A stretch of 64,000 nucleotides of DNA from Candidatus Latescibacterota bacterium (GCA_965205975.1 OZ242195.1:704001-768000), one strand, 5' to 3'. Positions 1-64,000 are shown, counted from the stretch's first letter. Notes: generated by a model not told the origin, from the letters alone. Numbers and translations are program-made.

Positions 1-950
1 AACGGTTGCTTGTAGTCGGGTATGATTTCGACTTCTTCGTGTCGGTAGCCGTTGTCACCCACTACGATGACATAGGTATTATCCTCGATTCCCAGTTCTC
101 TGAGCTTGTCGAGTACTGCGCCGATCCGACCATCCAGGTCCTCACCCATCCCCAACCAGATTGCGGGATCATCTCCCCGGTTGACTGTGTCGGGATGTTT
201 GTTGTTTTTCTTGTACCACTCCTGCACCAGTGGGTGATTCACATACTTTTCACGCGTTTTATCCAGGCATTCATAACCCGCGTGCATGGCATAATGAGAT
301 ATCTGAAGGTAAAAGGGATTGCTTTTTTCTACCTGTTCTTCCATGAAGCCAATTGCCTTTTCGGTAATGCTGAACATCAACTTGGGATCGGCCATATCTT
401 TGGGCAGGCGCCTGGGCGTCCGCTCGCCTCTCTCCAGGTCGTACTTCAGGGTATTGCCGGGATTATTATCGGTAGCACCATCGTGTAATACGTAGCCCGC
501 CTTTGCAGGATCGCCTCTCATGTGCCATTTGCCAATGTGGGCGCTGACATAACCCAGTGGTTTGAGAGCTTTGGGAATGGTGGCTGCGTCTTCGTCGAGT
601 TCTCGGTCGGACACGTTCGGAACCAGCGGAAAATGCCGATATTCCCTTTTCGTGTCGTAGTAAGGCTCTCTTGCCCCCAAATATACCGTGAAACCACTGT
701 GTGGCGCAGACTGCCCCGTCTGTACGCACACACGAGCAGGCGCACATTGGGGCGCTCCATAGGCATTGCGAAACTTCATTCCATCATTTGCCAGTTTTTG
801 GATGTTCGGCATTTGCAAGACCGGCATGAGGGAATTCTCCATGGTGTCATCCATGGCAACCGGTGATCCGTTCCATGCCCAGTCATCTATATAAAACATG
901 ACAATGTTGGGCCTCGCTTGTTGCTCCTTAAAACAATTTTTCTTTGGCAT
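1..950 (-). CDS. Sulfatase (S1 family), 3' end runs off the window
   Basis: Not in ORF track; read manually from ATG at 950: [26 protein letters not shown]...[36 protein letters not shown] (PNIV..DD and CxPxR motifs). Confidence 0.9.
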
Positions 951-962
951 TATCACAATCCT

Positions 963-2249
963 TCAATTCTCAAAATAGACATCATTCAATTCATCGACAT
1001 TATCCCGCAATTTTTGGAACGCTTCGAGAATGAGGTCCATGTTTTCGCGCGGTCCGAGAAGAATGCGGTGCGTGAGATCAAGGGCTTCGGTTTCGTGAAT
1101 GCGCTCGGCTTCGGGACAATAGACTTTGGTGTAGTCGATGGGATCCGCCTGGTACAACGGGCAGCGGATTGGACAGCCTGTTTCGCCCCATTTGCCGCTG
1201 GCAAACATGCTAAATTGATAGAGGGGCTTTGTCGGGCCAATGCCACAGGGTACGCCTTCGGCCTGGAGCGCTTTGCGGAATCGTTCGCGGTGGATGCCTT
1301 CAAATTCTTCGGAGATGAATTTGAAGTGCCAGCGATAGGGATTCCAGCGGGTGACGCGCTCGTCAATGTCGAGGCCAGTGAGTCCGGGAATAGATTCCAT
1401 TCCTTTGTGGAGGTACTTGAGATTTTTCCACCTGATTTCTGCCTGTTCTTCGAGGCGGGTGAGCGCGATCAGGCCGATGGCCGCTTCAAATTCGCCCAGT
1501 CTCAAGGTTGTGGCAGGCCAGGTGAAGTTCATACTTTCTTCGCCTCTGTCTCGGCCTGCGTGATGATACCGAAAGGCTTTTTCGTACAGGCTTTCGTCTC
1601 TGGTCATCACCACGCCGCCTTCGCCTATGGCGAGCACTTTGCCGGGCATGCAGGAGAAACCAGAAATATCGGCTTGAGATCCCACGCCTTTGCCTCTCCA
1701 TTGTCCGCCGTGCGCATGAGAACAGTCGCTGACCAGGCCGATGTTGTGTTTGCGGCAGATGTCACTTAGAGCATCCGTGTCGCAGGGCATGCCGCCCATA
1801 TCTACGGCGACCACTGCCCGGGTGCGCGGCGTGATGAGGGCTTCTACGCTTTTGGGATCGATGGTGTAGTTGCGCGGATCGATGTCGGCAAAGATGGGAA
1901 TGCCATTGCAAATCATGACGCAGGAAGCAGACGCGATGTAAGTTGACGCAGGGACAATGACTTCACAGCCAGCTTCGACGCCGAGGGCGCGCAAGCAGAC
2001 TTCGAGTGCTGTGGTGCCTGTGGAGACGGCAAGGGCGTATTTGCTGTCGTGAAATTCTGCAAAGGCCTTTTCAAATGCGTAGAGTTTGCTGTCGCCATGG
2101 TTGTAATAGTCAAAGCCACTGCGCCCCCATTTGTGACTGCGAAGGACGCCGACAACGGCTTTTTCTTCGCGTTCATCGTGAACCGGCCAGGGTTGGCGCA
2201 GGTCTCTATTAACCGTTTTTGAACCACCGTTGATTGCGAGTTCAGGCAT
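963..2249 (-). CDS. DegT/DnrJ/EryC1/StrS PLP-dependent aminotransferase (BtrR/RifK-like)
   Basis: Likely start MPELAINGG at 2249, overlapping upstream stop; STGTTALE, DCSHAHG, FSCMPGKVLAIGEGG (PLP lysine). Confidence 0.9.
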   Translation of the reverse strand: MPELAINGGSKTVNRDLRQPWPVHDEREEKAVVGVLRSHKWGRSGFDYYNHGDSKLYAFEKAFAEFHDSKYALAVSTGTTALEVCLRALGVEAGCEVIVPASTYIASASCVMICNGIPIFADIDPRNYTIDPKSVEALITPRTRAVVAVDMGGMPCDTDALSDICRKHNIGLVSDCSHAHGGQWRGKGVGSQADISGFSCMPGKVLAIGEGGVVMTRDESLYEKAFRYHHAGRDRGEESMNFTWPATTLRLGEFEAAIGLIALTRLEEQAEIRWKNLKYLHKGMESIPGLTGLDIDERVTRWNPYRWHFKFISEEFEGIHRERFRKALQAEGVPCGIGPTKPLYQFSMFASGKWGETGCPIRCPLYQADPIDYTKVYCPEAERIHETEALDLTHRILLGPRENMDLILEAFQKLRDNVDELNDVYFEN

Positions 2250-3486
2250 TGGAGCGTTCCTTGTGGGATGAATTATCGTGCAGTTTTGTGAGTAAGGTTT
2301 GCGTTTCGTCAATCCAGCGTTCACCTGTGCCGGGAACAACGCAGGCGCGGTTGTATTCGAGTGGGTCGCTTGGGTAAGGGATAACGCCGTAGCCTCCGAA
2401 GTTATACGCGCGGCGGTTTGGCACATAGCCACATGATCCCTGGGAATAGCCCATGACAATCGTGCGCGCAAAGGGGGATGACGATTGGGTGGATAGAGAT
2501 AGCTCGATGAAGGGTTCACCCTGCCAGAAGACGAGTGATAGGTCGTCGCTTATGCGGATGGCGGGGATTTCGATTCGGATGTTTTTTTCGTTTGTGTATC
2601 GGTTGGGAAGTGTGTCTTGCCAACGCTCTACTTTAAGTGAAAGATTTGTTTCTGGCGTTGCTTGTGTCCAGGCCACGATGGCTTCTCTGGCGAGCGCTTT
2701 GCCCATTTCTGCGACCGTATCATAATTGTCTCTGGGTTCCTGCATCGGAAGTATGTTGCCACATGCCCCTTGTAAAAATATTGAGAAAGGTACAGATGTG
2801 CCCGCTTCAAAGTGGTGACAGGTAGCGCCGGGATATTCGGCGGTGAAGAGACGATTGGCGGTCATCATGATGACGGGATGAGCGGCAAAGTGGATTGCGG
2901 TCGCGATGGGTTGGCCTTGGGGTGTGTCGAATCGCAGGACGGTGACTGCGGGATCAACAGGGCCGTTGGGTAGTTTTTCGGGATTGAGGTTAAACGATTT
3001 AAAGCTGCCGTCGGGCAATATCTGGCGTCTGTTGTAGGCGAGGTCGGTGTTGACAGCGCCCGTTGAGAGTGTGGCGGGATTGAGATTGGCTATAGATTCG
3101 ACAGCAGCATCGACAACCTGCTTTCTTATGTGAACAATCGCATCATCTTCGGGGCTTCCGCCAAAGTAATAGATGCATTCTGGGCCACTGTGATTGTGGG
3201 TGCTACACAGGATCAGGTTTTCGGGCGGAAGATCGGATTGTGCGGCAAAAGCATTGCGCATGGCATCGACGTCGATCCACTGAAAGCTCAGGAGATCTGC
3301 CGAGCAAATGACGATGGTGGTCGTATCGTCAGATAGTGCCAGTGCTTTGACGTATAATGGGTCATGGATGCCTTCTGCAATGCGGGGTTGCATGGGCGAG
3401 CGGTTTACGGGAAAAGCACCCATGGCCGATCCCGTAGATGGTGTGATGTCCCGTTGTGCTGTACCGATCTTTATTATTTCTGCCAA
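2242..3486 (-). CDS. Neutral/alkaline ceramidase-like metal-dependent amidohydrolase
   Basis: DITP, HDPLYVKAL, STHNHSGP, FAAHP, QGACGN, GEPF, GYVP motifs; TTG start. Confidence 0.8.
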   Translation of the reverse strand: MAEIIKIGTAQRDITPSTGSAMGAFPVNRSPMQPRIAEGIHDPLYVKALALSDDTTTIVICSADLLSFQWIDVDAMRNAFAAQSDLPPENLILCSTHNHSGPECIYYFGGSPEDDAIVHIRKQVVDAAVESIANLNPATLSTGAVNTDLAYNRRQILPDGSFKSFNLNPEKLPNGPVDPAVTVLRFDTPQGQPIATAIHFAAHPVIMMTANRLFTAEYPGATCHHFEAGTSVPFSIFLQGACGNILPMQEPRDNYDTVAEMGKALAREAIVAWTQATPETNLSLKVERWQDTLPNRYTNEKNIRIEIPAIRISDDLSLVFWQGEPFIELSLSTQSSSPFARTIVMGYSQGSCGYVPNRRAYNFGGYGVIPYPSDPLEYNRACVVPGTGERWIDETQTLLTKLHDNSSHKERSNA

Positions 3487-3567
3487 GGCTCAGATGTCCT
3501 GTTTTGAATGTTCAGGAAACCCACACTGTTTTGTATTCGAACCATCTTTCTCCTGTTAAAACGCTAC

Positions 3568-4977
3568 TTAAAGCGTCAGCGCATTCCACGGTTGTGTCGG
3601 GTAATCCACCCACTGTTTTGATCCGCGCTCAAACGCCCACCGATACTCAGCCATTGCGCCTGCTTGTAGTTCTGAAATTCGCGGTGAATGTGCCGGATCA
3701 TTTGCCAAATTCACAAACTCATACGGGTCTTCAGCAATGTGATAAAGCTCTGGTCCATAAGGTCCATGAATATATTTCCACTCCTGCGTGCGAATGCTCA
3801 GGTTCAAATCTCGCGGATACTGTAACTCCGTAATCGCCACCTCGCGTTCACGTTCACGACCATCAACCAGCGATTTCAAACTCATGCCGGGTAAATGCAC
3901 GGGAATATCCATCCCTGCGAAATCGAATGCTGTAGGTAGTACATCCAACAGGTTCACAAGTGAATCGTTCACCAAACCCGTTTGAAATCCCTTTGGCGGT
4001 TTCACAATGAATGGAATGCGAATGGCCTGTTCGTAGAGATTGTATTTCGAAAATGCGGTTACCCCTCGCGATCCCAACAGTTCACCGTGGTCAGAAAGAA
4101 AAATGATCAGCGTGTCATCGTACAAGCCATTGCGATCCAAAGCGTTTATCACTTGCTGATGACTCCGGTCACAGGCCGTGACAAAAGCCATGTAATTTGC
4201 AATCGCATCTCGTAGTTCTTCTCGCTCTAATCCGACAAAATTGGGATAAGCATCTCTATCGGGTAAATTATCCGGTGGTTCTGGTGGCAACGCAACGTCG
4301 GCAGGGTCATATAAATCTGCCAAATTAGCTGGCGTTACATGAGGTGCATGAGGGCCTGACAAACTGCAAATCATGAAAAACGGATTGTCCTTGTTTTCTT
4401 CCACAAAGGCAGCGGCCTGTCCGCCGACCCACCAGTCGCGCGTTTGCTCTAATCTCAAGCTGGTCGTAAATCCCTTAAATGCCGCCGCACAATTGTCTCC
4501 GCCCTGACTAATCCCACGCGCTTCTCGCTCGCCCGTCCCCGTCTCCACCCAATCCCGATGTTCCGCCACAAAATGGCTGTCCATGCGCTCGCCCGTCTCG
4601 TGAAACGGCCCTGCCCGATGATCAAATCCGTAATAGTTGTCGCGTTCAATAGCCGCCTGATACGGTATTGTATGCATCTTGCCAAAGGCACCCGTTACAA
4701 AACCCGCCTGTCCAAACGCCTTTCCCATTGTCCACTCGGGGATTTGTGCGGGATTCAGTAAATGCCGATTGGAATAAATTCCTGACTGAAATGCATATCG
4801 CCCGTGCAACATCGAATGCCTACTCGGCAAACACGGCGATACAGCACACGTTGCCTGCGTAAACCGAATGCCCTCTTGAGCCAAACGATCATACGCTGGT
4901 GTCTGCAACCCCGGATAATCCGCACACCCGAGGAAGGAATGCGCGTGCTGATCGTTCATTAAAATCACAACATTCAT
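3568..4977 (-). CDS. Sulfatase (choline-sulfatase-like)
   Basis: NDQH, CLPSR, GKMH, PHAPH, SDHGE motifs. Confidence 0.93.
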   Translation of the reverse strand: MNVVILMNDQHAHSFLGCADYPGLQTPAYDRLAQEGIRFTQATCAVSPCLPSRHSMLHGRYAFQSGIYSNRHLLNPAQIPEWTMGKAFGQAGFVTGAFGKMHTIPYQAAIERDNYYGFDHRAGPFHETGERMDSHFVAEHRDWVETGTGEREARGISQGGDNCAAAFKGFTTSLRLEQTRDWWVGGQAAAFVEENKDNPFFMICSLSGPHAPHVTPANLADLYDPADVALPPEPPDNLPDRDAYPNFVGLEREELRDAIANYMAFVTACDRSHQQVINALDRNGLYDDTLIIFLSDHGELLGSRGVTAFSKYNLYEQAIRIPFIVKPPKGFQTGLVNDSLVNLLDVLPTAFDFAGMDIPVHLPGMSLKSLVDGREREREVAITELQYPRDLNLSIRTQEWKYIHGPYGPELYHIAEDPYEFVNLANDPAHSPRISELQAGAMAEYRWAFERGSKQWVDYPTQPWNALTL

Positions 4978-5041
4978 AACTATTCTCCATTGAGCGATCA
5001 GTCATTTGAATGAATAACCACAAGATGCACGAGCGGGGTAC

Positions 5042-5065
5042 AACTGGCCGTTTCTCAGGCCAGTT
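5042..5065. terminator. Intergenic hairpin
   Basis: AACTGGCC-GTTTCTCA-GGCCAGTT perfect 8-bp stem between co-oriented genes; no clear U-tract. Confidence 0.35.
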
Positions 5066-5085
5066 CAAAATCACAAAAGGGTGCT

Positions 5086-5139
5086 GTTGGAGCGGCATCC
5101 TTGCCGCGATCAAGGTCGGGAAAAGGATTTCCCTCCTAC
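5086..5139. repeat. GTAG-type REP doublet (REPIN-like)
   Basis: GTTGGA-GCGGCA-TCCT-TGCCGC-GAT (5086-5110) and, inverted, GTAGGA-GGGAAA-TCCT-TTTCCC-GAC (5139-5115). Confidence 0.65.
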
Positions 5140-5165
5140 GCGACCACAAGAACCTAAATAGTTAC

Positions 5166-6635
5166 TCAGTAAATATATCGCACCCGCCTGAACTCACCGA
5201 GCATCGGGTCCTTTACGCGTTCCATGTGATCTTGCATACATTGCATCAGCGATTCCTGCAATGCCTTGTGTGTCTCGATACCGAAGAGGTTGTGCAGTTC
5301 GTGCGGATCGTTTTTGAGATCATAGAGTTCTCCAATATCCGATTGATTAAACACAAACTTGTGCGTCCTGGTGCGCACCATACGAGACTTGTGCTCCTGA
5401 ATCTGACCGTTGAACTGACAGTACACGCTTTCACGCCCTGTCGGTTCATCCTCTCCCTTCAATAGTGGAAGAATGCTCTGTGTATCGGGTACAATATCGG
5501 GTTGCAGACCTGCTACTTCCAGAAAACTCGGAAATAGATCTTGCAGATAGACAAATTCGTCGTTCTCTCTGCCCGGCTGTCGGCATTCGGGATGCGCTGC
5601 GATCAGAGGCAGGCGAAAACTCTCTTCATCGAAAAAAGGCCCTTTTTCAAACAGCTTGTGTGCCCCCATATTGTCTCCGTGGTCGGTGGAAAATACAACA
5701 AGTGTGTTTTCCGCCAGGCCGAGCGTTTCCAACTCGGAAAGCATACGCCCCACCAGATCATCGATCATGGTCATATACCCCCAGTAGCGCGCCGTAATCT
5801 CCGCCCATTCGTCCCAGTTGTTGGGATCAATCCCCCAATAACGAGACACCAGAGTCTGAACATAGGGACGATTCTCCAGTGTGTCGCAGAAACTCGGGTC
5901 CTCTGGAATTGACTTCGGGTCGTACATTGAGTAATACGGTTCCGGCACAATACACGGACTGTGTGGGCCCCAGAAGTTGGTCCAGATAAAAAAGGGATCT
6001 TCTTCCTGTGCATACGCCCGCATAAGCTCAATCGTTTCCGAGGCAACCATGGCTTCGAAATTGTGCTCAATAGTTCCAGCATGGAGACCGTGCAATTCCC
6101 GATTTCGCTGCCCTGGATTTCCCTGAGCATAGAACGCTTCTATAAGCTCTGGCGGTTCCAGGTTCTTCTCGTTCAAATAGTTCAGGTAATTCCTCGCAAT
6201 CTGGGAATCCTTCCGCGCACCGCTCTTGATACCTGGCATATTGATATTGGATGCGGGATAGCCATATCCGGGGAAATCTCGTTTACAGCGAAATTCCCAA
6301 TCACTCGGATTCTTCTGGTGATCTACATGCCATTTTCCCGCATATCCCAGGTTGTATCCTGACCGGGGTAGCTCTGTCGCGAAATTGGGAAGCGACTGAT
6401 CCAACTGGCCACCGTTGGTTTCAACCCCGGTAATGTGACCGTACCGACCTGTAAATAGCGCGGCCCGACCGGGCGCACATGGGATGATAAGCGGAAAGGC
6501 ATTGTTGAAGCGCACACCCCGGCTTGCCAGGTTGTCAATATGTGGTGTTCTGCACTGGGAGGCACCATAACAACCCAGCAGATCCCAGCGCTGTTGATCT
6601 GTTAGAATGAGCAGTATATTCGGTTTTTCTTGCAT
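5166..6635 (-). CDS. Sulfatase
   Basis: Start MQEKPNILLILTDQQR; CAPGR, GKWH, PHSP, TDHGD motifs. Confidence 0.93.
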   Translation of the reverse strand: MQEKPNILLILTDQQRWDLLGCYGASQCRTPHIDNLASRGVRFNNAFPLIIPCAPGRAALFTGRYGHITGVETNGGQLDQSLPNFATELPRSGYNLGYAGKWHVDHQKNPSDWEFRCKRDFPGYGYPASNINMPGIKSGARKDSQIARNYLNYLNEKNLEPPELIEAFYAQGNPGQRNRELHGLHAGTIEHNFEAMVASETIELMRAYAQEEDPFFIWTNFWGPHSPCIVPEPYYSMYDPKSIPEDPSFCDTLENRPYVQTLVSRYWGIDPNNWDEWAEITARYWGYMTMIDDLVGRMLSELETLGLAENTLVVFSTDHGDNMGAHKLFEKGPFFDEESFRLPLIAAHPECRQPGRENDEFVYLQDLFPSFLEVAGLQPDIVPDTQSILPLLKGEDEPTGRESVYCQFNGQIQEHKSRMVRTRTHKFVFNQSDIGELYDLKNDPHELHNLFGIETHKALQESLMQCMQDHMERVKDPMLGEFRRVRYIY

Positions 6636-6657
6636 ACTTGTGTCCTCACAATTTTCC

Positions 6658-7521
6658 TTAACTCGCCATCGCCAGTATCTGATCTTCATCAATCAGGAAT
6701 TCTTTCGGTAAATCGAGGGGGTGGCCGTTTTCACATACGGGCAAATAATCCAGATATTTATTTCCAGGTCGGATTGCTCGCATCCAGGGCACATCGCGTT
6801 TGGCAATAAATGTCCCTGCCAGACCGATGCGTTGTTTGTCTGAACGGTTTGGTCCGCTATAATGCAACGCATTTTGATGCCACACCAGAATATCTCCGGG
6901 TTCCATCTCACAGGCCACCGCATCCTGTTCCGGGTTATAGCCGTGATCGCGTGGATCCACTTCCGTGAGCTTATTGCCCTGCCGCTGGTGTGCAATGCGT
7001 CCCAGCTTCTGTGAAAAAGGAATCAACTGTAAGCATCCATTCTCTTTTGTTGCCCGATCAATGGCAATCCAAAAATCAAACATCACAGGCTCGTTGGGGT
7101 CATAGGGGGCAGGTGGCATGTTCCAGGCTGCAGAATCCTGGTGCCAGGGGGTAATAGAACCGTGTCTGGGTGGTTTTAAAAAGAAACCACCGGCGTTTAC
7201 ACAAAAGTCATCCTGTAAAACAGAGCGCACCAGTCCGACGGTTCGCGGATTTGAAATCATCTTTTTCCAGAGCGTCTCATTGTGATACGCCGGACTATTC
7301 AATCGATAAAATCGGTGCAATGGATTCCCGGCATTCGGCTGGTCCTCCTTTACATGCCCGATCCCCAATCGCTCGTATATGTCGGCGTGTTCGGCAATAA
7401 ACTGAACGCGCTCTTTGATTATGGGGATATCGTCACGGTTCAACAATCCCTGAAAGATGAAATATCCCTTGTCCAGCAATTCCCGGTTCCAATTCTTGTC
7501 GTGTATCTCGTCTCTTTTCAT
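6658..7521 (-). CDS. PhyH-family Fe(II)/2-oxoglutarate dioxygenase
   Basis: TPWHQD, ENGCL, LHYSGPN...R motifs. Confidence 0.9.
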   Translation of the reverse strand: MKRDEIHDKNWNRELLDKGYFIFQGLLNRDDIPIIKERVQFIAEHADIYERLGIGHVKEDQPNAGNPLHRFYRLNSPAYHNETLWKKMISNPRTVGLVRSVLQDDFCVNAGGFFLKPPRHGSITPWHQDSAAWNMPPAPYDPNEPVMFDFWIAIDRATKENGCLQLIPFSQKLGRIAHQRQGNKLTEVDPRDHGYNPEQDAVACEMEPGDILVWHQNALHYSGPNRSDKQRIGLAGTFIAKRDVPWMRAIRPGNKYLDYLPVCENGHPLDLPKEFLIDEDQILAMAS

Positions 7522-7545
7522 AACAGGTTTCCTTATGCTAATGGC

Positions 7546-7810
7546 CTAATCCGCCAGACCATCCTGATTTTCATCGTCTATGCCGGCATAGGGACTTTCG
7601 ACGATTGCCTCCCAGGCCACCCGACGCATAATCCTGTCAACCCGTTCGGGGATCCCCTCCGGCACGTAATCGGCGATGGTTTCCGGGCTTCTCCGGTAAA
7701 GCATTCCGAAGTACATATATCCCGCCAGTTGCTCAATCCCGCTTGTTCTGGATAGGTGACCGCCGTCTCGATAGATCCCGCGTTTGCTGGCGCGTCCCCG
7801 ATTTTCATCG
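7546..7810 (-). pseudogene. Probable C-terminal gene remnant, SGNH-hydrolase-like
   Basis: GIYRDGGHLSRTSGIEQLAGYMYFGMLYRRSP has a DxxH motif followed by a helix; no convincing N-terminal part. Confidence 0.4.
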
Positions 7811-8002
7811 ATGGGGTGTGTCTTCGTTCCATTTGCCGAATTCCTTGAGCCATATTGCAGGTGGGAAATACACTTGACAATATAGCTTCCGATACCGGTT
7901 ATTTCCAGCGATATTTCTCTATGCCCTGACATCAGAAAAAGAATGAAACCCTGCGTCGAGAAGTTGAATTACCCGACCCAAATTCCTCTTGCCTGAGAAT
8001 AA

Positions 8003-10228
<2,226 letters not shown>

Positions 10229-10245
10229 TAGAAGGAGAGTGCCAT

Positions 10246-10545
10246 ATGTATTTCGTAGTCTTCGCGACTCACAAAGAAGAAATGGGGCAGGAACGGCTCC
10301 AATTACAGGATGCATTTGCGGCCTACCTTCACGATCTCACCCAACATCCCGATGTGACCGTTCATCATGGTGGGCAGACGCTCAGCGAGAGTGAACAGAT
10401 CGTTACCGGCTTCGTCCTCGTGATCGAAGCTCCCTCGCTCGAGGTAGCGCAGGCATTTGTCGCCGGCAGTCCCTATGCTCAGGCGGGCACCTTCGCCGAG
10501 TCTCACATCCGCCCATGGAACTGGTTGACTGGACGCCCTGGCTGA
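10246..10545 (+). CDS. YciI-family protein (divergent)
   Basis: AAGGAG RBS; 99 aa with YciI layout (MYFVVFAT...GGQTL...GFVLVIEAPSLEVAQAFVAGSPYAQAG...IRPW). Confidence 0.8.
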   Translation: MYFVVFATHKEEMGQERLQLQDAFAAYLHDLTQHPDVTVHHGGQTLSESEQIVTGFVLVIEAPSLEVAQAFVAGSPYAQAGTFAESHIRPWNWLTGRPG

Positions 10546-10621
10546 GCGCGTTGCCGCACCGCCCAAATATCTCCGGGCGTGAGGATCACAAGGTGTGCGT
10601 AGGCTGGCCAAGGAGGTATCC

Positions 10622-12382
10622 ATGAGCAACCGTCACGAGCAACGCGCTCCTGACGTTCAATACGAACCCGATGAGAGTCCTCCGGCGCTTGTGTCTCTGG
10701 GCAGCGGCCTGCAACTGGTAGTCCTCGGCATAACGAGCATCATCTTTATCCCCACAATTGTCATCAGAGCCAGCGGCGGAACCGATGCGTACCTGTCCTG
10801 GGCCGTGTTCGGCGCCGTCGCGGTCAGTGGCCTCTGCACGGCCCTGCAAGCGTTCAGGCTGAGCCGGGTCGGAGCGGGATATTTGCTCTTTATGGGCCCC
10901 GCCGGAGCCTATATCGGAGTCTGCGTCAGCGCCCTCATCGAGGGTGGTCCAGCGCTGCTCGCTACCCTGGTCGTCGCATCGTCGCTCGTCCCGATCGTGA
11001 TTTCGATGCGACTGGCCCTGTTCAGGCGGCTTCTCACACCGACCATCGTCGGTACCGTGAACATGCTGATACCTGCGACCGTGCTGCCGGTCGTATTCAG
11101 TCGCCTGGCCGCTGCGCCGCTCGACACGGCGCTCAGTGCGCCGCTCACTGCGGTAGCGACGGGTCTGGTCATCGGAGGCATCTCTCTGAAGGCGGGGGCA
11201 ACGCTGCGTTTATGGGCACCGCTCATCGGGGTGATTGCGGGTTCGGTCATTGGCGGAGCGATGGGACTCTATGACCTCGATCTGGTTGCCAGGGCTGCGT
11301 GGATCGGATTGCCACAGGGCAACTGGCCGGGTATTGGACTCGACCTCGGTCCTGCCTTCGTGGGACTTCTGCCTGCCTTCGCGTTTGTGGCCCTCATCGG
11401 CGCCATCCAGACGATTACTGGTGCGGTCGCCATCCAGCGCGTATCGTGGCGCCGGCCTCGGGCCGTGGACTACCGTGCGGTGGAGGGTGCGGTGACGGCG
11501 GACGGCATCGGCAAACTGCTATCGGGCATCACGGGGATCGTACCGACTCAGACCATCGGAGTCAGCGTCCCGACGGTAGAGCTTACGGGGGTCGCGGCCC
11601 GCCGCGTGGGAATCGTTGCCGCCGGCGTGCTGATCGTGCTGGCGTTTCTGCCCAAGGCACTTGCCATGATACTGGCGATACCCAGCCCGGTCATCGTCGC
11701 CTATCTGACCGTCGTGCTGGCGCTGACCTTTGTCCGTGGGATGACGGAGGTGGTACAGGACGGGATTGATCATCGCAAAGCGCTGATCGCCGGTGTCGCC
11801 TTCTGGGTTGGCGTCGGCTGCCAGAACGATCTCTTATTTCCCGAGCTTCTCGCGGAGTTGGGGGGTGGTCTGCTGGGGAACGGCATAACGGCCGGGGGCA
11901 TCATGGCGATTCTCATGACCTTGTTCTTGGAAGTGACTTCGCCCCGCCGCAGCCGGATCGAAGTGGCGCTCGATCTGTCCGTGTTGCCGAAGATCAGGGC
12001 GTTCCTCAATGCGTTCGCATCCCGCAACGGCTGGGGGGCGAAGATGGTCGATCGTCTCGACGCAGCCAGCGAGGAGACGTTGCTGACGCTGATCGGGCAG
12101 GACGAGGGCCAGGAGAAACGCGAGCAGCGGCGCCTTCTTGTGAAGGCACACAAGGAGAGCGGCGATGCTGTCCTCGAGTTCATTGCCGCGGTGGGCGAGG
12201 AGAACGTTCAGGACCGGATCGGATTGCTGGCGGACCGGCCCGATGACGTGCTGATGGAGCGGGAGGTCTCGCTACGGCTGTTGCGGCACATCGCGTCCTC
12301 TGTTCGCCACCAGCAATTCCACGACACGGATATCGTGACCGTCCAGGTAAAAGTTCCGGAGACGGGCGATGAGAACCGTTAA
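10622..12382 (+). CDS. NCS2 (xanthine/uracil) family permease with C-terminal RsbW/HATPase-like domain
   Basis: AGGAGG RBS; many hydrophobic segments; TALQAFRLSRVGAG, ADGIG, ELTGVAARRV, AIPSPV; about 145-aa soluble C-terminal domain from about 11942. Confidence 0.85.
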   Translation: MSNRHEQRAPDVQYEPDESPPALVSLGSGLQLVVLGITSIIFIPTIVIRASGGTDAYLSWAVFGAVAVSGLCTALQAFRLSRVGAGYLLFMGPAGAYIGVCVSALIEGGPALLATLVVASSLVPIVISMRLALFRRLLTPTIVGTVNMLIPATVLPVVFSRLAAAPLDTALSAPLTAVATGLVIGGISLKAGATLRLWAPLIGVIAGSVIGGAMGLYDLDLVARAAWIGLPQGNWPGIGLDLGPAFVGLLPAFAFVALIGAIQTITGAVAIQRVSWRRPRAVDYRAVEGAVTADGIGKLLSGITGIVPTQTIGVSVPTVELTGVAARRVGIVAAGVLIVLAFLPKALAMILAIPSPVIVAYLTVVLALTFVRGMTEVVQDGIDHRKALIAGVAFWVGVGCQNDLLFPELLAELGGGLLGNGITAGGIMAILMTLFLEVTSPRRSRIEVALDLSVLPKIRAFLNAFASRNGWGAKMVDRLDAASEETLLTLIGQDEGQEKREQRRLLVKAHKESGDAVLEFIAAVGEENVQDRIGLLADRPDDVLMEREVSLRLLRHIASSVRHQQFHDTDIVTVQVKVPETGDENR

Positions 12383-13018
12383 ATGGGCAGGAAGCATTTG
12401 AAACATGAAGAAGTGTTCGAGCGGGCCTGGACCGACCCGGGCAACACCCGAATTGAGCTGTCTCCGGTTGACATCAATCTGGTGCTCGCCCAGTATTACC
12501 GCACGAACGAACCGCTCAGGTTTACCCGGACCATGTTGTGGGACATGGAGGTGAAAAAGGCGTTTCGGCCCGATCTCTATATTCCTTCTGTTGTAACGGC
12601 GGGCAGCTCCCACTATTGGCGCGAGCAAGCGGCGGCAGACGGAGCCGAATCCTTTGTGCGATGCTCGCGGCAGCGCCTCTGGCTCAAGCCGTCAGAGCAC
12701 GGGTTGGTCCTCGAACAGGTCCTCCTTAATCCTGCGCGGCAGAGTGCCACTTTCATCGGGGCAGCGGAACTCCTCGACAAGGAGGGGAACTTGCTTCGAG
12801 CAGGCAAAGGACAGCCACTCTTTCACGTTGAGCATTCTGTCGATGGTGACGAATTGCGACCTCTGAACCTGTGGCGCATCGTTTATCTCACGGACAGAAC
12901 CGAGCAGAAACTGATCGAGCGGTTCACGCTTGCGAAGGACGTGTGGCTGCGTGAGTTCGTCGAAATCTACATCCGACAGGACTTGAAGATCGAGTTGACC
13001 CGGAGGAATGTCTTGTGA
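12383..13018 (+). CDS. Hypothetical protein, AtaL/DUF1857-like (START/SRPBCC fold)
   Basis: FTRTMLWDMEVKKAFRPDLYIP resembles the AtaL-type LTRxxLWxxLxxKAxxPxxF pattern; ATG directly follows upstream TAA. Confidence 0.55.
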   Translation: MGRKHLKHEEVFERAWTDPGNTRIELSPVDINLVLAQYYRTNEPLRFTRTMLWDMEVKKAFRPDLYIPSVVTAGSSHYWREQAAADGAESFVRCSRQRLWLKPSEHGLVLEQVLLNPARQSATFIGAAELLDKEGNLLRAGKGQPLFHVEHSVDGDELRPLNLWRIVYLTDRTEQKLIERFTLAKDVWLREFVEIYIRQDLKIELTRRNVL

Positions 13019-13058
13019 GAGAACTACCCACCGAGAAACCTGCAGGGGAGCCGCTCTG

Positions 13059-13973
13059 ATGAAGATCCAGGACATTCGTCATGTCGGGTTGCTGTCACCC
13101 GTGATCGCGACCCATGCCAGGTTCTACCTCGAGGTCTGGGGACTCCGATCGGCCGGAGAAGACCGGCACGCACGATATCTCCGTGGCGCGTTGACCGAGC
13201 ACCACATTCTCAGCCTGCATCAAGCGGAACGGTGTGGGCTCCACCACTTAGCCTTCAGCGTTGACGGACGCGACGCAGTTGACGCGGCGGCAACCGAACT
13301 CGAGTGCCGGGGAATTACTCTGCTGGCGCCTCCGGATGACCTGGACGAACCTGGCGGCGGATACGGGCTGCGGTTTCTCGACCCCGAAAACCGCTGCATT
13401 GAGCTATCGGCAGGCGTGGCCGAACACCCGAACGGCTGGTCTGTTAGGAAAGTCGGCCCCCGCCAGCTATGCCACGTGGGTCTCAACACCCGGTGGTTCG
13501 AGCAAACCGTGACGTTCTACACCGAAATTCTCGGGTTTCGGGTCTCGGACTGGATTGAGAACGAGATGGTCTTCCTGCGATGCGACCGGAGACATCACGT
13601 CATTGTCTTCAATCGTGCAGATTACGCATCGGTCAACCATGTTGCGTACGTGATGGCTAATGTAGATGACGTGATGAAAGGGGTCTCCAACCTGCGTGCC
13701 CAGGGGCAGGAACCCGACTGGGGACCGGGGCGCCACGGCCCGGGCAACAATATCTTCTGCTACTACAAGGATCCGGCTGGATACGTGAACGAATTCTCCA
13801 GCGACATAGATTACATCGAAGACGACGCAACGCACAAACCCGCGGTGTGGAGACGGGTGCCGGAAACTGCGGACCTCTGGGGTACGGCCGGACCGCCCAG
13901 CCCCGAGGTTCGGAAGGCAATGGCCGGCGACCCTGATCCAGGCTGGGCTGTGAAGGACATCAACGTGGATTGA
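13059..13973 (+). CDS. VOC-family extradiol (catechol 2,3-) dioxygenase
   Basis: Two VOC domains; HVGLN, RHHVI, NHVAY, GPGRHGPGNNIFCYYKDPAGYVNEF. Confidence 0.88.
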   Translation: MKIQDIRHVGLLSPVIATHARFYLEVWGLRSAGEDRHARYLRGALTEHHILSLHQAERCGLHHLAFSVDGRDAVDAAATELECRGITLLAPPDDLDEPGGGYGLRFLDPENRCIELSAGVAEHPNGWSVRKVGPRQLCHVGLNTRWFEQTVTFYTEILGFRVSDWIENEMVFLRCDRRHHVIVFNRADYASVNHVAYVMANVDDVMKGVSNLRAQGQEPDWGPGRHGPGNNIFCYYKDPAGYVNEFSSDIDYIEDDATHKPAVWRRVPETADLWGTAGPPSPEVRKAMAGDPDPGWAVKDINVD

Positions 13974-13997
13974 TAGGGAGGTCGCCGCAGTGTTTAG

Positions 13998-14028
13998 GGG
14001 GAGGACACCTGCATTCGGTGTCCTCCCC
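13998..14028. terminator. Intrinsic terminator hairpin between convergent genes
   Basis: GGGGAGGACACC-TGCATTC-GGTGTCCTCCCC, 12-bp perfect stem followed by TTATGTCTT. Confidence 0.75.
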
Positions 14029-14044
14029 TTATGTCTTGTGAATA

Positions 14045-15892
14045 TCATCGGTCAATCGGTTCGTCGCCGGAGACCAGATTAACGAGATCGCCCGGCCGAA
14101 GGGTCAGATTCGGGGAGGTGTGGAGCGCATTCCCGATCGGGTCAGGGTCTGCTTCGGTGTAGGGGAAACCGGTGGGGGGCAGGTCGGGATGTTCTGCTCT
14201 GAACTGGACGGGATCCCCAGAGAGATCCTGCGAGAGCGACCAATGGGAAAGGGACTCCGCGAAGGCGGCGAAACTTCCATCCGGACCCGGTTCCTGAACA
14301 TCTACGAGGACGATACAGTCGAGGGGATGATCACCGCGCTGTAATGACTCTCCTCCATAGAGTCGAAGGTGCAGCCTCAACTCGGTGTCCTCGCCATAGG
14401 CCAGACGTGCGTGACCTTGCCGGGCTTCGCCGTCCTGGGTTAGAAGCAGAGGTACGATCCCATAGTAAAGATCGCCGTAGGAGACAGCGACCGACTGACC
14501 CGGCTGGAGTTGTATGTCTCTGCCACCCCAGTCCACGTTGCCGATGCGCACTTCCCGGATGGTATCCCGCAGGCCGAACAGCACGCGGGGTTCGCAGTAG
14601 AACGTCGGGTCGTTCAGGAATCGCTCTTCCTCGTTTTCCGGTCTTTCGTAGTGGAGGCGACCTATGACGCGAGCGCCTTCCTGGCGAGACGTGAATGTCG
14701 CGCATGGCATATGCAGGAACGATTCATCCGGGATTAGGGGGACGCTGGCGCGCTCATCGGTCCTGTTGCGGACGAGCAGAATATAGGATGGTGGGGAGTG
14801 ACCGCCCACGGTTTGCAGGCACTGGGAGGCCAGGCTCCAGTCGGGGGTCAGGAAGTGCGTTCGTCGCGAACCGAGTGAGATACTGCGGTCGTGGATTTCG
14901 CTGGTGCCTGACTTTTCCCGAGCGAGGGTGCGGACGGCATCGGGAGGCACGTAATCGAACACAGTGTGTCTGATAAAGATTTCATTATTCAAAGTCCCCG
15001 CGTAGATGTTGCCCGCGTCGGGAGGACACGGGGTGCCGAATTTGATGTGGCCGTAAAACGCCGAGGACGTGCTCGCGCCGTGCAGCGCGTCATTTTGATA
15101 CGCCCGGGAAGGTGCCCCTGCCAGGAATCCGTTGGGCAGCATATTGAGCGCAAGCTGGTAGGTGATGAGATCCATCGTCCGTTTCAACTGATCGCGGAAC
15201 TGGCTGTCTCGCGCGTAGTTCCATGCCGCTTCCAGGCCGTGGAGGGTGACCGGGGTGTATCCCGGGCTGTTGAATTCGTGGAACCCATCCGCCGAAGTGC
15301 CTTTGACCCAGACATCGAAGGCTTCGGCTGCCTCGGCTTCGATTGAGGCATCGTCGAGGGTGCGCGAGAGGGCGACCCGACCACCAATATTCAAGGAGTA
15401 GATGTTGGAGTACTGCCACCTGGCGGTGTGGTTGCGGATGCCTTCTACGGCATTCGGAAATGCGGCCTCCATTGCGTTCTTTGTTTCGGGTGTCAGCTTG
15501 TTCTGGAAGTCGAGATAGGCATAAACGAGAGGAATGGTGATAAAAGAAACCGCGTTTCGGTCTTTGACGCGGTCCCAGTGCGTCATCCAGAAGAAATTGC
15601 CGAAGGTCTCGGAGCCAGGTTCGAGATCCTGGCCCTCAAGCACGCTGTGGATGATGCGATTGGCCTCACCGGCGTCATCCGTGCCGTATGTCCGGTCGTC
15701 TGATAAGAGAAGCAGAACGGCGTACCAAATGGAAGCCGTACGCGTGTGTCCTGTGAAGCGGGGAAAAAATGGATCGAAGTTCCGAAGAAGGGCGACGACC
15801 GGATCGTAGTTCCGGTCGTCGTTCTTGCGGAACCGGTCGCGCAGGTACGCAACACGGCCGCGTTGTTCACGAAGGATGGGGTCGATGTTCAT
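14045..15892 (-). CDS. Hypothetical protein, possibly heparinase II/III-like helical toroid plus beta domain
   Basis: Long ORF with AAGGAG RBS; DRNAVSF, YSNI, GFHEFNSPGY segments; fold assignment tentative. Confidence 0.6.
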   Translation of the reverse strand: MNIDPILREQRGRVAYLRDRFRKNDDRNYDPVVALLRNFDPFFPRFTGHTRTASIWYAVLLLLSDDRTYGTDDAGEANRIIHSVLEGQDLEPGSETFGNFFWMTHWDRVKDRNAVSFITIPLVYAYLDFQNKLTPETKNAMEAAFPNAVEGIRNHTARWQYSNIYSLNIGGRVALSRTLDDASIEAEAAEAFDVWVKGTSADGFHEFNSPGYTPVTLHGLEAAWNYARDSQFRDQLKRTMDLITYQLALNMLPNGFLAGAPSRAYQNDALHGASTSSAFYGHIKFGTPCPPDAGNIYAGTLNNEIFIRHTVFDYVPPDAVRTLAREKSGTSEIHDRSISLGSRRTHFLTPDWSLASQCLQTVGGHSPPSYILLVRNRTDERASVPLIPDESFLHMPCATFTSRQEGARVIGRLHYERPENEEERFLNDPTFYCEPRVLFGLRDTIREVRIGNVDWGGRDIQLQPGQSVAVSYGDLYYGIVPLLLTQDGEARQGHARLAYGEDTELRLHLRLYGGESLQRGDHPLDCIVLVDVQEPGPDGSFAAFAESLSHWSLSQDLSGDPVQFRAEHPDLPPTGFPYTEADPDPIGNALHTSPNLTLRPGDLVNLVSGDEPIDR

Positions 15893-15964
15893 CGGAGGCT
15901 CCTTTAACATTAACCGGTTGAGTAGTATATCCTATTTCGTTCATTCCAAAAATAGAAGAACACC

Positions 15965-17077
15965 ATGTGTCAACGCATTACGACTTTTGCCATCATCGCC
16001 ATCACACTGATATTGGTCGCATTGTTCATCACAGGTAGGACACTGCCCTCAACTACTGCAGCGTGTCCTGGAGATTTTGACGGTAATAGACGTGTTAATA
16101 TAGCCGATTTTCTGGCCTTTGTAGAGGTCTTTGGCACCAGTTCTGTGGATGCGAATTACAATGCACAGATGGATTTTGACAGTAGTGGGCGCGTTGATAT
16201 AGCCGATTTTCTGGCTTTTGTAGAGGTCTTTGGTACAGAGTGCGGTGATGGTGGTGATACAAATGCAACGGGTTTATTTACACAAACACTTTACCATGAT
16301 GGTGTAACAAGAGAATATATTATATATGTGCCTGAGACTTATGATGGAACTTCAAAAGTTCCACTCATGCTTAATTTTCACGGATATGGTGGGATTGCAA
16401 ACCAATACTTAAAATATGCAGATATGCGGCCTCTGGCAGATATAGAAAATTTTATTCTGGTTTATCCTCAGGGGACCTTGCTGAATGGAGATCCGCACTG
16501 GAATTCTGGTTTAAGATCAGATGATAATAAAAGTGATGCGGATGACTTTGGCTTTGCGGAAGCATTAATTGATGAAATTTGTTCCAATTACAACATTGAT
16601 CCAACAAGAGTATATTCCTGTGGTTACTCAAATGGCGCTTTTTTTTCTTATGCACTTGCTTGCTATCACAGTGACAAAATAGCGGCCATAGGTTCTGTTG
16701 CCGGAACAATGATGGAGGAAACATATAACAACTGTAGGCCATCACACCCTACGGCTATGATAAATATTCACGGTACTTCAGACTATGTTGTCCCTTATGG
16801 TGGGGGAAGTGCAGGGTTATTATCAATTGATGGGGTGCTTGCTTATTGGATAGGGTTTAATAACGCCAGTACTGCTCCGATAGTGAATCGTATGAATGAT
16901 CGTGGCGTAACCATAGAACATTATTCATATACGGATGGAGACAACAATACTTCTGTAGAGCATTACAAGGTTATTGACGGAGGGCATGTCTGGTTTGATA
17001 TTAGCTACGATGGCTCTAATACCAGTCGTTTAATCTGGAATTTTGTGTCGAGATATGATATTAATGGATTGAGATAA
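15965..17077 (+). CDS. Secreted LpqC/PHB-depolymerase-family esterase with N-terminal dockerin/EF-hand repeats
   Basis: Hydrophobic signal; two DFDxxxxVxIADFLAFVEVFG repeats; FHGYG, GYSNG, HGTSD, GGHVW triad motifs. Confidence 0.88.
   Translation: MCQRITTFAIIAITLILVALFITGRTLPSTTAACPGDFDGNRRVNIADFLAFVEVFGTSSVDANYNAQMDFDSSGRVDIADFLAFVEVFGTECGDGGDTNATGLFTQTLYHDGVTREYIIYVPETYDGTSKVPLMLNFHGYGGIANQYLKYADMRPLADIENFILVYPQGTLLNGDPHWNSGLRSDDNKSDADDFGFAEALIDEICSNYNIDPTRVYSCGYSNGAFFSYALACYHSDKIAAIGSVAGTMMEETYNNCRPSHPTAMINIHGTSDYVVPYGGGSAGLLSIDGVLAYWIGFNNASTAPIVNRMNDRGVTIEHYSYTDGDNNTSVEHYKVIDGGHVWFDISYDGSNTSRLIWNFVSRYDINGLR
16073..16237 (+). repeat. Intragenic direct repeat encoding the dockerin/EF-hand pair
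   Basis: GATTTTGAC...ATATAGCCGATTTTCTGGCyTTTGTAGAGGTCTTTGG at 16073 and 16172 (99-nt period). Confidence 0.9.
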
Positions 17078-17111
17078 TCATATCAAACATCAACCGGATG
17101 GACGTGACGCG

Positions 17112-18179
17112 ATGAGTGAACAACAACTTTTTCAGGAACGAGTGGTCAAGGTCGAGCGACCAGAGCACCACTTTGTCCTTTTGATTGCAACTGACGGCGC
17201 TATGCTTGGACTGGAGGACGGGGGTGATCTCGCATTGTACGATGAGGCGGATGACCGCGTGATATGGGACCGCACTGCGGATGGTGTGAGGCACGTGGCG
17301 TCCGGTGTGAAACTCGCTGTAGGGATCGATGACACGACCTGCGTGTTGTCGGTTGGCGAGGAGGAGATGACATTCACCGTCAGCCATGGTCCTGAGAAGC
17401 TGCCGTCTGAATATCTCGAGCATCTGCAGCGCGAAGGCTGGGTGTGTCTGACCTGTATTCTGTCACCTGAAGTTTTGGAAGACTTGGAGCGCGTCGCCGG
17501 TACAGATCGTTACGAATATTTGGAGGTGAACAACGAGATACCCAAGGTCTGTCAGAGTGTCGCTGTTGGCAGGGCGGTTACCGAGCCAATCTCCATCTGG
17601 CTGGCCAGGCAGTATATGCAGGCCCGGGATTTACACCTGGGGCATCCCCCGGGCTTTAGAGTGCTGGACCCGGACGATGGCAAAAGCAAACTTGGTGGTT
17701 GGCATTCTGATTTTCCTTATACGGCGTCAACCGGTGGGGACGAGATTGCCTACCGGAAAGAACCCGTCAAGGCCATGCAGCGCAATGTTTGTGTTTCTGA
17801 CTTCACTAAGATTCGCGGTGCGACAGCATTCAAACTGGGCTCGCATCTGTCAGACACACCGCCACCGCCTGAGTGGAACGATACGCAAGAGGGGCGTGTG
17901 CCCTATAGCGGTCCTGAAGCGGATGTGGTGGAAGCGCCCGGCGGTAGCGTCATTCTCTACGATGCCAGGATGTGGCATCGGGCGGGTATCAATCGCAGTC
18001 AGCAGAAGCGGGCCGCAATGCTGCAATCGTTCCAGGTGCCGGGTGTGATGCCCAAGACGGATACCCGAAACGCCTATAAGCTCCTCGTGGAGAGTCCCGT
18101 TTATGACGAACTGAATGCGAGGGAAAAGCGGGAAATAACAGACCTTTTAACCAATCAGCCAGCAATCGCTGGCTCATAA
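17112..18179 (+). CDS. PhyH-family dioxygenase with extra N-terminal beta-rich domain
   Basis: GWHSDFPY, GAT, YDARMWHRAGIN...R; about 95-aa N-terminal extension. Confidence 0.85.
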   Translation: MSEQQLFQERVVKVERPEHHFVLLIATDGAMLGLEDGGDLALYDEADDRVIWDRTADGVRHVASGVKLAVGIDDTTCVLSVGEEEMTFTVSHGPEKLPSEYLEHLQREGWVCLTCILSPEVLEDLERVAGTDRYEYLEVNNEIPKVCQSVAVGRAVTEPISIWLARQYMQARDLHLGHPPGFRVLDPDDGKSKLGGWHSDFPYTASTGGDEIAYRKEPVKAMQRNVCVSDFTKIRGATAFKLGSHLSDTPPPPEWNDTQEGRVPYSGPEADVVEAPGGSVILYDARMWHRAGINRSQQKRAAMLQSFQVPGVMPKTDTRNAYKLLVESPVYDELNAREKREITDLLTNQPAIAGS

Positions 18180-18193
18180 TCTGAGGACACATT

Positions 18194-19027
18194 ATGCAAG
18201 TAGGAATTATGTCAGGTCAAATTGCTCGGCCGACCCTGGAAGAAACGCTCGACGCCATACTTGGACACGACATCAGGCATCTTCAATTCAATTTGGGATC
18301 CCTGAATGTGGAGGGTTCGCTATCTGATAAACTCGCAAAGGCACCCGTGGTTCGGGCGGAGATCGAAAAACGCGGTATGGTCATCGCCGCTCTGGCTGGC
18401 ACGGTCAATATGGTTCATCCCGATGAAGAAAAGCGTCAGGAAGCTATCGAGCATCTCAAATTGCTCATCCCGGCGTGTGCCCCGATGGGGACCTCGGTGA
18501 TTGCCACCTGTACCGGATCGCGCGATTCGGAGAGCATGTGGCACTGGCACCCGGATAACGAAACAGAAGAAGCTTGGCAGGTGCTACACAATACCCTGGA
18601 ACAGGTACTGCCGGTTGCCGAAGCGGCTGGTGTGATCCTTGCGTTTGAACCAGAGATAAATAACGTTGCCAGCACAGTGCATAAGAGTCGGCAACTGATT
18701 GATGAAATGGGTTCACCAAACCTGAAAGTCGTGATGGATGCTGCCAACATTTTTGGCAAAGATGACCTGTCTCGCATGAGAGAGGTATTAGACGAGGCTT
18801 TCGAGCTTTTGGGCGACCACATTGCCATGGCCCATGGCAAAGATCTGGATCGCGGTGGCGATGCCGGACATCTCGCCGCTGGTACCGGCAAGCTCGATTA
18901 CGCCCATTATGTGTCGTTACTCTGCGGGCTTCCCTTCGACGTGTCAGTCATTCTGCACGGTCTTTCCGAAGATCAGGTGGATGCCAGTGTTGCCATGCTC
19001 CGGCGTCACGCTGCAGCACACCAGTAA
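18194..19027 (+). CDS. Sugar phosphate isomerase/epimerase (xylose isomerase-like TIM barrel)
   Basis: LAFEPE, VVMDAAN, AHGKD motifs. Confidence 0.88.
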   Translation: MQVGIMSGQIARPTLEETLDAILGHDIRHLQFNLGSLNVEGSLSDKLAKAPVVRAEIEKRGMVIAALAGTVNMVHPDEEKRQEAIEHLKLLIPACAPMGTSVIATCTGSRDSESMWHWHPDNETEEAWQVLHNTLEQVLPVAEAAGVILAFEPEINNVASTVHKSRQLIDEMGSPNLKVVMDAANIFGKDDLSRMREVLDEAFELLGDHIAMAHGKDLDRGGDAGHLAAGTGKLDYAHYVSLLCGLPFDVSVILHGLSEDQVDASVAMLRRHAAAHQ

Positions 19028-19038
19028 GGATTGACGAT

Positions 19039-20241
19039 ATGAAAGCTAAAGTCGCCATTCTGGGTTGTGGAAGGGCGTCGCAAAAATGGCATTTGCCGAC
19101 AATGCACACGCTCGCCAAACACGGCGAACTCGATTTTGTCGCGCTCTGCGATATGGATAAGTCGTTAGCGAAACAGACTGGAGAAATCTATGGTGTTCCG
19201 TGGTACACCAGTGTCGAGCAGATGCTGGAAAAACACCCGGACATCATGGCCGTAGATGTCATCACCGGCGATCCCCTCCATCACGTACTTGGCAGGCTGA
19301 TCGCAGAACACGGCAAACACGTCATGGTGGAAAAGCCGATGGCGCTGACCTTGCCCTGTTGTGACATTATCATCGATACTTGTCGTCGTAATGGTGTGCA
19401 TTTCGAAGTGGCAGAAAATTATTTTCGCATGCCGAAGCAGCGGATGATCATCAAGCTCATTGAAGAGGGGATTCTGGGTGATATCGTTCGCGTGTATTTC
19501 GTTGAGCCAAAGCGGCAGGATCCGTTTGAGCCGACCGTTACGCCCAGCGGTTTGGACCGACCCATCTCTGGGTTTGGGCGCACTTCTGGCATGTGCATGG
19601 ATATGGGGGCACACCGATTGTCACAGTTGCGGTTGTACGCCCAAAGTGAGCCTCAGCAGATTACCGCGACGGCGAGAAAGTATCGGTCAGATCCCAAGAG
19701 TATCCATGAAGACTGGGCGCATGCTATGATCGATTTTGAAAGCGGCGCAGTGGGTATTTATGAGACGTCGCGCCTGGGTGAGGCACAGAAATACTGCCAG
19801 ATTATCGGTACCCTTGGCGGTATTCTCGATACCGACTATTTCGGTCCGGAAATTCCCCTGCGTTTACGCATCGGCGAGGAGATGCAGGATATTCCTGTTG
19901 AGACAGTACGTCGCAAAATCGACGGGGTGGATGTATTGCAGCGGATCGTCGTGCATACGGATCCCGAGGTCGTCTATGAGAATCCGTTTCGGGACTACGC
20001 CATCGACGACTGGTGTGTCGGTCACGCTTCCGAGATTATGAGCATCGCGAATGCAGCGCTCAACGACGAGCCTCCCGAATACGGTCTCGGCGGTCGCAAG
20101 GATGTTGAGATGGCCATGGCGATTTACGAATCTTCTCTGAATAATATGGCTCCGGTGAAACTGCCGATTGAGGGTATCACCACGTACGAACAGATGGTAC
20201 ACGAGGATTATCGCGAAAAGTTTGGCCGTCTTATTTTATGA
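19039..20241 (+). CDS. Gfo/Idh/MocA oxidoreductase
   Basis: ILGCGRAS, HVMVEKPMA, DMGAH motifs. Confidence 0.9.
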   Translation: MKAKVAILGCGRASQKWHLPTMHTLAKHGELDFVALCDMDKSLAKQTGEIYGVPWYTSVEQMLEKHPDIMAVDVITGDPLHHVLGRLIAEHGKHVMVEKPMALTLPCCDIIIDTCRRNGVHFEVAENYFRMPKQRMIIKLIEEGILGDIVRVYFVEPKRQDPFEPTVTPSGLDRPISGFGRTSGMCMDMGAHRLSQLRLYAQSEPQQITATARKYRSDPKSIHEDWAHAMIDFESGAVGIYETSRLGEAQKYCQIIGTLGGILDTDYFGPEIPLRLRIGEEMQDIPVETVRRKIDGVDVLQRIVVHTDPEVVYENPFRDYAIDDWCVGHASEIMSIANAALNDEPPEYGLGGRKDVEMAMAIYESSLNNMAPVKLPIEGITTYEQMVHEDYREKFGRLIL

Positions 20242-20275
20242 GACAATTTTTAGAAACCACGACAGGAAAACAACC

Positions 20276-22000
20276 ATGCAGAAAGACAACGGTCAGGAAA
20301 TGGACGCGCTTTGGGGCGAAGATGTCATTGCACTGCGCGCTGAAAATGCAGAACGGGGTCAGCTCTTTAATGATGGCAATTACGCCATGTTTATCCACTG
20401 GGGGCCCTATGCTCAACTTGCCAACAAAGTCGATGGCAAAACGTACTACGGCATTGGCGAATGGATCATGAACCCGCGCATGGCCAATATTCCGGTTGAG
20501 GAATATATGGAAATGGCGAAAACCTTTAACCCCGTCAATTTTGATGCAACAGAAATAGCACAACTGGCCAAAGGCGCGGGCATGAAATACATCATTATCA
20601 CCAGCAAGCACCACGATGGGTTTGCCATGTATCGCTCAGCCTGCAACGACTTTAACATTGGTGCGGTTACCCAATTTAACCGCGACCCCATGAAAGAACT
20701 CGCCGGGGCATGCGAAAAACTCGGTCTCGGATTTGGATTTTACTACTCTCACAATCAGGACTGGACTTTTCCAGGTGGTGCAAACGGTCCAGACACAGAT
20801 GCCGATGGCAATCCGGCCACCTTCGACGATTATTTTGTCAAAAAATGCCTGCCACAGGTCGAAGAGATCACCAGCGAGTACGGCCCCATCGAACTCATCT
20901 GGTTTGACACACCCGGACAAATGCCCAAAAAGTACATTGAGCAACTCATCGAAGTCGTGCGCAAAAATCAACCCAATGCGCTCGTTTCAGGCCGCGCCGG
21001 GCACGGGCTGGGCGACTACAAGACGCTGGGTGATATGGATGTGCCATCCACCAACGTTGAAGGTATGTGGGAAAGTGTCGATACCACCAACGACTCCTGG
21101 GCTTTTGCCTGGTACGATGAATACTGGAAAACACCCAGAGAAATTCTTCGCCGCCTGATCTCCTGTGTTGCCAGAGGCGGCACTTACATGCTCAACATCG
21201 GTCCCTGCGGTGACGGTTCAATACCCGAAAGAGCTGCCCGCACTTTACGTGCTGCTGGCGAGTGGATCAAGCGCTATCCCCAGGTCGTCTATGGTACCGA
21301 TGCATCACCCTGGCAACATGCCCTGCCCTGGGGAGATGTGACGGTAAAAGACAATACGCTCTTTCTCAGCATTTTCAACTGGCCTGCCTCTGGTACACTT
21401 TATCTGCCAGGCCTCAAAACAGAAATCGAATCTGCATCCCTCCTCGATGGCGATCAATCTATACCTTTTGAGAAAAAACACGGCTGGACCTGCTTTGAGT
21501 TATCGCCGCAGGCACCCGAAAACCTGGTTTCAGTCCTTGAAGTCAAACTCAAAGGCACGCCAAAAGCCGATTCGACCTGGGCAATTGATCCCGAAATAGA
21601 GACCGAAATTTTTTCAGAAGCTGCGGCCGTTGAAAATGCCACATTGGCAAATCAACGCTGGATGGAAAAATTTGGAGAATGGAAACACGTCAGCCGTGTC
21701 CATAAATGGACGCCTGAAGGCAAAGCGACCTGGACGGTCAACGTTCTTGCGTCTGGAGACTACATCGTAGATCTCACCTATTCGGGTGAAGGACGTCTCG
21801 TCTGGGGGGTTAGTATTGAAAATGGTGAACACATTCAAAATCAGCAAAATTCGTCGCATAACTACCAGCGTTTTCCCATTGGCTGGATTAACTTTTCCGG
21901 GCCGGGTACTTACAAAATCAGCGTTTCCTGTCTCGAAGGCGATTTGAGCAAAGCCAGTCTGAAATCGATTCACTTCACGCCTGTTCGCGATATTTGCTAA
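20276..22000 (+). CDS. Alpha-L-fucosidase (GH29) with C-terminal beta domain
   Basis: MFIHWG, TSKHHDGF, IWFD nucleophile, MLNIGP. Confidence 0.92.
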   Translation: MQKDNGQEMDALWGEDVIALRAENAERGQLFNDGNYAMFIHWGPYAQLANKVDGKTYYGIGEWIMNPRMANIPVEEYMEMAKTFNPVNFDATEIAQLAKGAGMKYIIITSKHHDGFAMYRSACNDFNIGAVTQFNRDPMKELAGACEKLGLGFGFYYSHNQDWTFPGGANGPDTDADGNPATFDDYFVKKCLPQVEEITSEYGPIELIWFDTPGQMPKKYIEQLIEVVRKNQPNALVSGRAGHGLGDYKTLGDMDVPSTNVEGMWESVDTTNDSWAFAWYDEYWKTPREILRRLISCVARGGTYMLNIGPCGDGSIPERAARTLRAAGEWIKRYPQVVYGTDASPWQHALPWGDVTVKDNTLFLSIFNWPASGTLYLPGLKTEIESASLLDGDQSIPFEKKHGWTCFELSPQAPENLVSVLEVKLKGTPKADSTWAIDPEIETEIFSEAAAVENATLANQRWMEKFGEWKHVSRVHKWTPEGKATWTVNVLASGDYIVDLTYSGEGRLVWGVSIENGEHIQNQQNSSHNYQRFPIGWINFSGPGTYKISVSCLEGDLSKASLKSIHFTPVRDIC

Positions 22001-22027
22001 ATCAATCAGCCGAGGAGTCAGTGAAAA

Positions 22028-23254
22028 ATGAGTGATATTGCGTTCAGGCGAGCGATGGTGGGGGATGTGGAGGCGGTCCTTCGCGTAATGGCGCAGGCGT
22101 TTGGGCGGGCGCCGGGGTCGGAGAAGTATGCGCGCGACAAGGAGAGAATTGCGCGGGGGACGGACGCGCATTGGGTGCTTGTGCGAGAGGGGGAGATTGT
22201 CGGGGCGGCGCATGTTCGGCGGGAAGAGATTCAGGTGGGGCAGGCGGTCGTGGCCAAGGCGGATGTGGGGGAGGTGTGTATCGCGCCGAGTTGTCAGGGG
22301 GAGGGGCTTGGGACGATGTTGATGAAGATGGTGGTGGCGCAGTTGAAGGCGGACGGATATTCCCTGTCGCGGTTGGGTGGGTATCGGCGGTTCTACGAGC
22401 GGTTCGGGTGGGTGCCGTTTCCGCGGGGCTATATCGACTTCGCGCTGCGGGGATTGACGTCGCGGGGCGGGTTTACCGATCCGGTGAGCTACCTGGATCG
22501 GCCAGAGGAGGATGCGCGGATCCGGGCGTACGACGGACGTCGGGATGCGGCGGCGTGTGAGGCGCTTTACGCGGCGTTTAATGCGGGGCGGACAGGGGCT
22601 GAGCCAGCGCGGTCGTTCGGAGCGGGCGCCGGGAATCCGTGGCGGGTGGTATATGAGGTGGACGGAGCGGTCCGGGCTTACGTTTTCGCGTCACAGAACG
22701 CGCCGCCTTATACGCGGTTTTCGTCGGCGGTGTCGATCTCCGACGGGGCGTGCGATCCGGGTGATACGCGACCGCTTGGCGCAACGCTGCGATACGTTCT
22801 GCGTCAGGCGGCGATCGCGGGGGTGGAATCGGTCAGGGCGCGGCTGCCGCTGGACCCGTCGCTCTACGATCTGTATCGGGATTCGAGCTGCGGGTTCGTG
22901 CCGTCGCTCTGGCAGTCGTCGGAAGGCGGGAATATGCTGCAGGTGCTGAGTCTGAGGGGACTGCTTGAGGCGATTGCGCCGGAACTGACGGCGCGGCTGC
23001 GGACGGCGGAACAGGGGACGGGCGAGGTCGGTCTTCGCGTGCGGGGGGAGACGGTTGGATTGGTGTGGGATGGGGCGCGGTTGACGGTGAGAGAAGGGAA
23101 AGGGGATTGGGTGGAACTCGGGCAGGATGGGGTGATGAAGATGGTGCTGGGGTTGGTGCCGGTGGAGCAGGTCGTGGTAGGAGAGAGGGAGGATGTAGCT
23201 ATGCTGAGGGCGGCGTTTCCGGTACAGGGGACGGCGACGGGGGTTTGGGGGTGA
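22028..23254 (+). CDS. GNAT (Eis-like) acetyltransferase
   Basis: VCIAPSCQGEGLG acetyl-CoA motif, FYERFGW; multi-domain Eis-like length. Confidence 0.8.
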   Translation: MSDIAFRRAMVGDVEAVLRVMAQAFGRAPGSEKYARDKERIARGTDAHWVLVREGEIVGAAHVRREEIQVGQAVVAKADVGEVCIAPSCQGEGLGTMLMKMVVAQLKADGYSLSRLGGYRRFYERFGWVPFPRGYIDFALRGLTSRGGFTDPVSYLDRPEEDARIRAYDGRRDAAACEALYAAFNAGRTGAEPARSFGAGAGNPWRVVYEVDGAVRAYVFASQNAPPYTRFSSAVSISDGACDPGDTRPLGATLRYVLRQAAIAGVESVRARLPLDPSLYDLYRDSSCGFVPSLWQSSEGGNMLQVLSLRGLLEAIAPELTARLRTAEQGTGEVGLRVRGETVGLVWDGARLTVREGKGDWVELGQDGVMKMVLGLVPVEQVVVGEREDVAMLRAAFPVQGTATGVWG

Positions 23255-23297
23255 TGGGCTACGCGAGATGAATAAAATATGGAGGCAAAAGATCAGT

Positions 23298-24170
23298 ATG
23301 TCATCAAATATCCACTTTGCTATGGGCGGCGCCATTTTCGGAGCCTTCACGATTGAATCCGCGGAGTTGATTGCCAGGCACGGTCTGCCGGGCGTCGAAC
23401 CTTACCGCAGTGGCCTGATCGCCTGGCTCGACGACCCGCAAGCTCTGAAGGCCATCCTCGACGAACACGGTATTCGGCTCATTACCGCTTCGAACGGCGG
23501 GCCTGGTCAGTCGGTGGAATTTATCGATCGGTCAAAGCGTGGTGAAACAATCGCCGACCACGTCGCTTTCTGCCGCGATTTCCTGAAGGTCTTCGGTTGC
23601 ACGCACTTCAAGATCAACATGGGGAGCCGCCCACAGAACGGAACAACGGTAGATGACATCAAAGCGATCTCAGAGACTGTGTCAGAACTCGGCAAGCGAA
23701 CGCTTGAGATGGGTGTGACGATTGCGCCACACCCGCATATCTGGGGGCCGATTGAGCGGCCGGAGGAAGTTCGCGCCCTTCTCGATCAGACCGACCCTGA
23801 TATCGTGTCCTGGATTCCCGACACCGCACAGCTCAACCTCGGAGGAGGCGATCCCGTTCAGCTCATCGACGATTATTACGACCGCCTGGCCGCCGTCCAC
23901 TGGAAGGATTCGGAGGCGTCGTATCGCGGTTATACTGGCCCGACACCGACGAAGGAGATGCACGCGGAGGAAATTCTGTACAAAGATCTGGGGTCCGGCG
24001 GCGTCGATCACCCTGCGATTTGGGCCATGCTAAATGCGCGAGGCTACGACGGATGGATTACGCTCGATCTCGATCCCCCGCGTCCAAATGAAGGCGAAGG
24101 TTCAGTTGACGACAAAATGGGGATCAACTGCAGGTATCTGATGGAAACATTGAAAGTTTCCCGCTTTTAG
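23298..24170 (+). CDS. Sugar phosphate isomerase/epimerase (IolE-like)
   Basis: HPHIWGPIE, PDTAQ, VHWKD, LGSGGVD motifs; GGAGG RBS. Confidence 0.85.
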   Translation: MSSNIHFAMGGAIFGAFTIESAELIARHGLPGVEPYRSGLIAWLDDPQALKAILDEHGIRLITASNGGPGQSVEFIDRSKRGETIADHVAFCRDFLKVFGCTHFKINMGSRPQNGTTVDDIKAISETVSELGKRTLEMGVTIAPHPHIWGPIERPEEVRALLDQTDPDIVSWIPDTAQLNLGGGDPVQLIDDYYDRLAAVHWKDSEASYRGYTGPTPTKEMHAEEILYKDLGSGGVDHPAIWAMLNARGYDGWITLDLDPPRPNEGEGSVDDKMGINCRYLMETLKVSRF

Positions 24171-24357
24171 TGTGCCAATCCCGGTATTTGGCTTGTTTTG
24201 TTATCCCTTTTATCTTTACGTTTAGATATCTTAATGGTCAGGCTGTTGCAAGACAATGGTCATATAGCAAGTTGCAGACACAGATTGGCGCAAGCAGGAT
24301 CGCAACCCGCCCCACGCACGGCAAAATCTGCTGACAACAAAAAAGGAGGCTTGCATC

Positions 24358-25932
24358 ATGCGCTTTTTCAACACCGCTGGCCCTATCAAGCCCGAAATGC
24401 ACTATTGCATTCCGCCGCTGGAACGTCTTAACATGGACGAGGTGCATGCCCTGATCCGGGATGCGAAATATTTCGTCCTGCACGCGCCCCGGCAGACGGG
24501 CAAGACTTCTGCCCTGCTGACACTGTGCGACTTGCTCAACGCGGAGGGCACCTACCGTTGCGTGTACGTCAATGTGGAAGGCGGGCAAGCCGCACGAGAA
24601 GATGTGGAACAGGTAACGCGCACCTTTCTGGGTGAATTGGCATCTCGGGCGCGTTCAGTAGGTGACGAATTTTTGGACGAGATCTGGTTCGACATCCTGG
24701 CGAAATACGGGCCTCACGTTGCCTTGCGCGAGGCGTTGACGCGCTGGGCACAGGCTGCCCCGAAGCCATTGGTGTTGCTCATTGACGAGATCGATTCTCT
24801 AATCGGCGATTCTCTGCTGTCCGTGCTACGACAGTTGCGGGCAGGCTACGACCTGCGTCCAGAGGGTTTTCCACAAAGCGTAATATTATGCGGCGTGCGC
24901 GATGTGCGCGACTACCGCATCCAATCCACTGCAGAGAACGCGATCATCGCCGGTGGCAGTGCGTTCAACATTCGCGCCGAGTCCCTGCGCCTGGGGGACT
25001 TCTCACAGGATGAAGTATTCGCTCTCATCTCACAGCATACGGCAGAAACAGGGCAGGCATTCACAGCCGAGGCACTGGAGACGATCTGGACACAGACCCA
25101 GGGGCAACCGTGGCTGGTGAACGCACTGGCTTATGAAGCCTGCTTTAAGAACAAGACCGGGCAGGATCGCAGCCAGCCCATCACAGCCGAGGCGATATAC
25201 GACGCCCGCGAGCAACTCATCCTGCGCCGGGAGATACACCTCGACCAGTTAGCTGACAAGCTCAAGGAAAACCGCGTGCGGCGTGTCGTTGAGCCGCTAC
25301 TGAGTGGGGGTGAGGAACGCCGCTTTATTGACCGCGACATAGAGTATGTGCGCGATCTCGGCCTGGTGGCTCAGGAGCGTCCCATGCGTATCGCCAATCC
25401 CATCTACGCCGAGGTCGTTCCCCGCGAACTGACGTGGGTGATCCAGGAGGAGTTTGAGCAGGAAACCGCATGGTATGTCACTGATGATGGCAACCTGGAC
25501 GTGGTTGCACTGATGACCGCGTTTCAGACCTTTTTCCGCGAACATTCGGAACACTGGGTTGAAAGGTTTCAGTACAGGGAAGCCGGTCCACAGTTGCTGT
25601 TGCAGGCATTTCTCCAGCGCATTGTGAACAGCGGTGGACGCATTGAACGGGAGTATGGTTTGGGACGTGGACGCACTGATCTGCTCATCTTATGGCCGCA
25701 GGATGATCAGACGCGCAAAATCGTTATTGAGTGTAAATTGCTCCACAAGAGTCTGGAACAGACCATTGCCGAGGGGCTGGAACAGACCGCGGAGTACATG
25801 GATCGGTGCGCTGCAGAGGCTGGCCATCTGGTGATTTTTGACCGTCGCGCAGGCAGGCGTTGGGAGGATAAGGTGTTCCACCGTCGCCATACGTCTGAAG
25901 GTGGTGTTGAGATAGACGTATGGGGCATGTGA
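24358..25932 (+). CDS. AAA-like ATPase fused to C-terminal PD-(D/E)XK nuclease domain
   Basis: APRQTGKTS, LLIDEID; EREYGLGRGRTDL...IECK. Confidence 0.88.
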   Translation: MRFFNTAGPIKPEMHYCIPPLERLNMDEVHALIRDAKYFVLHAPRQTGKTSALLTLCDLLNAEGTYRCVYVNVEGGQAAREDVEQVTRTFLGELASRARSVGDEFLDEIWFDILAKYGPHVALREALTRWAQAAPKPLVLLIDEIDSLIGDSLLSVLRQLRAGYDLRPEGFPQSVILCGVRDVRDYRIQSTAENAIIAGGSAFNIRAESLRLGDFSQDEVFALISQHTAETGQAFTAEALETIWTQTQGQPWLVNALAYEACFKNKTGQDRSQPITAEAIYDAREQLILRREIHLDQLADKLKENRVRRVVEPLLSGGEERRFIDRDIEYVRDLGLVAQERPMRIANPIYAEVVPRELTWVIQEEFEQETAWYVTDDGNLDVVALMTAFQTFFREHSEHWVERFQYREAGPQLLLQAFLQRIVNSGGRIEREYGLGRGRTDLLILWPQDDQTRKIVIECKLLHKSLEQTIAEGLEQTAEYMDRCAAEAGHLVIFDRRAGRRWEDKVFHRRHTSEGGVEIDVWGM

Positions 25933-26023
25933 TCCGTTGCGTCTTGCTCATCTGTTGATGGCTGCAAGAAGGTTTAAATATTATCTCAATGCTCTATTGG
26001 CGATGCCACAATAGGAGATCATC

Positions 26024-27268
26024 ATGCTCAAGAAACTGACTGTCCGAAACTTCAAATCTCTCAACGACGTCACGGTAGAGTTGCCCCGTTTTGCGGTTCT
26101 TTTTGGACCCAATGCCGTGGGTAAGAGCAATCTGCTTGATGCCATCCAAGCTCTTTCATTGATGGGTAACGCACCCACATTATCCGAAGCACTTGGACAA
26201 TCGTCCCCGATACGTGGCTACCCCTTTGAAGCGCTCTCATACGCTCCTGATGGGTTGCCTGGACTGTTCCGCAAAGGGTCCGCACAGTTTACGTTAGAGG
26301 CCGATCTGACTACTGACAGAGAGAACTATCGGTATCGTATTGAGCCACGAATTGATCTCAGATCGGGCCAACTCAGCATTACTGACGAATATCTGGCTCA
26401 ACTTGATGTCTCCGGAAAACCGAAGGGAACCGCAGCTATTGAGCGCTTGGGATCGCTTCTCCACATCCGCCCCCAAGCTGAAACGGATTATATACGGCAG
26501 GAGCAGGTTGGTTTGAACCACTCTATTTTGTCAGACCGAAGTCTGGGACCCAAGGCATACCCCTGGTTGGAGCAAGTGCGCAATGAGTTGCTGAACTGGC
26601 GTACCTACTATTTCGAGCCATGGATGAAAATGCGGGAGGAGCAATCTCCTTCCGACGTGTTCGACATTGGTGTTCACGGGGAGTACATTGCATCATTTTT
26701 GTATAAGCTTCGGGCCGAGTATCCCAAACACTTTGATGCTGTATTTCGAACATTGCGTTCAATCGTACCAAGTATTGAGACGCTGAATGTCGAATTGACC
26801 GAACGACGTGGTACGTTAGAGCTGTGGATCCAACAGGCAGGCATAGAGTACTCCTCTCGAGTCTTATCTGAAGGAACATTGAGAGTCCTCGGACTTTGCG
26901 CCATGGCTGTTAATCCTTGGGGCGGGTCGCTCGTAGCACTGGAGGAACCAGAAAACGGCGTTCATCCGCGCCGGATCGATCTGATTGCTCAGCTTCTGTT
27001 CTCTATAACTGAACAATACCAGCGTCAGGTTGTCGTCACGACACACTCACCGCTATTTGTTGATGCAATCCTGAAGGTGAAGCGCGAAGCAGAATCGAGC
27101 GATATTGGCCTCTTCAGTGTTCGTCTTACAACACAGGGGACAGTCGTCAAGCCTTTTGACGTTACAGGTCCGATGTTTAGGGATCAAGAAATCGCGGAGG
27201 CACTTGCGAACCGGACAGAAGACAGCATGTTTGAAAGTCTGATATTGCGGGGGCTTATTGATGAGTAA
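26024..27268 (+). CDS. AAA_21/AAA_15-type ABC ATPase
   Basis: NFKSL, GPNAVGKS, LSEGT, LEEPENGVHP, VTTHSP. Confidence 0.92.
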   Translation: MLKKLTVRNFKSLNDVTVELPRFAVLFGPNAVGKSNLLDAIQALSLMGNAPTLSEALGQSSPIRGYPFEALSYAPDGLPGLFRKGSAQFTLEADLTTDRENYRYRIEPRIDLRSGQLSITDEYLAQLDVSGKPKGTAAIERLGSLLHIRPQAETDYIRQEQVGLNHSILSDRSLGPKAYPWLEQVRNELLNWRTYYFEPWMKMREEQSPSDVFDIGVHGEYIASFLYKLRAEYPKHFDAVFRTLRSIVPSIETLNVELTERRGTLELWIQQAGIEYSSRVLSEGTLRVLGLCAMAVNPWGGSLVALEEPENGVHPRRIDLIAQLLFSITEQYQRQVVVTTHSPLFVDAILKVKREAESSDIGLFSVRLTTQGTVVKPFDVTGPMFRDQEIAEALANRTEDSMFESLILRGLIDE

Positions 27269-27890
27269 TCAGGTTATAGTCGATCTCTTTGTCGAAGACC
27301 GTGCACACGAAAGTTTTCTGGAACCACTGTTGATGCGAATTGCTCGAGAACAGGATCAGGATATCGAAATGGAGATACGCGTACTTTCTGCCAGAGGGGG
27401 TCACAGTCGTGCAATCGCGGAATTCAAGGGTTATCAACAAACAATCGTCACGAAGAGTCGCTTGGGCAATGAGCCCGCAGACATAGTGGTGGTCACCATT
27501 GACGGCAATTGTTTGACCTTCCCGGTTGCACGAAGGCATATACTGGAAGCCACTGTTCCAATGTTGAAAGACCGAGTGGTCATAGCATGTCCGGATCCAC
27601 ACATTGAGCGGTGGTACGTCGCGGATCCTGATTCGTTCGAGACTATCGTGGGTTATCGTCCCAGTGTTGGTGACAAAAAGTGTGCCCGGGGCCACTATAA
27701 GCAGGTTCTGACGACCGCAATTCGACAGGCAGGCCATCTGGTTACACTCGGCGGAGTCGAATTCGCTCCGGAATTGGTAGAGGGCATGAGCTTTTATCGA
27801 GCTGGGAGGAATGATTCATCACTAAAGGCGTTCTTGGACGATTTACGAGCCATGTTACGGCAGGTGACACGAGATAGGGACGAGAATTGA
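27261..27890 (+). CDS. DUF4276/RloB-like TOPRIM-fold partner protein
   Basis: LFVEDRAHESFL, VVTIDGN, PHIERWY; start overlaps ATPase stop by 8 nt. Confidence 0.65.
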   Translation: MSNQVIVDLFVEDRAHESFLEPLLMRIAREQDQDIEMEIRVLSARGGHSRAIAEFKGYQQTIVTKSRLGNEPADIVVVTIDGNCLTFPVARRHILEATVPMLKDRVVIACPDPHIERWYVADPDSFETIVGYRPSVGDKKCARGHYKQVLTTAIRQAGHLVTLGGVEFAPELVEGMSFYRAGRNDSSLKAFLDDLRAMLRQVTRDRDEN

Positions 27891-28021
27891 GGGTTATCGA
27901 GACATCATCACGGATTTTCTAAAAACAGAACTCGAGACCGTTGGTCTATCTGATCAACCAGATGTTGGAGGACCTTCTCGAAGGTGACAAAAAGTCTTTG
28001 AGATGCGGTAGAGGAGATCGC

Positions 28022-29239
28022 ATGAACCACACCGAGTTGTTTGACCTGATCCGCAATGGCGAGAATTCTATCCTGGAGTTCAAACGGGACGATATTCAGA
28101 ATCACGTTTTGGCCAAGGAACTTGTGGCTTTTCTCAATCTGGAAGGGGGTACAGTTCTGCTCGGTGTCGAAGATGATGGGCGTATTTCCGGTACGACCCG
28201 GGACCGTCTTGAGGAGTGGGTGAGCGAGCTTTGCCGCGTCAAGATCGATCCGCCGACTGTCCCGGTTCTCTTGTGGGTAAAAGATGCCGAGCCAAATCGG
28301 GATGTGCTCGCCATTTCCATCTCACGCGGTCCAAATAAGCCCTATGCGTGCGTCCACAGCGGTCGCAGAACCTACTATATCCGTGTTGGTAATACCTCTC
28401 GAGAAGCGAGCCGAGAGGAGCTCGAGCGGATGTACCAGGCGTCGGGCCACTTTCGATACGGTTTGAAGCCTGTGCCAGGTGCGAGTCTCGACGCTTTTGA
28501 CCTTCGCCGTCTGCGCGATTACCTGATTCAGGTGATTGACGGGCTGGCCCCAGAAACAGATGATATCGAGGGCTGGGAAACGCTGTTGCGAAATATCGAA
28601 CTGATGACCGTCTCTCATGCACAGCACGTTGCGACTATTGATGGGCTGCTTCTCTTTGGGAGAAATCCGAGCCGGTACGTGCCTCAATCCGGGATCCGCG
28701 CGATCTGCTATCCGGGACCTGATCCCGATTACGCAACCCGCGCCGATGAGGACCTGCGCGGCCCGATGGTTCCGCTGAAAGCCGCCAATGGAAGCATCGT
28801 TGAAATCGGCCTTGTTGAGCAGGCGTGGGATTTTGTACGTCGCAACACGACGCCAACGGCCCATATTGAGCGTGGTCGGAGGATTGATCGATGGGAATAT
28901 CCGGAAATTGTGATTCGAGAAGCCGTGGTGAACGCGCTCGTTCACCGCGATTACAGCATTTCAGGCACGGACATCATGCTGGCTATCTATTCTGATCGTC
29001 TCGAGATTCAGAGTCCCGGCAGATTGCCCAATACAGTGACAATAGATGGGATGAAATCGGGCATGCGCTACGCTCGCAATCAGACGCTGGTCAATATCAT
29101 GCGCGACTACGGCTACGTTGACGCGCGAGGCATGGGCGTGCGGAACAAAATTATTCCAGGGATGCAGGCCCACAATGGCACTGAGCCTGATTTTATCGAG
29201 GAAGAAAATCGATTTACCGTGCGGCTTTGGAAAGAGTAA
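28022..29239 (+). CDS. Schlafen/AlbA_2 domain plus HATPase_c_4 protein (no C-terminal HTH)
   Basis: GENSILEFK, VAFLNLEGGTVLLGVEDDG, YYIRVG; REAVVNALVHRDY, IQSPG, RNQ, RGMGV. Confidence 0.9.
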   Translation: MNHTELFDLIRNGENSILEFKRDDIQNHVLAKELVAFLNLEGGTVLLGVEDDGRISGTTRDRLEEWVSELCRVKIDPPTVPVLLWVKDAEPNRDVLAISISRGPNKPYACVHSGRRTYYIRVGNTSREASREELERMYQASGHFRYGLKPVPGASLDAFDLRRLRDYLIQVIDGLAPETDDIEGWETLLRNIELMTVSHAQHVATIDGLLLFGRNPSRYVPQSGIRAICYPGPDPDYATRADEDLRGPMVPLKAANGSIVEIGLVEQAWDFVRRNTTPTAHIERGRRIDRWEYPEIVIREAVVNALVHRDYSISGTDIMLAIYSDRLEIQSPGRLPNTVTIDGMKSGMRYARNQTLVNIMRDYGYVDARGMGVRNKIIPGMQAHNGTEPDFIEEENRFTVRLWKE

Positions 29240-29403
29240 AGTAGAGGAGGGTATTGATGTAATTTGTATTGCTTTATCTTGTTCAGATTTTCAACAAATC
29301 CGTGAGCACCGGCTATGCTGGTGCAATAAATTTCCTGGGCCGAATGTGTCGCGTGCAGAATTGACCGTGGCCTATCAACCAAAATGAAAATCAATTAAAT
29401 TCT

Positions 29404-32112
29404 ATGGCTATCAAAAAATCAGAAATTTACAGAAAAATCTGGGAAAGCTGTGACGCGCTACGCGGCGGCATGGATGCGAGCCAGTACAAGGATTATGTCC
29501 TTTCACTGCTGTTCATCAAATACATCAGCGATAAATACACTGGCGAGTTGTATGCGCCAATCACGGTGCCAGATGGCGCGAGTTTCACCGACATGGTCGC
29601 ACTGAAGGGCAAGTCGGACATTGGCGACCAGATCAACAAGAAGATCGTAGCCAAGCTTGCCGAGGTCAACCAACAGCTTTCGCAAGCGGATTTCCCGGAT
29701 TTCAATGACTCGGCAAAGCTCGGCGACGGCAAGGAGAAGGTTGACCGTTTAACTGACTTGATCGCAATTTTCGAGGACCCTTCGCTCGACTTCAAACAGA
29801 ACCTCGCGGGCGGCGACGATATTCTCGGCGATGCGTATGAGTACCTCATGCTCCATTTCGCTACAGAGAGCGGTAAGAGCAAGGGGCAGTTCTATACGCC
29901 CGCTGAGGTCAGCCAGGTCATGGCGCAGCTACTCGGAATCAAGGATGCATCAACCAGTTCGCAAACGACCGTTTATGACCCGACCTGCGGATCGGGTTCC
30001 TTGCTTCTGAAAGTCGCCGATCAGGCTGGCACGTCCGTCACGCTTTACGGGCAAGAGAAAGACGCGGCGACGACCGGTCTCGCGCGCATGAACATGATTC
30101 TGCATGATTGCTCTACCGCGGAAATCCGGCAGGGCAATTCACTGGCCGCTCCGAAATTCCTTGATGGTGAGGCACTCAAGATCTTCGATTATATCGTTGC
30201 CAATCCGCCGTTCAGTGACAAGCGTTGGACGACCGGCCTTGATCCTGAAAATGATCCGCATGACCGGTTCCAAGCCTACGGAGTGCCGCCGCCCCGACAG
30301 GGTGATTACGCCTACCTGCTGCATATCGTCCGGTCACTGAAGAGCACCGGCAAAGGTACCTGCATTCTGCCGCATGGTGTTCTGTTCCGTGGAAATGCAG
30401 AGGCAGAAATTCGCCGGAATCTGGTCGCCAGAGGTTATATTCGCGCCATCATCGGGCTACCGGCCAACCTGTTCTACGGCACTGGTATCCCTGCCTGTAT
30501 TGTCTTGATCGACAAAGAAGACGCGCATGCCCGCAAAGGTATCTTCATGATCGATGCGAGCCAGGGCTTTATTAAAGAAGGGCCGAAAAATCGTCTGCGC
30601 GCGCAGGACATCCACCGGATCGTCGATACATTCTGGAAATCCAACGATATTGCCGGCTATGCTCGCATGGTGTCTCTGGAAGAGCTCGAGAATAATGAAT
30701 TCAACCTCAATCTGCCGCGCTATATCAACAGCCAGAAGGAAGAAGACGAGCAAGATATCGAGGGGCATCTACGCGGTGGTATTCCAGCGGATGACATCGA
30801 AGCGCTGCAATCCTACTGGGATGTTTATCCAACTCTTCGACAATTACTTTTCGACGAGTGCAGACCGTTCTACCACGACTTGAAGATCGGTAAGGCCGAC
30901 CTCCGCTCAACAATTTTTGAGCACCCGGAATTTGTCGCATTCCAAAACGAAATGCGTGACCTTTTCGATCAATGGCGATTCTGCAGTGTGGGCTACCTGA
31001 AAAACCTCGAAAGGGGATGCAATCCAAAGCAAGTGATTTTCGATCTGTCTGAGGACTTGCTTAATCATTACAGCGATAAACCCTTGGTCGATAACTACAA
31101 CATCTACCAGCATCTGATGGACTATTGGTCAGAGACGATGCAGGACGATTGCTACTTGATCGCCGCCGATGGCTGGAAAGCCGAGACCTATCGTATCATC
31201 GAGAAGGCTAAGAATGGGAAAGAAAAAGACAAGGGTTGGACTTGCGATCTGATTCCTACAGAGTTGGTCATCGCCCGCTTCTTCGCTGAAGAACAGGCCG
31301 AGTTCAATCGCCTAATTACTGAACTTGAGAGGGTTGAGACGGAAAAGACCGGATTGAAGGAAGAACACGGTGCCGAAGAGGGGGCACTGGCCGACGTCAG
31401 CAACAAGACGGAAGCTGAAGCGGCATTGAACGAGGCAATTACTTGGGTCTGGGAGCAGGAGAATCCAGAAACGTATAGGGAAGCGAACTCGCTTGAACGC
31501 CAGATCGCGGATGCTGAGAAGCGGATTGCAGAGCTTGCCACTTCGGACATACTTCAGGCCTGCAGGGGCGCGAGAGGTATCACACAAGCCAAAGTGAAAG
31601 CCGCTCTGGTAATCGCCAATTCGATATTGGATCGTAAGATGCTTAATGAGTATCTGGAAACCGTGAAGTTGCTTAGGCCGACCAAGAATATGCTCAAAGA
31701 GTTTCAGGAGAAAGCCTTTACGCGGATCAAAGCGGCCATGAACAGTGACCCAGACAACGAGATCTATGCCGACCTGAGTGTCATCTCACGGTACCTCGAT
31801 CTGATCCAGGAAGAGTCTGGGATAAAAGCCAAACGCAAACAAACGGAAACGGATCTGGATCTGGCGGCCTACAAAAAATATTCTGAACTGACCGTAGAAG
31901 AGATCAAAGTACTCGTCGTAGAAGACAAATGGATGACAACAGTCGGCGATCGGATCGAGGGCAGGATGGGGCGGATCAGCGATTCACTATCCGAGCGCGT
32001 CCAGATGCTCGCCGAGCGATATGAAACGCCATTGCCGGACATCTCTGCACGCGTTGCTAACTTAGAGAGCCGGGTTGACCAACACCTTAAACGGATGGGT
32101 TTCTCATGGTAG
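29404..32112 (+). CDS. hsdM: Type I R-M methyltransferase subunit (long form, 902 aa)
   Basis: LRGGMDASQYKDY, GQFYTP, YDPTCGSG, NPPF. Confidence 0.96.
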   Translation: MAIKKSEIYRKIWESCDALRGGMDASQYKDYVLSLLFIKYISDKYTGELYAPITVPDGASFTDMVALKGKSDIGDQINKKIVAKLAEVNQQLSQADFPDFNDSAKLGDGKEKVDRLTDLIAIFEDPSLDFKQNLAGGDDILGDAYEYLMLHFATESGKSKGQFYTPAEVSQVMAQLLGIKDASTSSQTTVYDPTCGSGSLLLKVADQAGTSVTLYGQEKDAATTGLARMNMILHDCSTAEIRQGNSLAAPKFLDGEALKIFDYIVANPPFSDKRWTTGLDPENDPHDRFQAYGVPPPRQGDYAYLLHIVRSLKSTGKGTCILPHGVLFRGNAEAEIRRNLVARGYIRAIIGLPANLFYGTGIPACIVLIDKEDAHARKGIFMIDASQGFIKEGPKNRLRAQDIHRIVDTFWKSNDIAGYARMVSLEELENNEFNLNLPRYINSQKEEDEQDIEGHLRGGIPADDIEALQSYWDVYPTLRQLLFDECRPFYHDLKIGKADLRSTIFEHPEFVAFQNEMRDLFDQWRFCSVGYLKNLERGCNPKQVIFDLSEDLLNHYSDKPLVDNYNIYQHLMDYWSETMQDDCYLIAADGWKAETYRIIEKAKNGKEKDKGWTCDLIPTELVIARFFAEEQAEFNRLITELERVETEKTGLKEEHGAEEGALADVSNKTEAEAALNEAITWVWEQENPETYREANSLERQIADAEKRIAELATSDILQACRGARGITQAKVKAALVIANSILDRKMLNEYLETVKLLRPTKNMLKEFQEKAFTRIKAAMNSDPDNEIYADLSVISRYLDLIQEESGIKAKRKQTETDLDLAAYKKYSELTVEEIKVLVVEDKWMTTVGDRIEGRMGRISDSLSERVQMLAERYETPLPDISARVANLESRVDQHLKRMGFSW

Positions 32113-32416
32113 CGGAGGACTGCTTGCGAGTAATGCTATGCAGAGGATCTCGGATGTATTCAACGCAAAGGTAGAAGGCAAATAAATATGATGAGTAAGA
32201 AACAAGAGACAATGGGCAAAACCCTTGTAGCTGGACACACTCTATCGGAAGAGGTGCCGGTGGGTTACAAGCGTACAGAAGTGGGGATGGTTCCTGAGGA
32301 TTGGAAGATCAAAAGAGTAAGCCAATTTGGAATCATTGTGACCGGAGGTACTCCTTCAACTCTGGTTCGTCAATACTGGAACGGACATCATCCGTGGATT
32401 ACACCTACAGATATCT

Positions 32417-33216
32417 CTAGTGGGTCATTTGGTATGCGCGTTGCCATTGATAGAGTGCAGATTTAGACCGTCTCAAAGGTGATCTGGTGAAGGCCCTTGA
32501 TCCGCCTATGGCATAGCGTCTATCTCTGCTGTGCTGTCGTCGTTTTGCTCTTTTACCACCCCACTCGAAAGGCGTTGGATTACCATTCCATCCCGCAGCA
32601 GTGGCTTCCAACCAGTCGATGATTTGCTCAGGTGTTTGGGGATAGTGTCCGTCCAGTCCTCGCCGTTTCAAGATGCGCTGTATGGACTCTGTCATATTTA
32701 ACCAAGATCCGCCAAGGGGGGTATAAAGCGGCATAACCCCTTGAGAGAATAGCCATAAGATCAACGATGTCGTGTGATGTCCTTTCAAGTTATCCATCAC
32801 AAGTAGCAGGCGCAATGGCGGGAGGTCTTCAGGCAGGGTTATAGGCATCTCTAATCCCGCTTGCCAGGTCTGCCATAATGCGCGATTCTGCTTTGCTTTA
32901 TGCGTCTTTTTTACCTTTGGTAAGCCTTTCAGGATCGCGGTGAGTTCTTCTTTCAGCCAGGGGTGCAAAACCTGATTGGCTGTGCTTGTGGTTCCCCGCA
33001 CACGCAGGCGACCTGTTTTGGGATGGAACAGCGTCATCAGCTTGGCTGTACCTGATCGAACATACTCGTGTGGCAAACGATGGGGTCGCCCTTCAGGATG
33101 CCAGCGCTGTCCGGGGTAAGGGATGGTTTGAAAGGGACCGGCTTCATCCTCACACCAGACGGATAGCCCCATTTTTTCACCGAGCGTGTAGGCTTTCTCA
33201 ATGAGCTTTTTTTTTT
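32417..33216 (-). CDS. IS630 transposase, catalytic DDE part (orfB)
   Basis: [25 protein letters not shown]; likely reached by slippage at the A10 run. Confidence 0.9.
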
Positions 33217-33761
33217 GCTTGTGCATCCGGATCAGTCACGGTGACCACACCTGTTTTTCGCTTACGTACCACTTGACCAGTCATACACCATGTCCGATCC
33301 TTTTGATAGGTCCAGCCCGCGTCATGCAATACGGTCCAAATCGTATAGGTGCTGACATTGGGCAACCCATCAGGGGCTTTTCTCAGTGCTGCTTGAAGCG
33401 TCGAAAGCGACCAGGTTGCTGTCCCATCCTGTATGCGATCTGGCACACGGTTTATCTCACAAAGAATACGTTGGCGTTCTTTTTCTGTATAGATCACTTG
33501 TCGTCCACCCCCGTATCGGGGTTCTATGGCTGCTATCCCTTCTTGATTAAAGCGGGCGACTAACTGACTGACGGCATCACCACTGCGACGACCTGCCCTT
33601 CGAGCCGCTTCACTAAACGAATGCCCTTCGGATACGGCCAGTAAGGCTTTGGCACGCGCAACAGGGGCAGCCGGTTGTGTTAAACTACGGCTGATGGCAT
33701 ACAGGGTGGTGCGTTCTTCTGCTGTTAAAATACGCAGGGGGTTATTTTGCCTTCGGGCCAT
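33198..33761 (-). CDS. IS630 transposase, N-terminal HTH part (orfA)
   Basis: GGAGGT RBS then [31 protein letters not shown]; ends AKKKAH over the A10 run. Confidence 0.9.
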
Positions 33762-33797
33762 TATACCTCCACGATAAAGACGAAAATGTGAAAGCTC

Positions 33798-33826
33798 TTG
33801 CTGATGCATAAAGATATATCTAAAAT
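33798..33826 (+). promoter_or_regulatory. Putative outward-facing sigma70 promoter inside the IS end
   Basis: TTGCTG-17 nt-TAAAAT pointing into the 3' part of hsdS and hsdR. Confidence 0.45.
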
Positions 33827-34928
33827 TACGCATTGGCTATAACCAAAGCAAATGACCCACTAGTGTTAGGGACATTTTTTCTAGTGAAAGATTAATTACT
33901 GATGCTGGATTGGATTCGATAAAAGAACTACCTCCCAATACCGTCTTGGTCACATGCATTGCGAGTATAGGAAAGAATGCAATTCTTAGGGTCCGTGGCG
34001 GGTGTAATCAGCAGATTAACGCGGTTGTGCCGAACAAACAACATTGGGCTGATTACCTTTATTACGTTTTTGAAAATGCAAAAGCATACCTGCTTGGAAA
34101 TGCTGGAACTACGGCGACAGCTATCATTTCCAAAGAGCTTTTTCAAAATCTTATCTTTCCTGTTCCTGCTCAGCACGAACAACGCGCCATCGCAGAGGCG
34201 TTGTCGGATGTGGATGAATTGCTTGATGCATTGGAGGAACTGATCGCTAAAAAGCGGGCTGTCAAGCAGGCTGCTATGCAGCAACTCCTCACAGGTAAGA
34301 CTCGCCTGCCGGGTTTCAGTGGGAAGTGGGAGACAAAGCGACTGGGAGAGATTGGTGACATCTCTGGGGCGGGAGTGGATAAAAAAGTTAGTATTAACGA
34401 GATGCCGGTCCGGCTCGTGAACTATCTTGATGTCTATCACAAGACATTTCTATATTCAGAGGATCTAACCCACGAAGTCTCAGCAAAATCGGATCAGGTT
34501 CGGCACTGTATGATTGAAAAAGGGGATATTTTCTTTACACCTACCTCTGAAGTGCGCGATGATATAGGCCGTTCTGCGGTCGCTATGGAGGATATTCCAG
34601 ATGGCGTTTATAGCTATCATGTCGTCCGATTGCGGTTGAAGACAGATTGGGACTTTTATTTTCGAGCTTATGCCTTCGATACAAAGGATTTTTTGGATCA
34701 AGCAAGCACGCAGTGCGAAGGCAGTGGTACGCGCTACGTCATAACCCTCCCAAAGTTCCGCGCGATGACCGTCTGTTTTCCACTAAACGTGGAGGAACAA
34801 GCTGCCATCGCCAACATCCTCTCCGACATGGACGCTGAGATCGATGCGCTGGAACAACGCCGGGACAAGGCCCGTACTATCAAGCAAGGCATGATGCAGG
34901 AACTTTTGACAGGGAAGGTACGACTGGT

Positions 34929-37900
34929 ATGAGTAATGTGCGAAAAGCAGAGAAGGTTACGCAGCGGCGTGTGATTGAGTTATTCCAAGATCAACTCGGT
35001 TATTCGTTTTTGGGTGACTGGACTGACCGTGAGAATAACAGCAATATCGAAGAGAAGTATCTGACCGCTTGGCTTGAGAAGCGAGTCTACACGCCAGAGC
35101 AGATCCGTCAGGCGCTTCTTCAGCTACACATTGAGGCGGACAATAGCAGTCGCGGCCTCTATGACAACAACGAAGCCGTTTACAGTCTGTTGCGCTATGG
35201 CGTGACGGTAAAGGTTGAAGCCGGAAAGCCGTCCGAGACCATTGATCTGATCGACTGGGACGAACCGGCGAAAAACGACTTCGCAATTGCCGAAGAGGTT
35301 ACGATAAAGGGCGGACATGAGCGTCGGCCGGATATTGTTCTCTACGTAAACGGTATCGCCATCGGTGTACTGGAGTTGAAGAATAGTCGGGTCAGCATTG
35401 GCGACGGCATTCGGCAGAATCTATCGAACCAGCAGCCTGAGTTTAACGCGTGGTTTTTCAGCACGGTTCAATTCGTCTTTGCTGGTAATGACACCGAGGG
35501 ACTGAAATATGGCACGATCGGGACGCCGGAAAAATATTTCCTCAAATGGAAGGAGGATGAAGAAGAGGACGAAGGCTATAAGCTCGACAAATATCTGACG
35601 AAAATTTGCCGCAAGGACCGGTTGATCGAACTTATGAAGGATTTCGTCCTTTTTGATGCTGGGGTGAAGAAACTGCCGCGTGTGCATCAGTATTTCGCGA
35701 TCAAGGCGGCGCAGGAGCATGTGAAGCGCCGCGAGGGTGGCATCATTTGGAATACCCAAGGCTCCGGTAAGAGCATCGTCATGGTGTTGCTCGCCAGGTG
35801 GATACTGGAGAACAATCCGAATGCTCGTGTGGCCATCATCACGGATCGGGATGAACTGGATAAACAGATCGAAGGCATTTTCTCCGATGCTGGCGAGTCG
35901 ATTGATCGAGCGAAAAGTGGTCGTGATCTTCTCGCAAAGCTGGGGGAGGCAAAGCCACGCCTTCTGTGTTCGCTTATTCACAAATTTGGCAAGCGGGATG
36001 TCGAGAATTTAGATAGCTGGCTCAAGGATCTCCAGGAGCAACCGAGCCCGACAGTTGGCGAGGTCTTCGTCTTCATCGATGAATGCCATCGCACCCAGAG
36101 CGGCAAGTTGCACAAGATGATGAAAGCAATAATGCCGAACGCTGTTTTCATCGGTTTTACTGGTACGCCGTTGCTGAAGAAGGATAAGAAGACCAGCATG
36201 GAAGTGTTTGGCGGATATATTCATACTTACAAGTTCAGCGAAGCGGTCGAGGATGAAGTTGTGCTCGACCTGGTCTATGAAGCCCGCGATATTGACCAGC
36301 GCCTTGGCTCGGAAGAGAAGTTCGAGACGTTGTTTGATGCCATGACCAGGGGGCTGAATGACTGGCAAAAGGGCGAGCTTCTTAAGAAGTGGGCCACGAT
36401 GCAAAGCGTGCTTAGTTCGAAATCGCGGATGGACCGAGTGGTCACGGATATTCTATTCGACTTCGGCACCAAGCCGCGCCTATCGAGCGAGCGAGGCAAC
36501 GCGATCCTGGTCTCATCGAGCATCTACGAGGCTTGTCGCTATTTTGATCTATTCGACAAGACGCTACTGAAAGACAAGTGTGCGATCGTCACCTCGTATA
36601 ACCCGAGCACACGGGATGTTACACGTGAGGAAATAGGTGCCAACTCCGAGACCGACAAACAGTTCATCTTCAATGTCTATAACGAACTGTTGGAAGATAT
36701 ACACCCGCGGTCGGGCAAATCCAAGACCGAGACCTATGAAGACAAGGCTAAGGATTTATTTAAAAATCAGCCAGCGAACATGAAGCTGCTGATCGTCGTT
36801 GACAAATTGCTGACAGGCTTTGATGCGCCGCCCTGTACATTTCTCTACATCGACAAATCAATGCAGGATCATGGGCTGTTTCAAGCGATTTGCCGTCCGA
36901 ATCGGCTTCACGATGAGGATAAGGATTTTGGGTACATTGTCGATTACAAAGATCTTTTCAAGAAGGTCGAAAACGCAATCGCGGTGTATTCGTCCGAACT
37001 TGATCACAGTGTGCCGGATCCCGACGTGTTGCTACAGGACCGTCTAACTAAGGGGCGTGAGCGATTAGATGATGCGCTCGAAATGCTTGAAAGGCTCTGC
37101 GAACGTGTCGAGCCTCCAAAGGACGATCTGGATTACATCCACTATTTCTGCGGCAATACTGAGATTCCATCAGACCTAGAAGAAAGTGAGCCACAGCGGG
37201 CAATGCTCTACAAGGCCGTCGCTGCCTTCGTGCGCGCTTACGCTAATATCGCCGACGAGATAGATAAAGCGGGCTATAGTCAGGCCGATATTGATCGGAT
37301 CAAAGAGCGACTGAAGCACTATATCGCCATCCGCGACATCATTAAAAAAGCGAGCGGCGAGATGATCGACTTGAAGGCCTACGAGGCAGACATGCGCCAC
37401 CTCATTGACACCTATATTGAAGCCGATGAGGCTCGCACAATCTCCCCGTTTGGCGATGAGAGCTTACTCGATCTTATCGTGAAAACCGGCATTGCCGATG
37501 TAATTGCATCAAAACTCGGCAACCTCAAGGGCAACAAGGAGGCAATCGCTGAAACGATTGAAAACAATGTTCGCCAAAGGATCATCAAAGAGCATCTTAA
37601 CGACCCAACCTTCTATGGTCGGATTTCGGATCTGCTCGACGAGATCATCAAATACCGGCGCGAGAAGGCGATTCAATACGAGGAGTACCTTAAGCAGATT
37701 GACAATCTTGTGAAAAGGCTGAATGCAGGCACAGCAGAAGAGACTTCCGAGAAGCTGGATACACCGGGGAAGCGAGCACTCTACAACAATCTTGGAGAGA
37801 ATGAAGAAATGGCGTTACGGGTTGATGCGGCGGTGAAGATGTACAGGCCGGACGGCTGGCGCGGCAACGAGGCCAAGGAGCGCACCATCAAGTATGTACT

Positions 37901-37973
37901 TTATAAGGAGCTTGACGACACGAATGAGGTCGAACGCATTTTTCCGGTCATTAAAGCCCAGGGAGAATATTGA
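34929..37973 (+). CDS. hsdR: Type I R-M restriction subunit
   Basis: RPDIVLYVNG...ELK, TQGSGKS, DECHR, GFTGTP, LLTGFD. Confidence 0.96.
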   Translation: MSNVRKAEKVTQRRVIELFQDQLGYSFLGDWTDRENNSNIEEKYLTAWLEKRVYTPEQIRQALLQLHIEADNSSRGLYDNNEAVYSLLRYGVTVKVEAGKPSETIDLIDWDEPAKNDFAIAEEVTIKGGHERRPDIVLYVNGIAIGVLELKNSRVSIGDGIRQNLSNQQPEFNAWFFSTVQFVFAGNDTEGLKYGTIGTPEKYFLKWKEDEEEDEGYKLDKYLTKICRKDRLIELMKDFVLFDAGVKKLPRVHQYFAIKAAQEHVKRREGGIIWNTQGSGKSIVMVLLARWILENNPNARVAIITDRDELDKQIEGIFSDAGESIDRAKSGRDLLAKLGEAKPRLLCSLIHKFGKRDVENLDSWLKDLQEQPSPTVGEVFVFIDECHRTQSGKLHKMMKAIMPNAVFIGFTGTPLLKKDKKTSMEVFGGYIHTYKFSEAVEDEVVLDLVYEARDIDQRLGSEEKFETLFDAMTRGLNDWQKGELLKKWATMQSVLSSKSRMDRVVTDILFDFGTKPRLSSERGNAILVSSSIYEACRYFDLFDKTLLKDKCAIVTSYNPSTRDVTREEIGANSETDKQFIFNVYNELLEDIHPRSGKSKTETYEDKAKDLFKNQPANMKLLIVVDKLLTGFDAPPCTFLYIDKSMQDHGLFQAICRPNRLHDEDKDFGYIVDYKDLFKKVENAIAVYSSELDHSVPDPDVLLQDRLTKGRERLDDALEMLERLCERVEPPKDDLDYIHYFCGNTEIPSDLEESEPQRAMLYKAVAAFVRAYANIADEIDKAGYSQADIDRIKERLKHYIAIRDIIKKASGEMIDLKAYEADMRHLIDTYIEADEARTISPFGDESLLDLIVKTGIADVIASKLGNLKGNKEAIAETIENNVRQRIIKEHLNDPTFYGRISDLLDEIIKYRREKAIQYEEYLKQIDNLVKRLNAGTAEETSEKLDTPGKRALYNNLGENEEMALRVDAAVKMYRPDGWRGNEAKERTIKYVLYKELDDTNEVERIFPVIKAQGEY

Positions 37974-38722
37974 TGAACAGCACGCTGTGCCTTGGTGATA
38001 TATCAATCGACCTTGTGTTGAAGGACATCAAGAATGTCCATCTCAGCGTCCATCCACCGACCGGACGTGTGCGCATCGCTGCCCCGCAAAGCATGAGCCT
38101 TGATACGATCCGGCTATTCGCGATTTCCCGCCTCGGCTGGATCAAGCGCCAGCAACGTCGGCAACGCGCCCAAGACAGGGAGCCGCCGCGCGAGTATATC
38201 GAGCGCGAAAGCCACTATCTGTGGGGATACCGCTACCTGCTGCACATCGTTGAGGACGTGCCGCGCAGCTTCGTCTCCGTTGAGCACCGACATATCGAGC
38301 TTGGTGTTCCCGAAGGCGCCGACAGGGAAAAGCGGAAGGCCATTCTTGATAGATGGTACCGAAAAGAACTTCGGGCCGCTGCCTCAAAGTTGATTGACAA
38401 ATGGCAGGACGCGCTGGGCGTTAAGATTGAGCGCTTCTTCATTCAACGCATGAAAACCAAGTGGGGTGGAAGTAGCCCGAAGCGCCGCACCATTCGGATT
38501 AATCTCGAACTCGCCAAGAAAGATATCGAGTGCCTGGACTACGTTATCCTGCATGAACTCGCACACTTCATTGTCCCAAATCACAGCGAAAGCTTTGTCG
38601 CGCTTCTTGACCAGCATATGCCGAACTGGAGACACGTGAGAAAACACCTGAACGACCTGCCGCTCGGATCGGATAATGTTGAAGAAAAATGGCGGGAGAT
38701 AGAACATGAGGTGATTTGTTGA
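37973..38722 (+). CDS. YgjP/DUF45 zinc metallohydrolase (M48/SprT-like)
   Basis: MKTKWG, DYVILHELAH...NHS; TGATG coupling to hsdR. Confidence 0.9.
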   Translation: MNSTLCLGDISIDLVLKDIKNVHLSVHPPTGRVRIAAPQSMSLDTIRLFAISRLGWIKRQQRRQRAQDREPPREYIERESHYLWGYRYLLHIVEDVPRSFVSVEHRHIELGVPEGADREKRKAILDRWYRKELRAAASKLIDKWQDALGVKIERFFIQRMKTKWGGSSPKRRTIRINLELAKKDIECLDYVILHELAHFIVPNHSESFVALLDQHMPNWRHVRKHLNDLPLGSDNVEEKWREIEHEVIC

Positions 38723-39046
38723 CCTGCCAGCGCATATCCAGTCTACTGGTTCACTGGAACGCAGGGTTTTGCCCTCTATACGGCGGTTTCAGGAGTTGGA
38801 TGTTGGAGACGGCGAACTCGATGCGCCCCAGACCATTGATCAACGCACACGGTCATTGCCCGAAGCGTCAGAGTAAGAAAGAATTTTGATCTGAATTCAC
38901 ACCGCAAATAATAGGGATGTGCTATTTTCAACCCATTGATTAGGGGATCAGGGCTTCAAGAGCGGATTGCCGCGGTTATCCCGTTCGCATCGTTATTCTG
39001 GAATCGCAGCCCTGCCTCTATTCCAGATTTATTACGTTACAGGTTC

Positions 39047-39319
39047 TTACATCACATCCAATATCGCTTGCGGATTTTTGTCTGCGATTATCAGTAGTGT
39101 CCGGGCTGCACCCGATGGACGACGGCGACCCTGCTCCCAGTCTTGCAACGTGCGAACAGATACACCCATCAATTGGGCAAACTGAGATTGAGAAAGACCC
39201 ACTTTCGCTCTCGTTTCGGCAATATCAGGTACTGTGATGGTACGACCGTGTTCGCCGCGCTTAATTTCCTGCAAACCAGATAGAATCTCTTGGCCAATAT
39301 CTCTATTCCTTTCATTCAT
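39047..39319 (-). CDS. higA: HigA-type HTH antitoxin
   Basis: GLSQSQFAQLMGVSVRTLQDWEQGRRRPSGAA; overlaps toxin stop. Confidence 0.9.
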   Translation of the reverse strand: MNERNRDIGQEILSGLQEIKRGEHGRTITVPDIAETRAKVGLSQSQFAQLMGVSVRTLQDWEQGRRRPSGAARTLLIIADKNPQAILDVM

Positions 39320-39626
39320 TTTCGATCTCCTCACGGATTTGTTTGAGAATGTGGGCAGGAATATTGTCGCTCACATTTTTCGGATAGATCGTCAACATCC
39401 AAAATGTCTGTGTCGTCATTTTCACGAAATAGATGACTCTATAGCCACTGCGTTTTCCTCGCCCTTGTGCCCGCCATCTGATTTTTCGCACACCTCCCGA
39501 TCCGGAAATCACACTGCCAGCCTCAGGATTTAACAGTAAGGCTTTCTGCAATTCCGCGTATTCTTCGTCGGATAAGTATTTCCGTATGAGTTGGGTAAAA
39601 AGCTTTGTTTCAATGAAATTGTACAT
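39312..39626 (-). CDS. higB: HigB/RelE-type toxin
   Basis: FIETKLF...NPEAGSVISGSGGVRKIRW...GKRSGYRVIYF...IYPKN; toxin-first order. Confidence 0.9.
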   Translation of the reverse strand: MYNFIETKLFTQLIRKYLSDEEYAELQKALLLNPEAGSVISGSGGVRKIRWRAQGRGKRSGYRVIYFVKMTTQTFWMLTIYPKNVSDNIPAHILKQIREEIENE

Positions 39627-39632
39627 ACCCAA

Positions 39633-39660
39633 AATATACGGCATTGCCGTATAATATCAA
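39633..39660 (-). promoter_or_regulatory. higBA promoter with operator palindrome
   Basis: TATACGGCA-T-TGCCGTATA (39635-39653); on minus strand TTGATA-16 nt-TATATT, 6 nt before ATG. Confidence 0.7.
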
Positions 39661-39929
39661 GAATCAAAATGTAGGGACGATCTTCCGTATAGATCACAGA
39701 ATTAAAGCGTTCCTATGAGGCTATTATGGGCCAGACTCTTGTGGCTGTCCACGTTTTTCGTATGGATCCTTTGTGCATTAAATTTTGAATATAATAATCT
39801 TTATACACCAAAATGCCATTGCAAACCCCTGTTTTTTCGAGTAAATTGCAGATATTTGTAAAGATCGTAAGATACGAGAGATCAGTATGTCATCCTGTTT
39901 GGGGACACGACACTGGAGGAGTACAGGTT

Positions 39930-40724
39930 ATGGGACAAGCATTGACGGAGCGTGAAATCGAAGCCCTCGTCCGTGAGGTCACAGACGAAGAAGTGGCTTT
40001 TTACCACGAATACGGGTGGGTCATGATGAAGCAACTCGTGGACTCGGAGTTCGCAACGGAACTCCTACGCGTTGGTCAAGCGTGGTTGAATCGCAATGAC
40101 GAAGAGAAGGGCGGCAGACGGTCCGTCGGCCTGGCGCGGCGAGAAGAGACCGAGCCGTTCCGCTCGTTCATGTTCAGCGAGCGCATGTCAAAGAACGCGA
40201 TGCGACTCGTGAACAGGAAGCGGCTCAAGGGTGTAGATATCCCACTTCGCTATCGCATCGACATCCTCCAACACAAGCCCCCGGGGGCAGCCGGAGCCAC
40301 TTATCATCAGGACTCGTCAGAGCACGGCTCTGATCGCGTGGGCGAACTCCAGTTCTGGCTTGCACTGGTGGAAGTGCCACCAGAGATGAGTGCCATGCGA
40401 TTCGTCAGCCGCTCACATCGCGAAGGACCGCTTGGCTCGGTATTCAAAGATGACCGGGGCAACCTGCTCGAGCAGTACCCAAATCTGACGTCTGTGCTGG
40501 AGCTCTCTCCGCCCTTCCATTACCAGCCGGGTGACTGCACTGTGCATCACGGATACACCGTCCATGGCGGTCCACCCAACAGCACCGACAAGTCGCGCTG
40601 GTCCTACCTCTTCTCGTACTCGCCTTCCGACACGCGATACTGGAACGGCACCGCAGCCAACTGGGGCAGCGAGCGGAAGCGTTTGAGTGACCCGAACAAT
40701 CCCACAGTCCATTTTTCCGAATAG
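39930..40724 (+). CDS. PhyH-family dioxygenase
   Basis: GGAGGAG RBS; YHQD, TVHGGPPN...R. Confidence 0.88.
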   Translation: MGQALTEREIEALVREVTDEEVAFYHEYGWVMMKQLVDSEFATELLRVGQAWLNRNDEEKGGRRSVGLARREETEPFRSFMFSERMSKNAMRLVNRKRLKGVDIPLRYRIDILQHKPPGAAGATYHQDSSEHGSDRVGELQFWLALVEVPPEMSAMRFVSRSHREGPLGSVFKDDRGNLLEQYPNLTSVLELSPPFHYQPGDCTVHHGYTVHGGPPNSTDKSRWSYLFSYSPSDTRYWNGTAANWGSERKRLSDPNNPTVHFSE

Positions 40725-40741
40725 GGTTTCAGGGGGTTGAA

Positions 40742-41467
40742 ATGATTTCTGTACAACAATGGGATTTTTTTCAAGAACACGGTTATCTGATCGTTGAAAA
40801 TGTAATCTCTGTGCAACGATTGGTAGCGTTGCGAGAGGCCCTGGAAAAGAGATATGATCTGGAGGGCGAAAAGGCAGGGACAGAAGGATCGACCCCTCCG
40901 GGCGTTCGCAGGTTGTGCAATCTCATTGGTAAAGGCCGCGTCTTAGAAGAGCTGGCAATCGAGCCGATTGCATTGGAAATGGCCAGGCTGGTGATTGGAG
41001 AGGATATGCGCTGGCAGGCCATGAATTTTCACGATCCCATGCCCGGTGATCCGCGTCCTATTCAGGCAATCCATGCCGATCGATCGTTCTTTAAGAATTG
41101 TACTGCATACCTCAATGTGGTGTGGGCACTTGATGATATGACAGAAGAAAACGGTGCGACGCGCCTTGTGCCGGGATCGCATAAAAAACCCTGGCCCCGA
41201 GATGTTCTGGACGATCTCAAAGAGGCAGTTGCTGGAGAAATCTACGCGACCTGTAAGGCTGGAACTGGCATTTTTTGCCACGGTGATATCTGGCATGGCG
41301 CACGTGCAAACCTTTCAAAATCGCCCAGGCGTGTGATCCATATGGGATACAGTTGTCCAAACACTGCGCCTCAATATGAAATTGCAGGCTCTTTGACGCA
41401 GGATATTCGCGAGCGGTTGGGCGAGCATTGTGCGCTCATTCCAGATCCCCTATCGTCATTTGGTTAG
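40742..41467 (+). CDS. PhyH-family dioxygenase
   Basis: IHAD, ENGATRLVPGSH, WHGARAN...R. Confidence 0.9.
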   Translation: MISVQQWDFFQEHGYLIVENVISVQRLVALREALEKRYDLEGEKAGTEGSTPPGVRRLCNLIGKGRVLEELAIEPIALEMARLVIGEDMRWQAMNFHDPMPGDPRPIQAIHADRSFFKNCTAYLNVVWALDDMTEENGATRLVPGSHKKPWPRDVLDDLKEAVAGEIYATCKAGTGIFCHGDIWHGARANLSKSPRRVIHMGYSCPNTAPQYEIAGSLTQDIRERLGEHCALIPDPLSSFG

Positions 41468-41475
41468 GAGATCTT

Positions 41476-42909
41476 ATGGCCAATCAAAAACCATTGAATT
41501 TCATTTTTTTTCAACCAGACGAAATGCGAGCCGAAAGTTTGGCATGTTATGGCCATTCAGTGATCAAAACCCCAAATTACGATCGCCTGGCGGCAGAAGG
41601 GGTTCGCTTTGACCAATGCCATGTGCAAAACGCGCAATGTACGCCTTCCAGGGTTTCGATGATGACGGGGCTTTATCCCCATTGTGCCGGGCATCGCTCC
41701 ATGTGGCATTTGATCAGGCCCCACGAACCCCATCTTTTTAAGTATCTGTATGAAGCGGGCTACGATATTCACTGGTATGGCAAAAACGATTTACTCGCAC
41801 GGGATAGTTTGTCCTGCATAAAAGAATATTACGAACACAAAGACGATAAAAGGAAAAATCGCTGGAAAATCGGCGACAAGGAGTTCTATAGTTTTGATTT
41901 TGAGCCTTTGGATTGCGAGAGGGAAGAGGTCGCTGATTATATTAAAGTCAAAGCGGGGATCGATTTTCTGAACAATCGCAAAGATGATGACAATCCCTTC
42001 TTTTTGTTTTTGCCGCTTCTACAACCCCATCCAGGCTATACCACCCACCGCGATTTTTGTGACATGTATGATCCCAGAGATATACCGGACTTGAGACCCG
42101 CAGGGCTGGACAAAAAGCCGGACTTCTACGCGCTCATCAGAAAGTACCGCCGCTTAGATGAATTGTCGGGGGATTTCTTTCGAAAGTTGAATGCTGTTTA
42201 TCTCGGTATGATCAGCTATACGGACTGGCTTCTGGGGAAGTTGATGACTGTTATGGAGGAGAAGGGGCTTTTTGAAAATACGGTTCTGATCGTTTCTTCT
42301 GATCACGGTGACTGGGCAGGGGACTATGGTTTGGTGGAAAAATGGCCAAGTGATTATAGTGATGCGTTGACACGGGTGCCTCTATTGGTAAAAGCTCCCG
42401 GTAGCAAAACAGGTCATGTGGTGGAAGGTCCGGTTGAGATGTTCGATCTCATGCCATCTGTTATGGAACTGGCCGGTCTTTCTCCGAAACACACCCATTT
42501 CGCCAGGTCCTTTGTGCCTCAACTCCAGGGTGAAGCAGAAGATAAAGATCGATTGGTATTCGCAGAAGGGGGTTATGAAACACAAGAACTCCATGCGTTT
42601 GAAGGGCGATGGGACTGGAATAATCCCAACGAGGATGGTGTATATTTTCCCAAGGGCAAATTGCAACAAGAAGTGCGCGAAAGTGTTTGCCGTACGACGA
42701 TGATCAGGAGCTTAAATCACAAGCTCATTCGACGCACAGCCGGTCAGGATGAATTATACGATCTCAAAAATGATCCCCGGGAGTTGACAAATTTAATTGA
42801 TGACCCGGGTATGCGAGAGACAAAGTTAGATCTGGAAAGGTCTATGTTGGATTGGTTTATGAGAACTTCTGATACGGTTCCCGTAGGAGGGGATCCAAGG
42901 GGATTTTGA
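41476..42909 (+). CDS. Sulfatase
   Basis: PDEMR, CTPSR, GKND, PHP, SDHGD. Confidence 0.93.
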   Translation: MANQKPLNFIFFQPDEMRAESLACYGHSVIKTPNYDRLAAEGVRFDQCHVQNAQCTPSRVSMMTGLYPHCAGHRSMWHLIRPHEPHLFKYLYEAGYDIHWYGKNDLLARDSLSCIKEYYEHKDDKRKNRWKIGDKEFYSFDFEPLDCEREEVADYIKVKAGIDFLNNRKDDDNPFFLFLPLLQPHPGYTTHRDFCDMYDPRDIPDLRPAGLDKKPDFYALIRKYRRLDELSGDFFRKLNAVYLGMISYTDWLLGKLMTVMEEKGLFENTVLIVSSDHGDWAGDYGLVEKWPSDYSDALTRVPLLVKAPGSKTGHVVEGPVEMFDLMPSVMELAGLSPKHTHFARSFVPQLQGEAEDKDRLVFAEGGYETQELHAFEGRWDWNNPNEDGVYFPKGKLQQEVRESVCRTTMIRSLNHKLIRRTAGQDELYDLKNDPRELTNLIDDPGMRETKLDLERSMLDWFMRTSDTVPVGGDPRGF

Positions 42910-42913
42910 TGGA

Positions 42914-42969
42914 ACACGACACTGGAGGTGCACAGGTTATGAGACAATCATTGACAGATCGCGAGATCG
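42914..42969 (+). repeat. Degenerate copy of the RBS and first codons of the PhyH gene at 39930
   Basis: 48/56 nt identical to 39905-39960. Confidence 0.85.
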
Positions 42970-42988
42970 GAAAAAGAAAGGAGCAACA

Positions 42989-43735
42989 ATGTCAATTGAG
43001 CAATTACAACAGTATGGCCTAACCGGCCCTTTTGAGTTGGCAGACAAATCCCTCGTCGATGCCGTATGTGAGGTCGGGATAGAACTACAAGCGCTACAAC
43101 GCCAGGAAAATATCGTGCGCCGGTTGGCAGGACAAGAACCCCAATTTAGAACGAAGATCGATAGACACATGGAATTCAAGGCGATGAGAGACCTCTGTCT
43201 CGATGACAATGTGAAGTCCGTGGTGTCCGAACATTTCGGCAATGATCTTTTTATCTGGGGTAGCGTCTTTCAATTGAAATCTGAAGGCGTGTCAGAAAAT
43301 ATATGGCACCACGATCGCGCATACGAAAATGGTCGCGATCAAGTCAATCTCTATGACACCACCAATCATTTCTCTATTCTATTTGCGTTGACCGACATTG
43401 GGTATGGTGCTGGCCGCATCGAATATGTGAAGGGATCTCATCAACCCATTGATGGGTGGAACAGAGATATGCGATTTGTAAAACAAGTGCCAGAACTCGT
43501 CCATGATAGGATCGGCACACTCACAATGGAAAGAGGCCAGTTCACGGTGTTTCATTCTCAAATTATGCATCGCAGCCTGCCTTTTGAGTATGGCGAGCCA
43601 AGAATCTCATTGGCCGTCAGACTCGCGAGGAAGGGCACACAAATCCCCGATTATTATCCACAAAATCCAAATCCGGCCGCAGAAACACAAGGGATCGCCC
43701 GTTTCAATCCGTCCGCGACATTTTCTTTTGACTAA
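42989..43735 (+). CDS. PhyH-family dioxygenase
   Basis: WHHD, VKGSH, MHRS...R. Confidence 0.85.
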   Translation: MSIEQLQQYGLTGPFELADKSLVDAVCEVGIELQALQRQENIVRRLAGQEPQFRTKIDRHMEFKAMRDLCLDDNVKSVVSEHFGNDLFIWGSVFQLKSEGVSENIWHHDRAYENGRDQVNLYDTTNHFSILFALTDIGYGAGRIEYVKGSHQPIDGWNRDMRFVKQVPELVHDRIGTLTMERGQFTVFHSQIMHRSLPFEYGEPRISLAVRLARKGTQIPDYYPQNPNPAAETQGIARFNPSATFSFD

Positions 43736-43745
43736 GAGGCCAGTT

Positions 43746-44888
43746 ATGAAACACACAGGCTCAGACCATCCTGTCGAATTCACCCACGAGCAAAAACGAA
43801 CTTTCTATCGGGATGGATTCATTATTCTCAAAAACATCGTACCCAAAGAGCTGACCCACCGTGCCCGACGACTGGTCAATATCACCGCAGGTCAAATTGT
43901 GAATGGTACGATGGATGCGCCCAAAAGAAGAAACCGCTTTGTCGGCAGCGAAGACATCATTACAGATCTCATCAACAAAACGGCGCTAACCGAATTGCTC
44001 ACCAACACCATGGGGCCATTTGATCCTCCGACAAATGGCTTTGCGCCGATTCTGTATCCGCGCGAGCCAACCAGAGAAATCGGCATCCACGGCCTGCCGG
44101 ATGATGAAGTGCCCAATCATGCATTTTTCCCGCACCTGGACGGCCAGTGGACGGGACCCATTCCCAAAGCGGCGGACGAAGTAGATGATTGGTACGCGCC
44201 CAAAACACCGCACTTTGGTGATCGCAGCGCCAGCGTGATCGGGATAAATGGTTCGCCTTTGTTTCAGGACCCGGATTGCATGCTCTCCATCGGTAGCTTT
44301 ACCACATTCGTCGGCGTGATCCTGAGCGACCAATCCAAATTTGGCTACGGCAACTTTGCCGTCCTCCGCGGTGCCCATCATCACACAGCCGAATTCTTTC
44401 GCCGGCAACGCGCCCAGGGCGGCGTCATCGGCCCCGAAGGTCCTGATTGGCCACGTTTAAAACGCGTTGGCGATAAGGGTGTGGGCATTAATTACATGCC
44501 GGAATGGATCGCTAATCATTATCGAGACGGCGCGCAATACACACCCGATGGTCTCATGTGGCTGGAGCCTACACCCTTGCTCGTTGAAGAGGGCGATGCC
44601 TTTATTACGGCTCACGGTATCCCACATTGTGGCACCCGCAACGACATGGGTGCCGACCCTCGTATTAGTGCCTATTTTCGGCTGCGTCGCCATCGCCCGG
44701 GAGGGGCAAAAGTGCGAGGAGACAGCGATCACCCCGACCGCGGTTGGGAAGGCGAGTTTCTCGAATATCCCGATGGTTATAATCCCTGGCAGGTCGCAAT
44801 CGATAAATTGTGCGATCCCTGGAGTGAATGGGACGGTATGCAGGAAGTCGTTGCCGAGGCAAGGGGTTTGGGAGATCAAAATAACTAA
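43746..44888 (+). CDS. PhyH-like dioxygenase (long form)
   Basis: FYRDGFI, PHLDG, GNFAVLRGAH, PHCGTRN...R. Confidence 0.75.
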   Translation: MKHTGSDHPVEFTHEQKRTFYRDGFIILKNIVPKELTHRARRLVNITAGQIVNGTMDAPKRRNRFVGSEDIITDLINKTALTELLTNTMGPFDPPTNGFAPILYPREPTREIGIHGLPDDEVPNHAFFPHLDGQWTGPIPKAADEVDDWYAPKTPHFGDRSASVIGINGSPLFQDPDCMLSIGSFTTFVGVILSDQSKFGYGNFAVLRGAHHHTAEFFRRQRAQGGVIGPEGPDWPRLKRVGDKGVGINYMPEWIANHYRDGAQYTPDGLMWLEPTPLLVEEGDAFITAHGIPHCGTRNDMGADPRISAYFRLRRHRPGGAKVRGDSDHPDRGWEGEFLEYPDGYNPWQVAIDKLCDPWSEWDGMQEVVAEARGLGDQNN

Positions 44889-44910
44889 CTGTGCGACAAA
44901 GGAGTGCCAC

Positions 44911-45736
44911 ATGCCCCCAACTCAGAAATTTGAAGAACGCGTCGTTCGCGTGGAGAAACCTTCCGCTCACTTCACGCTGTTGAGAAACGAAAAGGGTGAT
45001 TTCCTGGGCGTATCAGAAGGCAAAATAGCCGTCTTTGACCACGCCGATGACAAAGCGATCTGGAAAGAAGAAGGCGACGCCTATCGCCACGTGGTGTCGG
45101 GAAATTCGGCTGGCGCACAGGCCCGGTTTCGCCGTCGTGGCTCCGGATGACGGTGAACGCCAAGTGGGGGGGTGGCATTCGGATTATCCATACCTCTGGG
45201 GGATCGCCAGGAATTCTTCTGATGGCAATCGGATTGTACCGCACAATGCGCTGAATCTCGTGCTTGGCGTTCAGCGAAATTTGTGTGTGACTGAATTTAA
45301 GAGTGAAAATGGCGCGACCTGTTTCAAACTCGGATCGCATACGCTTGGGCAAGGCCCTCCTCCAGAATGGGGGAGTGGGAATACGTACAGGGAGGAGGGA
45401 TCTCGCGAGGCAAGGGGCCTCCCCTATACAGGCTCCGAAGCAGATGTCGTCGAGGCGCCGGCGGGCAGCTACGTCATCTATGATGCCCGAACCTGGCATC
45501 GAGCAGGTGTGAACCGCACGGACAAAAAGCGGGCGGCGATGCTTCAGTCCGTCGTTCCTATGTACATCATGCCTTTTATGGAGACCGCTCGTCCCTACAA
45601 GGAGTTCCTTTCAAGCCCTCTGGCGAGTCAACTTAAGGAGCGGGAGCATATCGAGTTGGAATCCCTCCTGGTAAGCCGAATTGATGGGCCTCAAGGGCGT
45701 ATTGCGATCACTATGGATGAGGAGCTTTCCAGATGA
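44911..45736 (+). pseudogene. Internally deleted, frameshifted paralogue of the 17112-18179 PhyH protein
   Basis: MPPTQKFEERVVRVEKP...RHVVSG joins out of frame to REIRLAHRPGF...GWHSDYPY...WHRAGVN. Confidence 0.85.
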
Positions 45737-46497
45737 ACGAATACAAGACGCACTTTGATACCCCAGAAGATGCCTACTTCGGCTTTTTTGAAGCCGATGC
45801 CTCCCAAAATGGAGATGCCTGGGCTGCCGTGATGAGCTATCCCCATGTCCGCGTTGACGCATCGGGGCGGACCGCCTACTACGATACGGCACGGGATTAC
45901 GCGGATAATGCCGACTGGACGTCAAGGGTAGCGACGGGTTGGGTCCTGACGAGGGGGCGAGAACCCGTCCGGCTGCACCAATCTCCCAACAAGGTCCACC
46001 TGGTAGGCGGGTGGACGCGATACAATGCAGACGACGATCCCATCCTGTGGAACCGCGTCACTTATATTGTCACCAAACCCGCTGATTCGTGGGGGATCCA
46101 GGCGCGGTTTGCTCTTGGTACTTATTACGACGGGCGTGACGACGAAACAGCTATCGTCCAGGCTACCGAAGCGGCAATTGGTCAGGTGCGACGCTATTGC
46201 GATGCACTGGACAAAAACGATGGCGATGCTTGCGCCAACCTCTGTCGTTTTCCGCTGATTGAGGTCGGCGTTGGTGCGGTGACACGGATCGAAGATGGCG
46301 CCAAACTGGCGCAACAGGTCAACGAAAGAACCACATCGGTCAGCAATATCGAAGTCGAGGCAGCACAATCCGGTCCCAGGGGCGTCCTTGTGGCAGTGAC
46401 TGCTGACGATGCCTCTGGCAACAGCGAGGAATCCATCGTGGTGGTCAGCAGATCGGCTGACGCATGGCAGATCGCTGGCATTTCGAGAATGCTGTAA
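45733..46497 (+). CDS. Hypothetical protein, tandem NTF2/SnoaL-like domains
   Basis: Two repeats of helix-(Y/F)P-beta pattern, ending WGIQAR and WQIAGIS. Confidence 0.6.
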   Translation: MNEYKTHFDTPEDAYFGFFEADASQNGDAWAAVMSYPHVRVDASGRTAYYDTARDYADNADWTSRVATGWVLTRGREPVRLHQSPNKVHLVGGWTRYNADDDPILWNRVTYIVTKPADSWGIQARFALGTYYDGRDDETAIVQATEAAIGQVRRYCDALDKNDGDACANLCRFPLIEVGVGAVTRIEDGAKLAQQVNERTTSVSNIEVEAAQSGPRGVLVAVTADDASGNSEESIVVVSRSADAWQIAGISRML

Positions 46498-46521
46498 AGC
46501 CCTGACACAAGGAGGAATATC

Positions 46522-47676
46522 TTGAAGATTACATCGGTAAAAGCAGTTCCCGCATCATCTTCACCGCAAGGCCGCCCGCCACGCAACTACATGTTTGTGA
46601 AGATTGAAACCGATGAAGGCATCACAGGCTGGGGGGAGGCGACCGCCGGTCCGCTTAGCGTTGCAACCCAGATCGACGAGGTCGGTCAGGTGTTGGTGGG
46701 CGAAGACCCCTGGCAGATCGAGAAACACTGGCAGACACTCTACCATCACTTTTTTGTGCGGGGCGGTGTCGTGCAGATGTCGGCCATAAGTGGCATAGAA
46801 ATCGCTTTGTGGGACATCAAAGGCCAAGCCGTGGGACTGCCCATATACGAAATGCTGGGTGGAAAGATGAGAGATCGGATCTGGTGCTATGGCAGGTGGG
46901 ATGGGCCTACACCTGAAGGGGCTGCTGAAACTGCGATGAATAACGTATCAAATGGATTGACGGCGCTCAAGGGGGATCCGTTTGACCATTGCGGGCTGTT
47001 TATTCCGGCAGAAGCCGAACGCGTCGCCATCAAGAAACTGGAAGCTGTTCGCAAAGCAGTGGGCGACGACGTTGAGTTGCTCGTGGAGGTACATGGACGG
47101 CTTGCGCCCGCGGACGCCATCCGCATCGGCAATGCGATGGCCGACTGTCGGCCTTTTGTGTACGAAGAACCCGTGCCACCAACAAACCTCGACGCGATGC
47201 AACGGGTTGCCGAGGCCGTAAGCATCCCACTGGCGACAGGTGAACGGCTTTACACCAAGTGGGAATTTACCGACTTGCTGAGCCGCCAAATTGTGAAGAT
47301 GATTCAACCCGATATTGTTCAGGGGGGCGGCATATTGGAGTTGAAGAAGATTGCGGCGATGGCGGAAGCCCATTATGTCGGTTTTCAACCACACAATCCC
47401 TACGGCCCACTTTGCACGATCGCGTCTTTGCATCTCGACGCCTGTACCCCAAATTTTATGATTCAGGAAGGCGGTATCAGCCCGTGGTTTCAGGACGCTT
47501 GCACGGGCGACTTCCCGGTTCAGAAGGATGGCTTTCTGCCAATTCCGCCGGGGCCCGGGCTGGGCGTGGCCATGAACGAAGCGTGGCTCAAGGCAAACCC
47601 CTGGTGTGACGACGCAAATATTTGGCGGCCCCGTCCTGGCACGGTCGCATCATTGCAAGATACAAAATGGGTCTAA
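46522..47676 (+). CDS. Mandelate racemase/enolase family, galactonate dehydratase-like
   Basis: ETDEGITGWGE, IEIALWDIKG, EVHGR, EEP, GERL, QPD, PHNP. Confidence 0.9.
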   Translation: MKITSVKAVPASSSPQGRPPRNYMFVKIETDEGITGWGEATAGPLSVATQIDEVGQVLVGEDPWQIEKHWQTLYHHFFVRGGVVQMSAISGIEIALWDIKGQAVGLPIYEMLGGKMRDRIWCYGRWDGPTPEGAAETAMNNVSNGLTALKGDPFDHCGLFIPAEAERVAIKKLEAVRKAVGDDVELLVEVHGRLAPADAIRIGNAMADCRPFVYEEPVPPTNLDAMQRVAEAVSIPLATGERLYTKWEFTDLLSRQIVKMIQPDIVQGGGILELKKIAAMAEAHYVGFQPHNPYGPLCTIASLHLDACTPNFMIQEGGISPWFQDACTGDFPVQKDGFLPIPPGPGLGVAMNEAWLKANPWCDDANIWRPRPGTVASLQDTKWV

Positions 47677-47706
47677 TCATCAGCACCGAGTATAGGAGAG
47701 ACGTCT

Positions 47707-49113
47707 ATGCCACAACCGGCTCAACAGCCCAACATCCTGTTTGTGTTTTCCGACCAGCAGCGTGCATCGGCAATGGGGTGCTACTACGGCGATGAAGATC
47801 TGGAGACACCGCACTTCGACGCATTCGCCAGGCAGGGAATGAAATTGGAAAGTGCCGTGTCAACGACCCCGCTTTGTTGCCCCTACAGGGCCATATTGAT
47901 GACGGGATTACACGGCCATCGCATGGGGATAACGACCAACGGGTATCATCCGGATCTAAGTGAATATGCCCACATCGGCAAGGCTTTCAAAAACGCAGGG
48001 TACCGCTGTGGTTATATCGGCAAATGGCATTTAGGAGATGTACAACTCGATTCGGGTCATCCGATGCGTCTGGGATTCGACGAAGAATGGTTTGTACCTC
48101 TGGTATCGAGTCACGCGAGTCCCAATCGAAACTATGCGGTGAACAGCACTGAGACTGTGGTTGGAGAAGGGTTCGACAAGCCGCAGATCGAGGCCAACAG
48201 GGCCATTGAGTTCATTCGAGGACAGGGCGGTGGGGCGCCCTGGTGCCTGTTTCTTTCATGGTATCCCCCTCATCCCCCACTGGTATCTCCAGAGGTATAT
48301 CTCGAAAAATATCGGGGACGGGACCTGAAGTTTCATCCCAATGTGAAGACCGTAGATGCAGAGGCGTTCAATCGTTTTCAGGACCATTATGCGCATTATT
48401 ACGGTCTCGTAACGGGCCTGGATACTGAGTGGGAACGCTTGATGCAGGCCCTGGAAGACAGTGGTCAGGCGGAAAACACCATTGTGGTGTACACCTCGGA
48501 TCACGGTGAAATGCTAAACAGCCAGGGCTGGCGAGGCAAACGATGGCCTCATCGCGAATCCACCCAGGTTCCTTTTTTGATTCGATGGCCAGGCAAGATT
48601 GAAGCCAACGCCACACTGGACATGCCGTTTGGCACGCCAGACATTTTTCCCACGCTATGTGGACTCGCAGGGATCAATGTGCCATCAAGGTTGGACGGGG
48701 CCGATCTGTCCGGCGTCATCCTCGGCAGCGATTCCAATGGGCACCAGCAAGAGTACGCCTATATGGCGATGCATCACAGCTTCATTCCGTGGCCCGGCTG
48801 GCGCGGGATTCGCACAGCGAAGTACAATTACGCGCGAATGGAGGAAGGACCATGGGTGTGTTTCGATCTTGAAAACGATCCCTATGAACAGAACAACCTG
48901 GTCGAAGAGAATGGCGCGGTCGTGTCGGAACTGGATGGGCTTCTTGTAGATGCGATGAAAAAAACGGGCGATTCCTGGCGCGATGTCGGCAGGGAAGTAG
49001 GCGATTGGCAGGCGTGGCACGGCAATAAACAGATTGAGCAACTCGGATTGGATGCTGAATACCCGGGTTCCGAGGCCATTCGAATCTGGGCAGAACGGAA
49101 CAATCTTGTGTAG
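47707..49113 (+). CDS. Sulfatase
   Basis: PNILFVFSDQQR, CCPYR, GKWH, PPHPP, SDHGE. Confidence 0.93.
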   Translation: MPQPAQQPNILFVFSDQQRASAMGCYYGDEDLETPHFDAFARQGMKLESAVSTTPLCCPYRAILMTGLHGHRMGITTNGYHPDLSEYAHIGKAFKNAGYRCGYIGKWHLGDVQLDSGHPMRLGFDEEWFVPLVSSHASPNRNYAVNSTETVVGEGFDKPQIEANRAIEFIRGQGGGAPWCLFLSWYPPHPPLVSPEVYLEKYRGRDLKFHPNVKTVDAEAFNRFQDHYAHYYGLVTGLDTEWERLMQALEDSGQAENTIVVYTSDHGEMLNSQGWRGKRWPHRESTQVPFLIRWPGKIEANATLDMPFGTPDIFPTLCGLAGINVPSRLDGADLSGVILGSDSNGHQQEYAYMAMHHSFIPWPGWRGIRTAKYNYARMEEGPWVCFDLENDPYEQNNLVEENGAVVSELDGLLVDAMKKTGDSWRDVGREVGDWQAWHGNKQIEQLGLDAEYPGSEAIRIWAERNNLV

Positions 49114-49230
49114 CGAGCGGCGACTATCGAGTACGAGCCCGGTCGTCTCTTCGTCATTTACTGGGGACATGAGCCTGGCGAGGTGAGTTGTATCCAGGGG
49201 ACCTATTAGTCTAACATAAAAGGAATTGAA

Positions 49231-50478
49231 ATGAATCGCTCTGTTCTGGACTGGCCAACAGGTGTTACCGTCTATCACCCCGACCGATGTTATAATGGGT
49301 ACACGCTCGTTCACGGGCGAGGACCCTGGGATCCCGTGCGTGGTATCTCGGCTGAACAGGTCGATCGATGGCACTTGATAGACATGAAGGGTCAGGTGGT
49401 TCACGAGTTCTACGGAAACCCGGCGACGCAGCGCGGCTCTCAGCTATTTGAACGCGTTGCAAACGGCCACTATATCAGCAATGGGGCCTCCATCACCGAA
49501 CAGGACTGGGATGGAAATATTGTCTGGTCTCTGTCCTCAGACTTCCGCAAGGATGCGCGCCCAACGGGTTTCCATCACGACATCCAGAAGACTTCTGAAC
49601 ACACCTATCTCGCTATGGTCGCGGATCGCATCGATGCCCCTCAGGTATCGCGCGTCACACTCAAAGACGATCACATCATGGAAATAACTTCGGAGGGCGA
49701 GATCGTCTGGGAATGGTGGGGGCATCACCACTTGGAAGAATTCGGGTTCAGCGATCGTGCGAGGCAGATCATATTTGAAACTGGCGGGGGGCAACAGCCC
49801 GGACAGGAAGGGGACTGGCTCCATCTGAACACGCTTCACACACTTCCCGACAATCCCCTATATGATCAGGGCGGCACGAGATTCAAGCCGGGAAATATTC
49901 TCAGCTGTTCCAGAAATGGAAATCAGATATTCATTATCGAGAAATCGACTGGAAGCATCGTCTGGAAGTGGGGCTATTTGGATCAGATGGAAACCATGTG
50001 GTTGAACGGGACCGAAAGACAGAATCAATACCTGGTAGGCCCACACGATCCCAAAATGTTGCACAACGGAAATATCCTGATCTACGACAATGGAGGCGGT
50101 ACGGGTTATCCTCCGATTAATCGTTTCTACACCCGGCTTGTAGAAATCAATCCCGTGAGTGGAGAAGTCGTATGGGAATATGCTGCGGGGCCTCAGGCCA
50201 GCAAATTCCTGAGCATTGTTACCGGCGGTGTACAGCGTCTCCCAAATGGGAATACGCTGAGTCTGGACACGGACAAGGGACGGATCTTCGAAGTGACCTG
50301 GGAAGGTGAAATCGTGTGGGAGTACATCAACCCGAGAGGCGGATTCTACAGAACCCAGCGCATTGCCTACCTCGATTGCCCTCTGGATCCTCCTGACCTG
50401 GAGCCAGCAGATCTCCCGGTTCCCGATCACCTCGGCCTGCCGGTGTCAGATACCCTGGATTACTGCCCATCTCTCTAA
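49231..50478 (+). CDS. Aryl-sulfate sulfotransferase (ASST family)
   Basis: FHHD, DWLHLN, GPHD, YDNG, QRLPNGNTL propeller motifs. Confidence 0.88.
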   Translation: MNRSVLDWPTGVTVYHPDRCYNGYTLVHGRGPWDPVRGISAEQVDRWHLIDMKGQVVHEFYGNPATQRGSQLFERVANGHYISNGASITEQDWDGNIVWSLSSDFRKDARPTGFHHDIQKTSEHTYLAMVADRIDAPQVSRVTLKDDHIMEITSEGEIVWEWWGHHHLEEFGFSDRARQIIFETGGGQQPGQEGDWLHLNTLHTLPDNPLYDQGGTRFKPGNILSCSRNGNQIFIIEKSTGSIVWKWGYLDQMETMWLNGTERQNQYLVGPHDPKMLHNGNILIYDNGGGTGYPPINRFYTRLVEINPVSGEVVWEYAAGPQASKFLSIVTGGVQRLPNGNTLSLDTDKGRIFEVTWEGEIVWEYINPRGGFYRTQRIAYLDCPLDPPDLEPADLPVPDHLGLPVSDTLDYCPSL

Positions 50479-50513
50479 AATTCGATGTCACCCTTCATTC
50501 TGACTACAGGATT

Positions 50514-51446
50514 ATGCTCATGTCCGATTACACATTTAAACTTGCCATGTTTACGACCGAACTGAGACTGCCCTATGACCGGGCATTTCCCAAAGCGAAA
50601 GAGATCGGCGCGGATCGCATCTGGTACGCGCCTTCGGCGGGCGATCTTCCGTTCGAAGCCATGACCGACGCGGATATAGACCGCATCGGCGCATGTGCGG
50701 AGCAGCATCAAACGGATATTTTCCTGCTCTGCGGAGGCCGTAAGTTTAAAACCGTGCATCTCAGCGATCTGGATCTGGACGATATGGCCGAACACCCCGA
50801 ATTCCGGGAAGCCCGAGAGGAATTGAACGCCGCCATGAAGATGGCCGCCCGGCTCAAAATTCCGGCAGTGGCCACATTTACATTTGCCTGGCCGGGTGAA
50901 TATACCGCCGGTAAGCCGACCTGGCCCATGCGATGGATGACCCGCGGCGGCGTCATTTCTGATCTGGACATGGACAAACTGGTCCGGGCGTTTACGCTGC
51001 TGGCCGAAGACGCTGACCGCTACAATGTGGATCTGCCGCTGTGCATGATGCCGTGGAATTACACGAATACCACGGAACACATGCGGCAGGTGATCGAGGC
51101 GGTCGGTTCACCTCGCCTGAAAACGGTCTGGGGGCCGGCGGATACCATGAATTGCGGCGAATCGGACACCGCCACCCGCGGATTTCAGAATGTCCGTCCG
51201 TATCTTCATACGCTCCACATAAAAGATCTGCAAGTCATAGACGGTCTGAAATGCGAGTTTGAATACTGTCCCATCGGCGAAGGGGACGTGGATTTTCCGA
51301 CGGTACTGCGGAACCTGCGCGATCATCAGATCGACGCGGTGATATCCATCGCCACCCACTTCAAGCCGGAAAGCGGATCGGCGGAAGAAGCGATGCGTAT
51401 CAACTTTGCCAATATGAAGGCGTTGATCGGTGGGGTAGGGGACTGA
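50514..51446 (+). CDS. Sugar phosphate isomerase/epimerase (TIM barrel)
   Basis: LHIKD, PIGEGDVDF; divergent metal ligands. Confidence 0.75.
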   Translation: MLMSDYTFKLAMFTTELRLPYDRAFPKAKEIGADRIWYAPSAGDLPFEAMTDADIDRIGACAEQHQTDIFLLCGGRKFKTVHLSDLDLDDMAEHPEFREAREELNAAMKMAARLKIPAVATFTFAWPGEYTAGKPTWPMRWMTRGGVISDLDMDKLVRAFTLLAEDADRYNVDLPLCMMPWNYTNTTEHMRQVIEAVGSPRLKTVWGPADTMNCGESDTATRGFQNVRPYLHTLHIKDLQVIDGLKCEFEYCPIGEGDVDFPTVLRNLRDHQIDAVISIATHFKPESGSAEEAMRINFANMKALIGGVGD

Positions 51447-51453
51447 TTTTCGA

Positions 51454-52500
51454 TTATTGTGGTACTGCGTCGCTCATGAACGCTTCGTTTCTCACCAGGA
51501 CCTGGAGATCCAGATTTGTCATGGGGAAATCCACCCGGGCGTTGCCCAACCGCTCCGATTCGTGAAGAGAAAGCACCATTTCCAGCGCAGCCCGTCCATC
51601 TTCTCCAGTGGATATTGTGTCCTGATCGCGGTCGAGGCTTTCTGCAATCTCCTCTACTGACAACGGGATCACACATCGGCCTACGTTCGTTGTATTCAGC
51701 TTGTGTTCCTCTGGTATTTCGGGGAATTTTTCCTCTTTATTTTTGACGAAGAGCTTGAACTGCCGTGTATTGGCCACCGTTATCCGCCCCCTGGATCCCA
51801 ACAATTCAAATAGGTGCTGGGCGCTCGCTCCGGTAGATCCATTTACAATGCATTGTACGCCATTCTTAAAATGAAAGTATCCGACGCCACGGGGATCCAG
51901 CGCATCTGGATCCAATAGGTGACCGGTTGCCCACGCGACATCGCCTGCAAAGAAGCGCAGCATGTCAAAATAGTGGGTTCCGTTGTTGGCAAGCCCGGCG
52001 CTGTACTGGAGCGTCATCGCCTGAAGGGAGCCGATTACTTCCTGATTGATTAGCGCCTTGATTTGGCGAAATTGCCAATCCCATCGGCGCGTGTGGTTAA
52101 TGCTCAGCTTTACATTGTTTTTCCGGCAAGCATCAATCATTTCGTCTGCCTCTCGCAATGTAGTCGCCATCGCCTTTTCACAGAATATGGCTTTTACGCC
52201 TGACTGAGCCGCGGCAACGACGATATCCCGATGCGGAATGGGATAGGTGCAAACACTCACGATATCCAGCTTCTCAGTATCCAGCATTTCCCGCCAATCT
52301 GTGTACAGACCCGGAACATCCCATTTGCCTCCAAAACTCTGTCGGCGTTCATCGTCCCGATCTGCTGCTGCGACAATACGGGTTCGATCACAGTGATTGT
52401 AACAACCCGCATGAGTGTTCGGCGTTCCGCGATGTGTTTCTTGCTCCAGTAAACTCGCAATCCTGCCACAGCCGATAACACCAACGTTATAAACTTGCAT
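51454..52500 (-). CDS. Gfo/Idh/MocA oxidoreductase
   Basis: VIGCGRIA, CEKAMA, NGTH. Confidence 0.9.
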   Translation of the reverse strand: MQVYNVGVIGCGRIASLLEQETHRGTPNTHAGCYNHCDRTRIVAAADRDDERRQSFGGKWDVPGLYTDWREMLDTEKLDIVSVCTYPIPHRDIVVAAAQSGVKAIFCEKAMATTLREADEMIDACRKNNVKLSINHTRRWDWQFRQIKALINQEVIGSLQAMTLQYSAGLANNGTHYFDMLRFFAGDVAWATGHLLDPDALDPRGVGYFHFKNGVQCIVNGSTGASAQHLFELLGSRGRITVANTRQFKLFVKNKEEKFPEIPEEHKLNTTNVGRCVIPLSVEEIAESLDRDQDTISTGEDGRAALEMVLSLHESERLGNARVDFPMTNLDLQVLVRNEAFMSDAVPQ

Positions 52501-52565
52501 AGAAAAGCTCCGGGGAAAATCGTGAGAAGAGATCACTGTATATCGAAAAAAAACCTGATATTACA

Positions 52566-54113
52566 CTAATGTACTCCTAAGGCAAAGAGTTCTCGACGTG
52601 TTTTGGGGTAGTCTTGTTCGATAATTAAATCCAGCAGTCGGTCTCGTAAATGTATCCTGGTCTCCGCAAAGGCGGGATCGGCTACGAGATTATGTTGTTC
52701 ATCCGGATCTTTGAGTAAGTCAAAGAGTTGCTCACCATAACCATCGGGATAGTAGGTGTACCGATATTGATCCGTGCGCACTGTGCGTGCCCATTGACCG
52801 AAATGTATTGAGTTAATGTGATTGTAGCTTTCACAATAAGCAGCCGTTCGCCAATCTTCTGGCGCACCGGTAGCACACAGCGGCAACAGGGACCGGCCTG
52901 GTAGTATCGGAAATTCCCCGGCTTTAATTATGGGGTGATTTGCCTTTTGGGGCACATGTGGCATGTGTTGTCCAGTGGCATCCAGGATGGTCGGGCAAAT
53001 ATCTTCGTGTTGCACAATGGCATCACATGTTAGCCCAGTCGATAATCCGGGTCCTGAAATGATCAAAGGAACCCGAATACACGTATCATAGTGTTTTTCT
53101 TCCTTGGACTTGAAGCCATGATCAAAGCACATCTCGCCGTGATCTGAGAGGAATATGATGTACGTGTTGTCGAGACGGTTGGTGGTTTCGAGGGCTTCCA
53201 GAACACGGCCCAATTGTTCATCCAGGTGACACAGATCAGCAAAGTAACAATGCCGAGCATATTCCCAATCGCCCGTCATAGGCTTACGCCGTGACAGTTC
53301 TTTGGGGGCGTGCGGATCATCTACCCATTCTGCTGGTACTGGTTCTGGTATTTTGTCGATGTTGACACGAGATAAATACTCTGCCGGTACATGAAAAGGA
53401 CCGTGTGGTTGTACATAGCTGATTTGTGCAAAAAACGGCTGATCAGCATCCATATTGTGGATAAAGTTCAGCGCGTGCATCGTAATCCAGTTTGTCTGAC
53501 AGACCTCCTGGGGAAACGGTAAGGTTGAAGCGCCAAACGTATTGCGAGGGTGTTCGTCTGTGGCCCATTGAAAGTCTTTGCGAATATTCTCAATCCGGGT
53601 GCGCAGGTCCCGTTGACCTCGACCGTATGCAGCAAATTCTGGGATCTGAGTTGGCCAGATTGTGGCCAGCACCGCCTCGTAGTGTTCGGGGTGATTTTCT
53701 TCGACCCAGTCCAACCACTCGCCGCCTCTCGAATCCTCTGTGATGTGCGTCTCGTCGAACCCATAAGGCTTGTAATCTGGATAGAGGCCGCGATAATGGG
53801 GTTGAAAATGGACCTTGCCAAAGGCACCGGTGCGCCAGCCGCCTTTTTGAAGCATCTGCATAAAGGTCGGCAATTCGGGGTCTAACTGGTACCCATTTTC
53901 CAACACACCATGACCTCGTGTTGTTAAACCTGTCGCAAACGTCGCGCGTGATGCCATACATACAGGGTTGTTGGCGAAGGCTTGTGCAAAAGTTACACCG
54001 CGTGTTTTTAAACCACGGATATTTGGCAGATCACACACGCCTTCCTCAGACTTTTCTATCCATTTGGCCGATAGTTGGTCGACCATAAAGAGTACAACAT
54101 TGGGGTTATTCAT
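52566..54113 (-). CDS. Sulfatase
   Basis: PNVVLFMVDQL, CMASR, GKVH, PHGP, SDHGE. Confidence 0.92.
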   Translation of the reverse strand: MNNPNVVLFMVDQLSAKWIEKSEEGVCDLPNIRGLKTRGVTFAQAFANNPVCMASRATFATGLTTRGHGVLENGYQLDPELPTFMQMLQKGGWRTGAFGKVHFQPHYRGLYPDYKPYGFDETHITEDSRGGEWLDWVEENHPEHYEAVLATIWPTQIPEFAAYGRGQRDLRTRIENIRKDFQWATDEHPRNTFGASTLPFPQEVCQTNWITMHALNFIHNMDADQPFFAQISYVQPHGPFHVPAEYLSRVNIDKIPEPVPAEWVDDPHAPKELSRRKPMTGDWEYARHCYFADLCHLDEQLGRVLEALETTNRLDNTYIIFLSDHGEMCFDHGFKSKEEKHYDTCIRVPLIISGPGLSTGLTCDAIVQHEDICPTILDATGQHMPHVPQKANHPIIKAGEFPILPGRSLLPLCATGAPEDWRTAAYCESYNHINSIHFGQWARTVRTDQYRYTYYPDGYGEQLFDLLKDPDEQHNLVADPAFAETRIHLRDRLLDLIIEQDYPKTRRELFALGVH

Positions 54114-54162
54114 TGATTTTCTCCTGCGAAAATTCCATTTAACGCTGAACCATTACATATAT

Positions 54163-54258
54163 CTAAATCACCGGGCTTGGATCTCTCCGCGTAACACCCT
54201 CCTCGAAAGCCACCGCAGTTGCGTATGTAAAGCCATCGAAATGAGCAAATTTACTCAT
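54163..54258 (-). pseudogene. N-terminal remnant of a GH117-like glycoside hydrolase
   Basis: AAGGA RBS; MSKFAHFDGFTYATAVAFEEGVTRRDPSPVI* containing the RRDPS motif. Confidence 0.55.
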
Positions 54259-55117
54259 ACGTATTCCTTTTTATATTGTAATCGTAGGGCCGGTTTCTGA
54301 AGAGGTAGTCTATCGGTTCATCTACAAAAATTATGTTCGGGTCCAGGTCGCTTTCTGCAAAGGCGGTTTCACAGCCGGTATTGAACCGGAGAGGGGGAGG
54401 ACGACGCATCCAGTGGCATGAGTAGATCGCTGCGATCATGAACCGCGTTTGGTCGGAGAGATTTGGCATTCCCCGGTGCCAGAGCCGGGGATCGCGGATC
54501 AGGATGCTTCCCTTTTTTGTATTTCCCCGAATCGGCGGTGCCACTTTCCGGCGTGCTTCCTGCAGGTGTTCTGCGACCTTGATATCATCTCCAACCACCT
54601 TTTGTGTTTCCAGATGGGAGCCGGGCCAGAGTTCGATACTCCCGTTGACTTCGGTCACTTCGTCCAGGGCAATATTGACAATGACTTTGGACGGCGGGTG
54701 CGCGACATCCAGGTTCGGCCAGAGTTGTCCCGAATCGACATGTACCGGCTGGCGTTCGCTGCCCGGCAAGTTGGTGTTGCCGGTATAGCGATTGTTGAAG
54801 ATCCCTTCGCCGAGCAGGGATTTGGAGATCTGGACCACATAGGGGTTCGCCATAACGTCGCGAAAGACGTACGGGGGGAAGGGGGGCGGGTCTTGCTGGA
54901 CGTTTCCCCAGACGAAGTTATGGGGTGGCGCAGGGGCATTCAGGATCTTCTCTATGTCTTCGGTCATCCGCTCACAGAGAAGATCGAGGTGTTCGTGCGC
55001 GACCACTGCATTGAGGATGATGTAGCCTTCCGTTCGAATGGCATTGAGGGCCTGTTTCAGGTGCGCGTCGGTAAGCGATTCGGCTGCGCACTCTTCCGGT
55101 GTGACGGTGATTTCCAC
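54251..55117 (-). CDS. PhyH-family dioxygenase (KanJ-like)
   Basis: QPVHVD, NGSIELWPGSH, RDPRLWHRGMPN...R. Confidence 0.9.
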   Translation of the reverse strand: MEITVTPEECAAESLTDAHLKQALNAIRTEGYIILNAVVAHEHLDLLCERMTEDIEKILNAPAPPHNFVWGNVQQDPPPFPPYVFRDVMANPYVVQISKSLLGEGIFNNRYTGNTNLPGSERQPVHVDSGQLWPNLDVAHPPSKVIVNIALDEVTEVNGSIELWPGSHLETQKVVGDDIKVAEHLQEARRKVAPPIRGNTKKGSILIRDPRLWHRGMPNLSDQTRFMIAAIYSCHWMRRPPPLRFNTGCETAFAESDLDPNIIFVDEPIDYLFRNRPYDYNIKRNTYE

Positions 55118-55155
55118 GGCTACTCATCTCCATTTGAGAAATGCTGGACGCTTTC

Positions 55156-56001
55156 TCAAATTCGTGCGAATTTTTGCAGTCGGTTGGGTTGGCGGGGCAC
55201 TTCGGTGACGTAAATATCACCGCGACTATCAACACAGATGCCGTGCGCGGGATCGATAAACTGCCCGGGATCTGAGCCTTCCTCGCCCCATCTTGCCAGC
55301 AGAGCACCATCCAGGTCAAAAATGCTGACGCGCTGGGGCGATTCGGCAATATAGACAATATGATCTGCATCGATGTGAATGTTATTTGGAGATTGGATAT
55401 CTGTCCACTCCTCCAGAAAGTTCCCATCAAAATCGAAAAGCTGAATACGGTGGTTTTCCCGGTCACTTACAAGCACACGATCGCGTGGGTCAATGCACAA
55501 ATCGTGTGGCAGGGCAAACTGGCCGGGTCCCGTGCCTTCCTCGCCCCAGGAAAGAATCCGATCGCCGTTCGCTGAAAAACGATGTACCCGGTGCTGGCCG
55601 TATCCATCCGAAACAAAAATCTCACCTGAGGGCGTGGCCATTGCCTTGGTTGGCCTGTTGAACGGTTCGCCCGGTGAACCTGTCTGGCCTGGCATACCCA
55701 GGGTCTGAAGCACTTCTCCATCCGTGCTGAAGATACGCACCGTATGATCGTCAACATCCGCACAATAAATCCGATCCGCCGGATCAATCCAGATATTGTG
55801 CGGATTTGAGAGCACATCATCACCCCATGCACCGAGAAAGCGACCTTCCGAATCGTAAACCAGAATACCCGCAGGCTCTCGCAGGGTGACATAAACGCGA
55901 TCCTGCGAGTCAACTGCCACATCGGGTACGACCCCACCCATCTCTTTCCCTTCAGGGCCTCGCCCCCACCCTTCGACCACGCGGTATTGATAAGTTGCCA
56001 C
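55156..56001 (-). CDS. NHL-repeat beta-propeller (PAL-like family)
   Basis: FNRPT, VSDGYGQHRV, GQFALPH, DRENHRIQ repeats; AAGGAG RBS. Confidence 0.9.
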   Translation of the reverse strand: MATYQYRVVEGWGRGPEGKEMGGVVPDVAVDSQDRVYVTLREPAGILVYDSEGRFLGAWGDDVLSNPHNIWIDPADRIYCADVDDHTVRIFSTDGEVLQTLGMPGQTGSPGEPFNRPTKAMATPSGEIFVSDGYGQHRVHRFSANGDRILSWGEEGTGPGQFALPHDLCIDPRDRVLVSDRENHRIQLFDFDGNFLEEWTDIQSPNNIHIDADHIVYIAESPQRVSIFDLDGALLARWGEEGSDPGQFIDPAHGICVDSRGDIYVTEVPRQPNRLQKFARI

Positions 56002-56027
56002 TGTGTACTCCTTTCAGATATGCCCGA

Positions 56028-56855
56028 CTACCTGTCCAGTTTAACCCAATCGGGCCAAACGCTGGCAAAAAATGCCCGCTGGATGCCTCGTACGCTCTCT
56101 CCGCCGTCAACAACGAGATTGGAGCCTACACTGAAATTGCCGGCTTGCGAAGCGAGAAAGATGGCCATGCCTGCGACGTTTTCTTTCTCCCCAACCCGCT
56201 TGCCCGGAATGCTCTTCTTCATCGCGTCTGTGTGATCCCGGGCCACCTTATTCAAATCGCTGGGAAAATCACCAGGGGAGATGGTATTGACTTGAATCCC
56301 TTCCCAGGCCAAACTATCACCCAGGTGTCGGCCCAAATGGATCACACCTGCTTTGCTGGCTCCATAGGCATAATTGTAAGCTGTGTTGAGTTTACCACAG
56401 CCGTCGATAGACGCGATATTGATCACATTGCGTGGTGTTTCTGGCGAAGCCCCCACGCGCAGGAATGGCAGAAATGCCTGGGTCATAAAAAAGATGCTTT
56501 TTAGATTGAGATCCATCACCGCGTCCCATGTTTCCTCCGTCACATCCTCGATCTCCCTGCGACCATCGCTGATTCCAGCGTTGTTGACCAAAATATCGAG
56601 CGACTGTTCTCGTTCACCGTAAGCCTTTGCCAGCGCCTTGATTCCGGAGACTGAACTTACATCGGCTGCTATGTACTCGCAGGAGCCGATTTGTGCAAGT
56701 TCCGCCTGCTTCTTTTTTAGAACGTCTTCTCTGCGCGCGACAATGTAAACCTTCGCCCCAAAATTGACAAAGCCTTCGGCGATCATCGCTCCGATGCCGG
56801 TCGAACCACCAGTCACCAGTGCGGTTTTTCCCGCCAGTGAAAATAGATCTCTCAT
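56028..56855 (-). CDS. Short-chain dehydrogenase/reductase
   Basis: TGGSTGIG, NNAG, YGASK. Confidence 0.93.
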   Translation of the reverse strand: MRDLFSLAGKTALVTGGSTGIGAMIAEGFVNFGAKVYIVARREDVLKKKQAELAQIGSCEYIAADVSSVSGIKALAKAYGEREQSLDILVNNAGISDGRREIEDVTEETWDAVMDLNLKSIFFMTQAFLPFLRVGASPETPRNVINIASIDGCGKLNTAYNYAYGASKAGVIHLGRHLGDSLAWEGIQVNTISPGDFPSDLNKVARDHTDAMKKSIPGKRVGEKENVAGMAIFLASQAGNFSVGSNLVVDGGESVRGIQRAFFASVWPDWVKLDR

Positions 56856-56903
56856 TTTCGTTTCTCCGTGAGTTGGGCAATCTGTCGATGTTCGGCTGTC
56901 TGA

Positions 56904-57614
56904 TTACACATCCCATCGCCACGTATTGCGACAGGCAAGCCGTGGATACTCATTCACGTTCTTGCTTCCCGCGTGTACAAAAAAGTTTTGGTAAAACAGA
57001 ATGTCTCCACGCTTCGCCACCACTTCCACACCTTCGCCAATATCCACCTTATGCATATCCGAATTCACGTCCCACAGATAGGGATACTTCTCTGGATTGC
57101 TCTCTGCAAGACCCCGCATCTTTTTATGTGAACCCGGCCATCCAAACGTGCAACCTCCATGCGATTCTGTATCACTCAAATACAAAATTGAATGCACACT
57201 GATTGGAATCGGAAACGTCACATTAAACTTCTCCCGGTTGGTTCCGCCATCGAAGTGAGGTTTCTGGTGGCTCCATTCCCCTTCCGTCGGAAACGTGTTC
57301 TGCGTCAGAATATCCTTCGGTGCGTGGATCTCCTCACGTCCCACACCCGTCAATTCAGAAAGTACGGTCAAAATATCATCCGTATAACACGCTAAGATAT
57401 CCGGCGCGCCCAATCTACGATTTTCCGGCAATGCGCGATGCCGTTGACTAATCGCATGCGCTGACACGCGGTCCCAGGTTTCAGGATCGTCACGGTCCAT
57501 TCCCAGAGCCGCCCACATCGCGTCTTCACCCTTGCGAGCTACATCCTCAGAAATCAAACCCGACGCCAGCAAATACCCTTCTTCGCGAAACTGCTTCTTC
57601 TGCTCATCTGTCAT
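56904..57614 (-). CDS. PhyH-family dioxygenase
   Basis: FREEGY, PHFDG, WPGSH, VHAGSKN...R. Confidence 0.85.
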   Translation of the reverse strand: MTDEQKKQFREEGYLLASGLISEDVARKGEDAMWAALGMDRDDPETWDRVSAHAISQRHRALPENRRLGAPDILACYTDDILTVLSELTGVGREEIHAPKDILTQNTFPTEGEWSHQKPHFDGGTNREKFNVTFPIPISVHSILYLSDTESHGGCTFGWPGSHKKMRGLAESNPEKYPYLWDVNSDMHKVDIGEGVEVVAKRGDILFYQNFFVHAGSKNVNEYPRLACRNTWRWDV

Positions 57615-57623
57615 TATTTGCTC

Positions 57624-58970
57624 CTAATTCTGTTGTGCAGGTCTGTTTCTATTTCTCCGAGGTCTTCTAATCCTCGGTGCCATCTGGCTTCTCCATGCCT
57701 TGAATTTTTTTTGTAGTCGCTGAACAATTTCCGGTTGTTGGTTTGCCAGATCGTTTTTCTCACCTATATCTGCATCCAGATCGTACAATTCCAGCTTCTT
57801 AGACCTGCTAAATGTAAGCTTCCATTTCCCTTCTCGAATCGCCCAGGTTCCCGAATCGCCATCCCAATACAACGCATCGTGCAATGCCCCTTCTGTTTTA
57901 CCTTGCAAGACTGGCAACATATTTTTGCCATCGTAGATACGGTCTTCGGGCAATGGAATGCCAACAGCGGCACAGACAGTCGGCAAAATATCCATACAAA
58001 TAACCGGTTCATCACACACACCACCTGCTTCCAAATGCCCTGGCCAGGACACGAGAAACGGCACGCGTAGCCCTCCCTCATAGACATTTTGCTTGTAACC
58101 GCGCAGGGGCATATTGTTTGCATTTGTGGCTCTTGCACCACCATTATCTGAAAAATAAAAGATGAGTGTATTTTCCCACACGCCACTGGTCTTGAGTGCT
58201 GCCACCACATCGCCAACAGCGATATCCATTCTTTTGAGCATGCCCATCAAGATATCGCGTTTGGAGTCTCCTGTATTAAATTGTTTGATATCCTCTTCGG
58301 GAGCTTGCAATGGCGCATGCACGGCATTAAAAGGAAGATAAAGGAAGAATGGGTCGTTTTTGTTTCGTTCAATGAAGCCAACAGCCTCTCGCGCCAGATT
58401 ATCGGTCAAGTACCCGATATCATTGATAATCTCGTTATTTCGATAGATCGCATTATGGGCTCTGTCCTCTTTATAATTCAAATCAAAATAGTCGTGCCCT
58501 CCATGCCCTAAAAATCCGTAAAATTCATCAAATCCGCGGTTGTTTGGATGATATTCAGGCGTCAAACCCAAATGCCATTTTCCAAATACCCCCGTCCTGT
58601 ATCCCGCTTTTTTGAGTAGATCTGCAAGTGTAATTTCATCAACCGGCATACCGGCGCGTGAGTCACTGGCCGTATAAAAACCAAAGCGCTGTTGGTATCG
58701 ACCGGTCATCAAACCCGCTCTGGTGGGCGCACATACAAAGGCACTGGCATATCCATTTGTCATTCGAATGCCCGAGTTGGCCAGTGCGTCGATATGCGGT
58801 GTATGGACTTCTGGGGGATGTGCCTGGTAACTCACATCTCCAAAGCCCTGGTCGTCTGACAAAATCACCACAATGTTTGGACGTTTGGCATCTTCGGCCC
58901 ATATAAAAGGACTTGCTATCATTCCAGATACTCCTATTCCCAATGCTTTTAAAGCTGCGCGTCGATCCAT
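57624..58970 (-). CDS. Arylsulfatase with twin-arginine signal peptide
   Basis: MDRRAALKALG...; SDDQG, CAPTR, GKWHLG, AVHAP, SDNG. Confidence 0.93.
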   Translation of the reverse strand: MDRRAALKALGIGVSGMIASPFIWAEDAKRPNIVVILSDDQGFGDVSYQAHPPEVHTPHIDALANSGIRMTNGYASAFVCAPTRAGLMTGRYQQRFGFYTASDSRAGMPVDEITLADLLKKAGYRTGVFGKWHLGLTPEYHPNNRGFDEFYGFLGHGGHDYFDLNYKEDRAHNAIYRNNEIINDIGYLTDNLAREAVGFIERNKNDPFFLYLPFNAVHAPLQAPEEDIKQFNTGDSKRDILMGMLKRMDIAVGDVVAALKTSGVWENTLIFYFSDNGGARATNANNMPLRGYKQNVYEGGLRVPFLVSWPGHLEAGGVCDEPVICMDILPTVCAAVGIPLPEDRIYDGKNMLPVLQGKTEGALHDALYWDGDSGTWAIREGKWKLTFSRSKKLELYDLDADIGEKNDLANQQPEIVQRLQKKFKAWRSQMAPRIRRPRRNRNRPAQQN

Positions 58971-59178
58971 ATTGTAACGCTCCTTTTGATGGGTGTAGAA
59001 TGAGATGTCGATCCCACCGCGCATGCGAATTTCATCCCCAAATCGGGTAATAATCCTTCCTGATTTGATGGATACACGCCAGACTACGCTGCACAAAAGA
59101 ATATATCCCATTTGAAGTGGAACGCATAGTGGAAGATACACTGGCCGAGAGCCTCGAAGAAGTCCTCCTTATCCATAA

Positions 59179-61242
59179 TCAAAAGCCCGTCTTGCGCGAA
59201 TAGTTCGGCTTGGCCTCGCACTCGGCGCACAACAATTCGGCGAGTGCCTCCGCGTCTTGCAGGTGGCCGAGGATTTCGGCTTTTCGGCGGACTACGGCGA
59301 AATCGCCGGGGGTCAGGGTGGCGAGGTCTCCGATTTCGGGTGGAGCTTCGAGCGCGAAATAGGTGCGGAACGCCGCTTGCGACTGGTCGGGGGTGAGATA
59401 ATCGAGCGCGATCTTGAAGGTGAAGCGGCGCAGGGTGGCCGGGTCGAGGTTTTCGCCGAAGTTGGTCGTACATGCGAACGGCAGGGGGTGGCTCTCCATC
59501 CACGTCAGCATTTCGTTGACTTGGCTGACCTCCCAAGAGCGCACGGCATCTCGGCGGGCGGCGAGCAGGGAGTCGGCTTCGTCGAAGACGAGGATGGTGC
59601 CTTCGGCGCGGGCCTCGGCAAAGGCGTCCGCGATTCGCTGTTCGGTTTGGCCGACCCACATCGACATCAGGTCGGAAGCCCGCTTTTGGGTGACTTGGAG
59701 GCCGAGTCGTTCGGATAGGTAGCGGACGAATGCACTCTTGCCGGTGCCGGGTGGACCTTGCAGACAGAGGGAAAAATGCTTGCCGCCGCTTTTTGCGATG
59801 CGATCTGCGAAGCTGACCGGGTCAATGTCGGCTCGGACTAAGGCGAGGTCGAATTTTTCGGGAGGCCCCTGATTTGCGGGGGGCTTCTCGCCATTAATCA
59901 CTTGGGACAGGCTACGGATGCCGAGGCGCACGGTGGCGAGGTCGCCGCCGCAGAGACTCGCGGACGCAATGGCACTGGACGCCACGCCTGGGGTCACGTC
60001 GAATTCTTGGGCCAGGGTTTGGGCGTCTTCTGCGGTTGCGTCGATGTGGTGACGCGCTAACTCTCGCTGCCAGATGCGCGCCCGCACTTTGGGCGGTGGT
60101 TGGCGCAACTCTAGGGCAAAGCTCATGCGGCGCAGGAGGGCATGGTCGGTCTCTCGAGCGGAGTTTGAGGTCCACAGCGTGGGAACCGGTGCGCGTTCGA
60201 GCAGCCGGTTTAGGAACACTTTGGAGCTGTTGGAGCGGAGGCGACCGAACGACGCGAATGGGAACCAACCCGCTGGGTCCGAAAGCAGGTCCTCCATTTC
60301 GTCGAAGAGTAGGATGGACTTGCGGCTTGGCGCGAGGAGGTGTTGAGCGAGCCGGAGTTCTTGTAGCCGTTCGCGCCGGTTGGGATCGCAGCCTCGCTCG
60401 TCCTCTTCGCCGACGCTGTAGAGATTGACCTCTATCTGGGCGGCCAGCGTCTTGCAAAACTCGGTTTTGCCGGTGCCCGGTGGGCCGTACACCAAGATGT
60501 TTACACCCGCTTTGCCAGCGGTGAGTGCGCCTTTGACCAATTTTTCGATGTGGTCGCGTTTCTCTGCTACGTGGTCGAAGTCCGACCACTTTAGCTCGCT
60601 TGGGGGCGCCGCGTCGAGCAACAGGCTACACACGTCGCAGGTGCGGGTCTCTGGGGCGGAAAATAGCCGGAGCAATCGCCTGACGACTTCGATATCGCCA
60701 TCTTGTTCCACGAACATAAGCCCGGACTTCACGAGCGGTGCATTGGCCGCGAAGCGGGCGCGGAATGCGCTGTCCGATAGGCCGAGCAGGCAGGGTAGGA
60801 CGGGGTGCATGGTGTTGAAGAAGCGATGTCTGTGATGGTAGCGACGGCCAGATTCCAAAGAATCGCTCAGATCCGTAAAGATCGGCTGGGTTTCGCAGCG
60901 GGCCCAAATTTCTATGAGCGCGAGGTCGGCGGGTGCGAGGTCCATTTCCCGCCCAAGCCGCTGGAGTTGTCGCGCCATGCGGTCTTTTCGCGCCTTTTTG
61001 CGGGCGGCTGCGTACTCTTTTTTAATAATCTCCCGCAGGACCTTCCAATCCCGAGCGGACAATTTTTTTTCGCGATGCTCCCACAGGTCGCTCAGCACTT
61101 CGTTCTCGTCAGCGAGCGCGAGGATGTCGCGGTTATCGGCCATCCAACTGGCCAGGGCCTCCTGTTGGTAGGTGTTGTGGAAGCGCGAGGCGGCGTTGGA
61201 AAGATAAAAGAGAACAAGCTGTCGTTCGTAGGCGTTGAGCAT
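59179..61242 (-). CDS. Tandem (two-ring) AAA+ ATPase
   Basis: GPPGTGKT/LLFDEMED/LLRR and GPPGTGKS/LVFDEADS/TLRR; C-terminal TGF; GGAGG/AAAGGA RBS. Confidence 0.92.
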   Translation of the reverse strand: MLNAYERQLVLFYLSNAASRFHNTYQQEALASWMADNRDILALADENEVLSDLWEHREKKLSARDWKVLREIIKKEYAAARKKARKDRMARQLQRLGREMDLAPADLALIEIWARCETQPIFTDLSDSLESGRRYHHRHRFFNTMHPVLPCLLGLSDSAFRARFAANAPLVKSGLMFVEQDGDIEVVRRLLRLFSAPETRTCDVCSLLLDAAPPSELKWSDFDHVAEKRDHIEKLVKGALTAGKAGVNILVYGPPGTGKTEFCKTLAAQIEVNLYSVGEEDERGCDPNRRERLQELRLAQHLLAPSRKSILLFDEMEDLLSDPAGWFPFASFGRLRSNSSKVFLNRLLERAPVPTLWTSNSARETDHALLRRMSFALELRQPPPKVRARIWQRELARHHIDATAEDAQTLAQEFDVTPGVASSAIASASLCGGDLATVRLGIRSLSQVINGEKPPANQGPPEKFDLALVRADIDPVSFADRIAKSGGKHFSLCLQGPPGTGKSAFVRYLSERLGLQVTQKRASDLMSMWVGQTEQRIADAFAEARAEGTILVFDEADSLLAARRDAVRSWEVSQVNEMLTWMESHPLPFACTTNFGENLDPATLRRFTFKIALDYLTPDQSQAAFRTYFALEAPPEIGDLATLTPGDFAVVRRKAEILGHLQDAEALAELLCAECEAKPNYSRKTGF

Positions 61243-61347
61243 GGTCCTTTCCTCCAGATGAAGTGAAACGTCAAAATCTCTAACTCACTGTTCACAATGC
61301 AAAATGTGTGCATACTGCATTGTATGGCAGGAGTAGTGTTTATAGGA

Positions 61348-61381
61348 AACTTACATAGGAGGTGCGACAGATCGCGTCGCG
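61348..61381 (-). promoter_or_regulatory. Putative WYL operator/promoter upstream of the AAA+ ATPase
   Basis: TGCGAC-AGATCGC-GTCGCG (61363-61381); minus strand TGTCGC-N10-TAAGTT. Confidence 0.75.
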
Positions 61382-61623
61382 GGAGAAATTTTTTATAAAA
61401 AGATCAATTTTCGTCAAAATCGTCCGTCTAATCGCCTTTCCGGCCAAGGGCTATCGGACCGAGAGAGGGGTCTTGCAATAGGTGCTGGATGGTCTAAGAG
61501 AATTTGTCGAGAAAGATCGGCGTAGGAGGGTGCTTGGGACGCGCCTGTAGCGCTGGATTGGTAGAAAGAGGGAGGCCGTGTATGGTGTCAGAGGGCTACT
61601 TAGTGGTAGAGATGTTGCAGCTA

Positions 61624-62457
61624 CTACGAAAATATAGTCAAGTTGGGATTTATCTCAGTATCTGCATATTTCCGGAGAAGAACTTGCCTGAAGTCTCCAA
61701 CGAACTGTTGCACGTAGCTGGCCTTCACTTGATTCTCGGCCTCCTGCAGCCACCCCTGTGCCCAGTCCACTAGGATCACGCAGGCGAAGCGACCTTCCTT
61801 TTCCAGTTTGGTTCGGCGCACTGATGAAAGGCTCTCAGGGGGCGGTGGTTTTCCGTCGGGGGTCAAGTACAGCAACAGATATTGCCCCTTGTACTTTCTA
61901 TTTAGGTTTTTGGCGTAGGCGTGTAGTTGACCTGGTGGATGCCCTTCACCCGGTTTGTTCTCAATCGCAATCCCTACTAATCTCCCGTCAACATTCATGC
62001 TGATCTCTATATCAATTCTCCGCTTCCGGTTATCGATGTGAGTGGTCGGCGCTTCTCTGTAAACTAGCGGATGCGACCAGTTAGAATCGTCTGGTAAAAT
62101 CCGCTTCATACCTAGTTGCGTCGCTTCGTCGTCCCGCAAATGCTTCAAGAGAGCGGCCAAGAACAGGTCTCTCTGTCCATGAGCAGAATCGGGTCTAAGC
62201 AGGTCCGCCAGCACGTCGGACATACGGTTTTCGTCGAGATGGATATACTTGAAAGTGCTGAAACGTCGAGCAAGGTGACGGTCAAGTTCAATTACGGCTG
62301 GCCTCAAAACGTTAAGACCTTGCTGGGCACCCTCGAAGAATCGCGAGATCTCTTGCCTGAGCCTTGTATCGCGGGCTTTCTTCAAACTATCAAGACCTTG
62401 CTTGGCATCCTCAAAAAATCTCCGGGTCTTTTGCTCAAGGTTCATTTCGCTGGCCAC
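61624..62457 (-). CDS. PD-(D/E)XK nuclease (PDDEXK_4-like)
   Basis: ENRMSDVLADLLRP...HGQRDLFL, YRE, RRIDI, IENK, QLHAY, LYLTP; GTG start after GGAGGAG. Confidence 0.88.
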   Translation of the reverse strand: MASEMNLEQKTRRFFEDAKQGLDSLKKARDTRLRQEISRFFEGAQQGLNVLRPAVIELDRHLARRFSTFKYIHLDENRMSDVLADLLRPDSAHGQRDLFLAALLKHLRDDEATQLGMKRILPDDSNWSHPLVYREAPTTHIDNRKRRIDIEISMNVDGRLVGIAIENKPGEGHPPGQLHAYAKNLNRKYKGQYLLLYLTPDGKPPPPESLSSVRRTKLEKEGRFACVILVDWAQGWLQEAENQVKASYVQQFVGDFRQVLLRKYADTEINPNLTIFS

Positions 62458-62459
62458 CT

Positions 62460-63062
62460 TCACTCCTCCAGTGACTCCGAAATGGCCTTCGCAGAAAGCA
62501 CCAATATGTATGTAAAGTGCTCGATCTTCTCTTGCCTGAGTTCGTCGTCGTGCAGTGTGCACAGGTCGTCAAAGGATTTGTGGCTGTCTTTTAGATAGGA
62601 CTGCCAACGCCAAGAATCCTCGGAATCTCAGGATCAGACCCGTATCCTGGAAATAGTCAGAGAGATCCTCCGCCGTTGGACAAGCCTCGTTTGCTGCAGG
62701 CGTTCCCACGAATATATCTTCCCAATAGCCGAGATATATTTTGATCTCTTGATCTTCATAGTCATCACGTAGATAATTTTTTCCGCCCTAGTACTTTCAA
62801 ACCTGTTCTCTTCCCTTGTACTATCAGATTCGTTTCTAACCTTCGTTTCTATAACCTTTGTCTTCCACTGCCGGAGTCGGCCACACGCCTCGAGTTTTTT
62901 CCTGACATTCTTATCGAGTTTCTTCAGAAAGGAAGACAGAATTTTTGCCCGTAGTTGTACTTGTATATGACCGATTGCCAGCGCAAGCCTAGTATTCTCC
63001 TTGGATTCCATGCAGTATTTTACCAGATATTTTTCTTCTTCAGGCGTCAGTTCCCTCATCAT
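62460..63062 (-). pseudogene. Hypothetical protein with two compensating frameshifts
   Basis: AAGGAG RBS; protein-like reading moves to another frame near 62755 (DQEIKIYLGYWEDIFVG...), returns near 62625 (DSEDSWRWQSYLK...ESLEE*), and stops 2 nt before the nuclease GTG. Confidence 0.6.
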
Positions 63063-63353
63063 AGTCTCCTTTACGTGAATTCATGGTTTTCTCCTCGCCC
63101 CTCTGCGAAGGTGTTTAAAATAACGTGCGTTCGGGTTAAGCGGCCCTCTAACTGGAGTCGTGCTTCCGCTTAGTAGCATACGGTTGCAATGTATGCATTT
63201 ACACACAAAAAATACGACCATTCCCTGTGTCAACCAAGACATGTTGATTTTAGCTTGGCGATCAACTGGAAATCAAAGCGCGTGCTCAGTATTGAACTCG
63301 AAAAATCAGCCTGTCGAGCTGTTGCCCCTCTGCTTATTCCCCACTCACGTAAG

Positions 63354-63387
63354 ATATTAATAAACCCCTGCGACAGATCACGTCGCA
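63354..63387 (-). promoter_or_regulatory. Putative WYL operator/promoter overlapping the WYL stop codon
   Basis: Perfect TGCGAC-AGATCAC-GTCGCA (63369-63387); minus strand TGTCGC-N10-TAATAT. Confidence 0.78.
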
Positions 63388-64000
63388 CCCCCATCATCCA
63401 ATCCCAACGCCGCCCGCATCTCCTCCCGCACCGCCGCCCGCAATTCCTCCGGCTCCAGCACCTCAGCCGCTGCCCCAAAACTCAACACCCAACTCTTGAT
63501 CTCGTAAAACCCCCCAGCCCGTAGCCGCAACACCACCCGCCCGTCGTCCAACTCTTCCAGTGTCTGGCTCGGATGCCAGAGCCGCTCCCGTATGTAGGGT
63601 GCCTGCTCCTCGGTGAACCGAACCACCACGTCCATCGGCTCCTCGAACGAGACGCCGAACGCATTGCTTACTTGCTCGTCAACCGACAGGTGATCCGGCG
63701 GCTCGAACTCCTCCTCGGTCACTTCCACCGACTCAAAGCGGTCCACCGCCTGCGTGATGAGCTGGTCGTAGTAGGGCATCCGCGAGATTACATATAGACC
63801 ACCCCGGTGCGGCAGGAGGCGCAGCGGTTCGATGTTGTACTGCTGGGCACTCTCCGCCCATGGCGAGCGGTAGCTCACCCGACACACGCGGTGCTCCAGG
63901 AGGGCGTCGTGTAGGTTTTCGAGTATTTCGCGGGCGTCTTCATAAGGCTTGTGCCCGCGCGCCAGCGGCACGTATGCCTCTGCGGCTCGCTCTATGAATT
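63378..64000 (-). CDS. WYL-domain transcriptional regulator (WYL + WCX), 5' end outside the window
   Basis: SYRSP...IEPLRL...GLYVI...DRFESV; AFGV, YIRERLWHPSQ, WVLSFGAAAEVLEPEELR. Confidence 0.93.
   Translation of the reverse strand, partial: FIERAAEAYVPLARGHKPYEDAREILENLHDALLEHRVCRVSYRSPWAESAQQYNIEPLRLLPHRGGLYVISRMPYYDQLITQAVDRFESVEVTEEEFEPPDHLSVDEQVSNAFGVSFEEPMDVVVRFTEEQAPYIRERLWHPSQTLEELDDGRVVLRLRAGGFYEIKSWVLSFGAAAEVLEPEELRAAVREEMRAALGLDDGGAT

Follow-up and report, generated by a model that had tools for sequence, protein, structure and literature searches.

A DriD-type palindrome with fixed promoter spacing marks the modules of a defence-like island headed by a WYL regulator in a Candidatus Latescibacterota bacterium

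WYL-domain transcription regulators are known as activators as well as repressors. The closest described system to the one reported here is DriD of Caulobacter crescentus (PMC10853764, PMC13004042; PDB 9pfq, 8tp8), a wHTH-WYL-WCX protein whose site, ATACGAC-N7-GTCGTAT, contains the CGAC-N7-GTCG palindrome that the initial annotation of this locus had ascribed to it (PMC13004042). As described there, the distance to the -10 hexamer is the same for every DriD site, no -35 element is present, and both wHTH domains are placed on the DNA. DriD contacts the beta subunit and alphaCTD, not sigma, and RNA polymerase is recruited without sigma adaptation; its didA promoter, as read off the printed sequence, runs TGTCGC, 10 nt, CAATCT (PMC13004042). 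DdaA of Moraxellaceae/Acinetobacter (PMC12392091, PMC13010146) is described as a homodimeric activator of defence genes with a DriD-like box, carries alanine at one of the WYL-loop arginines (PMC12392091) and answers mitomycin C via two tyrosines (PMC13010146). Mycobacterial PafBC (PMC8635444, PMC6789036) is a heterodimer that works by sigma adaptation on a non-palindromic -26 element, and the consensus attributed to it by the initial annotation agrees with the published tGTCgg(N10)tA(N3)T (PMC8635444). SiwR of Mycobacterium smegmatis is a homodimeric WYL activator of adjacent genes, namely one operon of DinB-like genes, which reads a 19-bp imperfect palindrome and needs the WYL arginines R204 and R207 (PMC10693628). 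CapW and BrxR also head defence genes, as repressors freed by ssDNA (PMC11662680). Outside the WYL family, the PeSL cassettes of T4-type phages are repeated promoter cassettes that serve as recombination points for modular shuffling (PMC2839356).

The locus described here shares with DriD the domain order, the CGAC-N7-GTCG palindrome over the -35 position, its fixed distance to a predicted -10 hexamer, the absence of any -35 consensus and the base-reading arginines. It differs in that DriD serves damage-response genes chromosome-wide whereas the box here is confined to a defence-like island, in the replacement of five ssDNA-pocket residues, and in the duplication of the box as an apparent gene-exchange module of ~45 bp. 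DdaA, compared by description, resembles it in the alanine and the two tyrosines, but acts genome-wide over recA, ssb and uvrA in a clade without canonical SOS, whereas LexA is present here. PafBC shares TGTCG-N10-TAnnnT and a recognition-helix arginine pair, while the present locus has one gene and a full palindrome. PeSL promoters are strong, sigma-70-like and accompanied by terminators in phages; those found here are predicted to be activator-dependent and lie in a bacterial island. The box and its geometry thus have precedent, as do defence-gene activation (DdaA) and a regulon of local scope (SiwR), and surprise is limited since the basic mode of regulation is not new. The features that appear distinctive are the remodelled pocket, the island with one promoter per module and a terminator-like hairpin overlapping the promoter in a paralogous family. 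The open-licence literature yielded nothing on WYL proteins with Latescibacterota, or with ADP-ribosylglycohydrolase, AAA+ ATPase, restriction endonuclease or conflict systems, and for this WYL family it returned the known regulators only, with no paper on the family itself. With this locus, the DriD box and its promoter arrangement are found in an uncultured phylum as well.

The window analysed is a stretch of 64,000 nt (GCA_965205975.1 OZ242195.1:704001-768000), and its features are collected in Table 1; other positions in the same genome carry the prefix G000:C1. Read on the minus strand, the order is the WYL gene, site A, an unnamed frameshifted gene, the PDDEXK_4 nuclease gene, site B and the double AAA+ ATPase gene. 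The WYL gene extends beyond the window edge and encodes 325 aa in full (G000:C1:767378-768355); site A overlaps its last codons and TGA stop (63380-63378). The unnamed protein of ~190 aa has no match in Pfam, PADLOC or NCBIfam, and a search of the ESM Atlas returned unnamed clusters only.

Table 1. Features of the regulator-proximal part of the island (positions in the window)
Feature	Position	Strand	Remarks
wHTH-WYL-WCX regulator gene, 3' part	63378..64000	-	Pfam WYL and WCX
Proposed operator A, DriD-type palindrome	63369..63387	-	core GCGAC-N7-GTCGC at 63386-63370
Predicted -10 hexamer TAATAT	63354..63359	-	10 nt past operator A
Unnamed gene (~190 aa), frameshifted in assembly (open to 142 aa)	62463..63062	-	precedes nuclease in related islands
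PD-(D/E)XK nuclease gene	61624..62481 (start codon approximate)	-	Pfam PDDEXK_4; matches PADLOC candidate PDC-S26 in part
A-tract, predicted UP element	61389..61394	-	about -53 to -48 of predicted start; role inferred
Proposed operator B, second DriD-type palindrome	61363..61381	-	core at 61380-61364
Predicted -10 hexamer TAAGTT	61348..61353	-	10 nt past operator B
687-aa ATPase gene, two AAA+ domains	59179..61242	-	resembles IetA and CDC48 models distantly, below cutoff

The two palindromes lie ~2 kb apart, where the initial annotation had placed them, and are identical at 17 of 19 positions, with 6 of the 7 spacer bases common to both. On the minus strand both sites show the TGTCGC, 10-nt spacer and TAnnnT reported earlier, ending in TAATAT (A) or TAAGTT (B); the inferred start sites fall near 63347 and 61341, respectively. 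Within the window, TGCGAC-N7-GTCGC has three exact strand-matches, all at these two sites, and seven matches at up to one mismatch compared with 1.4 expected. The whole genome contains 19 occurrences of GCGAC-N7-GTCGC, for which 0.13 pairs within 2.1 kb are expected, and one such pair is unremarkable by itself. The A/B pair is nevertheless considered non-random because the spacer and the spacing to the -10 hexamer are common to both. In line with the scan proposed by the initial annotation, CGAC-N7-GTCGC-N10-TAnnnT has sites A and B as its sole matches in the 5.56-Mb genome. The PafBC half-motif TGTCG[CG]-N10-TAnnnT alone matches 72 times, and therefore the full palindrome is regarded as the carrier of the signal. 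A matrix scan of the genome, with a matrix partly built from A and B themselves, returned these as the two best scores (27.3 bits each; next 21.2), and the other top matches were one in-gene site and the site of a paralog. Genome site 4603130 was rejected as a regulon member, since it is a perfect palindrome yet has no TAnnnT at 10 nt, and sites 4571542 and 1274215 were rejected as both lie within long ORFs.

The same element recurs around orthologous WYL genes. The sample comprised 20 genomes or contigs, namely this genome, 18 orthologues at 79-93% identity and one metagenome contig, with L065 and G057 counted once. Searched at up to 2 mismatches to a consensus derived from those loci, with TAnnnT outside the selection, this first family gave 71 sites in 19 of the 20, after exclusion of two in-gene matches (L098, L099), both without TAnnnT. 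TAnnnT stands exactly 10 nt downstream at 51 of the 71 sites, with 24 different spacers, and no other offset between 4 and 17 has it in more than 9; nine of the 20 sites without it at offset 10 keep nAnnnT. The homologous-locus scan thus upholds the spacing first noticed at A and B. However, these counts overstate independence, because the copies share descent and the genomes are kin. Copies of the WYL-end type number 17 among the 56 sites listed. All sites face away from the WYL gene, with the exception of one poor in-gene match on the opposite strand. The best TTGACA match reaches at most 3/6 in 50 of the 51 promoters, meaning that no -35 consensus is present, and an A-run of at least 4 within 35 nt upstream accompanies 49 of the 71 sites, in most cases at -55 to -49. 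When 21 genomes were searched for the exact pattern, 61 matches were found, compared with 10 for a reversed-pattern control. Of these, 49 fall within ~25 kb of the WYL gene, in keeping with the local regulon suggested at the outset; four genomes had zero exact matches, three of them being paralog-only and one having a frameshifted WYL gene. In a single case (L077:10920-10990), a frameshift in the WYL gene goes with loss of the palindrome, and the first cargo gene is preceded by TATAAT, as though this promoter had turned activator-independent. Additionally, orphan modules of A-tract, box and -10 hexamer were seen between genes far from WYL islands (L094:6786, L096:5583, L097 at 5521 on the reverse strand, and L100:5625).

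A more independent test of the box spacing than the first-family copies is provided by a paralogous WYL family, 42-49% identical and usually followed by its own AAA+ ATPase, of which this genome carries one copy (G000:C1:3975458-3976435, 47% identical). The box lies downstream of the WYL stop in 19 of 23 paralog loci, in 18 of them 6 nt past the stop. The other four loci comprise two with a more degenerate box at the same place, one that is decayed and one that an in-frame stop had caused to be misplaced. TAnnnT is found at offset 10 in 19/19 paralog boxes and in none at other offsets, and the best -35 match is at most 3/6 in all 19 promoters. The 7-nt spacers within the palindrome exist in 9 versions, and the DriD consensus ATACGAC-N7-GTCGTAT is matched exactly at three loci. 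Furthermore, in 18 of the 19 paralog boxes the -10 hexamer is followed by a terminator-like hairpin and U-run (L007-L027; here G000:C1:3976442-3976510), with compensatory changes at 4 of the 10 pairs across 17 aligned loci. The predicted start (here near G000:C1:3976481) falls within the 5' arm of this hairpin, which weakens the computed fold from about -11 to -19 to between 0 and -8 kcal/mol. The hairpin may block read-through from the WYL gene while transcripts started by the activator pass on to the ATPase.

The regulator itself is a single wHTH-WYL-WCX polypeptide (class A), which aligns to DriD over its full length; HTH_11 is found in the precomputed domains of close homologues. Its best solved relative is DriD (profile E 6e-21), with PafB following at 3e-9. 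When DriD numbering (PMC10853764) was mapped onto 97 homologues by sequence alignment, Arg8, Arg37, Thr38 and Arg41 of DriD corresponded to R6, R35, T36 and R39 here. Among the 97, R6, T36 and R39 are retained in all and R35 in 91 (Lys in the other 6), and the position of Glu40 is Gln in 86. Retention of the base-reading Arg8, Arg37, Thr38 and Arg41 explains why the box is DriD-like. On these grounds, we favour, at a probability of roughly 0.8, the reading in which both palindromes are conserved operator-promoter copies at which binding of a WYL homodimer switches on the downstream genes in the manner of DriD. The WYL gene would be transcribed from upstream, outside control of the box, and its pocket would bind a nucleic-acid signal, most likely ssDNA even though the pocket is remodelled. 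The ligand-bound dimer would then dock over -39 to -23 and recruit sigma-70 RNA polymerase, operator A inducing the nuclease transcript and operator B the AAA+ ATPase transcript. The cargo would act in conflict with phages or plasmids and not in DNA repair. An activator, not the usual repressor, thus appears to be wired to a defence-type island with one promoter per module.

WYL regulators that head defence loci are, as described for CapW/BrxR, usually repressors (PMC11662680), and a repressor of this kind could cover the -35 region by occupying the palindrome until ssDNA releases it. Both the position of the box over -35 and the defence-like nature of the cargo would suit such a protein. Still, there is no -35 consensus to occlude, and the spacing matches that of two activators, DriD and PafBC. 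Among the 11 PDB hits obtained with the family profile (E<=0.01), DriD leads and neither CapW nor BrxR appears, and no box lies upstream of the start of the WYL gene itself. Repression is thereby rendered improbable.

Returning to the activator reading, every box heads a variable module, and the sites number 1 to 8 per genome, differing in order and number. Of 20 loci, 12 carry the unnamed gene and 12 the nuclease, 11 a lipoprotein-like gene and 11 DnaB, 7 an outer-membrane-barrel-like gene, 6 ADP-ribosylglycohydrolase and 2 REase-ARP. Scattered among these are fragments of toxin-antitoxin systems, genes for type III restriction and PD-T4-4-like genes. The defence role of the cargo is proposed from family names and partial PADLOC matches, and the presence of DnaB, lipoprotein and outer-membrane-barrel-like genes was counted against it. 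The box-headed genes, comprising the 190-aa protein with the nuclease, the double AAA+ ATPase, the second DnaB and several unnamed genes, are candidate inducible anti-phage functions. The extra DnaB (L061:13647-14999 and homologues in 11 loci) is full-length and has its own box, with a -10 that is often GAATGT, and it often accompanies the outer-membrane-barrel-like gene. There is one WYL gene per island save for one tandem duplication, where the second WYL gene has its own modules (L060:18804-19781). A duplicated 75-codon WYL 3' end with a box was also seen (L067:15757-15990). Many sites are preceded by an element of 100-200 nt; its derivation from a decayed WYL 3' end was considered and dropped, as matches to the family profile were confined to true WYL ends and remnants.

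Since every module begins with a near-identical promoter of ~45 bp, copies of it could recombine, by which modules would be deleted, duplicated or swapped while each stays wired to the regulator. Nine site pairs other than WYL ends have 210-300 nt of upstream sequence in common and diverge no more than 6 nt past the palindrome; in L068, the promoter of another module type follows directly on the WYL end. Breakpoint clusters amount to 17 per kb at the box vs 6.9 in other intergenic regions and 2.7 in genes. Compared with matched windows, breakpoints occur in 30/42 vs 45/110 before gene starts and in 21/28 vs 75/124 after stops; the excess at the box is modest against other gene boundaries, and most breakpoints lie elsewhere. 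These junctions 1-6 nt from the palindrome and the cluster densities could also be expected if the palindrome, with inverted arms around a 7-bp overlap, served chiefly for crossover by a site-specific recombinase, shuffling cassettes in an integron- or pdif-like fashion with the promoter match being secondary. The single orientation throughout and the conserved 7-bp spacer of the first family (GCGATCT or GTGATCT in 49/71) point the same way. However, the paralog spacers vary while N10 and the -10 hexamer persist, and the matched-window excess is small. No recombinase was detected among the island proteins scanned, and a genome-wide search, which covered tyrosine recombinases, gave six PF00589 matches with none near the locus. 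Moreover, among 15 of 48 joints listed from four DNA-type runs, whose contigs drop rare variants, no site-to-site joint was seen. A dedicated crossover site is accordingly judged highly improbable, and exchange of modules at the box by ordinary recombination between repeated promoters, comparable to that at phage PeSL cassettes (PMC2839356) and with no dedicated cassette system, is the most likely course suggested by the sequences.

The promoter-proximal half-site with N10 and TAnnnT does fit the PafBC consensus (PMC8635444), and the 47% paralog could supply the second subunit of a PafBC-type heterodimer that reads only this half and adapts sigma. This is less probable again, considering that both half-sites are conserved, that islands carry a single WYL gene apart from the tandem duplication, that PafBC is described as requiring two different subunits (PMC8635444) and that the protein resembles PafB/PafC much less than it does DriD. 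The least probable reading takes the palindrome as an RNA hairpin, a terminator or processing site ending the WYL transcript and each module: site A was flagged as a weak terminator-like stem in a scan, but the arms show no compensatory change, the outer positions are often unpaired in the paralogous family (C-A in 12/19), no U-run is conserved, and the sites precede genes and ribosome-binding sites, by 25-56 nt in 28/51. As for the original proposal of a homodimeric activator, the comparative evidence sustains an operator of the adjacent WYL protein with activator-type geometry, whereas its PafBC framing falls away. The geometry that had been called exactly PafBC-type is also that of DriD and hence not PafBC-specific, so that sigma adaptation is not implied. 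'DriD-type' should replace 'PafBC-type', because the full palindrome, the one gene and the UP-like A-tract fit DriD.

The nature of the signal is more uncertain than that of the operator. In the alignment of the ssDNA pocket, the positions of Tyr168 and Tyr192 are invariant (Y162 and Y188 here) and R189 is retained in the present protein. Arg178 is replaced by Tyr and Arg207 by Ala in 97/97, and Arg204 by Ile or Leu in 96/97. Trp206 becomes Gln or Leu; Ser or Thr predominates at Tyr240, as does Tyr or Phe at Arg288. Five residues of the DriD pocket set (Arg178, Arg204, Arg207, Tyr240 and Arg288) are thus replaced. In DriD, R207A and Y240A are reported to impair activation and R176A-R178A to abolish it (PMC10853764), and the trigger is therefore uncertain as residues needed for activation in DriD are replaced here. 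On the other hand, ssDNA is still favoured because the alanine-bearing DdaA responds through its two tyrosines. Sensing of ssDNA is the likeliest trigger on this sequence comparison, albeit not an assured one. The remodelled pocket lets one ask whether WYL activators read signals beyond ssDNA. An ADP-ribose-type signal was considered because islands often carry ADP-ribosylglycohydrolase and the REase-ARP nuclease. In an extended, rather unlikely scenario, this WYL subfamily would have swapped the cationic ssDNA pocket for an aromatic one, sense ADP-ribose or another small nucleotide of phage attack, and run a self-rearranging defence array in which the operator-promoter is both switch and swap point and the paralog terminator passes activator-started transcripts only.

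The recA and lexA promoters read TTGACG-17-TATAnT and carry no box, so that DNA-damage genes, as far as these two represent them, lie outside the regulon. Because LexA is also present, the WYL regulon is considered local and not a replacement of SOS, which agrees with the local scope claimed earlier. Upstream of recA (G000:C1:571558) and lexA (G000:C1:5416076), a common motif ending in GTTCAC lies between -35 and -10 and is a candidate LexA box of this lineage. A third WYL gene (34521-35516) heads a type I CRISPR-Cas-like locus; it was rejected as a user of the box, having a different upstream palindrome, GCGGAC-N7-GTCCGC (G000:C1:35541-35559).

By its sequence context, the island looks horizontally acquired. 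Only one of 60 relatives, G057, has a close WYL orthologue (89%), and identity stays at or below 52% in 20 genomes of the same genus. The GC content of the WYL and ATPase genes is 61-62% vs 46% in the downstream flanking gene. In orthologous loci, WYL is preceded by a gene whose end is matched at 76% identity by a 38-codon remnant upstream of the WYL gene here (G000:C1:768372-768485); this genome has its own copy of that gene elsewhere, at 48%. The remnant likely comes from the donor and marks the left edge of the island. The named records bearing orthologues belong to Ca. Latescibacterota, with one labelled Gemmatimonadetes. In sequencing run X5, where no cover of the nuclease gene was seen, a 19-kb contig is ~98% identical over the ATPase and diverges 11 nt beyond operator B (L001:5392, window 61392). 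Contigs of the sequencing runs carry several indels across the frameshifted gene at 62463-63062, which suggests that other alleles of this first cargo gene exist in the population.
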